A DNA stretch of 63,787 bases, filler included, from Corallochytrium limacisporum Hawaii (lineage: Eukaryota; Protista; Pluriformea), in assembly GCA_002811645.1 (NCBI GenBank). It is 4 parts of 4 records of this genome, joined end to end, with 100 filler letters (N's around TTAATTAATTAA, not from the genome) between each part and the next. Parts side by side here need not be neighbours in the genome. Positions count along the whole stretch, not along the records: positions 45,600 to 62,577 come from PDIP01000182.1; 3 more parts are not named here. One strand, written 5' to 3'. Positions 1 through 63,787 of the stretch are shown here, one piece after another. The translations under genes and the position numbers were made by a program. The notes beneath the pieces were generated by a model, which worked only from the letters and a program-made list of their open reading frames with translations, made no database searches and had not been told where the DNA came from. Each line of letters opens with the position of its first letter. Position 1 is the first letter of the stretch.

Positions 1-32
1 GGGTCTCACAGTGGTTTTTTCTGTGAGTGGTT

Positions 33-54
33 CCCCCCCCCGGGGGGGGGGGGG
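33..54. promoter_or_regulatory. C9-G13 palindromic tract upstream of TOA2
   Basis: The same CnGn element occurs at 20367-20406, 20539-20555, 36282-36306 and 63279-63297; regulatory role is inferred from position. Confidence 0.5.
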
Positions 55-358
55 ACCCGGGGAGGGGCAGTGGGTCCCTGCGATTCGATTCTCTTGGCGT
101 TGAACCGTCCAAATGAAGGGTTGTTTTATCTGTGGAAATGAAGGTATTCTAAAGAACATCGCATTTAACTGAATCTATTTGTTTGCGTAATTGTATTGAA
201 ACAAACTTCTACTGCGAAGTACGAAAAGAGACAAAGGGAAACTTTTCAGTGTTAAGTTCGAAGACAGGCTAATGGAACAATAAACAACAAAAGAGATATT
301 GAGATAGATCAGTGACTGGAAAGCTTGAGATAACACATACCGAGTTACAGGAACCAAA

Positions 359-805
359 ATGGACGTTAGCAAGATTTTGTATGGTAGTTCTGGTCTGGGG
401 CAAGCTTTGGAAGAAACAATTCGTGACTTTATGGAGGAGGGACGGCTGACGGAAGTTCTTGCTGGTAAGATTCAAGAGCAGTACCTGAAGTCTCTTTTCG
501 TAATTCTTGCGCAACAGAAGAATCGAGTTGATATCAAAGCAAAATTAGCAACATACAGACATGCAGATGACGTGTGGCGGTTAACGCTTGAAGATGCAGA
601 CTTTGAGGATCGAGAGACCGGCCGAATGCGTCGCAGTCGGAAGGCTCGCATTGTAGCACTGCCCAAGAATGACATTTTGGAAAAGACGGGAAGCAAGGAC
701 GAGGTTGCTGAACAAGAAGCACAGTATGTACAGACCAGTCGACGTCGCAAGCGTACGACGCCATCCAAAAAGAAACATGACGATGCGGGCAATGAGGAGG
801 GATAA
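359..805 (+). CDS. TOA2: Transcription initiation factor IIA gamma (small) subunit with basic/acidic C-terminal extension
   Basis: LYGSSGLGQALEETIRDFMEEGRL...KAKLATYRHADDVWRLTLEDADF follows the TFIIA-gamma pattern (LYR.STIG..L.D.L...GRI...KG.LDTY.FCDDVWTF). Confidence 0.8.
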   Translation: MDVSKILYGSSGLGQALEETIRDFMEEGRLTEVLAGKIQEQYLKSLFVILAQQKNRVDIKAKLATYRHADDVWRLTLEDADFEDRETGRMRRSRKARIVALPKNDILEKTGSKDEVAEQEAQYVQTSRRRKRTTPSKKKHDDAGNEEG

Positions 806-1641
806 GGTACCCAGAGCATCGCCTTACTACCGACTTAAGTGGTTTATGGTTCGTGTAGGAGGTAGAATACCCCTTGCCAATAGGAAGAGATCATGGGTAT
901 TGTCACTTTCAGCCACATGACCATCATGCGATCCGTAGTGACACCATTTCTATTGTAATCGAGAAAACGCAATACACACTCAAGCATTCTTACCTGTACA
1001 TTTAAAAGTCGTCGCACTGGGGATCTCCGAATCCCCCGAGGTACCGACAGTACTGACAAGTGGGAGTCCAATTTTTGCAGGTCCGGTCCCCAACGTACTC
1101 TCATTCCTCTGAACCTCTTACCACTGTTTGTCTTTTAGTCGGCTTAACATTTTCGCCGTTGACTGTCTGTCTCCATTTCCCCCCTCCTCATCTTTTCTCT
1201 GTGTGTCTGTGTTTCGCTCCTCCCCCCGAGGCCCCCCCGCTCTCCCGTCTCTCCGGTTACTTCGTGCCCGCCGATCGCGGCCATGGTGTCGAGTGGTCTC
1301 GGGTCGGGTGGACCGACTTAGTCTTGTGCGTAACAGCTATCCGGAGACCATAAGGGACATGAATACTCGTTAGCTGCACTATCTGAGCCTTGGTGCTAGG
1401 TACTTACAGGGTTGTTCCTTTGTAATCCATACGATGCCGCTGTAATATGGACTGGCTCAAAATTGGGTCGTGGCGACCATATTGTCGATGGTCAAGGGGA
1501 AGTAGTGAAGTCAGCGAAAAGAGAAGCAGAATCGCCATGAGTAAACTCTTCACGTAACAGACTGACGACTCTGCCATTCGCCAATCAGAGCGTCAGCGGT
1601 AGGTAGGACTTGCTTGTAACACCAATAAAAGGTAACACACC

Positions 1642-3957
1642 ATGTCAAAAGCGATAAGGTTGACCCCTATTGGCCGCATGCTGGTGCGATGGGTCGGATT
1701 CGGGACCTTAGTGATTGCTATGTTCCTATTGTCAGCAGGATTGAACAGGGCATTACTTGCACTACTTCAGCCCGGAGACGGCCGTACTGGTGGCGGTGAG
1801 TTGAATCCATTAGAGGAGCAGCCACACTTAGGCACCCTAGAGAATACTGACGTCATGAATGTAGTTGTCAAGAGCGCACACAACGGTGCTCATTTTCGCA
1901 TCAATAACGAATTAATTTTTGCGACAAAGAAATCGCAACGTGGCATAGCTGTGGTAGTGGTGAATATGCAGTCAGGCAAGGTGACCAGCGCAAAGGTCTT
2001 TGATACCTTTTTGCGTGGTGGTAGTGAAGCACTGGAAACTTTCTTGACTGGAATTCATGAGGATCGAATGGTGTTATTCGCAGTCAAGGACGAAGGCAGT
2101 CATTCACTCACGGATGTTGTGAAAGACATCATTCAGTCCCAGTTCGGGAGTACCCGGATTCACGATCTCGACTACTTGGATACCTGGGCTTTCATTGCCT
2201 TCCAGGGATCGGTACAGCCAGACAGACTTTCTCCAACTGGTGCCTTGTCGAACACTGATACTTTGGAGCAACACCTGGAAGTCCTCTCCAAGGGTCGGGA
2301 TTTCGACTCCCCTGGAGAGCTGGCCAAGGCTACGGTGAGCGTGCGACTGCTATCTAAAGAACATCACATCTATTGTGCTGGATGGAAGGAAGAGAAAGCT
2401 GAAGATGGGATTTCGTCGCTAACGGAGCAGCGGAGACAGTTCTGTATTTCTTACGAGGGCTATGGCGCGCTGTGTCGCTGCAGAGATCCTTTGCCAGTGC
2501 GCTTTCCAGCGCGGCCCATGCCGCAGATTTCACGGCCCAATTGGCCTTGGACTCTTGCAGAGGAAGCGGACGAACAACAGACGTTGTTCAATCACATCGC
2601 CGGTATGGACCCGAGCTACCGTTCTCATGGACTGCTGCACCGGGCTCACTCAGATGATGACTTTGATGGTCTGACTCGAGAAGCAACAGAGGCACTCTAC
2701 AAGCACAGCACTGAGGCAGTACGAGCATTAATTGGGGATGCGCAATTCTTGGCATCAATTCCGGTCGCTGTCATTGCGTCCAATCGACCACAATACTTAC
2801 ACCGCACGCTTAGTGCTCTGTTGCGGGCAGACGGTGTGACGCGAACGTCAATCAATGTTTACGTGGACGGTGACCATCCGGAGGTTAGTGACGTTTGCAA
2901 TCTCTTGGGTATCTTTCACCGCAATTTTCAGGCGAGGGGTAGCCGCAGCGGGCGCATTGCGAATCACTACAAGAATAGTTTGACCCACGCGTTCGAACAT
3001 TTTATAGATGCACGGTATCTATTCGTCATGGAGGAGGATCTGGAGGTAAGCCCGGACGTGTTCACATACTTTGCACAGCTTGTCCCAGTTCTGGAGGTGG
3101 ATCCCTCGCTATACTGTATCAGCGCATGGAACGACCACGGTTTTCCACAGAGTTCGCATGACCCTGCCCTGGTCTACCGCACCGATTACATGCCGGGACT
3201 TGGCTGGCTACTAAAGCGGGAGCTGTTCGAGACAGAGCTCGGGCTCAAGTGGCCCATTCCAGAGAAGCGTTGGGACTGGGACATGTGGATGCGCAATCCG
3301 CGGATTAGACAAGGACGGGAGTGCCTCTACCCGGACGTATCTCGCACATTCCACTTTGGTGCCAGCGGTGTGAACGTCAACAACTACTTCCAGAACGCAT
3401 ACTTCTTGGGTCGCAAGAAGAATGAGGAGCGTGGCGTGCAGCTCCACGACCCGTCTCGGTTGCTCAAGAGAAATTATGAAGAAGACCTGCAGCACCTTGT
3501 GTCACACGCACGCGTGCTGGACCACTCGAAGGATCCGTGTGACCCAGACTTTGTGCCTACGGATGTCCAGGGCCAGGACTTCGTCTTTGTCTATGAAATG
3601 AATACTCGCAGAGATCCTGACCACTTTCTCCAGGCGTGTCGGTGCTTTGGCATTTGGGATCTGGACGTCCGGGCCACGCACCGAGGACTGAGTCGCTTCT
3701 GGTATAATGGCAACCGCATATTTGCTATCGGCCGGTACTCTCCGTATTGGATGTTTGTACCAGAGTTCGTGGAACCAATCAACGTGCGCAATCATAAAAG
3801 ACCAGGGGGTCCCACAGTGGTCGGCAAGCTAAAGGAAGTCATGAAACAGGAAGAAGAGCAGGCGAAGGAACGTCTTAAGGTGAGGAAGAGAGAGTGGCAA
3901 TTGGCACATGGTATCGTACCCGAGGATGACGATGATGACAACGCAGCACCGATGTGA
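1642..3957 (+). CDS. POMGNT1: Protein O-linked mannose beta-1,2-N-acetylglucosaminyltransferase 1-like (GT13; type II membrane protein with ILEI/PANDER stem)
   Basis: N-terminal TM helix; stem motifs RGIAVVVVN...FDTF, AVKDEGS, DTWAF, FCISYEGYGALC; GT13 motifs IASNRPQYL, IANHYK, MEEDLEVSPD, CISAWNDHG, MPGLGW, WDWDMWMR, PDVSRTFHFG. Confidence 0.9.
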   Translation: MSKAIRLTPIGRMLVRWVGFGTLVIAMFLLSAGLNRALLALLQPGDGRTGGGELNPLEEQPHLGTLENTDVMNVVVKSAHNGAHFRINNELIFATKKSQRGIAVVVVNMQSGKVTSAKVFDTFLRGGSEALETFLTGIHEDRMVLFAVKDEGSHSLTDVVKDIIQSQFGSTRIHDLDYLDTWAFIAFQGSVQPDRLSPTGALSNTDTLEQHLEVLSKGRDFDSPGELAKATVSVRLLSKEHHIYCAGWKEEKAEDGISSLTEQRRQFCISYEGYGALCRCRDPLPVRFPARPMPQISRPNWPWTLAEEADEQQTLFNHIAGMDPSYRSHGLLHRAHSDDDFDGLTREATEALYKHSTEAVRALIGDAQFLASIPVAVIASNRPQYLHRTLSALLRADGVTRTSINVYVDGDHPEVSDVCNLLGIFHRNFQARGSRSGRIANHYKNSLTHAFEHFIDARYLFVMEEDLEVSPDVFTYFAQLVPVLEVDPSLYCISAWNDHGFPQSSHDPALVYRTDYMPGLGWLLKRELFETELGLKWPIPEKRWDWDMWMRNPRIRQGRECLYPDVSRTFHFGASGVNVNNYFQNAYFLGRKKNEERGVQLHDPSRLLKRNYEEDLQHLVSHARVLDHSKDPCDPDFVPTDVQGQDFVFVYEMNTRRDPDHFLQACRCFGIWDLDVRATHRGLSRFWYNGNRIFAIGRYSPYWMFVPEFVEPINVRNHKRPGGPTVVGKLKEVMKQEEEQAKERLKVRKREWQLAHGIVPEDDDDDNAAPM

Positions 3958-4424
3958 AAGCGGTTGGATTGATGCTGCAACTCATGATATAATGGATGTA
4001 ATTCATTTTGTATAATGAAATCAAAATTGTTTTACCAAGTTTTAGTAGACATAGGAATGCTTGTAAGGCTCGATAGTAATGAATTTTTATCCACTAGGTG
4101 CGAAGAAGATTACTGATAAACTCCAAATCGCGCCAGTGTAGGCGTAACAGCACCATCTGTTTCGGCTGCCGAGAGGTTATCATTGTCGGTCGACCCTGGC
4201 TCTTGCCACCCTTGAGCACGCCGCGAAGCTTCGGTGGTATGTCTTTATAATCTACCACTGTGCGAACGTATGGGAACTAAACTTCGTCACCGCCGGGGCA
4301 AGAGCTTGGTGCCATCGCCACCACATTCTACCGCAAACAGTTGACGCGAATGCCGATTCACTATGAGTTAGGTAAAAAACATGTCCTACTCAAGGGAAAG
4401 GGCACTAAACGAGTGACACTGCAC

Positions 4425-7403
4425 CTAACCCTCGGGGACAGCGGGATTTCTGCAGACAAAGTCAGAGATTGAGGGCCGCTGGTCGGCCGCGCCTCCCTCC
4501 GCTTGGAGCCTCACGCGGCGGACGGGTTGGAAGGTGGCGGGTACCTTGATGACCTTTTCGGAGATGGTAGCCGCAGCAGCGCTGTCGTTCTGTGCCACCG
4601 GAGCAGATGAATCAGTGCGAAAGGAGGGCTGAGTTATGCTGGCCATGACTTGGGAGAGCAGGAGTGACACGGAGGGGAGCATGTGACCCTGCTCGTAGAC
4701 GCCAAAGATCGTCTTCATCAGGCGATCTTGTCCTGCAGCCTGGCGTTTGCGGCTGGCTGCCATGGTGACGGTGGCCTCACCGTCGGTATCACCAGTAATG
4801 TCATTGTCGTTGTCTTCGTCCATATCAATGGCCAAACGCTTCGTGCCCTGAGCCTCGTCTTCTCCCTGCAGCTTGACTTCCTCAATGCGGTCATCTGCCC
4901 CGCCTGTGGCAATGTACAGACGGCCTGCATCCTGCAGACAGCACAGTGCCGCGTTTTCCGTGCTACTATCGGACAGAGGTACGTAGCACAGAGCTGCCAA
5001 CGGCTTGCTGCCAACGTTGAATGCCGTCGGCGCCTTCGCGGTGTCCTGCACGGCATACTCGTAGGCCCCGCGGTTTCCCGAGTTCTCGCAAATAACTGCA
5101 AAGCACGCATCTTCCGACGAGGATAACGCTGTTTGAGATCTCAGAGGCTTCGGGCCCGCGGCAATGCTTTCAACGATCTTTCCGTGGCCATCAACCAAAC
5201 CCTGCATTGAGCCCGTCAGCAGATTCCAGATGTAGATCTTTTCGCCTGTGCTGGCGAGCAGGATTGGGTGCCCTTGGGGGGTTGAATGCAGCCGCATAAC
5301 CGATTCACCGGGGCCACAACCCACCAATGTACTAATGAGTTCCAGAGTCGTAGAGGCCCAAACAGTAATAATTTGTCCAAAGCTTACAAAGATCGTGGAA
5401 CCGTCCCCAGACAGAGCGGCGCACTGACTGCGCATGCCTTTGTATGTTGCTGACAGGGTCCGGGTCCAAGAGCTCGGAGCAGTAGACTTACGTGTGTGCC
5501 TCCCTGTGCCTCCTACCGGCTCCCATTTGAGTATCTTACCATCATTTCCGACGGTCCAGCAACAGTTCTCGATCGGATGGTATAAAACTGAATGAATATC
5601 CCATGGACAGGCCATGGGCATGCCCCTTAGGCTGTGGTACTGTGACAGAGTGTTTGCTTCGTGGGGCTGGTCTGCTAGGGCGACTCGCCGGTAAATGGGC
5701 TTGCCTGCCTGCTCATCCACACGACTCCAAAAAGACAGACGACTTCGTGGAAACAGCAGAGAGACGTCAGTGGCGTGGTCTTTGTGCTGTGTCTGTTGAG
5801 CACCAGTGGATTTGGCTTCCATAGTCTCTCTCGCAGAGTCAAGCCAGCTCTCCACAGTGACCAGCACACTGGCACTGCTGTTGAAGGCGGCTGTGCTGAT
5901 CTGGCGATGCTGAACCTTGCCGTGATCTGTGGGACCGAGGACGTTCACAGTCTCGAGGTTAATAGTGTACACATGACGGTCATAGAGCACATCATAGACC
6001 TGAAGTTGGCCGGGGCCCGCATCCAGGATCACACTATGCCTATTTCCCAAGACAGGAGGTGCCGGGATCATCAACCGTTGTTTGCGCTCCTGCGCAGCGT
6101 CAACGTGGATTCCCTTGATTTCCAAAAAGATCTGGAGGGTATTGGTGTTTACAACCTTGACACTATTGTTGGCAAAAGTCAACACAACACTCACACCACC
6201 AGACGCGTTGCTCGCATCATCGTCCAAGTACACACTGCCAACAATTCCAGATCCTAAGCGTGGCAGGAACGTCTTGGCATTACTGCTCAATTGCCACACT
6301 ACCATGACACCCTCCAGACCACCACTAACGCAATAACCCCCGTCTGGGCTGAGAGCAATGGCAGCTACTCCCTGAGCATGCCAATGGAGAGTGGTGATGG
6401 GCACCTGTGGTGGCATCAGACTGGCAGCGTGTTGCTGTGTATCTTCTTCATCAAGAATGTCCCCGTTAGGCAACTGTTCTGCCTTACCAGCGCTCTGAAT
6501 GGTCAGGTTGAGCAGCGCATCGAGGCGCAGAATGCTTATCTCACCGATTGCATTACCCAAGGCAACACGGGGTCGCTCCCGGTCACCGGCAATGCAAGTG
6601 TAGCGATGCTTACCATCAACCCTGTAAACTTTCCTTGTGCTAATGTTATAGATGCGGCACTTATTATTCCATATCATGACAGCCATATCGCCGCCACAGG
6701 TAGTCAGCTTCACGGAACTCACCTCAAACTTGCGAGTCGTGTCTGTATCATCTTCACCCTTCTGATTTTCTCCACCGTCATGATCCAGAGACACTCGGTG
6801 GGTGCCCAGTTGAGAAATTGTACAATCCGTATCACTGTCGTCGTGTCTCATATTCAGTTTTGATACAAACAGGCGCAGCATGAGCTTGTTCTTGCCTGAC
6901 TTGGTCATTGCCACACCAATCAACTGGCTTGCCTCCGTGGGATGTGGTGCCATATCGATTATGGCCATCTTGCTGGAGTTGCCCTCTTCAAGAGACTGGA
7001 GAGGTATTTGCCAAGTCCGGAATACGCTGCAGTCCAATGTATCCATCCCAGCGATGCTGCCCTTGTGCCCGCAAACAAATAAACGGAATCTCTGTCCCAT
7101 AGGCTTGCATAACGCAACAATGTTCTCACCTGGTAGGGGAATGAAGGTGTGCAATCTCTGCCCCGTGCGTAGGCTGTATATCCGTAGGCGCTCACCATCT
7201 GCCGCAAAGAATTTCTTACCATCCTTCGAAGTTGCCACCGTCCGGTTGTACAGTCCACCACCAAGCATGTGGTCGGACGGAACTGATTCACTCTTTGTGA
7301 TCATCTCCTGTTCACTGTCTAGAATCCTAGCTGCAACCACTTCACTCTTTGAGGAAGTTTTCGTTTTTGCTCCTCGTTTCTTCGGGGAGGCGGGGGTCAC
7401 CAT
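4425..7403 (-). CDS. WDR75: WD40 double-propeller t-UTP subunit of the SSU processome (WDR75/Utp17/Nan1 family)
   Basis: TTLHWHAQGVAAIALSPDGGYCVSGGLEGVMVVWQL...FLPRLG signature, AALSGDGS.IFVSFG..ITVW, and C-terminal H.LPSV motif. Confidence 0.85.
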   Translation of the reverse strand: MVTPASPKKRGAKTKTSSKSEVVAARILDSEQEMITKSESVPSDHMLGGGLYNRTVATSKDGKKFFAADGERLRIYSLRTGQRLHTFIPLPGENIVALCKPMGQRFRLFVCGHKGSIAGMDTLDCSVFRTWQIPLQSLEEGNSSKMAIIDMAPHPTEASQLIGVAMTKSGKNKLMLRLFVSKLNMRHDDSDTDCTISQLGTHRVSLDHDGGENQKGEDDTDTTRKFEVSSVKLTTCGGDMAVMIWNNKCRIYNISTRKVYRVDGKHRYTCIAGDRERPRVALGNAIGEISILRLDALLNLTIQSAGKAEQLPNGDILDEEDTQQHAASLMPPQVPITTLHWHAQGVAAIALSPDGGYCVSGGLEGVMVVWQLSSNAKTFLPRLGSGIVGSVYLDDDASNASGGVSVVLTFANNSVKVVNTNTLQIFLEIKGIHVDAAQERKQRLMIPAPPVLGNRHSVILDAGPGQLQVYDVLYDRHVYTINLETVNVLGPTDHGKVQHRQISTAAFNSSASVLVTVESWLDSARETMEAKSTGAQQTQHKDHATDVSLLFPRSRLSFWSRVDEQAGKPIYRRVALADQPHEANTLSQYHSLRGMPMACPWDIHSVLYHPIENCCWTVGNDGKILKWEPVGGTGRHTRKSTAPSSWTRTLSATYKGMRSQCAALSGDGSTIFVSFGQIITVWASTTLELISTLVGCGPGESVMRLHSTPQGHPILLASTGEKIYIWNLLTGSMQGLVDGHGKIVESIAAGPKPLRSQTALSSSEDACFAVICENSGNRGAYEYAVQDTAKAPTAFNVGSKPLAALCYVPLSDSSTENAALCCLQDAGRLYIATGGADDRIEEVKLQGEDEAQGTKRLAIDMDEDNDNDITGDTDGEATVTMAASRKRQAAGQDRLMKTIFGVYEQGHMLPSVSLLLSQVMASITQPSFRTDSSAPVAQNDSAAAATISEKVIKVPATFQPVRRVRLQAEGGAADQRPSISDFVCRNPAVPEG

Positions 7404-8304
7404 ATTGATTCTTTACTATGCTACAAGCTACTTTCCAAACCTCTTTAGTCTACATCCTGGATCCCGTTGTGCACGCCCTTTCGTTTTGTCCGCCTTACGT
7501 CAGCAGTTCAGCAATCTTGCGCCTGTGTTTATTGTGGAAGAAGTTTAAAAACCTTAACTGAATTCTTCCCTTAAGCAGGTTTCTTGAATTGCGCAAAATT
7601 ATTGCGACTGACCTGTACGTGCATGCTTCAAGGTGAGCGCCATGAGACCCGCCCCCCACCCCACCACCCTCACACCCTCCCTATACACTCTCACCGCACA
7701 CGCGCAGCCACGAGAGAATGGGGGCCTAATTTTTGTCGGGACCCAGTAAGGGTTCCCCTGCTCATCACCAGCACACGTGGAACGGTAATCAAATCAGCCC
7801 CTTCAAGCTTCACTGTGGGCCGCTCACCCAAGCCATTCACTATCAATCCAGACGAAGACAATCAGAGTGGTTGGCTTGAGAACGATAGGTCCAAGTTCCA
7901 CAGCACGGAAAGCTGTTGTGGTCTGTTGAAGGCACAACAACAGAAGGTACCAGTGGTATCATTCGTGCGTTCACAAAAAAATTCGATTGGGGTTTGGAAT
8001 CGTGAAAGAAATCTCTATGTACGGCTTTCCCAGTGGGGTATCCGTCGCCCAGCAGAGTCTTTGACAGACAGTGACCTTCGGGCAGTGTGGGACGCTTGGT
8101 GTGGAAGCAGGGCCATGAGTTGAAGTGGAAAGTTCCTGAGGGATATCATAGCGATTTAGTTTAGACATGAAAACAATAACCCAGTCGTTGCAACTGACAA
8201 TTGTTGGGTACTTGAACTGCTGATCATAAAACAATTAACACTTGAGCTGCCTGGTCCACTAGAGAATTCATTTCCCGTACGTAAATTCCTTTAAAACAAC
8301 AAAT

Positions 8305-8763
8305 ATGTCCAACACTGAGCGCACCTACATCATGGTCAAGCCGGACGGCGTCCAGCGCGGTCTGGTCGGTGAGATCATCAAACGCTTTGAGGCCAAGGGT
8401 TTCAAACTCGTCGCCCTGAAGATGACCAGCCCTTCCAAGGAACTGTTGGAGAAGCATTACACTGATCTGAGCTCTAAGCCTTTCTTCCCCGGTCTCATCG
8501 AGTACATGAGCTCTGGTCCCGTTGTTTGCATGTGCTGGGAGGGTAAGGGCGCTGTCAAGACTGGTCGTGTCATGCTCGGCGCCACCAACCCTGCTGACTC
8601 TGCCCCAGGCACCATCCGTGGTGACCTGTGCATTGAGGTCGGCCGCAACATCTGCCATGGTTCCGACGCCGTTGAGTCTGCCAACAAGGAAATTGCTCTG
8701 TGGTTCGGCGAGGGTGAGCTGAACGCCTGGGAGAAGGCTGACAAAAGCTGGATCTACGAGTAA
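8305..8763 (+). CDS. NDK1: Nucleoside diphosphate kinase (group I)
   Basis: [37 protein letters not shown] active-site His, C-terminal WIYE. Confidence 0.97.
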
Positions 8764-9634
8764 ATCATCTGATCCCACATCCAGTCGTCTCTAAACTTGG
8801 CACCAAATCGTAGTCTTGATGCGAGTGTAGGTTCAATACAATCATTGTGCAATCGGACTTCACATACTTTGGAATGTTTCTGTGTGTTATGTGATTTTCC
8901 TCGTGGTGTCCTCATGTTCCTATTGCAAGTTTGGTTTTTCAGTCAAACTCGCAACACGTCACCCAAGAGACTCCGTAAATCTGTCGCTCTCCTGTCCGTG
9001 CTCCCCCGCCACCGACCATTCTCTACCCAACCTTCGCTCTTCCGTCACACAGGTCTCCCAGCAGAGATCCGACCCTCCCGGCACCTGAGACCGAGCAATT
9101 TGAGACACTCGCCTCCCCCCCCCCCTGGGCTTCCCCGTACCTCCACCGGGGGGAAGGGCCTTCACCCCTCCTCGTCCCTGAGCGGGGGATAGCGGACCCA
9201 TAGTTTTTCTTGCCTTTCCCAGAAGCCGGGAAAAGGGAAACCTCCGCGGGGACGGGGTTAGGGGTCTCGCACTCACCCAGTTCACGAGGCTTTTTTTGCG
9301 CGCGAAACTGGAGTCCCGGAGCACAGTGCTGATGGGGAAGGGGAAGGTGGTGCGTGTTTCGTCGATTTGGGTTTTGCGATACAGATGAAACATGGAATAC
9401 AGGCTCACATTGACGGAGCTTACGTTGGCAACATCGGCTATTTGATCGGTTTATTTGTATTCTCAATATGATATGATGAGAGTAGGTCTACACAGGCACA
9501 TATGCATCGATTTGTCCGGGGATGATCAGCTAGCTCACATAGCTCAGGATCTGTGGCCGGTTAACTCCCGCGTTCGGTCACATGTGAAATGCAAAATCAC
9601 GTGCAATATATCAAAATTCCAACAAAAATAAGTC

Positions 9635-12600
9635 ATGGAGTCTCCGCAATTAGCCTTTCCAGACAGTCCGTACCCTGACGATACGACCTTTACCCCGGAG
9701 GCGCCGGCGACGCGACAATCATACCTTGATCACTTTGACGAGCATGATGGAGATAAAGAGAACCTTGATGAGCGGGAACATGCAGCAAAACGCGTCAAAT
9801 TTGATGGTTCTAAAACACATCACAAGCCAGTAAGCACTGGATGCGACGATTTAATTCGCAATATAACAAAGTACCATGAGAACGATGGAACTTACGCTGG
9901 GCTAACCGACGAATTCATGCGGAAGCTGCGTTTGTCATACGGACTCGACAAGAGATTCTATGATTATGCAGTGCATGCGAACGACCGATGTGGTTCAACC
10001 AAGGTAGTGGCCAATTTGCTCTTGGGCGGACTGCGCATTAAGTTTCCCTTCAAGCCCTACAAAGTCCAGCTGCAGATGATGACTGCCATGGTGAAAGCTA
10101 TGGCCAAGAAAGAAAATGCATTACTCGAGGCGCCGACTGGTTCTGGCAAGAGTATGGCCATTATCTGTGCGGCTAGTGCTTATTTGATTGAACAAGAGAA
10201 AACGTTGGCAAAGGAGGTCCAAAAATTGCAAGACGAAGAGGATCAGGATCGTAAGAATGTGAAAGATCAGAACGAGTGGCTGCGTTCTCACTTTGGAGGA
10301 CGGGACAATGAAGGGTTCTGTCTTGTCCGTGAGGATGGTAAATTGGAACGGTTGAATGGCGACGGTCAGTGCAAGCAATGCTGGAAAGTGGTCAAAACTT
10401 CCGATAATGCTGCCATCAAGAAGATGAAGGTCATGAACGAAGGCGTATCGCAATCGAGAAGACCAGGATCATTACAAATGTGGGCGAGCCAGGATGTGAA
10501 TGACTTTGTATCTGACCAGGGCCCCAGCCAGCAAGATGAGAAACATATTCTATCCATCTCCTCGGTACCTGATGAGGACGTGTGGTGTGATTGTGATATC
10601 CCCCAGTTTGCCTTCGAGGGGCGAAGAGCGCACAAGCTCAAGCCAACAAAGATATACGTAGCCAGTCGCACACATCGGCAGTTGAGCCAACTCATAAAAG
10701 AGTTCAAGCGCACACCCTACGGGCGACAAATTTCGTCCGTGGTCCTGGGTGCGCGGACCCATACCTGCATCAATGACGATCTCATGAATGATGACAGGTT
10801 CAAGGATAAGAATGAGGGATGTAAGGAATTCCGCAAGCTTCGGAAGTGCAAGAAGCATCAGGAAATTGAGGAACTATCGTCGAAACTGAATACTGCAATG
10901 CGTGATGGCCTGGTGCCTGTGGCAGATATAGAGGATCTTCGTGCTGTAGGTAAGAAGCATGACAAGTGTCCTTACTATATTTCCGATTACCTGCATAAGC
11001 ACGCGTCGTCTATTGTCTTCTGTCCTTATAACTACATTATCGACCCCAACATACGAGACGCTAAGGAAATCGACCTTGACAATGCTATCATCATTATTGA
11101 TGAAGGTCATAACATTGAAGATGTGGCCCGAGATAGTCTCAGTTGCAAGTTTTCCGTGCAACAGATTGCAAACTTTATGTCCCAACTGGCTACGCATGTG
11201 AAAGCTCTAGAAGCCCAATCGGCAGATCCGTATGATGATTTCACAGAGGGACTGGCCACCTCCCTTCGGGACATGGTTGAAGCAGGTGCAGTGAGCCCGG
11301 ATCTGATTAGGGCAGTCAGGGACCTGCTGCAGTTCTACACAGGTCTCAACAGATGGGCCCAAAATTGTATTGAATTCCCGGAACGGGAAACCATGTACGA
11401 GAGTAACAGTACAACCAAGCGAGGTATGCACTTCCTCACCGAGTTGAAGCAATATCTGACCAGTGATCAATTGAAGGATGCGTCTAAGGCCTGTCAGTTC
11501 CTCAACGATTTAGACACGGATCTAGTCTTCTCTAAGGAGGCGCTAGACCGGGCTGGGTCTCTGGTTCGTGTCTTCAATGCCATGGAGGAGGATAATAAGG
11601 CATGTGCTAATGACTTCTGTGTCTACGGTGTTAAGAATCCTGCCAATGTGCGGCAAAACAGGGAAGAGGTGATTACCATCCATATCCTGCTCCTGAATCC
11701 TGCGGTGGTCATGCGTGATATCGGCACCCGCGCCCACAGTGTGATCATTACCAGTGGCACGTTGAGCCCTATGAACACATTCGCCGCAGAACTGGGGCTA
11801 AACTTCCCCCACGTGCTGGAAGGTGACCATGTCAATCCCGTACAAAACACTTTCGTGGCTCCCATTGGTGTGGGTTTGGATGGCCGCCAGATCAACACAA
11901 TGTACAAGCAAATCAATGACGTGGGTATGCAGGACCGCATGGCTAAAAGTATATTGGAGATATTGAACGCCACTCCCGGTGGTGTGTTAATTTTCTTTAC
12001 GTCCTATCGCACCATGAAGAATCTGCTGATGCGGTGGGCAAACACCGGAGAGTTAGCTCGTATGGCCGTGATCAAGAAGATTTTTGCTGAGCCCAAAGAC
12101 AATGATCAACTGGACGTGGTTATGCAGAAGTACCGATCAGTCGTGACCGATGCTCAGAACCCTGTTCCAGGGAACCGCATCACCGGGGCCTGTCTGTTTG
12201 CAGTTTTCCGTGGCAAGGTGTCGGAAGGCATCGATTTTGCCGACGACCTTGCACGAGCTGTGGTCGTGGCCGGTATTCCATACCCAAATACGCAGGATAA
12301 AGGAATCGAGGAGAAGAAAAGGTACAACAACGAAAGACACCGCATGGGATTGACTAGCCTCAACGGCGATGACTGGATGAGCACACAGGCGTATCGTGCT
12401 CTGAACCAGGCGCTGGGTCGGTGCATTCGTCACCGTGAGGACTGGGGGTCTATTCTCATGATGGATGCTCGCTTCTACCAGCAACCTGTAATCGGAAAAG
12501 TCTCCAAGTGGATCCGCGGGCGAGTGCGACCGTGTGGGAATCGGCGCGTGCAGGAAATGGCCCTGGAGATCAAGGACTTTTGCAAACGGTGTACCGCAGC

Positions 12601-12973
12601 TGATCACGCGGCCGCAGAGAGGCGGACCCGAGTGCTTGAGGACCGCGATTCGGATGAAGACGTCTCTGGAGAACACCGTGACCGGCGTCGATCTTGTAAT
12701 ATTAGCTACGAAGAGGATGAATCGGAGACGACCGGTAGCAATGCGTTCAGAAGTGTGCACCACACAAGTGGAAATCGACCGTTTGTCAACCAACGTCGCC
12801 CGCCGAATGGGGACAACAGCAGCAGTCGCTTTCGCATCAACACCAGAGCAGGCCGTAGTCGCCGGCAATACATTTCCCAGTTCTCCGACGGCGTCCGAGT
12901 CGAGATCATTGTGGAGGATCTGTTGTCGAACGGGTGGTTGAATGTAATCGGGCTGCAGAACGCCATGCCGTAA
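9635..12973 (+). CDS. BRIP1: Fe-S cluster XPD-family 5'-3' DNA helicase, FANCJ/BRIP1-like
   Basis: GGLRIKFPFKPYKVQLQMM, Walker A EAPTGSGKS, long insert, KIYVASRTHRQLSQLIKEFKRTPY, Fe-S cysteines with CPYY, DEGHNIEDVAR, TSGTLSP, RGKVSEGIDF, QAYRALNQALGRCIRHREDWG. Confidence 0.85.
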   Translation: MESPQLAFPDSPYPDDTTFTPEAPATRQSYLDHFDEHDGDKENLDEREHAAKRVKFDGSKTHHKPVSTGCDDLIRNITKYHENDGTYAGLTDEFMRKLRLSYGLDKRFYDYAVHANDRCGSTKVVANLLLGGLRIKFPFKPYKVQLQMMTAMVKAMAKKENALLEAPTGSGKSMAIICAASAYLIEQEKTLAKEVQKLQDEEDQDRKNVKDQNEWLRSHFGGRDNEGFCLVREDGKLERLNGDGQCKQCWKVVKTSDNAAIKKMKVMNEGVSQSRRPGSLQMWASQDVNDFVSDQGPSQQDEKHILSISSVPDEDVWCDCDIPQFAFEGRRAHKLKPTKIYVASRTHRQLSQLIKEFKRTPYGRQISSVVLGARTHTCINDDLMNDDRFKDKNEGCKEFRKLRKCKKHQEIEELSSKLNTAMRDGLVPVADIEDLRAVGKKHDKCPYYISDYLHKHASSIVFCPYNYIIDPNIRDAKEIDLDNAIIIIDEGHNIEDVARDSLSCKFSVQQIANFMSQLATHVKALEAQSADPYDDFTEGLATSLRDMVEAGAVSPDLIRAVRDLLQFYTGLNRWAQNCIEFPERETMYESNSTTKRGMHFLTELKQYLTSDQLKDASKACQFLNDLDTDLVFSKEALDRAGSLVRVFNAMEEDNKACANDFCVYGVKNPANVRQNREEVITIHILLLNPAVVMRDIGTRAHSVIITSGTLSPMNTFAAELGLNFPHVLEGDHVNPVQNTFVAPIGVGLDGRQINTMYKQINDVGMQDRMAKSILEILNATPGGVLIFFTSYRTMKNLLMRWANTGELARMAVIKKIFAEPKDNDQLDVVMQKYRSVVTDAQNPVPGNRITGACLFAVFRGKVSEGIDFADDLARAVVVAGIPYPNTQDKGIEEKKRYNNERHRMGLTSLNGDDWMSTQAYRALNQALGRCIRHREDWGSILMMDARFYQQPVIGKVSKWIRGRVRPCGNRRVQEMALEIKDFCKRCTAADHAAAERRTRVLEDRDSDEDVSGEHRDRRRSCNISYEEDESETTGSNAFRSVHHTSGNRPFVNQRRPPNGDNSSSRFRINTRAGRSRRQYISQFSDGVRVEIIVEDLLSNGWLNVIGLQNAMP

Positions 12974-13095
12974 CTGACAGAACTTTGTACATTTGTTTAG
13001 TTTCTCACATTATCTCAAGACATGCACATAGTGCTCGTACATTTCGGTTCGTTCTTTAATTCGGTAGTTTGATGATGGATGCATGAGTGAATTCT

Positions 13096-14118
13096 TTAAA
13101 CCGTTTCCGTGAATGTGGTTTTTTCGATCGTTTGCTGTTCAAGGCTTTTCTTCTCACACTTAGGCGCTGGAGCCGGTTGCTCCTCGTCATGTTCATCCTC
13201 ACTCTCAACTGTATCTAAATTTGTCTCTCCTTGTCCTCCATCTTTCTCATCGCCATCTTCCTCATCGCCATCTTCCTCATCGCCATCTTCCACAAACTCG
13301 TCCTCTTCCTCATCATCAGAGTTGCCCAGGCTGAGCATGTCAAAGTCAAAATAATTGTCACCATTCCTTTCTTTTGCCTCCCGTCGGTGGCGGTCCTGCT
13401 CCTGCAGGTTTGCAATCCAGGCCTCCTGCGCGGCAATTACTTCTGCCGAGTCCTTGCACTGTGCATAGATCCCAAGCAATTCTTCATTGACCTCCAGGAA
13501 AGCATGGCCCCACTTGAACTTGGCCAGAAGAGCGTCTGCCTCGTCCCAGAACCCGGCAATGGCCAGACACGCCGCGTAGGCCTCAACACAGCTGAGTGTC
13601 GCCGGCTTACCATAGTTCACGGGATTTGTAGCAATTAGGTAAGGCAGCAGGCGCAGGTGGCCATGGATCTTTTTGAATGGCACTGCATCCAGTTGCGCCC
13701 ATGAACAATCCACGACGGCCATACCGGCACGAGCAACAATGTCTCGGTCAGCGGGACTTACTGTTCGAGTCGCGCTCGGACTAAGAACGATGCCCCCGTG
13801 GTTCCCACTGCCACCGCGCCCAGGCAGTGGCATCTCTCTAACGTAGCCCAGACGCGCGAGCTTGCGTCCAGTGCATCGGCGCGGGTCGCATTGCTGAAAG
13901 TCCCATAAGCCAAGGGGAATCATTGCTCCAGCATTCTCACCGTCTACTATGGGGATGCCCCGGATATTGGCACCAGTCTTGCCTTGCTTTGGCGCAGTGC
14001 CGCTTGTACCTTCTCCCCCAGCGTTTGTCCTGTTCTTATTCGCACTACCCCGCGGTCCTTTACCATTGTCGCGGCCCTGACCCCGCCGTCCTGACTGTTG
14101 TTTGCTATGGCGTGGCAT
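13096..14118 (-). CDS. TSR3: 18S rRNA aminocarboxypropyltransferase Tsr3 with acidic tail
   Basis: WDFQQCDPRRCTGRKL, VSPAD, VDCSWA, RLLPYLIATNPVNYGKP..LSCVEA, FKWGHAFL. Confidence 0.95.
   Translation of the reverse strand: MPRHSKQQSGRRGQGRDNGKGPRGSANKNRTNAGGEGTSGTAPKQGKTGANIRGIPIVDGENAGAMIPLGLWDFQQCDPRRCTGRKLARLGYVREMPLPGRGGSGNHGGIVLSPSATRTVSPADRDIVARAGMAVVDCSWAQLDAVPFKKIHGHLRLLPYLIATNPVNYGKPATLSCVEAYAACLAIAGFWDEADALLAKFKWGHAFLEVNEELLGIYAQCKDSAEVIAAQEAWIANLQEQDRHRREAKERNGDNYFDFDMLSLGNSDDEEEDEFVEDGDEEDGDEEDGDEKDGGQGETNLDTVESEDEHDEEQPAPAPKCEKKSLEQQTIEKTTFTETV
13241..13290 (-). repeat. 15-bp coding tandem repeat (about 3 copies, EDGDE) in the TSR3 acidic tail
   Basis: tcttcctcatcgcca repeated on the + strand. 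Confidence 0.8.
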
Positions 14119-14846
14119 AAAGATATCGTTCTATATGCAAATACTTCGATCGACGGTGAAGAGTGATCAAGGCTTGTCTGATTGATCACATGCTGCCATT
14201 GAAACTATCCACATATAACAGGTTTTAAGTGTGTCCTCTCATAATTCCGCAAACCCTAGCTGTGTATTGCTAGATTATTCATATTGAGAGAAGTGCTACT
14301 AAGCGCGCTGAAACAGCTTCACGTCTGCATGCTCGACCGTGAATATCATTCAGGAAGAGCAACTCACGGGTAGAGTGTTCATGAGACTCACCCACACCTT
14401 TCCCCAAGGGCCGCCCAGTGGCCCGCATTCAACCAATCTTTTACTACCGGTTGGTACATTCACTATGAGCTGTATACCCAAGGTACCAGGAACCGGGACA
14501 GAACCCCCTGGCTTCTGCGCTCCGCCTCCCATTCCTTCGTACTTGTGCTTCCCATAGCCAATACACCGCATTCTCCGTCCCAGCGGGGAGTTCATCTTGT
14601 ATATACAGGCCGTTGGTTCTGTGGCTAGGGAAGCCGTTCACTTTTCCTCTTTCGCGAAACTAACCCCTATACGCCGCCCCCCCCCCTCCCCCTCGCCCCC
14701 CTTACTTGGCTGAGAACTGGGCGCTTCGGCTGCCCGTGTGCTGGCCCCTGCCCCAGGGCTGGCGGTTGGAACGGGGACAGGGGGTGGCTGCCAACCCCAC
14801 GCGGACCGCGTGCCATCGGTGGGAAGTGAGGGGGGCCCTTGAAGAT

Positions 14847-14878
<32 letters not shown>

Positions 14879-14883
14879 ACACA
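14847..14883. repeat. (CA)n microsatellite in the TSR3/eIF3a divergent intergenic region
   Basis: Direct reading of the sequence. Confidence 0.95.
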
Positions 14884-15499
14884 GAGGGGGTGCAAAGGGC
14901 TGCGGAGACGGAGAGAGCGCAGAGCGCTGGCTGTAGCGAGAGTACGGTGTAGGGAGGCTTGCAATAGCAAGTAAGTGTGCGACCTGTGCCGTGCGTTTGA
15001 AGGGGAGAATTTGAGATCGACATGGTGTTGTGTTTGCTTTAGAAACCATCAGAATAGTCTTGAAGTTGGCTGCTTTGTTTGATTGTAGAAATAGTAGTAG
15101 CGTCATAATACTCTGTGTCACCAGTTGTTTTTGTTGCATGTGACATGAGCTGACGACATCCTCAGGTATAACAGAAAACATAACATGTAAACTACTGAGC
15201 CCAGTGTCCATTACTTTCTCTTACACCGCACCATTCGGGGAATAAGGATTAACAAAGGGTCACAACGGAAACGGTCTATTTGGGAATAGATCATTTGTGA
15301 AACCCTTCCGTTGAATAGTTCAATACCCCGAGGAGTAAACCAAAGCCAACACAACGAGACGTTGAAGGTCTCGATAGAAAAATAGCTATCAATTATTGCG
15401 TGTAGCGGTGCACGTATACAACAATTCTGTTTCTTTCTATTCTCTTAGATTTATCCGTAGCCTATCGGGAACAAGATTATTTAACAGATTCAAGAAACC

Positions 15500-18400
15500 A
15501 TGCGTTACTTTTATCTTCCGGAGAATGCTCTCAAGCGGGCTAATGAACTGGTAGGCGTGGGCAACAAGCAGGCTGCACTGGAGTCTCTGCATGATGTCAT
15601 CCAAAGTAAACGCCACCGTCAGTGGCAACAATCTATGGAATCGGTTCTGCTGAGGCACATGGAACTCTGTGTTGAGCTGCAGAAGGGCCGAGTAGCCAAG
15701 GATGCCCTGCATCAGTACAAGAATATTTGCCAGCAGATGCATCTGGCCAGCATGGAGACAGTTATCCGCCATTTGGTGAAGCTTAGCGAGGCTGAGGCCG
15801 AGAAGGCCCGTGAGAAAGCCACCGAAGCAGTTGTGGATATAGATGACTTGGAGGCTTCCGAGACCCCTGAGTCACTTATTCTGGCTACCGTGAGTGGTGA
15901 AGACATGAAAGACCGAACTGACCGACTCATGCTCACTCCCTGGCTGAAATTTCTCTGGGAGGTGTACCGCACTGTCCTGGATATTCTACGCAACAATGCC
16001 AAGCTTGAACCCCTTTACCAGCAGACTGCTCAGCAGGCCTTTGAGTTCTGCTTGCGGTACGGCCGCAAGACTGAATTCCGCCGCCTGTGCGAACTGCTGC
16101 GCAACCATCTGATCCAGGTCTCCCGTGGCGGCAGCCAGCCCAATCACATTAACCTGAACAACCCGGACTCCCTGCAGATGCACCTTGAGACCCGCTTTGC
16201 CCAGCTGAACACGGCTATCAAGATGGAACTATGGCAGGAGGCCTACCGTAGTATCCGTGACATTCATGAACTTCTTGGTCTGAGCCGCAAGGCGCCAAAG
16301 CCGCAGATGATGGCACATTACTACCAGGCCCTCGCCCAGGTCCTGTGGATGAGCAAGCACTACCTTTTCCACGCTTGTGCATTGATGAAGCTGTATGTCC
16401 TCACCCGTGACCAGAAGAAGTCCTGGGCCGATGAGGATCACCGCGAGATGGCTACACGGGTTGTCCTGGCGTGCCTGTGCGTTCAACAAGACAAGCCAGC
16501 GGGTATTGTGGATCTGTACTCGGAGGAGGACTTTACCCTGCGCAAGCGGCGTGAGCTGGCACCGCTGCTGGGTGTCACGAAACCCCCAAGCCGCGAGGAC
16601 CTAATGGCCGATCTGCGCCGCCAGAACATCCTTGAGTTCTGCACCCCTGAAATGGCCCAGTTGTTCAACATCATGGAGCACACCTTTGACCCCCTAAACA
16701 TGAAAAATGCTGTGGTTGATGGTCTGAATTACGTGAAGAACAGTGAACAGTATGCCTTTATGGCATCCGCATTAGAAGATGCCATTCTTATGCGCATTCT
16801 GCTGCAAATTAGTCAGGTCTACTCCAGTATGAAATTGAGTCGATTGGTCGAGCTGGTTGGCTTCCGTTCCCGTGAAGATATTGAAATCTTCCTGGCCGAG
16901 GCTGTTAAGCAGCGCATCCTGGAGATCCGGATCAACCACCGACAGGACGCGGTGTTGTTTGGCACCACATCTCTGTACCAGGACTGTGAAGAAATTGTGG
17001 CTGGTCGCAAGGTCCAGGACACACAGTCGGAACGTATGCGTCACCATTTGAGTGCATTTGCGAAGCGCATGCACGAGGTCAGTCAGATGATCAAGCCCAT
17101 AACTTCCCAGGCACGGTCCATGGAAAAGGTCAAGGCTGTCCAGAATGCACACCAGCAGACCCCACTGGAGCACAAGGCTGCTTTGGAACGGAAGCTCATC
17201 ATCGAGCGTCGCCGCCAGGAGATGGAAACATACCAAATGATGAAGGAGAAGGAGGAGATGGATCGTCGACTGGTGCAGAAGCAAATGGAACAGCAGGCTG
17301 AATTGCAGCGTTTGGAAGAGGAATCTAAGCGTCGCGAGCAGGAACGCATGCAGAAGGAAAAGGAAGAGATGGATCGCATGACCACCATGCAAACGCTCAA
17401 GCAGCTGCAGAAGACTGCCAAGGGTTCCTCTCTACTCAAGGAGTTGGATCCGGAAGAAGTCGCCAAGCTGACACCGGATCAAATTGTCCAGAAACAGCTC
17501 GAGCAACTGGACCAGGAGAAGAAGGAGCTGGCGGCCAAACTGCGTGTGCAGGAGCGTAAGATTGACCACATGGAGCGTGCCAAGCGCTTGGTGGAAATTC
17601 CGTTGCGCCAGAAAGAGTACGAAGAGTGGCAGACCACGGATAAGGAACGCTGGGAGGCGCGCCAGGACGAACGCCAGAAGGAGGCCGAAGAGGCCCATCG
17701 GAACGCTTTGGCCAACAAAGAGCGGATTAGCCGCATGCTTGCGGACAAGGAACAGTTCCAGGCCTCCCTGCTTGACCGCCGTCGTGAGGAATACGAGCAG
17801 AAGCTGGCCAACTGGCAGAACAAGGTCGAGCGCGTGAAGAAGGAGCGCAAAGAACAACTGCGTCAGCAACGTGCACGCGAAGAACAAGAGAGACGGGAGC
17901 GTTCTGAACGTGAACGTCGGGAGCGAGAAGAGCGTGATCGCCGTGAGGCTGAGGAGCGAAAGCGCAAGGAGGAGGAAGCTAAACGCCGCGAGGAGGAGGA
18001 GCGGGAGTATCGCGAACGCATGGCAAAACTCGACGAGATCGAACGCAAGAAGCGGGCCAAGGAGGCCGAGGCCATGGCCCGGCAGCGCGAGGAGGCCTCT
18101 GCTGCCGGTGCTGGTCGCCCCAACGGCATGGGAGCTGGACGCCAACCCGTTGCTGTCGGTGGTGGTGACGGTGGCAGCTGGCGCCGTGACGGTCCACCTT
18201 CTGCGCGAGGTACTGGTGGCGGCTTTGGCGGTGACCGCCGTGGTGCTACACCGCGTGCTGCAGGAGATGAGGGAACCTGGCGCCGCCGGGACAATCCCGC
18301 AGCCGGTGGCTCCAGTGGTTCCACCCCGAGCGGCAGCACCGGTGATCTTCGCAGTGGTTCCCAGTCGAGTGGCGCATGGCGCCGTGGTGGTGGCAGCGCC

Positions 18401-18640
18401 GGCGGTAGTTCCTGGCGCCAGCGTGCTGCTGAATCTGGTGCCGGTGCCGACGGTAGTGCTGCCCCGCAGGGCGACGGAAAGTACCGTCCCCCAGTGCGAC
18501 GTGGCCAGGACGCCGGTCCAGGCGACAGTGGACCTCCTCCATCTCGTGCTGCCGCTGGCGGTTCGCGCAGCGGACGCGGTGGCTACAACCGTCGGGATGA
18601 CCGCGGTGGGTCCCGTCAAACTGAAGGCTCGTGGAGGTAA
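15500..18640 (+). CDS. EIF3A: Translation initiation factor 3 subunit A
   Basis: PENALKRANEL, LTPWLKFLWE.YR, RKTEFRRLC, ELWQEAYRS, PCI domain, long charged coiled coil, C-terminal G.WRR repeats. Confidence 0.97.
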   Translation: MRYFYLPENALKRANELVGVGNKQAALESLHDVIQSKRHRQWQQSMESVLLRHMELCVELQKGRVAKDALHQYKNICQQMHLASMETVIRHLVKLSEAEAEKAREKATEAVVDIDDLEASETPESLILATVSGEDMKDRTDRLMLTPWLKFLWEVYRTVLDILRNNAKLEPLYQQTAQQAFEFCLRYGRKTEFRRLCELLRNHLIQVSRGGSQPNHINLNNPDSLQMHLETRFAQLNTAIKMELWQEAYRSIRDIHELLGLSRKAPKPQMMAHYYQALAQVLWMSKHYLFHACALMKLYVLTRDQKKSWADEDHREMATRVVLACLCVQQDKPAGIVDLYSEEDFTLRKRRELAPLLGVTKPPSREDLMADLRRQNILEFCTPEMAQLFNIMEHTFDPLNMKNAVVDGLNYVKNSEQYAFMASALEDAILMRILLQISQVYSSMKLSRLVELVGFRSREDIEIFLAEAVKQRILEIRINHRQDAVLFGTTSLYQDCEEIVAGRKVQDTQSERMRHHLSAFAKRMHEVSQMIKPITSQARSMEKVKAVQNAHQQTPLEHKAALERKLIIERRRQEMETYQMMKEKEEMDRRLVQKQMEQQAELQRLEEESKRREQERMQKEKEEMDRMTTMQTLKQLQKTAKGSSLLKELDPEEVAKLTPDQIVQKQLEQLDQEKKELAAKLRVQERKIDHMERAKRLVEIPLRQKEYEEWQTTDKERWEARQDERQKEAEEAHRNALANKERISRMLADKEQFQASLLDRRREEYEQKLANWQNKVERVKKERKEQLRQQRAREEQERRERSERERREREERDRREAEERKRKEEEAKRREEEEREYRERMAKLDEIERKKRAKEAEAMARQREEASAAGAGRPNGMGAGRQPVAVGGGDGGSWRRDGPPSARGTGGGFGGDRRGATPRAAGDEGTWRRRDNPAAGGSSGSTPSGSTGDLRSGSQSSGAWRRGGGSAGGSSWRQRAAESGAGADGSAAPQGDGKYRPPVRRGQDAGPGDSGPPPSRAAAGGSRSGRGGYNRRDDRGGSRQTEGSWR

Positions 18641-19103
18641 CTGCAGCTGAGTAGTGGACATGTAACCATTGCAGCGGACACCGTCAAGTAATGGTGCGTG
18701 ACCTCTTAAGAGTCATTATCTTTAGCCTTTGTATTTCCAAGCCAGCCTTTTCAAAGCCGAGCCTTTTGAACCTTTGAACATATTATAGGTATACACTTCA
18801 CTTGGACACACTTCCATATTCCCCTTGTTCACTATGCGCGTTCTTTCGACCGCATTGACATCGACGGCAATCGCATCCGAGAGTCTTTGTTTCCGCGGAC
18901 CGATTCGAACGTCCTTTCTACGCACTGCACCCCGTCAGTTACGCTCAGCACCCACGGTGCCGGAGACTCCCAATTAATGAATCGGCAAGCAATCGAAAGT
19001 GGCTGTATTGCTGCACCTAAGCGGGGACCGGCGTGGAGTCCCATAAGCAGAGTGGTAAACTAGGACGGAGCATGTTGTGGTACCAAACCATTTGAGTTCT
19101 CAC

Positions 19104-19979
19104 TTACAGTTTGGTGAGACGAGTTAAGTCCTTAGCAGCGCCACTGTCAATTGCCCAGCGGGCACCTTTGCCCATGGGACGCACCAGTTGGCACGGCAGA
19201 ACCTCCACTTCGTTCTTGAATGGTTCCAGCAGGCGGCGGACCATCGGAGCCTTGCCCTCCCCAGCGGTCACAAAGGTGATACGTCGAGTATATGTGTTCA
19301 AGAAAGTGATGGTCAGGGTGATACGCTCAGGTGGTGGCTTGGGACTATCAAAGACTGGAGCCACAAGGCAGGATTGGCCACCATTCTCACCCGCAACAGC
19401 TTCCAGAGCCTTCGGATTGCCTAGGTTGCTACCTGGGAAGATGCTACAGGTATGACCGTCCGGGCCCATGCCGAGCAGGAGAAGGTCGGCTGGTGACAAG
19501 TTCTCCGGCTTGGGCTGACGATTCAAGTACTCCGGGGCAAGTTCCAAGGTTTCCTGCAGATCGTCTTGTGAGGCTGTTCCCAACAGGGCCCGTAGGCGGC
19601 GTTCATAGTCGCTGGCTGCTTCTCCGAGGCTAAGATTTGGGTTCATGGCCAGGACATTCGAGTCGGGCACGCCAAGGGGTCCAAAAATTTCCTTTTTGCA
19701 CAAATGGAAGTTGGAGTCTGAGTGATCCAGGGGCACGTACCGCTCATCGCAAAAGATAAAGTGCACCTTACTGGACCAGTCTACTTCCTTGGCTGTTGGG
19801 CAGCTTTCTGATTGCAGACCACGAGCCAGGATACCAGGCAGTGAACCACCACTCAATCCAATAATGGCCCTGCCACGCTTGTGAATTGCAGCCTTCGCCA
19901 CCGTACTAACATAAGTGGCAAGGTTGACCGACAGCGCCTGCTGGCTGTCGTAAACATAGATATCCGGAATTTCTGTCAT
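19104..19979 (-). CDS. PGLS: 6-phosphogluconolactonase (start re-assigned to MTEIPDIYVY)
   Basis: IGLSGGSLP, FCDERYVPLDHSDSN, LLLGMGPDGHTCSIFP, DSPKPPPERITLT. Confidence 0.93.
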   Translation of the reverse strand: MTEIPDIYVYDSQQALSVNLATYVSTVAKAAIHKRGRAIIGLSGGSLPGILARGLQSESCPTAKEVDWSSKVHFIFCDERYVPLDHSDSNFHLCKKEIFGPLGVPDSNVLAMNPNLSLGEAASDYERRLRALLGTASQDDLQETLELAPEYLNRQPKPENLSPADLLLLGMGPDGHTCSIFPGSNLGNPKALEAVAGENGGQSCLVAPVFDSPKPPPERITLTITFLNTYTRRITFVTAGEGKAPMVRRLLEPFKNEVEVLPCQLVRPMGKGARWAIDSGAAKDLTRLTKL

Positions 19980-20406
19980 TGAGCTGATCCACACACGCCG
20001 GTGTCTTAGTACTGAACAGGTAACGAACGTTTTCTTGTCACGTTTGGTCACCATTGTGTTTATACCTAAACAACGATCAGTGTTTACACTTCGGGCCTCC
20101 TCAGACCCCCACCCGCACGGGCTCAATTCATTTGGTTACCGATGTATTTTCCCAAGGGGGGAGGGAATATGAATAGGCTACGGTCTCCAAACTCTCCCCA
20201 ACCTTAGCCCACATCCAATCTTTTTAAAATGGACTCCCTTACAATCATAGGGATGTGATTTGGTTGAGCCTTTCATTTCGGCGGTTTTGGGCGCCAAAGG
20301 TTTTGGGGGTGGGGAGGGAGGTGCCGAGGCATCAAAGCAGCTGAAGCTAAATGGCTGGCAAGCCGGCCCCCCCCCCCCCGGGGGGGGGGGGGGGGGGGGG
20401 GGGGGG

Positions 20407-20506
20407 NNNNNNNNNNNNNNNNNNNNNNNNNNNNNNNNNNNNNNNNNNNNTTAATTAATTAANNNNNNNNNNNNNNNNNNNNNNNNNNNNNNNNNNNNNN
20501 NNNNNN
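20407..20506. other. Artificial contig linker (44 N + TTAATTAATTAA + 44 N)
   Basis: The same 100-nt structure, with stops in all six frames, recurs at 45500-45599 and 62578-62677. Confidence 0.95.
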
Positions 20507-20730
20507 ATCGATGGGAACAGAACTCTCCGTCACATCCTCCCCCCCCCCCGGGGGGCGGGGGAGGGAGAGGGGACGGGGGAGGTATCTTATGGTGCCCGCG
20601 CACAGAACTCCCGCGTGTGGCTAGTAGCCAACGGCCAGGGGTTGCGAGAACATGACACACGCACGAACGATGTGAAGACCGTTTTCTTTTTTCGAGATCA
20701 TACATGGACATCATTTAAACATTTGTACTG

Positions 20731-21345
20731 ATGAGCTACCGCCCGGCGGGAGCCCGATCTGGGCAGGCCAAGCAAAGCCTTAGCTCAGGCATCCTCAATA
20801 TGCCCTTTATGCAACGTGGCGGTGCCGGGAAGCAGACCAGTACAGCCACCAGCGGGAAACATGCACCTGGGAAGTGGAAGTTCTCTGGGGTCGCTGCAAT
20901 AGGTGAAACAAGAGAGAAAAGTAGATCTAGTACAGACCAGTACAACAAGGCTACGGTGGTCGTCGTGCAGACGACCAGTGGGTACAGTGCCGTGGACGGT
21001 GACGCGAGCGCAGACCTTATTTCGGGAAGAGGATCGTTCAAGAACTTTAGGCCCGCTATTCAGCGACTTAATCAAGAATTGGTGAATGACCGCTATGGGT
21101 CATCAAAGCGAGAAAATTACGAAGCAGAACGGGAAATTTCTGACGCAAACATGGCTTCACAGCTCAATAAGCGGCCTACCGGAACCGATCACTCCTTTGA
21201 TGGACCCACCACGGCGGGCCAGAAGCGTAGCGAGCATGAAGAAGACATCATCGCTCTGGACGATGAGGGGAACGAAACCACGCCACCAAAAAAGAAGCGC
21301 AAGAAGGACAAGAACAAGCGAAAGAAGCGGTCGATTGTGCAGTGA
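20731..21345 (+). CDS. MPP6: M-phase phosphoprotein 6 (nuclear exosome cofactor)
   Basis: LSSGILNMPFMQR, GRGSFKNFRPAIQRL and EISDANMA match the three MPP6 blocks; basic NLS-like tail. Confidence 0.75.
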   Translation: MSYRPAGARSGQAKQSLSSGILNMPFMQRGGAGKQTSTATSGKHAPGKWKFSGVAAIGETREKSRSSTDQYNKATVVVVQTTSGYSAVDGDASADLISGRGSFKNFRPAIQRLNQELVNDRYGSSKRENYEAEREISDANMASQLNKRPTGTDHSFDGPTTAGQKRSEHEEDIIALDDEGNETTPPKKKRKKDKNKRKKRSIVQ

Positions 21346-21658
21346 CACCATTACACACGAAATTCCCAGGTTCACAACCGAAGGGCATATGCCAATATTT
21401 CCACATCCAGTTCAGACTTTGTACATTTAGGAAGATCAAAACTAAATTCGCATCCCAGTTGTTCAAACGATTCCTGCTGGATAACAAGATCGAGATTCCC
21501 TTTTTATTTTTGGAAGACATCGACCCTGTACCTCCGGGCCTCACTAAGATGCCATCAAGTGCTGGGTTTAAGGCAGAATCTTTTATGCACAACATGCTGA
21601 GGGTCTGTGACATTCTCTCTCATTTTCCTATACACTATTCTGGTATGTTACGAATGAT

Positions 21659-22111
21659 TTAATCACTTTCACGCTTAGATTCTTTAGACATGTCCAGAGG
21701 TACAAAGACTGTACGGAACAGCTGCAAGATTCCTTGCTGCCCTGTTTTCTGATACTCGTTTTGCATGATCAACTGGCACTGATGCTTCTCACTGGTTGTT
21801 TCGTCCATAATTTCAATTTCTAGAGCGTGAACATTGGCCAATGATATTTCTGGCACATGACTGTAAGCAGACGTGTCGATGCAGAACTTCCCTTTGCCGT
21901 TCTCAATCACTCTTCCGTTGACCAGAACTACGGGATCGATATCGCTCTCTCTGTTTGCGACATCTAGTTTCAGGACAATGCGCAAATTCAAAGGCGTTTG
22001 GCGAAGACATTCAAATTCTAACCAGAATGAATCGTCGGCAGGAACCCGTTCCCCGGGAGCCCGGAGCCCGGAACTATCTAACACCGTCACGTGACGCAAC
22101 AGAGTGGCCAT
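21659..22111 (-). CDS. Hypothetical protein, highly divergent ASF1-like beta-sandwich (start MATLLRHVTVLD)
   Basis: VTVLD...F.LEFECL...G.GKF...QNEY...QLFRTV is collinear with ASF1 VVVLD...FEITFEC...GRHMF...NNEY...KLQRNI; low identity. Confidence 0.45.
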   Translation of the reverse strand: MATLLRHVTVLDSSGLRAPGERVPADDSFWLEFECLRQTPLNLRIVLKLDVANRESDIDPVVLVNGRVIENGKGKFCIDTSAYSHVPEISLANVHALEIEIMDETTSEKHQCQLIMQNEYQKTGQQGILQLFRTVFVPLDMSKESKRESD

Positions 22112-23802
22112 TGGGATTCTAAGGTTTCTCTGCGTACTACTATACCATGCTAGTAGAGAATTTGTGCAAGCGATCAAGTGCTGACATCCATTTCAGTGTG
22201 TTCATTTTGTGCCGCGTCTTCAACCACAAATGATAACCATTGATTTGAACCGAGCTATCGTATAGATGCATACGGAAGATCCACACGATACTTCATGTAC
22301 CCGCACAAGCCAACTCCCACGCGCCGATCCAGAAATATTGATATTGAAAATTGATCAATATTAAATTCACTATATTCATTTTGGAATTCTTTTGTGGCAT
22401 AGTTTACTATTGAAGACTGGTTGCTCCCTAGCCACGCCGTTTTCGCCTGCAGCGAAGGCCCCCGCCTTCCAACTCCCTTCCCCGTCTCCCTTCTGCCACC
22501 AGCCAAGAAGTGTGGAGGGCAGCCCTCCTTCCGCCAAAGCAGATCACTATCGAAGGTCCATACATTCTCTATGGCTACCAACTGGGACGGGGGGGGGGAC
22601 CTTGGTTTTGAACCACTAGGGTGATAAGAGCCCCTCCGGGCCCCCCCGACCGGGGGGAGGGAGGAGGGAGGGGTGCGAGTCCGTTGGTCGTGTCCCTGGA
22701 TTCGGCTCTCTGTACCCGGGAGGCCTCCCACCCACCGCAGTTTATGGAAAAGCGGGCAAGAGATTTTTTGCACTGCCCTTCTTTCGAACGGAAGTGCAGC
22801 AATGTAAGAGCACACCACCGATCGGCTCTTTGTGAACGAGGTGTCAATTTCCCCACCGCCGCTGAATTCATGGCGTATTTCCAATCAAGCATATTTGTTA
22901 CTGACTTGGAGATCTGGTTCAAAGCGAATCAAGTCGGGTTGATCGAAAGTGGAAAACGAGCTCTGCTGATTGGTTGAAAATGGTACCAAGCCGTTCGGAT
23001 TCTTCAGGGTGGGTCATGGGGTGCTGGCACCGCACCAGCGAGGAAACCTTGAGACATTCCTGCGCTATCGTCAATAGCTGTAGGCCTTGCTGCTGACGAT
23101 GCAGGTATAGTACTCACTTTTCAGCCACAAACAGACAAAGAAACATTTGGGTAACATCATCAGTATCGTTGGCAGATGACCAATACAATGTAGCCGTTCG
23201 ATGTCCGTTACCACCGTAATCTCAATGCTGTATTGTGCGATTATTTCGGTTTGGCATGGATGGGCACTTCCCTGGGGAAACAAATGTGGTCACACGGAGA
23301 GGTGAATCATGGACGACTCAGCGTCCGAGACCAACTTCTTAATACGAAGTGTGCTGAATAACCGGTTCATGTTCAGGCTGTCTGAAGTACCTCGCGAGTC
23401 CGAGTGCGCACAAGTAACCCAAGAAAGTAGGAACGGATGGGGGTGGGGGGAAAGCTACCGAAGCAGAAAGTGGAGTGGGTGTCACCCTTAGCCTGAAATC
23501 GTCAAAGTGAACAAATATTCTTCGGCATAGGAACAAAAGAAGAACGTCCGCAAGATGAATGGACGCGGTTAGTCATCCTAGAGCTGGGTTCCTTAATACT
23601 TGTGACACAACCTGTGCGGTATTTCAAATCTACAGCGACTGCGGAACTATTCACTGCAGGATCATTCCTCTAAAGCGTGGGTATTATGTTGCATCTATGC
23701 AGCTTTAAATTGACAAATTCCGCAGGACGGATAAACCCTAAGCTTACTTTTGACCTAAAGAAACACAAGACATTAGAGAGTGTGAATCGGGCTTAATGAA
23801 CT

Positions 23803-25482
23803 ATGAATGAAATGCACGTTGTCGGTAGCACCGAGCCCTTGAATGGGACGCCGAGCATGACCTCAGTGCGTACCACTCCCGCACGCAACAATGAGGACAA
23901 AGGTAGTTTCTGGAAAGAGCAAACCACAGCATACCTAATCACTGAGGGACCCAAATTCTTTTTCTTGTTGTTGTGGTTTGCGGCCAATGTAGCCCTCTTT
24001 TTTACCACATACGACTTGTACAAAGCAAACTTCGCGTATCGTCTCACCTTCAGTGTCCTAGGAGATTCTCTGCCGGTGGCTCGTGGCGCAGCTAAGGTGT
24101 TGGTGTTCAACAGCGCTATGATTCTGTTTCCGGTGTGCAGGAACATTCTTAGTATGGCCCGCCAACGCATCAAGTGGCGGTCCATCCGTACCCTGCTGGA
24201 TTTCAACCTGACTTTCCATATGCTCAGTGCATGGACTATTGTCATCTTCTCAATTGTCCATACTGTAGCTCATTTTGTAAATCTCCGGCGCATCGAGACC
24301 AACATGAATGAGCAGGTTGGCCAGGTTGTTGACGCTGGCTTTGATGAAAACCGTTACGAGATATTCTACACGAGCATTCCGACCTTAACTGGAGTTGTAC
24401 TTGTCATTGTCATCTGGCTCATGGCTACCAGTTCCGTGGAGACTATCCGCCGCACCTACTTCGAGGTCTTTTGGTACACGCATCATCTCTTCGTGCTCTG
24501 GTACATTGGCATTTCTGTTCACGGTATCCAAGGCTTCATTCGCAAGTTCCAAAATGGAGAGCTAGTGAACGGTGAACCGACCGCCTGGGTATGGATCATC
24601 GGGCCCCTCGGCCTATACGTCTGCGAGCGTATTCTGCGTTTCTACCGGTCCAACCTGAGGGTGGAAATTGTCAAGGTCGTGCAGCACCCGAGTCGTGTCC
24701 TGGAGATTCAAATGCGCCGCAACAGATTTACAACCGAACCCGGTCAGTACATCTTCTTGAACTGCCCCGCTATCTCTCAGTATGAGTGGCATCCCTTCAC
24801 TCTTACGTCCTGCCCAGAAGAGGACTTCTTCAGTGTGCACATTCGCGTGGCTGGTGACTGGACTGAGGCAATCTACAAGCTCTTTACCGAGAACCAGAAC
24901 CCAGAGAATGTCCCTCGCCTCCGTGTGGATGGTCCGTTTGGTACAGCCTCTGATGACGTCTTCAAATACCGCACCAGTGTTCTGGTCGGTGCGGGCATTG
25001 GTGTCACTCCCTTTGCTTCGATCCTCAAGTCCATGTTCTTCCAGCGTCTTGACCCGGAGAACAAAACCATCCGAACGGAACGAGTCTACTTTTACTGGCT
25101 GTGTCGGGAGAAAGATGCCTTTGAGTGGTTCGGTGATCTGTTGGATGCCCTGGAAGAGCAAGCGGCTGAGTGTGAAATGCCCAATTTTATTATCTATCGA
25201 ATCTTCTTGACCGGTAAACTGAATCATGATGAGGTTCAGAACATCATGTTGCGCGAGGATAAGTCATATGATGCCATTACTGGTTTGCGGCAGAAGACCT
25301 GGTTCGGTCGTCCTGATTGGGACCGTGAGTTCCAGAGTCTCAAGAAGAATCACACAGGTAAAGTTGGTGTCTTCCTGTGTGGTCCTCCCATTCTGGCTCA
25401 AACACTGGACCAGAAGGCCATCAAGTACACTGACACGAGTGTGGGTGGCACGCGTTTCTTCTTCTCAAAAGAGAATTTCTAA
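23803..25482 (+). CDS. NADPH oxidase catalytic subunit, gp91phox/NOX2-NoxA type (no EF hands)
   Basis: ARGAA, heme His pairs FHMLSAWTIVIFSIVH and HHLFVLWYIGISVHG, PGQY, EWHPFTLTS, VDGPFG, GAGIGVTPFASILKS, FYWLCR, GRPDW, VFLCGP, KENF. Confidence 0.95.
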   Translation: MNEMHVVGSTEPLNGTPSMTSVRTTPARNNEDKGSFWKEQTTAYLITEGPKFFFLLLWFAANVALFFTTYDLYKANFAYRLTFSVLGDSLPVARGAAKVLVFNSAMILFPVCRNILSMARQRIKWRSIRTLLDFNLTFHMLSAWTIVIFSIVHTVAHFVNLRRIETNMNEQVGQVVDAGFDENRYEIFYTSIPTLTGVVLVIVIWLMATSSVETIRRTYFEVFWYTHHLFVLWYIGISVHGIQGFIRKFQNGELVNGEPTAWVWIIGPLGLYVCERILRFYRSNLRVEIVKVVQHPSRVLEIQMRRNRFTTEPGQYIFLNCPAISQYEWHPFTLTSCPEEDFFSVHIRVAGDWTEAIYKLFTENQNPENVPRLRVDGPFGTASDDVFKYRTSVLVGAGIGVTPFASILKSMFFQRLDPENKTIRTERVYFYWLCREKDAFEWFGDLLDALEEQAAECEMPNFIIYRIFLTGKLNHDEVQNIMLREDKSYDAITGLRQKTWFGRPDWDREFQSLKKNHTGKVGVFLCGPPILAQTLDQKAIKYTDTSVGGTRFFFSKENF

Positions 25483-25663
25483 TTGCACTTCGATTGTCTT
25501 TAGAACTTTTACCGTCTTTAACCTCATGCATACTACCTTGACCACCATAACATTAAAGAACTCTTAGCCTCTACATTTGAGCAATGGGACATAATTTTCG
25601 TTATATAGTGTAATGTCTGTGTTTTTTTGTTATGATGGATTGGCGAGTATGTGAGACGTTTGA

Positions 25664-28600
25664 TTAGAAGATACCATTATCAATTTGCTGCAGAGCACCG
25701 CGGCGTCGGCGTCGGCTTGTGCGCTTGGGAGCTGCTTCCTCCTCGTCCTCAATAGCACTTGCGGCAGTCTTAGGAGTAGCGGTCTCGCTCAGATGTTCAG
25801 ATCGAGTGTCGTCTTCAATGTCGTCCTCGCCATCGCTCTCCTCAACAACAGCGCGGGAACGACGAGAGCGGCGAGACGGCGCCAGTTTTGCGGGCTTGTT
25901 CTTTTCGCTCTCCACAGCACGGCGTGATGAACGACGGGTGCGGACCTCGGACGCAGTCTCGGCCTCATTCTCTGTCGCTGTGTTGGTCTCTTCTGTGTTC
26001 ATAGCAGACGCCTCTTCCTCTGTGTTTTCCTTATCAGCATCAGTCGGAGATCCATCGCTAGCCATGCCCTCGACTTGCTCAACGTTCTTGCGGTCGACAT
26101 ACAAATTCAGCTTGGTCTGCAGTTCATCTATAGCCAGTTTGAATTCGGGTCGACCACGAGTGCCACCAACGCGAATTTGCGCCAGCGAAGTCCTGATAAT
26201 CTTGTCAAAATATGCCAGACCAACAGACAGGTGCAAAATGTCCTTGTAGCAGTCGAAGTACTCCACAAGCTTTTTCAAGGCCTTCTCATTGTAGGTCAGC
26301 TGGCTGAGACAGTAGGCCATGGCAACATGGTGGCGGGTGACATTGGTGGTGCGGAATCTCTGGCACATCTTCTCAACGAGCGCCTCACTTTGGCGCTCGC
26401 GCTTGATGAATTCAAACAAGTAACCCATGACGGTGAAAAAACGTTCACTGACAGCATGTTCGTGAAGGCCTTCGCCAGTATCGAATCCTCGCTCAAAGAG
26501 GCTAGAGATTATGTCCGGCAGGATGTTGTAGATCTCATTAGCTGCCTGTTGAGATTTCGAGAAGAAGAACATCTTAGCCATTTGCGAAATGCGACTGTCC
26601 TTGTCGACAATGCACATTGCCAGCAGGCCCATTTGTCCCTTACCCTTGATCATGCCATTTAGAATCAGATGAGTCAGAACCATGATAGAATTGTGGCGGA
26701 CACGCACATCAGGGTCCTCCAGGCGCTTGAAAATGATGGTATTGTATGGTTCGATCACATTCGGGAAGCGCAAGTTCAGATCTCCAAGACCAAGAACAAC
26801 GTTGGCCCTGACCAAGGGAGAAGGGTCACGGTCAAGCAGAGTGAATACCAAACGGAGATGTTCTTCACAGTAAACCGACGAGACGCTCATAAACTTGATA
26901 AGAGCACTCACTGCAGCGGCTCGCAGCATTTCATCTGGGAAGGCACTGCTCTGCGAGCAGATAGTGACCAAGAGCCGACCAAAAGGTCCAAGCATAGCTC
27001 CAGAGGCTCGATCGCCAACGATTTCGCGTTCACACACACTGAGTATGTACTCAGCCTCAGCGTCATCCACAGCTGCAACATTCAATCCCATTTCCTCCTC
27101 GATAGTGCTGCGACCCTTCTTTGTCTTCACTTCCTTCTTCTGCTTGGAAGCCTTTTCAGCGTTAAGTTTCTTCATCTGAGCCTCAACCCGTTCCATGTGA
27201 ATTATCTGTTGCAGAGCCACATGTCCAATTAGAGCGCAGAAAACTGTTAGAGCGGCAGAGTCGAGGTGACCATCCTCAGGGGCAAAAATGATCTCAGTGA
27301 TAGCAAACAGAAGCTTTTCAACGACGACATCCGGTTGGTCCGCCAAGACATAGAGCATGTTGATCACCTGCTCAGCCATGGGGTACCAGTCTAGCTTGAA
27401 TCCAGCACTGTACTCTCTGAGCCGGAGATGGGCCAGCAATATTTCCTGGCAGCCCTCGAAGAGATCATTGGTCGGAGACAGACGCCGCATTTCCTCCAAA
27501 ACTTCCTTGTTCTCAATCTCTTCACCAGTCATGGTCAGTTTGTTTAACAAAGGCTCTATGAAGGCCGGTGACATCTTCGCCAAGAGCTGGCTGGTTGCCT
27601 TGACAAGTTTGAGATCAGGTAGACCCTGCTTTGCCTGTCCTGTGATACCAACTTCAACCAACTCATTGTAGTTTGCAGCAGCAATGGTAGGCTTGGCATT
27701 TGCCATCATGCTCAGCAAGGTGACCGCGCCAATTTGGTGCTGTCCAGTAGTGGATGGCACGCGTCCAGCAAATACTTCCCACAATGCCATTTCCACACCA
27801 GTTCCCAGGAACTTCTGTTTGCTAAGGGTCCCAATGAGCTCTTCCAAAGAAGCTAGCTCTCCACTGTTGCACCCCTCTGTAAGCTGAATCAAGGAGGCAA
27901 CAACTGTCATGATCACACCCTTGGGTACGGGTCCAGCATCTTCTCCCCGGACTAGCGCACGGAGGTACACGTTCTTGTAACAATCAACAACTGCCTCCCG
28001 GATGCCACTCTCTTTCGACCAGATGAGCCCAAGCATGGTCTTGATGCCTCTGTCAGCGGCAGAGATGCCTACGTGGCGCAATAGTACCAGTACTTTCATT
28101 GCCTCCAGGACATCAGAGCTGGTCTTTGAATTCAGAAGCTTGCAGAGAATTTCAGCACTTTCTGTGATCCGGATCGCAAATTTCTCACAGTCAGCAAGAT
28201 ATTGAGCTTTGAATCGCATCTGGAGGATTTCCTCTGGGTTGTATGATTCCTTACTCTCAGTTCCTTCTCCGCTTTGTAGTTGTATTTGTGACAACTTGTC
28301 TCGTAGAGCGTCTTCATCAGCAGGCTCCTTGTCCTCCGCGTCATCATCAGCAGAGAAGATTTCAGTGCCGATAGTGGCCTCCATCTTCTTGTACAGAGAT
28401 TGTGCCTCATCCTTCTCTTTAGTAATCTGCGGCAGGTCGAAGAAGTCACGGAAAGGATTGTTGCGAACAAGTTCACACAAGCACTGCATGGCGTACTTCC
28501 GTACATGTCCACTCGTGTCTTGAAATCGGTTTAGAACACGAGCAACAAGCTTTTTAAAATGGGGAATGGGGATCGCACGCTTCTGTGCGAGATTCATCCA

Positions 28601-29860
28601 CACTTGCAGAACGAAGGCACGAACGTAGTTGTTCCGATCGTAAATGCGTGCATACAAAATATCAAGGAAGTTGTCCCGGTTTTGTTTCGCGCCTTCATCG
28701 TTTTCGCCATGATCGTGAATTAAAACTTTGGAAATGACATGGCCAAGGATGCCCAGCACGGCCTCGCGCATGTAGTGATTGGGTCCGTCCAAATGAGGCA
28801 ACAGATGGACGATAGCGTGACGTGTGGTCTCTGGCACAGCCTCGGCAACAGATACCAAGAACGTACGCATAGACTTACCAGCTTCACTATCCTGATGAAC
28901 CTCCAGGCCGTCCATCTTGCCCACCTTTGCCAGAATTTCTGTGACAGCCTCGGGATAGTTGTACAACTTTACCATGTTGCTCATGAGTTCGGCGAAGATC
29001 GGAGCCAAGTGCTCCTGACGAAGCATGGTGCTTGTAACTATGACACCAACGTGGAAAGTGTACCCGTAGTCACGAATGAGGACGCCCAGAATCTCGAGAC
29101 ATTTGGCTTTCTGGTTCTGTCCGGTGCTTGACATGGATCTGATGTTCTCTTTGCGCTCAAGGATACGGAAGACGGCCTTACCGATGCAGTTTGAAAACTC
29201 GTCCCCTACACCCCCCGCTCCAAACAAGCGACGCAGCGGCAAGGTTAACAGTGCATGAGTGACAGTCGAAAGCAGTAAGCGCCTCTCGGCCCAAACTTCC
29301 TCAGCCACTGCATCTTCACCTTCTATGGCCATGGCTGCTACTCTGCGGGATCGAGCCGCCTTGCCACCCTTTCCCTTGGCATCAGTTGTAGAAACCACAG
29401 TGGTCCGTCCAGCACTATCTCGTTGAGACAGAATGGCTTCGAGAGAGCTGAATAACCAGCTACCCAAGAAAACGTACATAGATGTGCACACAGATAGTTC
29501 TGTCTTTTCTTCTCCGGAAAGATGATCCTGGGAAGCATCTTCGTTTGCTGCGAAGATCCTCTCAATTTTTACCCTGTGATTTTCCATTCCCGTGGAAACA
29601 AGATTCCAGACCTTTAACTGTGTAGGTCCTGGAAGCTTCTGGAATTGCTCACACATTGAATACAGTTGATCAAAGGCAACACTGTCGAAGATGAACGAGG
29701 GTTCGCTCGCATTGGCAACCATCTGATCGATAACCCTGTCTGCATCTTGAACATCCACTGCATTCACAGGATCCATCATGTATGCATCCTCCTCCGGCTC
29801 AGTGTCAGCCGAAGGCAGCAGATCGGTCCACGTCAGTGGGATCCTGAAGTTTTGCGTCAT
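25664..29860 (-). CDS. NCAPD2: Condensin I HEAT subunit CAP-D2/Cnd1/Ycs4 (start re-assigned to MTQNFRIP)
   Basis: HEAT repeats; MLGLIWSKE; VRANVVLGLGDL..RFPNVIEP; VLTHLILNGMIKGKGQ; IYNILPDIIS; LVEKMCQRF. Confidence 0.93.
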   Translation of the reverse strand: MTQNFRIPLTWTDLLPSADTEPEEDAYMMDPVNAVDVQDADRVIDQMVANASEPSFIFDSVAFDQLYSMCEQFQKLPGPTQLKVWNLVSTGMENHRVKIERIFAANEDASQDHLSGEEKTELSVCTSMYVFLGSWLFSSLEAILSQRDSAGRTTVVSTTDAKGKGGKAARSRRVAAMAIEGEDAVAEEVWAERRLLLSTVTHALLTLPLRRLFGAGGVGDEFSNCIGKAVFRILERKENIRSMSSTGQNQKAKCLEILGVLIRDYGYTFHVGVIVTSTMLRQEHLAPIFAELMSNMVKLYNYPEAVTEILAKVGKMDGLEVHQDSEAGKSMRTFLVSVAEAVPETTRHAIVHLLPHLDGPNHYMREAVLGILGHVISKVLIHDHGENDEGAKQNRDNFLDILYARIYDRNNYVRAFVLQVWMNLAQKRAIPIPHFKKLVARVLNRFQDTSGHVRKYAMQCLCELVRNNPFRDFFDLPQITKEKDEAQSLYKKMEATIGTEIFSADDDAEDKEPADEDALRDKLSQIQLQSGEGTESKESYNPEEILQMRFKAQYLADCEKFAIRITESAEILCKLLNSKTSSDVLEAMKVLVLLRHVGISAADRGIKTMLGLIWSKESGIREAVVDCYKNVYLRALVRGEDAGPVPKGVIMTVVASLIQLTEGCNSGELASLEELIGTLSKQKFLGTGVEMALWEVFAGRVPSTTGQHQIGAVTLLSMMANAKPTIAAANYNELVEVGITGQAKQGLPDLKLVKATSQLLAKMSPAFIEPLLNKLTMTGEEIENKEVLEEMRRLSPTNDLFEGCQEILLAHLRLREYSAGFKLDWYPMAEQVINMLYVLADQPDVVVEKLLFAITEIIFAPEDGHLDSAALTVFCALIGHVALQQIIHMERVEAQMKKLNAEKASKQKKEVKTKKGRSTIEEEMGLNVAAVDDAEAEYILSVCEREIVGDRASGAMLGPFGRLLVTICSQSSAFPDEMLRAAAVSALIKFMSVSSVYCEEHLRLVFTLLDRDPSPLVRANVVLGLGDLNLRFPNVIEPYNTIIFKRLEDPDVRVRHNSIMVLTHLILNGMIKGKGQMGLLAMCIVDKDSRISQMAKMFFFSKSQQAANEIYNILPDIISSLFERGFDTGEGLHEHAVSERFFTVMGYLFEFIKRERQSEALVEKMCQRFRTTNVTRHHVAMAYCLSQLTYNEKALKKLVEYFDCYKDILHLSVGLAYFDKIIRTSLAQIRVGGTRGRPEFKLAIDELQTKLNLYVDRKNVEQVEGMASDGSPTDADKENTEEEASAMNTEETNTATENEAETASEVRTRRSSRRAVESEKNKPAKLAPSRRSRRSRAVVEESDGEDDIEDDTRSEHLSETATPKTAASAIEDEEEAAPKRTSRRRRRGALQQIDNGIF

Positions 29861-30658
29861 GGTTGCGGGAATATGATCTACCCCTTTGTCCGCTAACCTA
29901 ATGTCGCAAAGGCCCTGGAAATCGAGATTTAGTTTCTTGCTCGTGAACAATTGTCGCTTAAATACATCGACGTTCCAAGTACCCGCCGCTCTACACCGCT
30001 GCAGTCGTCCAATTGAATTCAATTTCTGACCCGGTCCTTAAATGTGGTCGTCGGTCTTCCCTGCCTTGGGTATTCCTCCAGCGGTGAGACTTCGTCCCTT
30101 CGCGGACTGGCTCTCCGGTTCCTCCGCCTCCGGCTTCGAGCCGCCCCAATACTGCAGGCGTTTTGGTACTGAACCACTCCGATAGATTTTGGCGGGAAAA
30201 ATTTTAACCCGACCGTCGAGTACACTGAATAGGCAGGAGGGGAACACGGATGCTTGGGAGCCAAACGTTTTGCGCTACTCGTCCCCACCTCTTTCTGTTC
30301 CCGCCCCGCCGGCGAATCAAAGACTACTTCTATTGACATTTCAATACAGATGGCGATTGCAACGAATCAATATCAAGATCAGAGTTTTGTATACTTCTCA
30401 TTTCCGTGCGGGGTAGGGTAGGGAGAGAATCAATATTGTCGGCCCGGGACGACCCGTGACGATTTCTCGGAGCCATTGGTGAGTTTCCAAGGCGTGCCTG
30501 TGGTTGGTGTCGACAGGCTGGGCACGAGCAGGTACTTAGCGACTTCCATTGGTCGTAGTTCCAGCACAGGCTTTCGCTAGGTTGAATTGACCATGTAAGG
30601 GCCTCAGTCGTGTAGAAAAATGACGTAGAAGCTCGTCAGTTCGCAGCCATACGTGCAC

Positions 30659-32209
30659 ATGCTGATGTTGCGGTCAATTCGCGGGCCTGCACTCCGGGCT
30701 CTTCAAACCCGGTTACGAGGATTCAAACCAGCTCATTGCTCACTTGGCTTACACGATCGGAAATGTCTGTATAGTCAAGATGCCAATCGGGATCCGCTGA
30801 ACACATATCTCCATCGTGTCAACGCAGGTCATCTAATAAAGGACGATCAACAGGTCGTGGTCTTGGCCTATCTTCTCGGGCTTCACAATGCTCTGCATAA
30901 AAACTTTGTGGCACAGCCAGATCTGCTAGTCCCTCCTCCTCCACCCGACCAATCTGAGGCAGGTGAAGCTGATGGTACCGTCGCAGAAAAGTCAGAAATA
31001 ACATCCAAACCCCAACCCATTGACTTCACAATATTGAGACCAGAGGGAGTGCCCAAGTCTTTCTATCTCCACGGGGAGGTCGGCTGCGGAAAGACAATGA
31101 TCATGGACGTCTTCTATGACACTTTGCAGACCAGGAAGAAGCGGCGGGACCATTTCTATGCTTTCATGCAGGACGTCTACGGGTATATCCACAAATGGAA
31201 CACGCAGATCAATGATTCTGATAAAGTGAAGTGGAACAAAGATCCTTTGCTTAAGTATGCTGCAGACATCGCATCGGAGGCTGCGGTTATTTGTTTTGAT
31301 GAATTTCAGGTGACGGACGTTGCATCCGCAGTCATTGTCAACAGACTCTTCACCAATCTGATCCGAGCGGGTGTCGTTTTCGTTGTGACGTCCAACCGAC
31401 ATCCGGATAAACTATTTCAGGGTGGCTTAAACAGAGAAAAAAACATCGTCCCTTTCATCGCGACTATCAAGGCCAATTTTGACGTCAAACAAATGACAGG
31501 CTCTACAGACTACAGATCGGTCATGTTACTCTGGGAGAAGGCTCAGCCAGTGCACAATGGCGGAAAAGCAGACGAGGAAATGCATTTAGGCCGCTACTTG
31601 ACTCCCAACGACCAAACGACACATAATGTCCTCGAAGAAATCTGGACTAGAGTCACCAATGGAAAGGATCCAAAACCACGGACCATCGAACGTAAGGGAA
31701 ACCGTCCGATTACTTTGGAGCGCTTTGCGTCTGGCACAACTCTATTCACATTTGAAGAATTGTGTGGCTCTGGGCGGAATCCAATGGGCCCAGGAGATTT
31801 CCTGAACATAGCACGCCATTGCCATTCTGTTTTCATTAAGGATATTCCCATCTTGACTTTCAAGATGAAGAACCAGGCCCGAAGGCTCATCACTCTTATT
31901 GATGCACTCTATGAGTACAATTGTCACCTGTACTGCACAGCAGAAGCGGAACCTGAAAAGCTCTTTGCTCCGGTCATCAGTGCTCGTGATGTTGACGACC
32001 TCGATGACGATGAAGATAAACAGCTGCATCTGGAAATGATGGTAGAGATTCAGCGAGAATTGAAGGTCGATGTGGATGTAAAGTCGCTCTCGATCTTCAC
32101 TGGTGAAGATGAGATCTTTGCGTTCCGCAGGTGTGCCAGTCGCTTGAATGAGATGCAAACTAATGCCTATCGGGATAGGCCACACAGAGGCCAGGCGCTC
32201 AATGTGTAG
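30659..32209 (+). CDS. AFG1: Mitochondrial AFG1/LACE1 (ZapE-family) ATPase
   Basis: Presequence-like N-terminus; YLHGEVGCGKTMIMD, CFDEFQVTDVA, TSNRHPDKL, DYR, NQARRLITLIDALYE, FAFRRCASRLNEMQ. Confidence 0.93.
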   Translation: MLMLRSIRGPALRALQTRLRGFKPAHCSLGLHDRKCLYSQDANRDPLNTYLHRVNAGHLIKDDQQVVVLAYLLGLHNALHKNFVAQPDLLVPPPPPDQSEAGEADGTVAEKSEITSKPQPIDFTILRPEGVPKSFYLHGEVGCGKTMIMDVFYDTLQTRKKRRDHFYAFMQDVYGYIHKWNTQINDSDKVKWNKDPLLKYAADIASEAAVICFDEFQVTDVASAVIVNRLFTNLIRAGVVFVVTSNRHPDKLFQGGLNREKNIVPFIATIKANFDVKQMTGSTDYRSVMLLWEKAQPVHNGGKADEEMHLGRYLTPNDQTTHNVLEEIWTRVTNGKDPKPRTIERKGNRPITLERFASGTTLFTFEELCGSGRNPMGPGDFLNIARHCHSVFIKDIPILTFKMKNQARRLITLIDALYEYNCHLYCTAEAEPEKLFAPVISARDVDDLDDDEDKQLHLEMMVEIQRELKVDVDVKSLSIFTGEDEIFAFRRCASRLNEMQTNAYRDRPHRGQALNV

Positions 32210-32245
32210 CCAAATTCGTATGTAGTGCATGTTCAATATACTTCT

Positions 32246-33172
32246 TTACTGTTTTTTTGCACGCCGCGCATGAAAGATTGTCCCGCATTCAGGTTTTCCC
32301 TCCAATACGCCCTGAACATTCTCGAGATGGTTCGCATGACAAATAACCGTTGAGCATCCTGCTGACACTGCAAGACGGGCGGCAGAGATTTTTGTCTCCA
32401 TTCCTCCTGTGCCCCATTTGGAGCCCGATCCGGTACCTTCTACGCTAATAATCTTTGCAATCTCGTCGATGTCGTACACATCCCAGATTGGTTTTGCATT
32501 TGAATCTTTGGCAGGATTCGCGGTGTACAAGGCATTCACATCAGTCAACAGAAAGAGGTAGTCAGCTTCGATCATCCCGGCAACTATTGCCGAAAGAGTG
32601 TCATTATCACCGACGCGCAATTCGTCAATACTGTTGGTGTCATCTTCGTTAATGATAGGAACACCTCCCAGCCTCAAAACTCCTTGCAGAGTTTGTTTCG
32701 CATTAGCATAGTGCTCTTTCTCCGCCACCTCTCCACGAGTGAGTAGCACCTGCGCGGATACAAGCCCTGCTTCGTCCAAGAGCACAGTATACAACCGCAT
32801 CAGTCGATTCTGCCCACAAGCAGCAAGCGCTTGCTTGACCCTGATGTCTTCTGGTTTCTTCTCTAACCCCATATACAAAGTTCCGAGACCCACCGCGCCC
32901 GAAGTTACAACGACAACCTCATTGCCATGTCTCTTCAACGACTCCACAACTTTAATGAGACTAGCTAAGCGACTGAGTGACACTGAGCCTATTGTCTCGT
33001 CGACAATAGACGAACTGCCAATTTTGATTACTACCCGTACACCCTTTGTTTCTGCCGATCGTCCCGATCCATCACTGCAAGTCGATGCGTTCCTCTTGCG
33101 GGAACTTTGTACAGGAATACATTCTGGAAAACCATCACCAGGGACCGGAAAGAGTGGTCTCTTTGAGTGCAT
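32246..33172 (-). CDS. PRO1: Stand-alone glutamate 5-kinase, lacking the PUA domain
   Basis: VVIKIGSSS, VTSGAV, KQALAACGQ..LM, GDNDTLSA, LFLLTDVNALYTANP, GTGGMETKISAA, ends after GTIF. Confidence 0.92.
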   Translation of the reverse strand: MHSKRPLFPVPGDGFPECIPVQSSRKRNASTCSDGSGRSAETKGVRVVIKIGSSSIVDETIGSVSLSRLASLIKVVESLKRHGNEVVVVTSGAVGLGTLYMGLEKKPEDIRVKQALAACGQNRLMRLYTVLLDEAGLVSAQVLLTRGEVAEKEHYANAKQTLQGVLRLGGVPIINEDDTNSIDELRVGDNDTLSAIVAGMIEADYLFLLTDVNALYTANPAKDSNAKPIWDVYDIDEIAKIISVEGTGSGSKWGTGGMETKISAARLAVSAGCSTVICHANHLENVQGVLEGKPECGTIFHARRAKKQ

Positions 33173-33518
33173 TTTGACTGTTGTGTCAACTAGTCATAGC
33201 CTCCGCCTTAAATTTGCATCCTTCACTATCAACGAGCTCTGCATGGCCGACTACAAAGGAATATAGAAGGGTTAATGTGAAATACCTCAAGGGAGGTGAC
33301 ATAGTTGCCAAAAAGAGAGGTGGGGGTCTCAACAACTTGCCCCGAAGTCCCCGCAGGAGGGTGGAGATTTTCCCGGTAACTCGTCCGCATTGCGGGTCTC
33401 ATCTTTGATTTCCTGGGGCTATTTCAATGATACTAGGGCCAGCAAAACACAAGCTTGACTGTTACATGGATCAGGCACAGAGAATTGATCCTGCCTGTGG
33501 GGGTGGAAAGCGCTGAAG

Positions 33519-34991
33519 ATGGTGTTGAAAGGAGCCGGTAAAGCAAACAAAGTGAAGGGCAGTCTCTTCGAGGAGCGCCACCTGAGCAAGGCCGGGATAA
33601 CACTGCAAGTATTCGGTGACAAAGAGCTCTGGGCGGTTCTAGGAGATGACGACCCACATTCAAATGATATCAGAAAGTTCTTGGGCAGCGTACAGATGGG
33701 TATGGGAAACAATAAGAATCGAAGAACCATATGGTTCAGTGATGATGACTTTCCGAAGATAGCTGAGGCTGCCTCGCTCATCATTGATGAGCACGAGGAT
33801 CTTCCCGTAGGGGAAGGTTTCCGCAGTACTTGCAAGCGTTTACCCTTGGTCTGGAACAAGGGCGATTGTGTGTTTCATGCGGATGCTACGTCAGCCTTGA
33901 ATACGGGTCAGGTATACATTGCGAAGGAGAACCGGGAGTATGTTCGTTGTGCTGCGGGCAGCACTGCCAATCTCTTTGTGTTTGAAGACTACGACCGCCT
34001 GCGGCCCCTCAGTCATGCGTTATTCAAAGTCACCTTTGTTGATGAAGATGAGGACACTGAAGAGATAACAGTCTACCCGGCGAAGACCATGAAGCAACAA
34101 ATCAAGAACACTTGCTTCCTTGACGCCATAGCTCTCGGACAGACCTTTAAGGTCGTGGACAAGAATGGAGAATGGCTGGTTGAGGTGTTAGATGTTAGAG
34201 ATGAAACGCAAGGCGGGGAGGATGAGGATGAAGACACCCATTTCTTCCGAGGTGTGATCACATCTTCGACGGAGATATTCATTCAAAGTGAATATTTCGA
34301 AGACACGGGGAAGTTCCCTGAGAAAGGGACCCCGGATGCAGTAAAGGTGAATTGCAATGACGATGAACACTTCTATGTGAGGCGAAACCTACTCAGACCT
34401 TGCATTGCTCTGACAAAAGTGGTTCGAGGTTCAGACTCAGAAGTTGACGTCGATGTTGGCTGCCTGCTGTTTGATCGTATTATCATCTTCCTGCAAAAGC
34501 TGGAGAAGGGCAAGCAAAGATCCTTCGATCTGGATATCAACCTCACGGAGGATCTTTTGCATGCCGCTGAACATCTCGGGTGTGCTCAACTGAAAAATCT
34601 TTGTCTTGAGAAAATGGGCGAATTCGAATCGCGAATTCGTAATTGGCGCTGGGAAGACGTGGAGCGAGAGAACAAGGAGCATGGCAAGTGCCTCATTGTT
34701 GTGGATGGTATGGTATTGGACGTTACCCAGTGGCTCAATGAACACCCTGGAGGTGACACAATCATTCCTGCTCAGTCTTTAGGTGTTGATTCCACGTATT
34801 GGTTTGAGATTTACCACGCATCGCGTGAGTCTTTTGTGTACTTGAAGATGTTCTATGTTGGAGAAGTTGTCCAAGAGGATCTAGCAAAGATTCCCTCAGT
34901 GCCCGGTGGAGAGGCTGCTTCGGAAGATTTTCGTCGGCAACTTACGGATTACACGACCTGGCGATTTGACACCCAGGCTGCGCACTTGTGA
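33519..34991 (+). CDS. Multidomain protein: NSF/CDC48-N-like region + SKP1/BTB-like domain + C-terminal cytochrome b5 heme domain
   Basis: b5 motifs LIVVDGMVLDVTQWLNEHPGG...GVDST..FEIYH...FYVGEV are clear; VKVNCNDDEHF.V...LFDRII.FL...LLHAAEHLGCAQLKNLC is BTB/Skp1-like; N-domain assignment is weaker. Confidence 0.75.
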   Translation: MVLKGAGKANKVKGSLFEERHLSKAGITLQVFGDKELWAVLGDDDPHSNDIRKFLGSVQMGMGNNKNRRTIWFSDDDFPKIAEAASLIIDEHEDLPVGEGFRSTCKRLPLVWNKGDCVFHADATSALNTGQVYIAKENREYVRCAAGSTANLFVFEDYDRLRPLSHALFKVTFVDEDEDTEEITVYPAKTMKQQIKNTCFLDAIALGQTFKVVDKNGEWLVEVLDVRDETQGGEDEDEDTHFFRGVITSSTEIFIQSEYFEDTGKFPEKGTPDAVKVNCNDDEHFYVRRNLLRPCIALTKVVRGSDSEVDVDVGCLLFDRIIIFLQKLEKGKQRSFDLDINLTEDLLHAAEHLGCAQLKNLCLEKMGEFESRIRNWRWEDVERENKEHGKCLIVVDGMVLDVTQWLNEHPGGDTIIPAQSLGVDSTYWFEIYHASRESFVYLKMFYVGEVVQEDLAKIPSVPGGEAASEDFRRQLTDYTTWRFDTQAAHL

Positions 34992-35055
34992 AGTGATATA
35001 TGCTTCGAACACTAGTTATTTCAGAACCTAATATCTTGTATGAAATATACTATGC

Positions 35056-35862
35056 TTACAACCGTTTGTACTGTCGTCTGAGTCGTTCAGCCTCGTCTTT
35101 CTCCTTCACCAGGCGCGCCAGAATCTCTTCAGCCTTCTTTTGCATGTTGATACGATGCTCAGGATCACGATTAAGTGGAACAACCTTAAAGTGTGCGGGG
35201 TCGTGGCCCATTGCAAACCATTCCCGAACATGATCTTCCAAGTAATAGAGGTCAATCTCTTTGGGATCGGTCGGGATCTTGTTCTTTGCAGATGGAGCTT
35301 GAAGAGGTACGTTCCCGGCCACACTACACAGATTCACCAATGATTTAAAAGTCAAAGGCTCGTACACAGCCAGTTGTGCCAGCACCTTGCGATTAAGAAG
35401 AATTTTCTCGTGTTGCAATGTATGCATGAAGCGGCTGTAGTTGATGCCGTACATGCGAGTTGCCGCGTTAATTCTTGTCATCCACAAAGCACGCATCTTC
35501 GCCTTTTTCTGCCGCCTTGTCCGTTGCATATGTTGCATAGCCTTCATGCCTCGCAGAGTCATAAGTTTGTAGCAACGATTTGCCCTGTGCCTCCAACCTT
35601 TCGTCAAGCGCTTGAGGAAGACATACTTGTATTCGTGTCCAGGATGTCCCGGGTTGCGGACTTGAGCCATCCGGCTCGAGTGGAAAGACCGCAAACCAAG
35701 ATTTAGAGGCCCAACTGTGGGCTGAAGGGGTCCGTATTTGCAAAATGCAGCATTGGCAATGTTACCTGCTGGCCGATTCAGGATTAGAGTTGGCCTCTGA
35801 CACCACAGAGGAGCCCGTTTTGCAACAGGTGCCACACTTCGCAGAGCCCTAAGCATGAACAT
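35056..35862 (-). CDS. MRPL20: Mitochondrial ribosomal protein bL20m
   Basis: Presequence; KGWRHRANRCYK, RRQKK..MRALWMTRINAA, YSRFM..L, LNRKVLAQLAVYEPLTFKSL. Confidence 0.92.
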   Translation of the reverse strand: MFMLRALRSVAPVAKRAPLWCQRPTLILNRPAGNIANAAFCKYGPLQPTVGPLNLGLRSFHSSRMAQVRNPGHPGHEYKYVFLKRLTKGWRHRANRCYKLMTLRGMKAMQHMQRTRRQKKAKMRALWMTRINAATRMYGINYSRFMHTLQHEKILLNRKVLAQLAVYEPLTFKSLVNLCSVAGNVPLQAPSAKNKIPTDPKEIDLYYLEDHVREWFAMGHDPAHFKVVPLNRDPEHRINMQKKAEEILARLVKEKDEAERLRRQYKRL

Positions 35863-36281
35863 GGTAGTCTATTGTGTTCAATTCACTGTTAAATTTCCTC
35901 TACCCGTTAATCATGCTCGTGTAGTACATTGTAAAACTCTGTTCGAAGTCATTCCTTGTCAAACGTGGTTGGAGCCATTGTCCCTAAGGCTTTACAGATA
36001 AGTCGTGACGGGTTCGTCGTAAGTACCAGTTTTCTGGGATAGACAGGCTGTCCAGTTTCCTTATTGTCTGATCGTTTCGGTACTCAAGACACAAATTCGG
36101 TCTCCGAAGCACCATACAGCTCATACATCAGACCAGGACTGGTCAATCCGCTAGCGGCTGGCCCGATGTCTCGCATGTTACACATGGGCCCCCTCCAATG
36201 CACTGCAAGGCTAAGGAGGGGAAGATTTTATTGGGGGGGACGGCGAAGCAGACAGCGAGGTGTCTCGTGGGCGACTGGGTT

Positions 36282-36306
36282 CCCCCCCCCCCCCGGGGGG
36301 GGGGGG
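36282..36306. promoter_or_regulatory. C13-G12 palindromic tract in the MRPL20/RMT2 divergent intergenic region
   Basis: Direct reading; lies between two divergent ATGs. Confidence 0.55.
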
Positions 36307-36494
36307 TTCTCGGGGAAAGGGACAAAAGCAAGAGGACCCGCCTGTCACGCTGCGCCGTCGAGCCTTGCCCGCCTCGATGAGACCCTTGAAATGAAAGCGG
36401 ACGGTGGGCTATTTGGGACATGCGACGACGACCGGATTACGAACGTCGGATGTGAAGTACTCGATGTTGAAAGAATCTTGCAGAATAAAGAAGC

Positions 36495-37499
36495 ATGGCA
36501 GACATCAAACTCATCTTTGCCGTCCAGGACGGAAAGGCCGAGGAAGTCACCGATCTGTTGCAACGTGGGGCGGGTGTGACTGCTGCGGATACTGAGGGGC
36601 GGACAGCGCTCATGTTTGCATGTGCACGTAATGATGCAACGCTTGTGCGGCTTTTGTTAGCAAAGGGTGCTGTTTGGAATGCCCTAGATAAGCACGGCAA
36701 TAGCGCTGGTGATTACGCGATTGGAAACAAGGCTGAAGATGCATACCAGGTCTTACTCAACCACGCAGTCTCAGCTGAATTGATCTTTGCAGCGATGGGA
36801 AAGAGCCAGGTTGGAAAAAGTGGGGACTCTGGCAGTGGGGACGCCAAGGGTGAAGATGGTTATCTCAAGCAAAGCCTGAAGTACAGTGAAGGACGTCTTG
36901 TTGATGCGGATGGACATGGAGTCATGATGGGGTGGGAAACCCCGATTATGCGGCGATCTGCAGAGATCATTGCACCCACTGAGGACCTCACGGTCATAAA
37001 CATTGGATTCGGTCTTGGAATAATAGACTCAGAGCTTCAGCAGAAGGATCCCTCGAAGCATGTTATTGTAGAGGCGCATCCTGATGTGTTAGCACACATG
37101 AAAGAGCAGGGGTGGATGGAAAAGCAAAATGTCGTGGTCATTAAGGGTCGCTGGCAGGATAACATTGAGGAAATTCAGAGCCATGGGCCGTATGATGGCA
37201 TTTATTTTGATACATATGCTGAATCGTATGCGGACATGCGCGCTTTCCATGATGAAATGGTGAATGTGCTAGCCGAAGATGGTACCTACTGCTTCTTCAA
37301 CGGCATGGCTGCGACCAATCAATTCTTCTATGATGTATGCACGACGGTTGCGGAGCTGGAAATGAAACAGCTCGGAATGAAAATGGAAATTGAAACGATA
37401 CCTGTTGATTGGAATGTGGAAGAAGAGTGGGACGGGATCAAGCAGGTGTATTGGCGCTTGAAGACGTACAAGCTTCCTAAATGTACCTTTCACCTCTGA
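36495..37499 (+). CDS. RMT2: Ankyrin-repeat protein arginine N5-methyltransferase (RMT2/GAMT family)
   Basis: Ankyrin repeats with GAVWNALD; VMMGWETPIM, NIGFGLGIID, IVEAHPDV, GRWQD, DGIYFDTY, FFNG. Confidence 0.93.
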   Translation: MADIKLIFAVQDGKAEEVTDLLQRGAGVTAADTEGRTALMFACARNDATLVRLLLAKGAVWNALDKHGNSAGDYAIGNKAEDAYQVLLNHAVSAELIFAAMGKSQVGKSGDSGSGDAKGEDGYLKQSLKYSEGRLVDADGHGVMMGWETPIMRRSAEIIAPTEDLTVINIGFGLGIIDSELQQKDPSKHVIVEAHPDVLAHMKEQGWMEKQNVVVIKGRWQDNIEEIQSHGPYDGIYFDTYAESYADMRAFHDEMVNVLAEDGTYCFFNGMAATNQFFYDVCTTVAELEMKQLGMKMEIETIPVDWNVEEEWDGIKQVYWRLKTYKLPKCTFHL

Positions 37500-37502
37500 T
37501 AT

Positions 37503-38045
37503 TCATGATTGGCGTGAGTCCAAATGGAAGTTCACGGGGCCATCGAAACTGGCGTCAATTTTCATAAGATGACCGAATTTTCCCCCTGCATCAGGCAAAT
37601 CAGACACTTACATGTTAGCAACCGTGTTTTAAAGAATCTACACATTGTCAGTTCATACATACTTACTTTGAATCTTATCTTCGGCGTAGTTCTTTTTCAG
37701 GTTCCGTAGAAAGCTTTCGTAGTGTGCAATGGCATCGTCTGGCTGCATTGCGTGCCGAAAGTCGGGCTTGTTCTTCTTGCGGATATCACCATAAAGCGTA
37801 AAGTTTGACACGCAAAGAATTTCGCCTTCAATGTCCCTAATGTTCTGTGTCCACCGTTTGGTGTCGTCGGGATCAGCAGTCCACAGTTTCAAACCCAGAA
37901 CTCGACGCATAATCACATCTGCATCGTCATTTGTGTCTTCGTGGTGCACGCCGAGGAAGACGAGAAGTCCTTTTCCGATCTCTCCGACAACTTCGTCCCC
38001 TGACGATACCCGTGCGTGGTGCACCCGTTGAATCACTGCCCGCAT
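37503..38045 (-). CDS. DTD1: D-aminoacyl-tRNA deacylase, two exons: 38045-37667 and 37585-37503
   Basis: MRAVIQRV, GLLVFLGV, VSNFTLYG, KPDF..AM; splicing restores the missing C-terminus RGKFGHLMKIDASFDGPVNFHLDSRQS* with the catalytic Gly-Pro. Confidence 0.93.
37586..37666 (-). other. 81-nt U2-type spliceosomal intron (phase 1) in DTD1
   Basis: Minus strand reads GTAAGT...GCTAAC (branch point)...TGCAG; contains an in-frame stop; removal restores the conserved protein. Confidence 0.92.
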
Positions 38046-38280
38046 GATTCACTTTTATAGATAAAGTCTTTCTTAAAGTACTGCAGCCACTGACTTAGAG
38101 TTCTTTGTGTAAGTGAATCGTAAGTACCAAACCTGTCAACCGGTAGAGCTGCTGAACTACAATTTCATCGCTGTCAGCACCGGCTCTCCCGCAAGGCCCC
38201 ACCCCCAGAGGGAAGAAACTGGTCACGGAAAATATTGATTAAAAATTTACTCTACAAAACTGTATAGACAAGGGGGTTCG

Positions 38281-38676
38281 CTATGATCCATTGTATTCTT
38301 CGATGGCCGCGGCCAGCGCAGCTAAGCGATGCATCATATCATCTAATTTGATTGCGACATCTTCTACACGGGCATGCAGAAGGACATACTGTGTTGCCTT
38401 TTCCTCTGCTGCCTCTGTCTGTTTCCTTGACCCCTCAATATCCTTAAGGTTTGCCAGACATGCATTGATCTCTTCCCGCACCTGCCATTGTGTTGTATAC
38501 ACATCCGTTACATATTCACTAGAGATTTGCAGTAAGCTCTTCAGCGTTTCATCCATTCCTGCTGCTAACTTGGTTTTGGCAATCGTACGCTCCTCCAGCT
38601 TTGCTTCCGTATTCGCCTTTTCACTGTCTGAAAGCGACGGAGGGTCCACAGACGTGGTTTCCGATACGTCGCCCAT
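38281..38676 (-). CDS. Small coiled-coil protein, Snapin (BLOC-1/BORC subunit)-like
   Basis: LAAGMDETLKSLL....EYVTDVYTTQWQVREEI...L...RVEDV..KLDDMMHRL parallels Snapin LAEGLLELLRP...V..VRESQ.ELRE.I...RV..V...L..AQERL. Confidence 0.55.
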   Translation of the reverse strand: MGDVSETTSVDPPSLSDSEKANTEAKLEERTIAKTKLAAGMDETLKSLLQISSEYVTDVYTTQWQVREEINACLANLKDIEGSRKQTEAAEEKATQYVLLHARVEDVAIKLDDMMHRLAALAAAIEEYNGS

Positions 38677-39199
38677 GACTACACTATGTTCTCTTCACGC
38701 ATTCGTTCTATTGATCACTTGTTCCGTGCACCGTGTGCTTGTTCTCAAGGACAGCCATTGTTGTACGCTTGAGATAGCCAGAATCAAACACAGTCTAGAC
38801 CCTGCTGTGCAGACCCCAAGCTTGCAAAGCACGGGATTTCTATTCCAAAAGAAAACAGCCACCTGCGGCAGGGAGCTGATGAGCGGGGAGGAGGGGCTAA
38901 AATTGATGGGCCGCGCGCGGCCCTTTCCGCTGGTACCGGAGGTACAGCTGTGAATTGTTTCCCTCTGTTCAAGTAGTGCTTCGGTATATACTTCAGGCTT
39001 TATTTCCGAGACAATGATCCGTAAGGTACAGGAATGTGGAGATCTAGGTACTGATACGGTCAAAAAATCATTGTCTTTCGTAGTTTGCTAACCAATTGTT
39101 TGGAAAGAGAAAAGAAAGCCATTTGCAAGTAGTTGGTCAGACCATGACCTGAAAGCCTACGTTATACCGGTAGTAATTGAAAACAGAATACAACGCAAG

Positions 39200-39946
39200 A
39201 TGCCGCGCAAGCGAGTCCGTACAGAGGCAGACAGCACAAGCCTGTCACAAGTTATTGCAATGTCTCGCAGAATCCCAGGGGCCGCTATAGAAATTCCAAT
39301 TGTATACGGTAGTACAAGTGCTCCATTAGGACCGAAGGAAACAAGTGGCGCGACCCACAAGTGGTCAGTATACGTCAAGGATGGCAGCGGGCAAGACAGG
39401 GACCTAAGCAGCGTTATCAAAAAGGTGACCTTTAAACTTCATGAATCGTTCCCGAGCCCAATGCGCAATTTGGACAAGGGCCCGTTTGAACTGACCGAGA
39501 TCGGCTGGGGTGAATTTGAAATTCTAATCAAAATCTTTTGGAAGGACCAAAGCGAGAAACCGTTGCAATTAAGCCATTTCTTGAGGTTGTACCCAAATGA
39601 AGATACTGTAAACTCCACACAGCGTAAGGGTGCTATCATTGCAGAGAAGTACGATGAAATTGTGATTCAGAATCCTACAGAGGAACTTTGGAACCTTTAT
39701 CAAACATCTTTCGGCATGATGGGTCCGCCTCCAAGGCCTCCAGGACGAGGTATCATGGGGCCCATCGACTATGCCCAGAAAGAACGCGAAAGTCTTGAAA
39801 AGCTTGGACAGATTGGAAATGTCGTAGAGTCTGAGTTGAACCGATACTTGTCAATGCTTACAGAGCGCGAGACCAACATATCTCAGCATGAGAGTGATCT
39901 ACAAAAGCTCGAAAGGCAAGCTATTATCCAAACGGATTTTCTCTAA
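39200..39946 (+). CDS. YAF9: YEATS-domain protein (Yaf9/GAS41; NuA4/SWR1 subunit)
   Basis: PIVYGS, THKWSVYV, IKKVTFKLHESF, PFELTEIGWGEFEI, HFLRLYP, EKYDEIV, C-terminal coiled coil. Confidence 0.92.
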   Translation: MPRKRVRTEADSTSLSQVIAMSRRIPGAAIEIPIVYGSTSAPLGPKETSGATHKWSVYVKDGSGQDRDLSSVIKKVTFKLHESFPSPMRNLDKGPFELTEIGWGEFEILIKIFWKDQSEKPLQLSHFLRLYPNEDTVNSTQRKGAIIAEKYDEIVIQNPTEELWNLYQTSFGMMGPPPRPPGRGIMGPIDYAQKERESLEKLGQIGNVVESELNRYLSMLTERETNISQHESDLQKLERQAIIQTDFL

Positions 39947-40043
39947 AGTTTAATAACATGTTTTCTACTTATGCAATCATGCTGTTGAGCGCTAAGGGCC
40001 TTACATTGCATTCAACAATCATGTGATCATCAGGCACGACTCG

Positions 40044-40613
40044 TTACTGTACTGTACAATCCTTCTTTTTTCCCTTTCCTGACGACGCCTGAGCCTCTAG
40101 TGCACCTTTGACGGCGGCTTCGAAGAGAGAGTCAACATTCTCCCGAGTCTTTGCTGACACCTCCATGTATCCTTGGAACTTGAGCTTCTTCCGAAGATCC
40201 TCAGCTGCCTCCGGGGTTACAATTCCCTTGCCCGTATCACGTAGGTCCTTCTTGAGCCCGCATAAAATTTTTACTGAGTTCTTTGAATGATGTGTGACCT
40301 CCTTTTCCCAAACTGCAGAAATGTTGGAGAAAGAGTCTTTTGAATCTACACTGTAACAGAGAAGAATTATATGCGACCCATTGTAACTCATCACTCGGAC
40401 GCGGTCCATGTCTTCCTGACCTGCGGTATCCCACAAGAGCAGCTGTACCCGTTGACCGCCAACGGTCATATCTTTCACACTATTTTCGAACACTGTTGGT
40501 ACGTACTGCTGAGGGAAGACGCCATTCTTGAACACGGTCAACAAGCACGTCTTACCCACAGCAGGATCACCAACAATAACGAGCTTCAAAGTGACTTTAT
40601 TTGCGTTGGCCAT
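40044..40613 (-). CDS. Rho-family small GTPase (start MANANKVT)
   Basis: KLVIVGDPAVGKTCLL, YVPTVFEN, LWDTAGQED, GLKKDLR, EVSAK, polybasic tail + CaaX (CTVQ). Confidence 0.93.
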   Translation of the reverse strand: MANANKVTLKLVIVGDPAVGKTCLLTVFKNGVFPQQYVPTVFENSVKDMTVGGQRVQLLLWDTAGQEDMDRVRVMSYNGSHIILLCYSVDSKDSFSNISAVWEKEVTHHSKNSVKILCGLKKDLRDTGKGIVTPEAAEDLRKKLKFQGYMEVSAKTRENVDSLFEAAVKGALEAQASSGKGKKKDCTVQ

Positions 40614-41715
40614 TGTGGTGTATGGTTCAGCGGTACTCCCAGAAGCGTCTCCCGATGATCCATTGAACGTTTGATTTCCCCGAAGGATCGATGGTGCCAA
40701 CCAATGTATAAATCCAGTGTTGAGTTCAGGAAAGTTTGCAATTAGTACATTTCTCAAGTAGCCAGAAAAGACACACATTGTCCTCCCGCTGTACATTTGC
40801 GCGTCCGCGGTTTTCTAACATCCCTCCGCTGCCCTCCTCATCACCCTCTCCGCGACCCCATCTGGACCAGGTCTGGTTGAGTCAACAGCTCCGCGGGTGC
40901 CTTTATCTCAGGTCTTCCGGGATGGACGTTTCTATTGGCTGAGATAATGGATGGCAGCTGCTGCCATGTTTTTTTTTCTTGAGCTGCTGCTGCAGCAGGT
41001 GAGAAAGAAATTCTAAGGTTTCCTCGATTCTCCAAAAAGTGTCGGTCAAAACGACGCGATAGCATTGACTTGCTCTTGAAACCTTTTGTGTGTATTCAAA
41101 GCAAGTCCTAATTAGTCCGAATCTAGGAACGTGACTGTAATTGCATACTAAAAATACCGGAGAGCGGAGCGTTGGTGCTTTCATGTGGGGCTTACCTCGC
41201 GCATCAGGCAAGGCCCTAGGGAAGATGAGATCGACGGATCGACGAGAAAATCTGCTGCTATGATGTATTATTACAAAACAGAAACCTCAATACTGTTTGC
41301 CCTGTCCATTGGGGCTCCCCCCCCTCCCTTCTTCCCCATCGTGTGCTGGCGCCTCGCCCCGTACTGTCACTATTGGGTACGGGACTCAGCCAAATAGTAC
41401 GGATATTGCCCGTATATTTTATTGCCCCATCAAAATTCGGATCGGCGATACATTCACTATAATAGACCGAAGCGGGTTGATACACGGCCGCGATCGTCCC
41501 TGGGTCTCGCACGGAAAAGCCATAACACTACGCAATCCCCGTGAGACGCTACGACTGTGCACAAGCGGAGGGATCGGTAAATTACGCAGTCTCGTGACAC
41601 GGGGTACTTAGGGCGACCCTGACGACCGTACCTCGAGGGTTATGAGTGTTTGATCTTACACAGGTACCGTCTTTGAAGTGAACCAATCGTTTGAGATACT
41701 AAACCATACGCGACA

Positions 41716-53239: not shown

Positions 53240-53857
53240 ATGTCCTTCAAGCAAGTCATGCTCACCGTTCTTGCGGCTGGTGCGGCTGCCAACCCGCTGC
53301 CTTTCGCTACTGATATTGCACAGCACTTGTTGGATCAGCGTATGGGGGCTATTACTGGCATGGCGGGGGTTCCCTCCGCCTTGTCTGGATTTGGCCCTGA
53401 TACCGGTTTCTACGTTGGGCCTCAGCCAGATTTCGACTGCGGCGACACGATGACTCAAGCTTTGCTGCAGGGCGTAGCATGCATGCTCTACTACCTTGAT
53501 ACCACCGACAACAATCGACTGATGTATGTCCGCGGTAACCCCAAACAACTGGAAGGTAAGATCACGAGTGAGGGTGAGTGGAAGTTTGAGGCGGATAAAC
53601 ACCAGCGTGATCTGCAGTGGTATACCAATGAACCTATGAAAGTAAACGATGCAAACACTTTCCACTTCAGGTTTGGATCCGATGTTAGCTTTTCCGCTAA
53701 GCCTGCTATTGATTACAAGAAAGTCAAGTTCCTTGACAGCATTGGTGCTGAGGATACAGCCCAGGGTCGGATACCCGCCTACTTTTTCGGCCCTGTTCAA
53801 TATGACGAGACGTACGACCTCATGTGCGTCTACGTCGTTGCGCCTGGTTGTGACTAG
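53240..53857 (+). CDS. Secreted 4-Cys orphan-family protein, subgroup B (B3)
   Basis: Signal peptide MSFKQVMLTVLAAGAAANP; FYVGPQP..C...QGVACMLYYLD; FFGP...YDLMCVY..P.CD. Confidence 0.85.
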   Translation: MSFKQVMLTVLAAGAAANPLPFATDIAQHLLDQRMGAITGMAGVPSALSGFGPDTGFYVGPQPDFDCGDTMTQALLQGVACMLYYLDTTDNNRLMYVRGNPKQLEGKITSEGEWKFEADKHQRDLQWYTNEPMKVNDANTFHFRFGSDVSFSAKPAIDYKKVKFLDSIGAEDTAQGRIPAYFFGPVQYDETYDLMCVYVVAPGCD

Positions 53858-54997
53858 TCATTTTACCCGACGTCCGCCAATTGCGAAGTAAGCCTTAAAG
53901 CGTTATTCAAAACAGAAATTAATAGACATCCATTTCTTTCCTGCGAGCAGCATCCTGTGGTTAACTTTTAGATTTGTTTCCTCTGCCACAACATGAAGAG
54001 AGGGCGCGGCGACGGACGCCATGAAGATATCCTAAAAACAGTTTGTCGTGTAGTTTTCGATGGTTGGGTATCTAGCTGGCCGAACGGTAAGTCATACTAA
54101 GTCACGTACGCCTTGTTGTCACGGGAGTGTGATGCCCGATATCACCACTTGCAGTATTCAACGTTGCCGACAAACCAGGCAATTTGAACGTACTCATTTC
54201 CGAGAAAACACCGACCCACAAGATAGCTTAATCGCACTCCATTCGTTGGGGTGGTAGCAACATCCAAAAAATCACTAAGACCAGTTCAACATCAAGAACT
54301 AAGCACAGGCTTACGAGTGGACCAGCACGCCAGGAATCAAACCGTCCGAAAGCACACCCTTTGAATTGCGTCTGCCTTCGGCCGCATTCACAATAGAGGA
54401 CTCGCAAGAGACATCATGTATTAACGAAATGGTACCATTTTTGGGTCAAGTACCTTTACTGCACTTCTTCTGTAGCAAGGAGAACTAAGTCCATTAACGC
54501 AAGTGGTTTTGGCACCCACGAAAGCAACTGCTAAGGTATGGCGCACGCTGGCGACCCACAACCGTGCCCTCCTTTGCCCGCCCCATTCTTTGAGCAGGGC
54601 TGGCAACACGCCACATAAATCCCGGCCCGAAACCCCCCACTTCCCCGACCCCTCCCGGGGGGGGGCCTACGCCGGCCGCCCCGGTCCAAACATGCACTAT
54701 GGAAACGACCCCAATGATGAAAGATATGCCCTGGGGATCTACCTGCAATGGGCACCACACCCTCCCAAGCCGGAGCAGGGACCGTGGCGAGTGGATTGTC
54801 CCGTCGGCTGAATGTTATAAAGGGTTCCAATCAATATTGTAAACACATAATCCACAAAATAGTTTATTAGCACTTCCTCCAATGCATATGCAGTTGGCAT
54901 GAAAGGTTCTCAGCATTCGCACCTCCAGATGGCTGTGGGCTCTAGCTCATGGTCAGGCGAACCAAGGCGATCGTCTCTAACCGTGTAGTCTGCCGAC

Positions 54998-55774
54998 TTA
55001 GAGGTCCCACTTGGTTGGGTCGGTGGGGTGCAGGCGACGGTCGTTGCACTTGGCATGGCCCTCCTCGGTACCATCACACCAGCCTCCAGCGCAGTCCATG
55101 TCGAGCATGCAGTTTTCACCGTCAGCTTTTCCACTAGAGTTAGGGGCGCAGTAGCTGTTTTGGCAGTTTTGGGACCAGCACATGCTGTCATCGTCGCACG
55201 GGGCGTTAATACGACGGAAACCAAGACCAGTTCCTTCGCACTGGCGACTATCCATGTTGCACCCATGGAAATCACAGCATTCAGCTCCAGTGTTGCATGT
55301 TTCTCCGAGTGCCTGGCAAGTATCGTCATTTACAATAACGGGAGTGGCGCTGGCTATGCCGGCCGGGGTACCGATAGCATACCAGTTGGGCTTGTCGGTT
55401 GGGTGCAGGCGACGGTCGTTGCACTTGGCATGGCCCCCCTCGGTACCATCACACCAGCCTCCAGCGCAGTCCATATCGTACATGCAGTTTTCACCGTCAG
55501 GTTTAGCAGACTCAGGAGGGGCGCAGTAGCTGTTTTGGCAGTTTTGGGACCAGCACATGCTGTCATCGTCGCACGGGGCGTTAATACGACGGAAACCAAG
55601 ACCAGTTCCTTCGCACTGGCGACTATCCATGTTGCACCCATGGAAATCACAGCATTCAGCTCCAGTGCTGCATGTTTGTCCAATTTCCTGGCAAGTTTCG
55701 TCATTTACATTGACGGGGGAGGCACTGGCCATGCCGACGAGGGCGCCTAGAGCAATAGCACTGAAAGTCTTCAT
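54998..55774 (-). CDS. Secreted cysteine-rich precursor with two 125-aa repeats, each a knottin-like module plus two 4-Cys modules (K1; start MKTFSAIA)
   Basis: Signal peptide; 375-bp internal DNA repeat; C-x6-C-x5-CC-x4-C-x6-C followed by RR. Confidence 0.88.
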   Translation of the reverse strand: MKTFSAIALGALVGMASASPVNVNDETCQEIGQTCSTGAECCDFHGCNMDSRQCEGTGLGFRRINAPCDDDSMCWSQNCQNSYCAPPESAKPDGENCMYDMDCAGGWCDGTEGGHAKCNDRRLHPTDKPNWYAIGTPAGIASATPVIVNDDTCQALGETCNTGAECCDFHGCNMDSRQCEGTGLGFRRINAPCDDDSMCWSQNCQNSYCAPNSSGKADGENCMLDMDCAGGWCDGTEEGHAKCNDRRLHPTDPTKWDL

Positions 55775-57486
55775 GTTGAGTACGGATCGGGTTGTTAGAT
55801 CTTTGGAACTTCTTTTCAGAATTGAAAGCAAGATGCTTTGGATATGTGAGGATGGTTGAAAAGGGTCAAACAGTCTGTCATCGGTACGCGCCCTTATTCT
55901 TAAATACCTTTGTTCCAGAGAACCTGACGCTCATCATGTGGTGTCTGTTGCGTGTAGAAACCCCAACTTCTTAAACCCAACATGATCCAGGTTCTCACCT
56001 TCACCGTGTGATTCTTTTTCTCCTGTCCTTTACGATTCCCGTCTCCACGTTCCTCGCCGTGCCTACCCTTTGCATCTTCTAGACTTCCAACCTGAGGCTG
56101 CTTAGGCGTGGGCCAATTGAGATAATGAAAGCACATAGAGGCCCAGGCTGCGTATGGAATATCCGGTCTCGGTTTCAAAGTTGAAGGCAGTGCGGACGAC
56201 TGAAAAGTTGCAAAGGTGACACCAACATGCGCGGGTTAGCAGTCTTACGCATGACATGGAAGGTTGAGGGGGAGAAAGCGCAAGCAGCCTGAAGCTTCAA
56301 CCCAGTCTTCATAATATCACACCAACTCATATGGGCCCAACACGCTGGGTTCAATCTATCCAGAAGTCTCAGACCTGGTAGTATCAGCAATCGATTGATT
56401 ATACATTGGCACTATAGATGGGTGTGTCCGTTTCTTAAGCGATCCGTCCTGGTTCCCACTACCTGGTGACACAACAACCGCTGATGTGGTAGTGGTACGT
56501 CCAAGTTTGGATCAGAGCCTTTGATTCCATGGCTTTGACGTATAGAGGATGAATTGAATGGGGAATTTCCAACTGCCCAAGATGGTATGCTCCAGCCTGT
56601 CGATGCGTATTACTAACTGATGGACCACTGTCCCATTTAATCTCTGCTCGAGACTTGGGTTTGGTAAGGCAAACCAGATTATTTCATGACGTGACATTGC
56701 ACATAGCATTTTCGGCCCTGTTCAATCGACTCCGAGTTCTCTATACAAAATGAAAGGGCATAAAGTTTGGTGGACAGTAAAGGTTCTCCGTCGCATATGG
56801 TGCGGTGATCCCACTCACAAAAACACTGAGAGCCAATCTCTTGGCTACATCAACTTGTGGGACTGTGTTACCGTCATCGATGTGGGCCCACGGGTGTCGC
56901 TTCTTACATGATCAACAGGCACTAGATTTGGCTACAGTCAGAAGCACGAGCAATCACCAAACTGACACTCCTTCCTTTTAACAACTACCACTAGGCCGCC
57001 AATACGTACCAACAGACCAGAAAGGAGTTGACACTGTATTGCTGGGGGTTCCACTGGTTGTGGCACTGGTTGTGGATGGAGAAAGTCTGTTGTCTCTCCT
57101 ACACAACATGTAGAAAGTCAGCCAGCTGATGAATCTCCCCAGCAGTGCTGGACACGGCAAAGGAGTGAGTTGTTACGGATTTCGATGGCTGCGGGTGTCG
57201 CCAGAAACCCCCCTACCCCTCACCCCCCCACCAAATTTAGAGTGGTCAGTCGGCACAACTTGGCGGCTGGGGTACATCGTCCCCCCTTCACGCACATTAA
57301 TATTGGAAATACCGAAGTCCCGTTGGTAAGAGGGCCACCCAACTTTTTCATCGCCCGGACGGGACACACACCACCACCACGTAGGACAGGGGGCATTTTG
57401 CCCAGCAGCAGTCGACCACTGAGAAAAAAATATACGGTACATACCAAGGGTAAAATTCATTTCAGAAGCCGGGGTGTTGCGCGCTT

Positions 57487-57613
57487 TAAAGGGAGTCTAT
57501 TTTATTACCATCTTAGGGGATCACCAGGGGGGGGGTAACGGTTGGGAAAAGTTGAGAAGCGAACCATAAAAGGGAGTCTATTTTAGTACAATATTATGGA
57601 TCACACAGGTGGG
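57487..57613. repeat. Imperfect direct repeat of about 47 bp (2 copies, about 80 bp apart) just 3' of K2
   Basis: taaagggagtctattttattaccatcttaggggatcaccagg vs taaaagggagtctattttagtacaatattatggatcacacagg. Confidence 0.75.
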
Positions 57614-57654
57614 ATGGGGGAAAAATGGGTCGCGGTGTTCGCTCACTTGGGCAT

Positions 57655-58428
57655 CTACCAGTTGGGCTTGTCGGTGGGGTGCAGGCGACGGTCGTTGCAC
57701 TTGGCATGGCCCTCCTCGGTACCATCACACCAGCCTCCAGCACAGTCCATATCGTACGTGCAGTTTTCACCGTCAGCTTTTCCACTAGAGTTAGGGGCGC
57801 AGTAGCTGTTTTGGCAGTTTTGGGACCAGCACATGCTGTCATCGTCGCACGGGGCGTTAATACGACGGAAACCAAGACCAGTTCCTTCGCACTGGCGACT
57901 ATCCATGTTGCACCCATGGAAATCACAGCATTCAGCTCCAGTGCTGCATGTTTGTCCAATTTCCTGGCAAGTTTCGTCATTTACAACAACAGGGGTGGCG
58001 CTGGCCATGCCGACGGGAGTACCAACAGCGATCCACTTAGGGGGGTCGGTGGGGTGCAGGCGACGGTCGTTGCACTTGGCAGGGCCCTCCTCGCTAGCGT
58101 CACACCAGCCTCCAATGCACTCCAAATCGTAAATGCAGGTTTCACCGTCAGGTTTAGCGGAGTCAGGAGGGGCACAGTAGTTGTTTTGGCAATTTGAAGA
58201 GTGGCAATTGTCATCTCCGTCGCACGGAGCGTTAATACGCCTGAGATCAACATCAGTTGATCCAAAGCAGATGCGCAATACCGTGTTGCATCCTTGGAAG
58301 TCACAGCATTCAGATCCAGTGGTGCATGTTTCTCCGAGTTCCTGGCAAGTGTCGTCATTTACATTGACGGGGGAGGCGCTGGCCATGCCGACGAGGGCGC
58401 CAAGAGCAATAGTAAAGAAAGTCTTCAT
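57655..58428 (-). CDS. Secreted cysteine-rich two-repeat precursor (K2; start MKTFFTIA), paralogue of K1
   Basis: Same signal peptide and repeat architecture; second unit nearly identical in DNA to K1 units, first unit diverged. Confidence 0.88.
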   Translation of the reverse strand: MKTFFTIALGALVGMASASPVNVNDDTCQELGETCTTGSECCDFQGCNTVLRICFGSTDVDLRRINAPCDGDDNCHSSNCQNNYCAPPDSAKPDGETCIYDLECIGGWCDASEEGPAKCNDRRLHPTDPPKWIAVGTPVGMASATPVVVNDETCQEIGQTCSTGAECCDFHGCNMDSRQCEGTGLGFRRINAPCDDDSMCWSQNCQNSYCAPNSSGKADGENCTYDMDCAGGWCDGTEEGHAKCNDRRLHPTDKPNW

Positions 58429-60023
58429 GTTGAGCACGGATCGGTGTTTAAGATCTTTTGGAACTTGGTCAGTGTTCGAAAGCAAATTGCTTAAAAGTAG
58501 TTGAGGATAGTTGAGCAGGATCAAAGCTCAGGTCACCGGTCTGCACAGAAGCCTTAAATACCTTTACGTGAGGGAGCCTGACGGCTGGTGTGTGGTATCG
58601 GTTGTCTGCAGAATCGCATGGGAGAGGCCAACCCTTGACGCACCACTTGGTGTAGAAATCTAATCTCACCCTCCTGTCCATGAACAGATCCCAGCAGCCG
58701 TCCCAGTTCCGATCCCTAGGGAGTTCCTATACACTCACCCATTTGACTTTTAGACCACCAGTATCAAATCCTGGTGTTGCCAAGGGATGTAGCATACTCG
58801 TATCAGCACGGTCCACATTTGGACCGGCACATATTTGTGGTAAAGGTTGAGCGATGAATGACAGGTTTGGAGTAGGAGGTGGCGGTACTTATACACACAA
58901 ATGAATGACACACCATCCAGCGCAAAGCGGCGTGAATCCTACCTGTTATCAGAAATTTCTTTATCCTATACTACCAAAGCGCTTCACATGACCCGGCGTA
59001 GGTTGTTAAGTCTTATCTTTTTGACAGCGACATCGAATAACATTCGATCACTCTATCGCCGAATTTTTCATATTCCCGCGTTGGTTGTGCTCACCAGCAT
59101 GCGACCCAACAACAGTGTACGCAAAAGTGCAACATATATCAGAACATTAATACCGTGGAGTTGAAAGAATGCAAGATGGTTCGGGCAGAAGATGTTTAAA
59201 CTGCCCAAATTAGTCCACCTGTGTGTAGGTCCTTGATGCCTCCCGGTGGCACGGTCACCATGCTCACGGCGTCACTACCTCTCCTTGAGTTGGGTTGATA
59301 AGGCACCTCACAACCTCTTATCCGGTGGCGACGATGTACTCACCAGTGATAGCACTGCCAATATCTGCTCTTCTGTAGAGAGTCCGCATCTGTAACACGC
59401 TCGCTCAATAGCGATAATCTTGTTCGCAGCCGAGCGCGCCACATTTTCAAGTGTCCCTCCCTGGCACGCAGGTGTCCGATCCGCATTGATACCCGAGAGT
59501 CCTCGGTTCCTCCTTCTGACCCCCTACAGTGGCGAAGCGAAATGGACTAAACTCACTTGGACCCGAATTGCCTACAGAGCGATGAATATAGTGTATGAGA
59601 TGTGGTAATTAATAATCGGGCTTGACTACGATTTCCCAGATCAGGTATACGAGGCCAAGCCTCATCACTGTGGGTTTTTCAAACCGCTAGGTGGTGAAGG
59701 TACTAGAGCCACCGCACATCTGAGAGTTCAGGGTGTGGGCTCAGGTTGAGACCCCTTGAATGGCAGGGAAACTGCAGAGTGGATGCCAGTGGATGACAGC
59801 TCGAGTCACTCGCTTGAGTCTCCTCACAAGGCAAGGCTACGCACACGCGACTTCTGCGGAATTGGTAACGGTTATTGCTTGCAACAGTCTTAGTTGTGGG
59901 CTAGGCGACGACATCCCCATACATTTTGTTCCCAGTCCCCACTCCCTACCCCGAGCATATTAATTTCATATGGCTTTTCAGTTCCGCGGAGCCACTCACT
60001 GTTGCGAACGGGCAGGCCTGGGG

Positions 60024-60470
60024 NNNNNNNNNNNNNNNNNNNNNNNNNNNNNNNNNNNNNNNNNNNNNNNNNNNNNNNNNNNNNNNNNNNNNNNNNNNNN
60101 NNNNNNNNNNNNNNNNNNNNNNNNNNNNNNNNNNNNNNNNNNNNNNNNNNNNNNNNNNNNNNNNNNNNNNNNNNNNNNNNNNNNNNNNNNNNNNNNNNNN
60201 NNNNNNNNNNNNNNNNNNNNNNNNNNNNNNNNNNNNNNNNNNNNNNNNNNNNNNNNNNNNNNNNNNNNNNNNNNNNNNNNNNNNNNNNNNNNNNNNNNNN
60301 NNNNNNNNNNNNNNNNNNNNNNNNNNNNNNNNNNNNNNNNNNNNNNNNNNNNNNNNNNNNNNNNNNNNNNNNNNNNNNNNNNNNNNNNNNNNNNNNNNNN
60401 NNNNNNNNNNNNNNNNNNNNNNNNNNNNNNNNNNNNNNNNNNNNNNNNNNNNNNNNNNNNNNNNNNNNNN
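60024..60470. other. Sized assembly gap
   Basis: Run of N without the TTAATTAATTAA linker. Confidence 0.95.
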
Positions 60471-60658
60471 GGGAGGGTGGGGCGGCATACAATTTGTTGC
60501 GGTATGGGAAACGCGGGGCTAGGTCGCTTTCCTCGGGACTCCCGCCGGGAAGAGGAAGATGTGCACACCATCGGTCCGGTGGACACCAATGGTCATGGTA
60601 CGAACCAAAGTCACTATGAATATTCCTGGTTGTAATCCCATATGCCGGGATTTATTGT

Positions 60659-61236
60659 TTAGAGTATGAGTGCTAAAACAGTTATGGATAGTGCAGCAAT
60701 AGTAGGCACCAAGAAATTCGTGCTGTTCTTGCCATCGCGACCTTTTCCGGAGTTTGGGTTGTACTGGTCATTGCGATCCAAAACAATTCTGGAATCCGCG
60801 CCACTAACCCTAAGCGTATCCGAATCCCATTACATGGTTATAGCGGGCGAAACAGGATCGGTTCCGACAACGTCAGTACCAGGTCCCACCTCATAGTCTG
60901 CCACCACTGTAAGTGCAGGTATTTCGTCGATGATTGTATATGCTGTGGTACCCTTGATCAATTGATCAAGGTGGTACCGTCCTGATCCGTGGAGAGAAGT
61001 GGAGTCTCCGTGATGCTGGTGATGGGTTCAAGAAATTGATCAGAACTTTTGAACAACAATACCGAACCAACTGACCTGCCAAATAGAGTTGCGCAAAGGA
61101 CAAATTGGGCCGAAGGGGCGAAGAGATTGGCCGTGGGGGATTTTTCCTTGGGGACACTACCGTTGGTTTGATCGCGGCAGAAGGCAACCGGGCGAACGAA
61201 CAACAGGGAAAACAGGTCACGTAAGCGCCCTATCAC
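60659..61236 (-). pseudogene. Probable pseudogene of a surface (GPI-/tail-anchored) protein; 5' end uncertain
   Basis: Removing the duplicated TTGATCAA (60954-60969) joins ...TDQDGTT to LIKGTTAYTIIDEIPALTVVADYEVG...; premature TAA at 60830-60832; the frame continues to a hydrophobic terminus FLVPTIAALSITVLALIL*. Confidence 0.55.
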
Positions 61237-61413
61237 TTAAGAATGCGTGCAGTGGATGAGAGACGTCATGAGGTAACAGTGGTGTCGGTATGGTTACTAC
61301 AGATACTGCAGACATTACCGCTCTGTATGTGCGAACTGGTGTACCCCCATTTTGAGGGTACTAAAATGTGTTTTATTACACTGGAGGTCGTGGACGAAAA
61401 ATGGAGGTTGGTT

Positions 61414-62058
61414 TTAGCACTTAGGTTCGGTAAACGCTCCCCACCACAGGTGCACGTCATCTTCCAGTGTACCAATGGTGGGACTGCGGTACCAGTAGAA
61501 GATGAGGTTATCAGCATAAAAGAGGCCATTCATACCAAACAGAGGCTCGGTCCAAGTGTTCGTCACCGCAATGGCTGGGTCAGCATCTTCCAGTCCAATT
61601 TCGTAAGAGAACGTTTCGGTTCCGTTGACCTCCAGCGTCCCGAGACCCCATTGCCACATGTTGGGCAAGTTGGCCTTCTTGTAATTTAGCGTTCTTGTTT
61701 GCTCTCCAAAGTTGAGGGTGCCACCGAGTGTAATGTCGTCGTGAACAATGACGACCTCCTTGTTCTCGCCCTCGAGTTTGAAGGGAACACAACTGAGTTT
61801 AATAGATTTAGCAACTCTTGGGGCGGTGCAATCTCCATTGTTAAAGTGATCTGGACGAATGTAAAAGCCGAGTTTTTTGTAATCATCGCCATCGCCTTCG
61901 ATGAACTCCTGGCGAGCAGCCTCACTGGGGAACATGGCAGGGTCGGAGGCAATAGCCTGGCGGATTACTTCCGGCAGGTTTGCAGGATTAGGAGCGGTGG
62001 AAGAACCAGCAGAGGCGACAGCCACGCCAGCAGCAAGAGCAACAACCTTGAAATTCAT
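61414..62058 (-). CDS. Secreted orphan-family protein, subgroup A (A3; third Cys replaced by Trp)
   Basis: Signal peptide MNFKVVALAAGVAVASAG, FPSEAARQEF, YWYR...LWWGAFTEPKC. Confidence 0.85.
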   Translation of the reverse strand: MNFKVVALAAGVAVASAGSSTAPNPANLPEVIRQAIASDPAMFPSEAARQEFIEGDGDDYKKLGFYIRPDHFNNGDCTAPRVAKSIKLSCVPFKLEGENKEVVIVHDDITLGGTLNFGEQTRTLNYKKANLPNMWQWGLGTLEVNGTETFSYEIGLEDADPAIAVTNTWTEPLFGMNGLFYADNLIFYWYRSPTIGTLEDDVHLWWGAFTEPKC

Positions 62059-62513
62059 TCTCGTAAACTAGCAATGATAAATTATTTCCAGACAATGATG
62101 TCCAGCGGTGCCGATCAAGGTTCACATCTTGGTGATCAGGCATATGTAGCCACTTAAATACGAGCACAGGCTCGTAAAGCAAACGGGCAGAGCACTCCTT
62201 TTCTTTTGATTTGTTTTGTCTTGCCGCGAAAGGGTGGTAAATCAGACAGCCATCAATCTTCCGATGACCATTAGACCTATCCCGCTTTTCCCATGGTGAG
62301 AATCAACACCATGAGGCCCATCTCTGGGTTGCCTTCTCAGCTGCCCTTCCCTTCCGCGACCACGGGACGGGCCACCCCCGCCCGCCAGCCAGTGGCTACT
62401 GACAAGAAAAAAAATAAACCACTGTCGCCGTGAAAAAGCCCCTTCTCCCTCCCCCCTTCCCCCGGGGGCGGCCTTCGATTTCACTCCTTACCACCCTGCC
62501 ACTCAACAAAGAG

Positions 62514-62530
62514 CACACACACACACACAT

Positions 62531-62577
<47 letters not shown>
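62514..62577. repeat. Compound (CA)n/(CT)n microsatellite at contig end
   Basis: Direct reading. Confidence 0.95.
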
Positions 62578-62677
62578 NNNNNNNNNNNNNNNNNNNNNNN
62601 NNNNNNNNNNNNNNNNNNNNNTTAATTAATTAANNNNNNNNNNNNNNNNNNNNNNNNNNNNNNNNNNNNNNNNNNNN
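62578..62677. other. Artificial contig linker
   Basis: 44 N + TTAATTAATTAA + 44 N. Confidence 0.95.
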
Positions 62678-63739
62678 CTCGTCCTCTTCCCCCCCCTCCC
62701 CCAGCCAAAGGGAAAGAAAAGAAAAGAAAAGAAAAAGCAAAAAAAGAAAAAAAAGATAAAAGTGAAAAAAGGGGATAGAAAGAAAAAGGGAACACCCACT
62801 CTTTCTCTCGCTCTCTCTCTCTCATCCCTCCTCCCTTTTTTTTGCGCATTGCGCAGTCATTTGTTTAGTCGCTACTGTGCACAAAATCAAGAAAGAAGCA
62901 AGCCAAAACCCGCCCTGGCGTTTCTTCTTCTCCCTGTCCCCCCACCCCAACCCACAGGTCTCGCCCTCTCTCTCTCTCCTTTTTTTTTCTTTTTTATTGG
63001 GTTTAATTCTCCCTGCTCGTGTTTACTGCCTTCTCTTTTCTTTCATCTTTGGGCACAGGTGTCCCACTACCCTTCGGAGTAAACTACTCTGCCGGTTCGG
63101 TTTCATTTTTTTTTCTTCTCAAACTCTCTCCACCGTCGTTTTTCGTTCCACGACGGTTCTTTGGTACGTACTGTTTTCCGGTGTTTTGCAGTGGGTCCCT
63201 GTGTGGTGTGGCAAGCAAAGCCTCTTCAGGCAGAAAGGGGTTTTTCTTTTTGGTTTTCTTTAATTCTATCCCCGCCCGCCCCCCGGGGGGGGGGGGGAGC
63301 TGCTTCTCTCTCCTTTGGCCTTCCACGCTGGTCCCCGGGGTCTCTCTTTCTCTCAGTGAATCGCAAGACTCGGCCCTCTCCCCCCTTCCCCGGGGGGGCG
63401 GCGGGCCAGGGAATCCGAACGCGCACAGAATGATGACATCCACCGAGCCAAGCCAAGTGCACAAAGAAAGCGTCAAGCGCCGGTCTCCTCCTCCTCCCTC
63501 CCCCTCCCCACCAAACCACCAAGCCCAGGTCCGGGCCGGGCGGGTTTTGCGTAAAGTGACAACTACGACAAAATCTTTCCAATACCCAAAAAAAAAGAGA
63601 GAGAGAGAGCGAGAGAGTGACTCAGAACGTAAACTAAGAAAAAAAATAGGAAACCCGCCGCCTCCAAACCAACGGCCAAACAACGAAGAAAGGAAATACA
63701 AAAAGCAGGAGGACAAAATTGGCAGACGGGGGGGACAAA

Positions 63740-63787
63740 ACAGAGACAGAGACAGAGACAGAGACAGAGACAGAGACAGAGACAGAG
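63740..63787. repeat. (GACAGA)n hexamer microsatellite
   Basis: About 8 copies running to the window end. Confidence 0.95.

Follow-up and report, generated by a model that had tools for sequence, protein, structure and literature searches.

Secreted proteins composed of tandem repeats of disulfide-rich domains have been described as SCREPs, examples of which are the spider double-knot toxins DkTx and Hi1a (PMC6262176). Another type of repetitive secreted protein, the fungal KEPs, combines a signal peptide with internal repeats and RR at the module borders (PMC6339444, PMC7329392). By their published definition, KEPs carry a signal peptide and have three or more repeats with KR, RR or KK sites between them; RR is one of the motifs that Kex2 accepts in fungal precursors (PMC6339444). 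The inhibitor-cystine-knot (ICK) toxins, such as SGTx1, hanatoxin and the framework VI/VII toxin GXIA, share the cysteine order C-C-CC-C-C and are basic or amphipathic. Convertases of the kexin/furin type are widespread in opisthokonts, and an aliphatic residue directly after the site is unfavourable for them. The cationic vertebrate peptide LEAP-2 has such a furin site upstream of an R-x-I-x-A-x-C stretch. Here we analysed two neighbouring genes, K1 and K2, in a window of 63,787 nucleotides (the whole stretch of DNA that was analysed, four parts joined end to end) from the assembly GCA_002811645.1 of Corallochytrium limacisporum Hawaii.

ORF search and translation revealed that K1 and K2 are intronless minus-strand ORFs, each encoding a putative signal peptide followed by two 125-aa units, with a unit period of 375 nt (Table 1). 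The start codon chosen for K1 is the ATG matching the MKTF start of its paralogues, whereas the public K1 model is partial and ends at residue 218 (218 aa). At both N-termini, the signal-peptide-like stretch ends in ASA followed by SP; this N-terminus is conserved in all paralogues, in line with the secreted-type proteins assumed in the preliminary description. Within each unit, a pattern search found, exactly and in all four cases, the order C-x6-C-x5-CC-x4-C-x6-C, RR, C-x5-C-x4-C-x4-C, C-x5-C-x4-C-x9-C and RR, with the six-Cys pattern at residues 28–54 and 153–179 of K1 and residues 28–54 and 154–180 of K2. A unit thus holds 14 Cys, and all 28 Cys per protein are kept in both K1 and K2. In DNA, identity is 92%–96% for three of the units and 64% for the fourth one, K2 unit 1. 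The cysteine pattern and the RR pairs (eight of eight present) therefore extend to the diverged unit, as had been described before.

The locus is present in two DNA sequencing runs, in which the read depth over the near-identical units is about 3x, as predicted from the assembled copy number; the repeat is thus no assembly artefact. Short-read contigs are broken within the repeats. Two other runs under the same species label, which we guessed to be RNA, do not contain the locus, a result uninformative on expression. The piece carrying K1 and K2 contains no further family copy, tRNA or Rfam family, and a Pfam search of K1, K2, their paralogues and the neighbour genes gave nothing above threshold. 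K1 and K2 sit inside a cluster of other lineage-only secreted-protein genes.

Table 1. Positions of K1, K2 and their parts, counted along the window
Feature	Position	Strand	Basis
K1 gene, 258-aa secreted-type protein + stop codon	54998..55774	-	ORF, translation; matches P0001
K1 putative signal peptide, residues 1-18, ASA end before SP	55721..55774	-	Read from sequence; N-terminus common to all paralogues
K1 unit 1, residues 19-131: knottin 55613-55693; 4-Cys 55523-55573, 55421-55486; DKPNW tail	55382..55720	-	Pattern search, unit alignment
K1 inter-unit linker, residues 132-143, signal-peptide coding remnant	55346..55381	-	DNA alignment; K2 counterpart disordered in model
K1 unit 2, residues 144-258: knottin 55238-55318; 4-Cys 55148-55198, 55046-55111	55001..55345	-	Pattern search
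K2 gene, 257-aa secreted-type protein + stop codon	57655..58428	-	ORF; identical to P0002 (EukProt)
K2 unit 1 (diverged), residues 19-132: knottin 58267-58347; 4-Cys 58174-58224, 58072-58137	58033..58374	-	Pattern search, unit comparison
K2 linker between units, residues 133-144, remnant of signal-peptide DNA, disordered in model	57997..58032	-	Model, DNA alignment
K2 unit 2 (modelled sequence), residues 145-257: knottin 57889-57969; 4-Cys 57799-57849, 57697-57762	57658..57996	-	Pattern search, unit alignment
First-type RR, between knottin and 4-Cys module (K1 R62-R63)	55586..55591; also 55211-55216, 58237-58242, 57862-57867	-	Pattern search
Second-type RR, after last Cys (K1 R121-R122)	55409..55414; also 55034-55039, 58060-58065, 57685-57690	-	Pattern search

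AlphaFold predicted a compact structure for one unit (pLDDT 89, pTM 0.79), with a pLDDT of about 93 for its C-terminal tail. The disorder in the full-length K2 model is confined to the signal peptide (residues 1–20, pLDDT below 50) and the linker (residues 134–150). Superimposing the predicted six-Cys module (residues 12–45) on SGTx1 yielded an rmsd of 1.3 Å over 33 of 34 residues (Z 2.4), and on GXIA an rmsd of 2.0 Å over 32 aa; around Cys V and VI, strands 31–33 and 38–40 form a predicted beta-hairpin. Given that the loop lengths of this module also lie within the ICK range in all four units, the knottin proposed in the preliminary description gains support from a confident model in which the module appears ICK-like. 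The following segments of the model resemble toxins as well: residues 45–74 fit nemertide alpha-1 with an rmsd of 1.6 Å over 30 aa, and residues 71–104 fit Sth1a with an rmsd of 1.4 Å over 29 aa. Moreover, the DSSP pattern repeats three times in the unit, and aligning the module profiles brings their Cys into register. The model suggests that a unit consists of one full knottin, two four-Cys knottin-like modules and a conserved DPxKW tail. The top rows of a Foldseek search are ICK toxins (TM by target 0.71–0.77, E above 0.7), and structural rows were also obtained for LEAP-2, Dkk4-N, draxin and colipase; Z scores stay at or below 2.9 and Foldseek E values above 0.7 because the modules are tiny. 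Z did not exceed 2.6 when the PDB representatives were searched exhaustively with VIA, and a search of the structural atlas gave TM below 0.5.

The architecture of K1 and K2, with a putative signal peptide and two 14-Cys units of three knottin-like modules each, corresponds to that of the SCREPs. Like DkTx and Hi1a, the two proteins combine a putative signal peptide, tandem disulfide-rich domains that would fold independently, and ICK-type modules with short or flexible linkers between them, and they would likewise act uncleaved. They differ from the spider toxins in lacking detectable sequence homology (the family profile matches DkTx weakly, E 0.56), in a repeat that is a three-module unit with a tail rather than a single knottin, and in being very acidic; furthermore, Corallochytrium has no venom apparatus. 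The likeness to single ICK toxins comprises the C-C-CC-C-C order, the predicted hairpin at Cys V/VI and the fit of 1.3–2.0 Å over 32–34 residues. In contrast to these toxins, the module of K1/K2, whose knot is putative, lies inside a larger folded, acidic domain, and no superfamily-type signal or propeptide precedes it. Toxin families of Pfam matched at sub-threshold level only (Toxin_29, E 0.056; Conotoxin_I2, E 5.1). The middle module shares the C-x5-C-x4-C-x4-C spacing and a similar preceding R-x-I-x-A-x-C stretch with LEAP-2 (PF07359). In Pfam, LEAP-2 was matched by six of the 14 units (lowest E 0.004; 13.6 bits, under the cut-off of 27) and Dickkopf_N (PF04706) with E 0.06–0.71 (14.1 bits, under the cut-off of 25); a PDB profile search matched the LEAP-2 structure 2l1q with E 0.04. 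The resemblance to LEAP-2 and Dickkopf-N may represent convergence on a minimal two-disulfide hairpin.

An exhaustive phmmer search among 1.8 billion representatives identified as relatives only about ten Clim_evm proteins (P0003–P0010 and P0012) and no animal protein. These relatives are gene models of the holozoan Corallochytrium limacisporum, which upholds the protist origin stated earlier. A word-indexed protein search with K1 returned nothing beyond the two proteins of K1 and K2 themselves; the same type of search with a unit profile returned only P0001, which is K1 itself, and the known paralogue P0010. The language-model atlas gave one match at 0.78, which is noise level. P0011 (E 3e-4) was rejected as a family member, since it is a repeat protein of low complexity in which Cys is nearly absent. 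Our literature search found no paper joining Corallochytrium with knottins, convertases, neuropeptides or secreted cysteine-rich proteins. Judging from these sequence searches, the family is new and restricted to one species, most likely C. limacisporum.

Sequence comparison among paralogues of 36%–51% identity revealed Cys columns with little or no variation. Also conserved are the aromatic positions GGWC, C-x-[YFW]-D and a terminal W, as well as the C-terminal DPxKW tail, which lies beyond the second RR site. One Cys is missing in three paralogous modules (both units of P0006 and that of P0009), while the number of Cys in P0008 is odd; thus the knot is not strictly kept across the family. 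Seven of the eight close paralogues contain a single unit, so that the family as a whole does not have the design of a multi-peptide precursor. The modules are also found, without dibasic boundaries, at the C-termini of the large secreted proteins P0012 and P0016, the N-terminal domain of which occurs without the modules in P0013 and P0014. Using the N-terminal domain of P0012 as a query retrieved only four more Clim proteins; as these have neither names nor Pfam domains, the fusion partner of P0012 gives no functional clue.

On balance, we consider it probable that K1 and K2 arose by recent duplication within this species-restricted family of secreted disulfide-rich proteins, which act intact as bivalent, SCREP-like extracellular binders. 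The functional unit would be one compact domain of about 113 aa made of three consecutive knottin-type mini-modules. Module 1 would be a full six-Cys, inhibitor-cystine-knot-like module; modules 2 and 3, with four Cys each, would have the same shape minus the extra disulfide, similar to a disulfide-directed hairpin and with a faint resemblance to LEAP-2 and Dickkopf-N. The conserved D-R...DPxKW tail at the C-terminus would pack onto the domain. We infer that the proteins are secreted, stay uncleaved and bind bivalently, with fast-evolving loops displayed on a rigid disulfide scaffold; candidate targets are macromolecules that belong either to other microbes or to the surface of the cell itself.

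The DNA alignment showed that the inter-unit linker is homologous to signal-peptide coding DNA from about codon 7. On this sequence evidence, the two-unit state goes back to a recent duplication inside the gene, which took in most of the region coding for the signal peptide. Starting from an ancestral gene with one unit, an internal 375-nt duplication would have copied nearly the whole coding region and produced the second unit in K1 and K2. The signal-peptide remnant would then have degenerated into a flexible linker, and gene conversion would later have homogenised three of the four units. The dN/dS values are 0.48–0.76, below 1 in all comparisons including those with the diverged unit, and the shared segments are mosaic.

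The RR pairs had originally been taken as the marks of a multi-peptide precursor. On this reading, a kexin/furin-like protease of the secretory pathway would cut after each RR, so that every unit yields two separate peptides with a toxin-, hormone- or antimicrobial-like role, namely a knottin (about 43 aa) and a peptide with eight Cys (57 aa). We regard this alternative as unlikely. A signal peptide, repeated units and RR at both module borders in four of four units do fit such a precursor, as they fit the fungal KEPs. Shuffling produced two RR pairs from the five Arg of one unit in 0.9% of cases (P about 0.009), and two dibasic pairs irrespective of type in 8%; given that the four units are recent duplicates, the RR pattern counts as a single observation and not as four. 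Across the family, the first site, separated from the knottin by a spacer that varies in length and sequence, is dibasic (RR or KKR) in 9 of 11 lineages. This exceeds the need of a purely structural Arg pair, so cleavage at the first RR is conceivable, albeit with low probability. Against it, the second Arg of this site is invariant and persists in the non-dibasic exceptions RVR (P0010) and LR (P0012), and only aliphatic residues (I, M, V or L) directly follow the two sites. In the wider family, RR is not conserved at the second site, which is dibasic only in K1 and K2; the other members have DRT, DRS, DRA and the like, with D-R alone conserved, and the ordered DPxKW tail continues past this point.

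The predicted structures also argue against processing. Both RR sites are located in ordered blocks (for the unit model, pLDDT 91 and 94; for full-length K2, 86 and at least 70), whereas the inter-unit linker, the flexible segment of the model, is without a basic pair. No dibasic site separates the tandem knottin modules of P0003, P0009, P0010, P0012 and P0016. K1 and K2 thus depart from the fungal KEPs in several respects: the units number two, and mostly one in the paralogues, rather than at least three (PMC6339444); one of the two site types is unconserved; the sites belong to a folded domain instead of flexible spacers; and the units are large disulfide-rich domains, not short linear peptides. 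Both putative products would be strongly acidic, as is the Asp-rich mature K1 with 39 Asp/Glu versus 16 Lys/Arg, a composition that led us to reject a cationic antimicrobial peptide and runs counter to the venom-like role suggested in the preliminary description, given the charge of most channel toxins and cationic antimicrobial peptides. The more specific version, in which a kexin/furin-type convertase cuts at the conserved RR before I/M-N-x-x-C and one precursor yields, in the manner of animal venoms or hormones, both the ICK knottin and an 8-Cys peptide resembling LEAP-2/Dickkopf-N, seems more doubtful still.

Alternatively, the modules may serve in anchoring or structure, either as parts of the wall or extracellular matrix or as a stand-alone substrate-binding module that tethers larger secreted proteins, like small disulfide-rich carbohydrate-binding modules or EB/Dickkopf-type matrix repeats. 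The C-terminal position of the modules in P0012 and P0016, whose N-terminal domain also stands without them, is compatible with this role, as are the conserved aromatics, the acidic, Asp-rich composition and the sub-threshold matches to the EB module and Dickkopf_N. However, when a match to a structural wall or repeat family was looked for, no significant carbohydrate-binding or matrix family was found, and the proteins are devoid of long repeat arrays, Ser/Thr-rich stalks and anchor signals. In addition, dN/dS of 0.5–0.76 and the restriction to one lineage better suit an interaction or defence role, and we consider a structural function improbable as well. It is highly improbable that the ORFs are decaying duplicates or annotation artefacts of a repeat-rich region rather than expressed functional genes: the lack of a match in the two presumed RNA runs, the truncated public K1 model and the contig breaks would agree with this, but both ORFs are intact with every Cys kept, dN/dS is below 1 throughout, paralogues are conserved across the genome and read depth equals the assembled copy number.

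In summary, animal venoms, plants and fungi are the main known sources of knottins and of tandem disulfide-rich proteins, and here a whole family is found in a unicellular holozoan. Each unit combines a six-Cys module with two four-Cys ones that share its predicted shape, so that it lends itself naturally to the debated question of how the ICK relates to the simpler two-disulfide hairpin. If cleavage at RR is true, the full and reduced modules side by side would record an interconversion of knot and hairpin before animals arose; if the first RR is processed, convertase-made disulfide-rich secreted peptides would predate the origin of animals. If the first RR is not processed, the family would still represent a compact, very stable bivalent scaffold. 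In Corallochytrium limacisporum, the family also marks a rapidly evolving cluster of genes for secreted proteins.

The neighbouring genes K1 and K2, spaced 1.9 kb apart, share the same hydrophobic N-terminus that ends in ASA, is followed by SP, is conserved in every paralogue and is read as a putative signal peptide. Behind it, each protein carries two units with a period of 375 nt. Every unit follows the order C-x6-C-x5-CC-x4-C-x6-C, short spacer, RR, C-x5-C-x4-C-x4-C, C-x5-C-x4-C-x9-C, N-D-R-R and a W-terminated tail, confirming exactly the cysteine and RR pattern of the preliminary description. Three units are 92%–96% identical in DNA, and unit 1 of K2 stands at 64%. Read depth across the near-identical units was about 3× in two DNA runs, as expected for three copies; thus, the repeat is no assembly artefact. 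Given that P0001, the public K1 gene model, stops at residue 218 of the 258-aa ORF and that short-read contigs are broken within the repeated units, annotation of the K1 locus is probably incomplete. Two sequencing runs guessed to be RNA contain none of the K1/K2 locus, which has no bearing on expression. Mature K1 contains 39 Asp/Glu versus 16 Lys/Arg, with 8 of its 10 Arg within RR pairs; its products, if any, would be strongly acidic, in contrast to cationic antimicrobial peptides and most channel toxins. The second units bear an N-S-S sequon (A-P-N-S-S; window 55130–55138 in K1 and 57781–57789 in K2), a possible N-glycosylation site; P-E-S or P-D-S occupies this position in the first units.

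Coordinates of K1, K2 and the adjoining secreted-type genes in the window
Feature	Position	Strand	Remarks
K1 ORF	54998-55774	-	258 aa counted from ATG, intronless
K2 ORF	57655-58428	-	257 aa, intronless
First neighbour family copy	48470-49126	-	~215-aa secreted-type, start MNFK..., end ...AEPKC
First neighbour family copy	51895-52560	-	~215-aa secreted-type, start MNFK..., end ...AEPKC
First neighbour family copy	61414-62058	-	~215-aa secreted-type, start MNFK..., end ...AEPKC
First neighbour family, distant copy	46056-46772	-	22% identical
Second neighbour family copy	51031-51672	+	secreted-type, start MSFK..., end ...P-x-C-D
Second neighbour family copy	53240-53857	+	secreted-type, start MSFK..., end ...P-x-C-D

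AlphaFold2 prediction of one unit with a 14-unit alignment yielded a compact, confident model (pLDDT 89, pTM 0.79), the secondary-structure string of which shows one local pattern three times over. Searching the PDB with this model via Foldseek returned almost entirely ICK toxins of spiders and cone snails, plus LEAP-2, draxin, Dkk4-N and colipase; the best ICK-toxin rows gave TM-scores by target of 0.71–0.77 and rmsd of 1.2–1.7 Å, with E above 0.7 owing to the very small size of the modules. Upon re-alignment, all three modules fitted ICK peptides: residues 12–45 on SGTx1 (1.3 Å, 33 of 34 residues, 33% identity), 45–74 on nemertide alpha-1 (1.6 Å, 30 residues) and 71–104 on Sth1a (1.4 Å, 29 residues). 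Profile-profile alignment also placed the Cys of the three modules in register, though weakly (P 0.005–0.09). In our reading of the model, the unit would consist of one full knottin, two knottin-like modules without the third disulfide, and an ordered tail; as far as models go, the earlier proposal of knottin modules is supported. For the middle module, spacing and flanking residues are similar to those of LEAP-2 (PDB profile E 0.04). The Pfam family LEAP-2 matched 6 of the 14 units (best E 0.004), Dickkopf_N three and the EB module five; since every score lies below the curated cut-off, these are resemblances rather than memberships.

Among 5.8 billion proteins, a word-indexed search retrieved nothing beyond K1 and K2 themselves. 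Exhaustive phmmer scanning of 1.84 billion representatives revealed eight clear relatives (P0003–P0010, E 1e-10 to 2e-32) and also P0012, all EukProt Clim_evm entries, that is, gene models of the unicellular holozoan Corallochytrium limacisporum; none was found outside this species in that scan. Seven of the eight close paralogues (136–175 aa) have the same signal peptide followed by just one unit, and P0006 has two; P0003, P0009 and P0010 have an extra knottin module on the N-terminal side. The large secreted proteins P0012 and P0016 carry a Corallochytrium-only N-terminal domain and, at the C-terminus, knottin and 4-Cys modules in tandem. These modules are missing from their relatives P0013 and P0014, and thus behave as shuffled domains. 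The N-terminal domain shared by the large proteins spans about 450 aa without a Pfam match, and P0015 and P0016 have another C-terminal region in common. The family alignment is invariant at the Cys columns, at one of the two Arg in the first RR, at one Gly and at the Asp of C-x-x-D-x-x-C; the terminal Trp and the D-R following the last Cys are nearly invariant. Some paralogous modules (in P0006, where both units are affected, and in P0008 and P0009) lack one framework Cys, and the resulting odd Cys counts could reflect gene-model errors, free thiols or intermolecular disulfides.

The preliminary description further took K1 and K2 for multi-peptide precursors cut at RR. Cleavage at the first RR, in front of a mature domain, would suit the knottin-to-site spacer, which varies in length and sequence among family members, but appears unlikely. 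The site reads RR in eight lineages, KKR in one, RVR in P0010 and LR in P0012; its second Arg is invariant in 14 of 14 alignment rows and is retained even in the absence of a dibasic motif. The residues after it, I/M/V and then N, are nearly invariant. Both models show the site as ordered (block pLDDT 91 and 86), and in the superposition it falls within module 2's N-terminal arm. Disorder in the full-length K2 model is confined to the signal peptide (1–20) and the inter-unit linker (134–150), and this linker has no basic pair. For the second site, cleavage is not supported. It is N-D-R-R-L-H-P in K1 and K2, but all other members either have T, S or A after D-R or lack the R altogether, leaving only the first Arg conserved; the dibasic state is therefore a peculiarity of one recent lineage. 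The conserved DPxKW tail beyond it is placed with pLDDT ~93, and a cut here would, according to the model, remove a conserved part of the domain. Two RR pairs within one unit are unlikely by shuffling (P ~0.009), although the four units count as one evolutionary observation. A multi-unit precursor design is likewise unsupported, given the prevalence of single-unit paralogues (7 of 8) and the family's tandem knottins, whose junctions lack basic residues; fungal KEX2-processed repeat proteins are operationally defined by at least three repeats, versus two units in K1 and K2 (PMC6339444).

The inter-unit linker is YAIGTPAGIASA in K1 and IAVGTPVGMASA in K2. Its DNA can be aligned to the stretch that encodes the signal peptide, beginning near codon 7, and thus the 375-nt duplication copied nearly the whole single-unit coding region; the former hydrophobic core has since been interrupted by Thr-Pro. 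Segment sharing is mosaic, some segments being common to the first units and others to the second units, with a central block identical in three of the four, a pattern suggesting that a gene already containing two units was duplicated and that gene conversion followed. With dN/dS of 0.48–0.76, the units are constrained yet fast-evolving, like many secreted interaction proteins.

The 17 kb around K1 and K2 contain two further families of small secreted proteins, neither with a Pfam match and partly in divergent pairs; the region is thus a cluster of lineage-specific secreted-protein genes. The MNFK...AEPKC family has three to four copies there, 39%–41% identical apart from the distant one, and the two MSFK...P-x-C-D copies (~205–213 aa) are 43% identical. 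Each of the latter lies head-to-head with an MNFK copy, suggesting divergently transcribed pairs within the cluster. ORFs listed across the N run at window ~60020–60480, an assembly gap, are artefacts.

Our literature search turned up no publication on proteins of this kind in Corallochytrium; the architecture of K1 and K2 fits that of secreted cysteine-rich repeat proteins (SCREP; PMC6262176). In summary, the best-supported reading of the sequences and models is that K1 and K2 represent a new family, restricted to this species, of secreted disulfide-rich proteins with several domains that remain intact and putatively act as binders.
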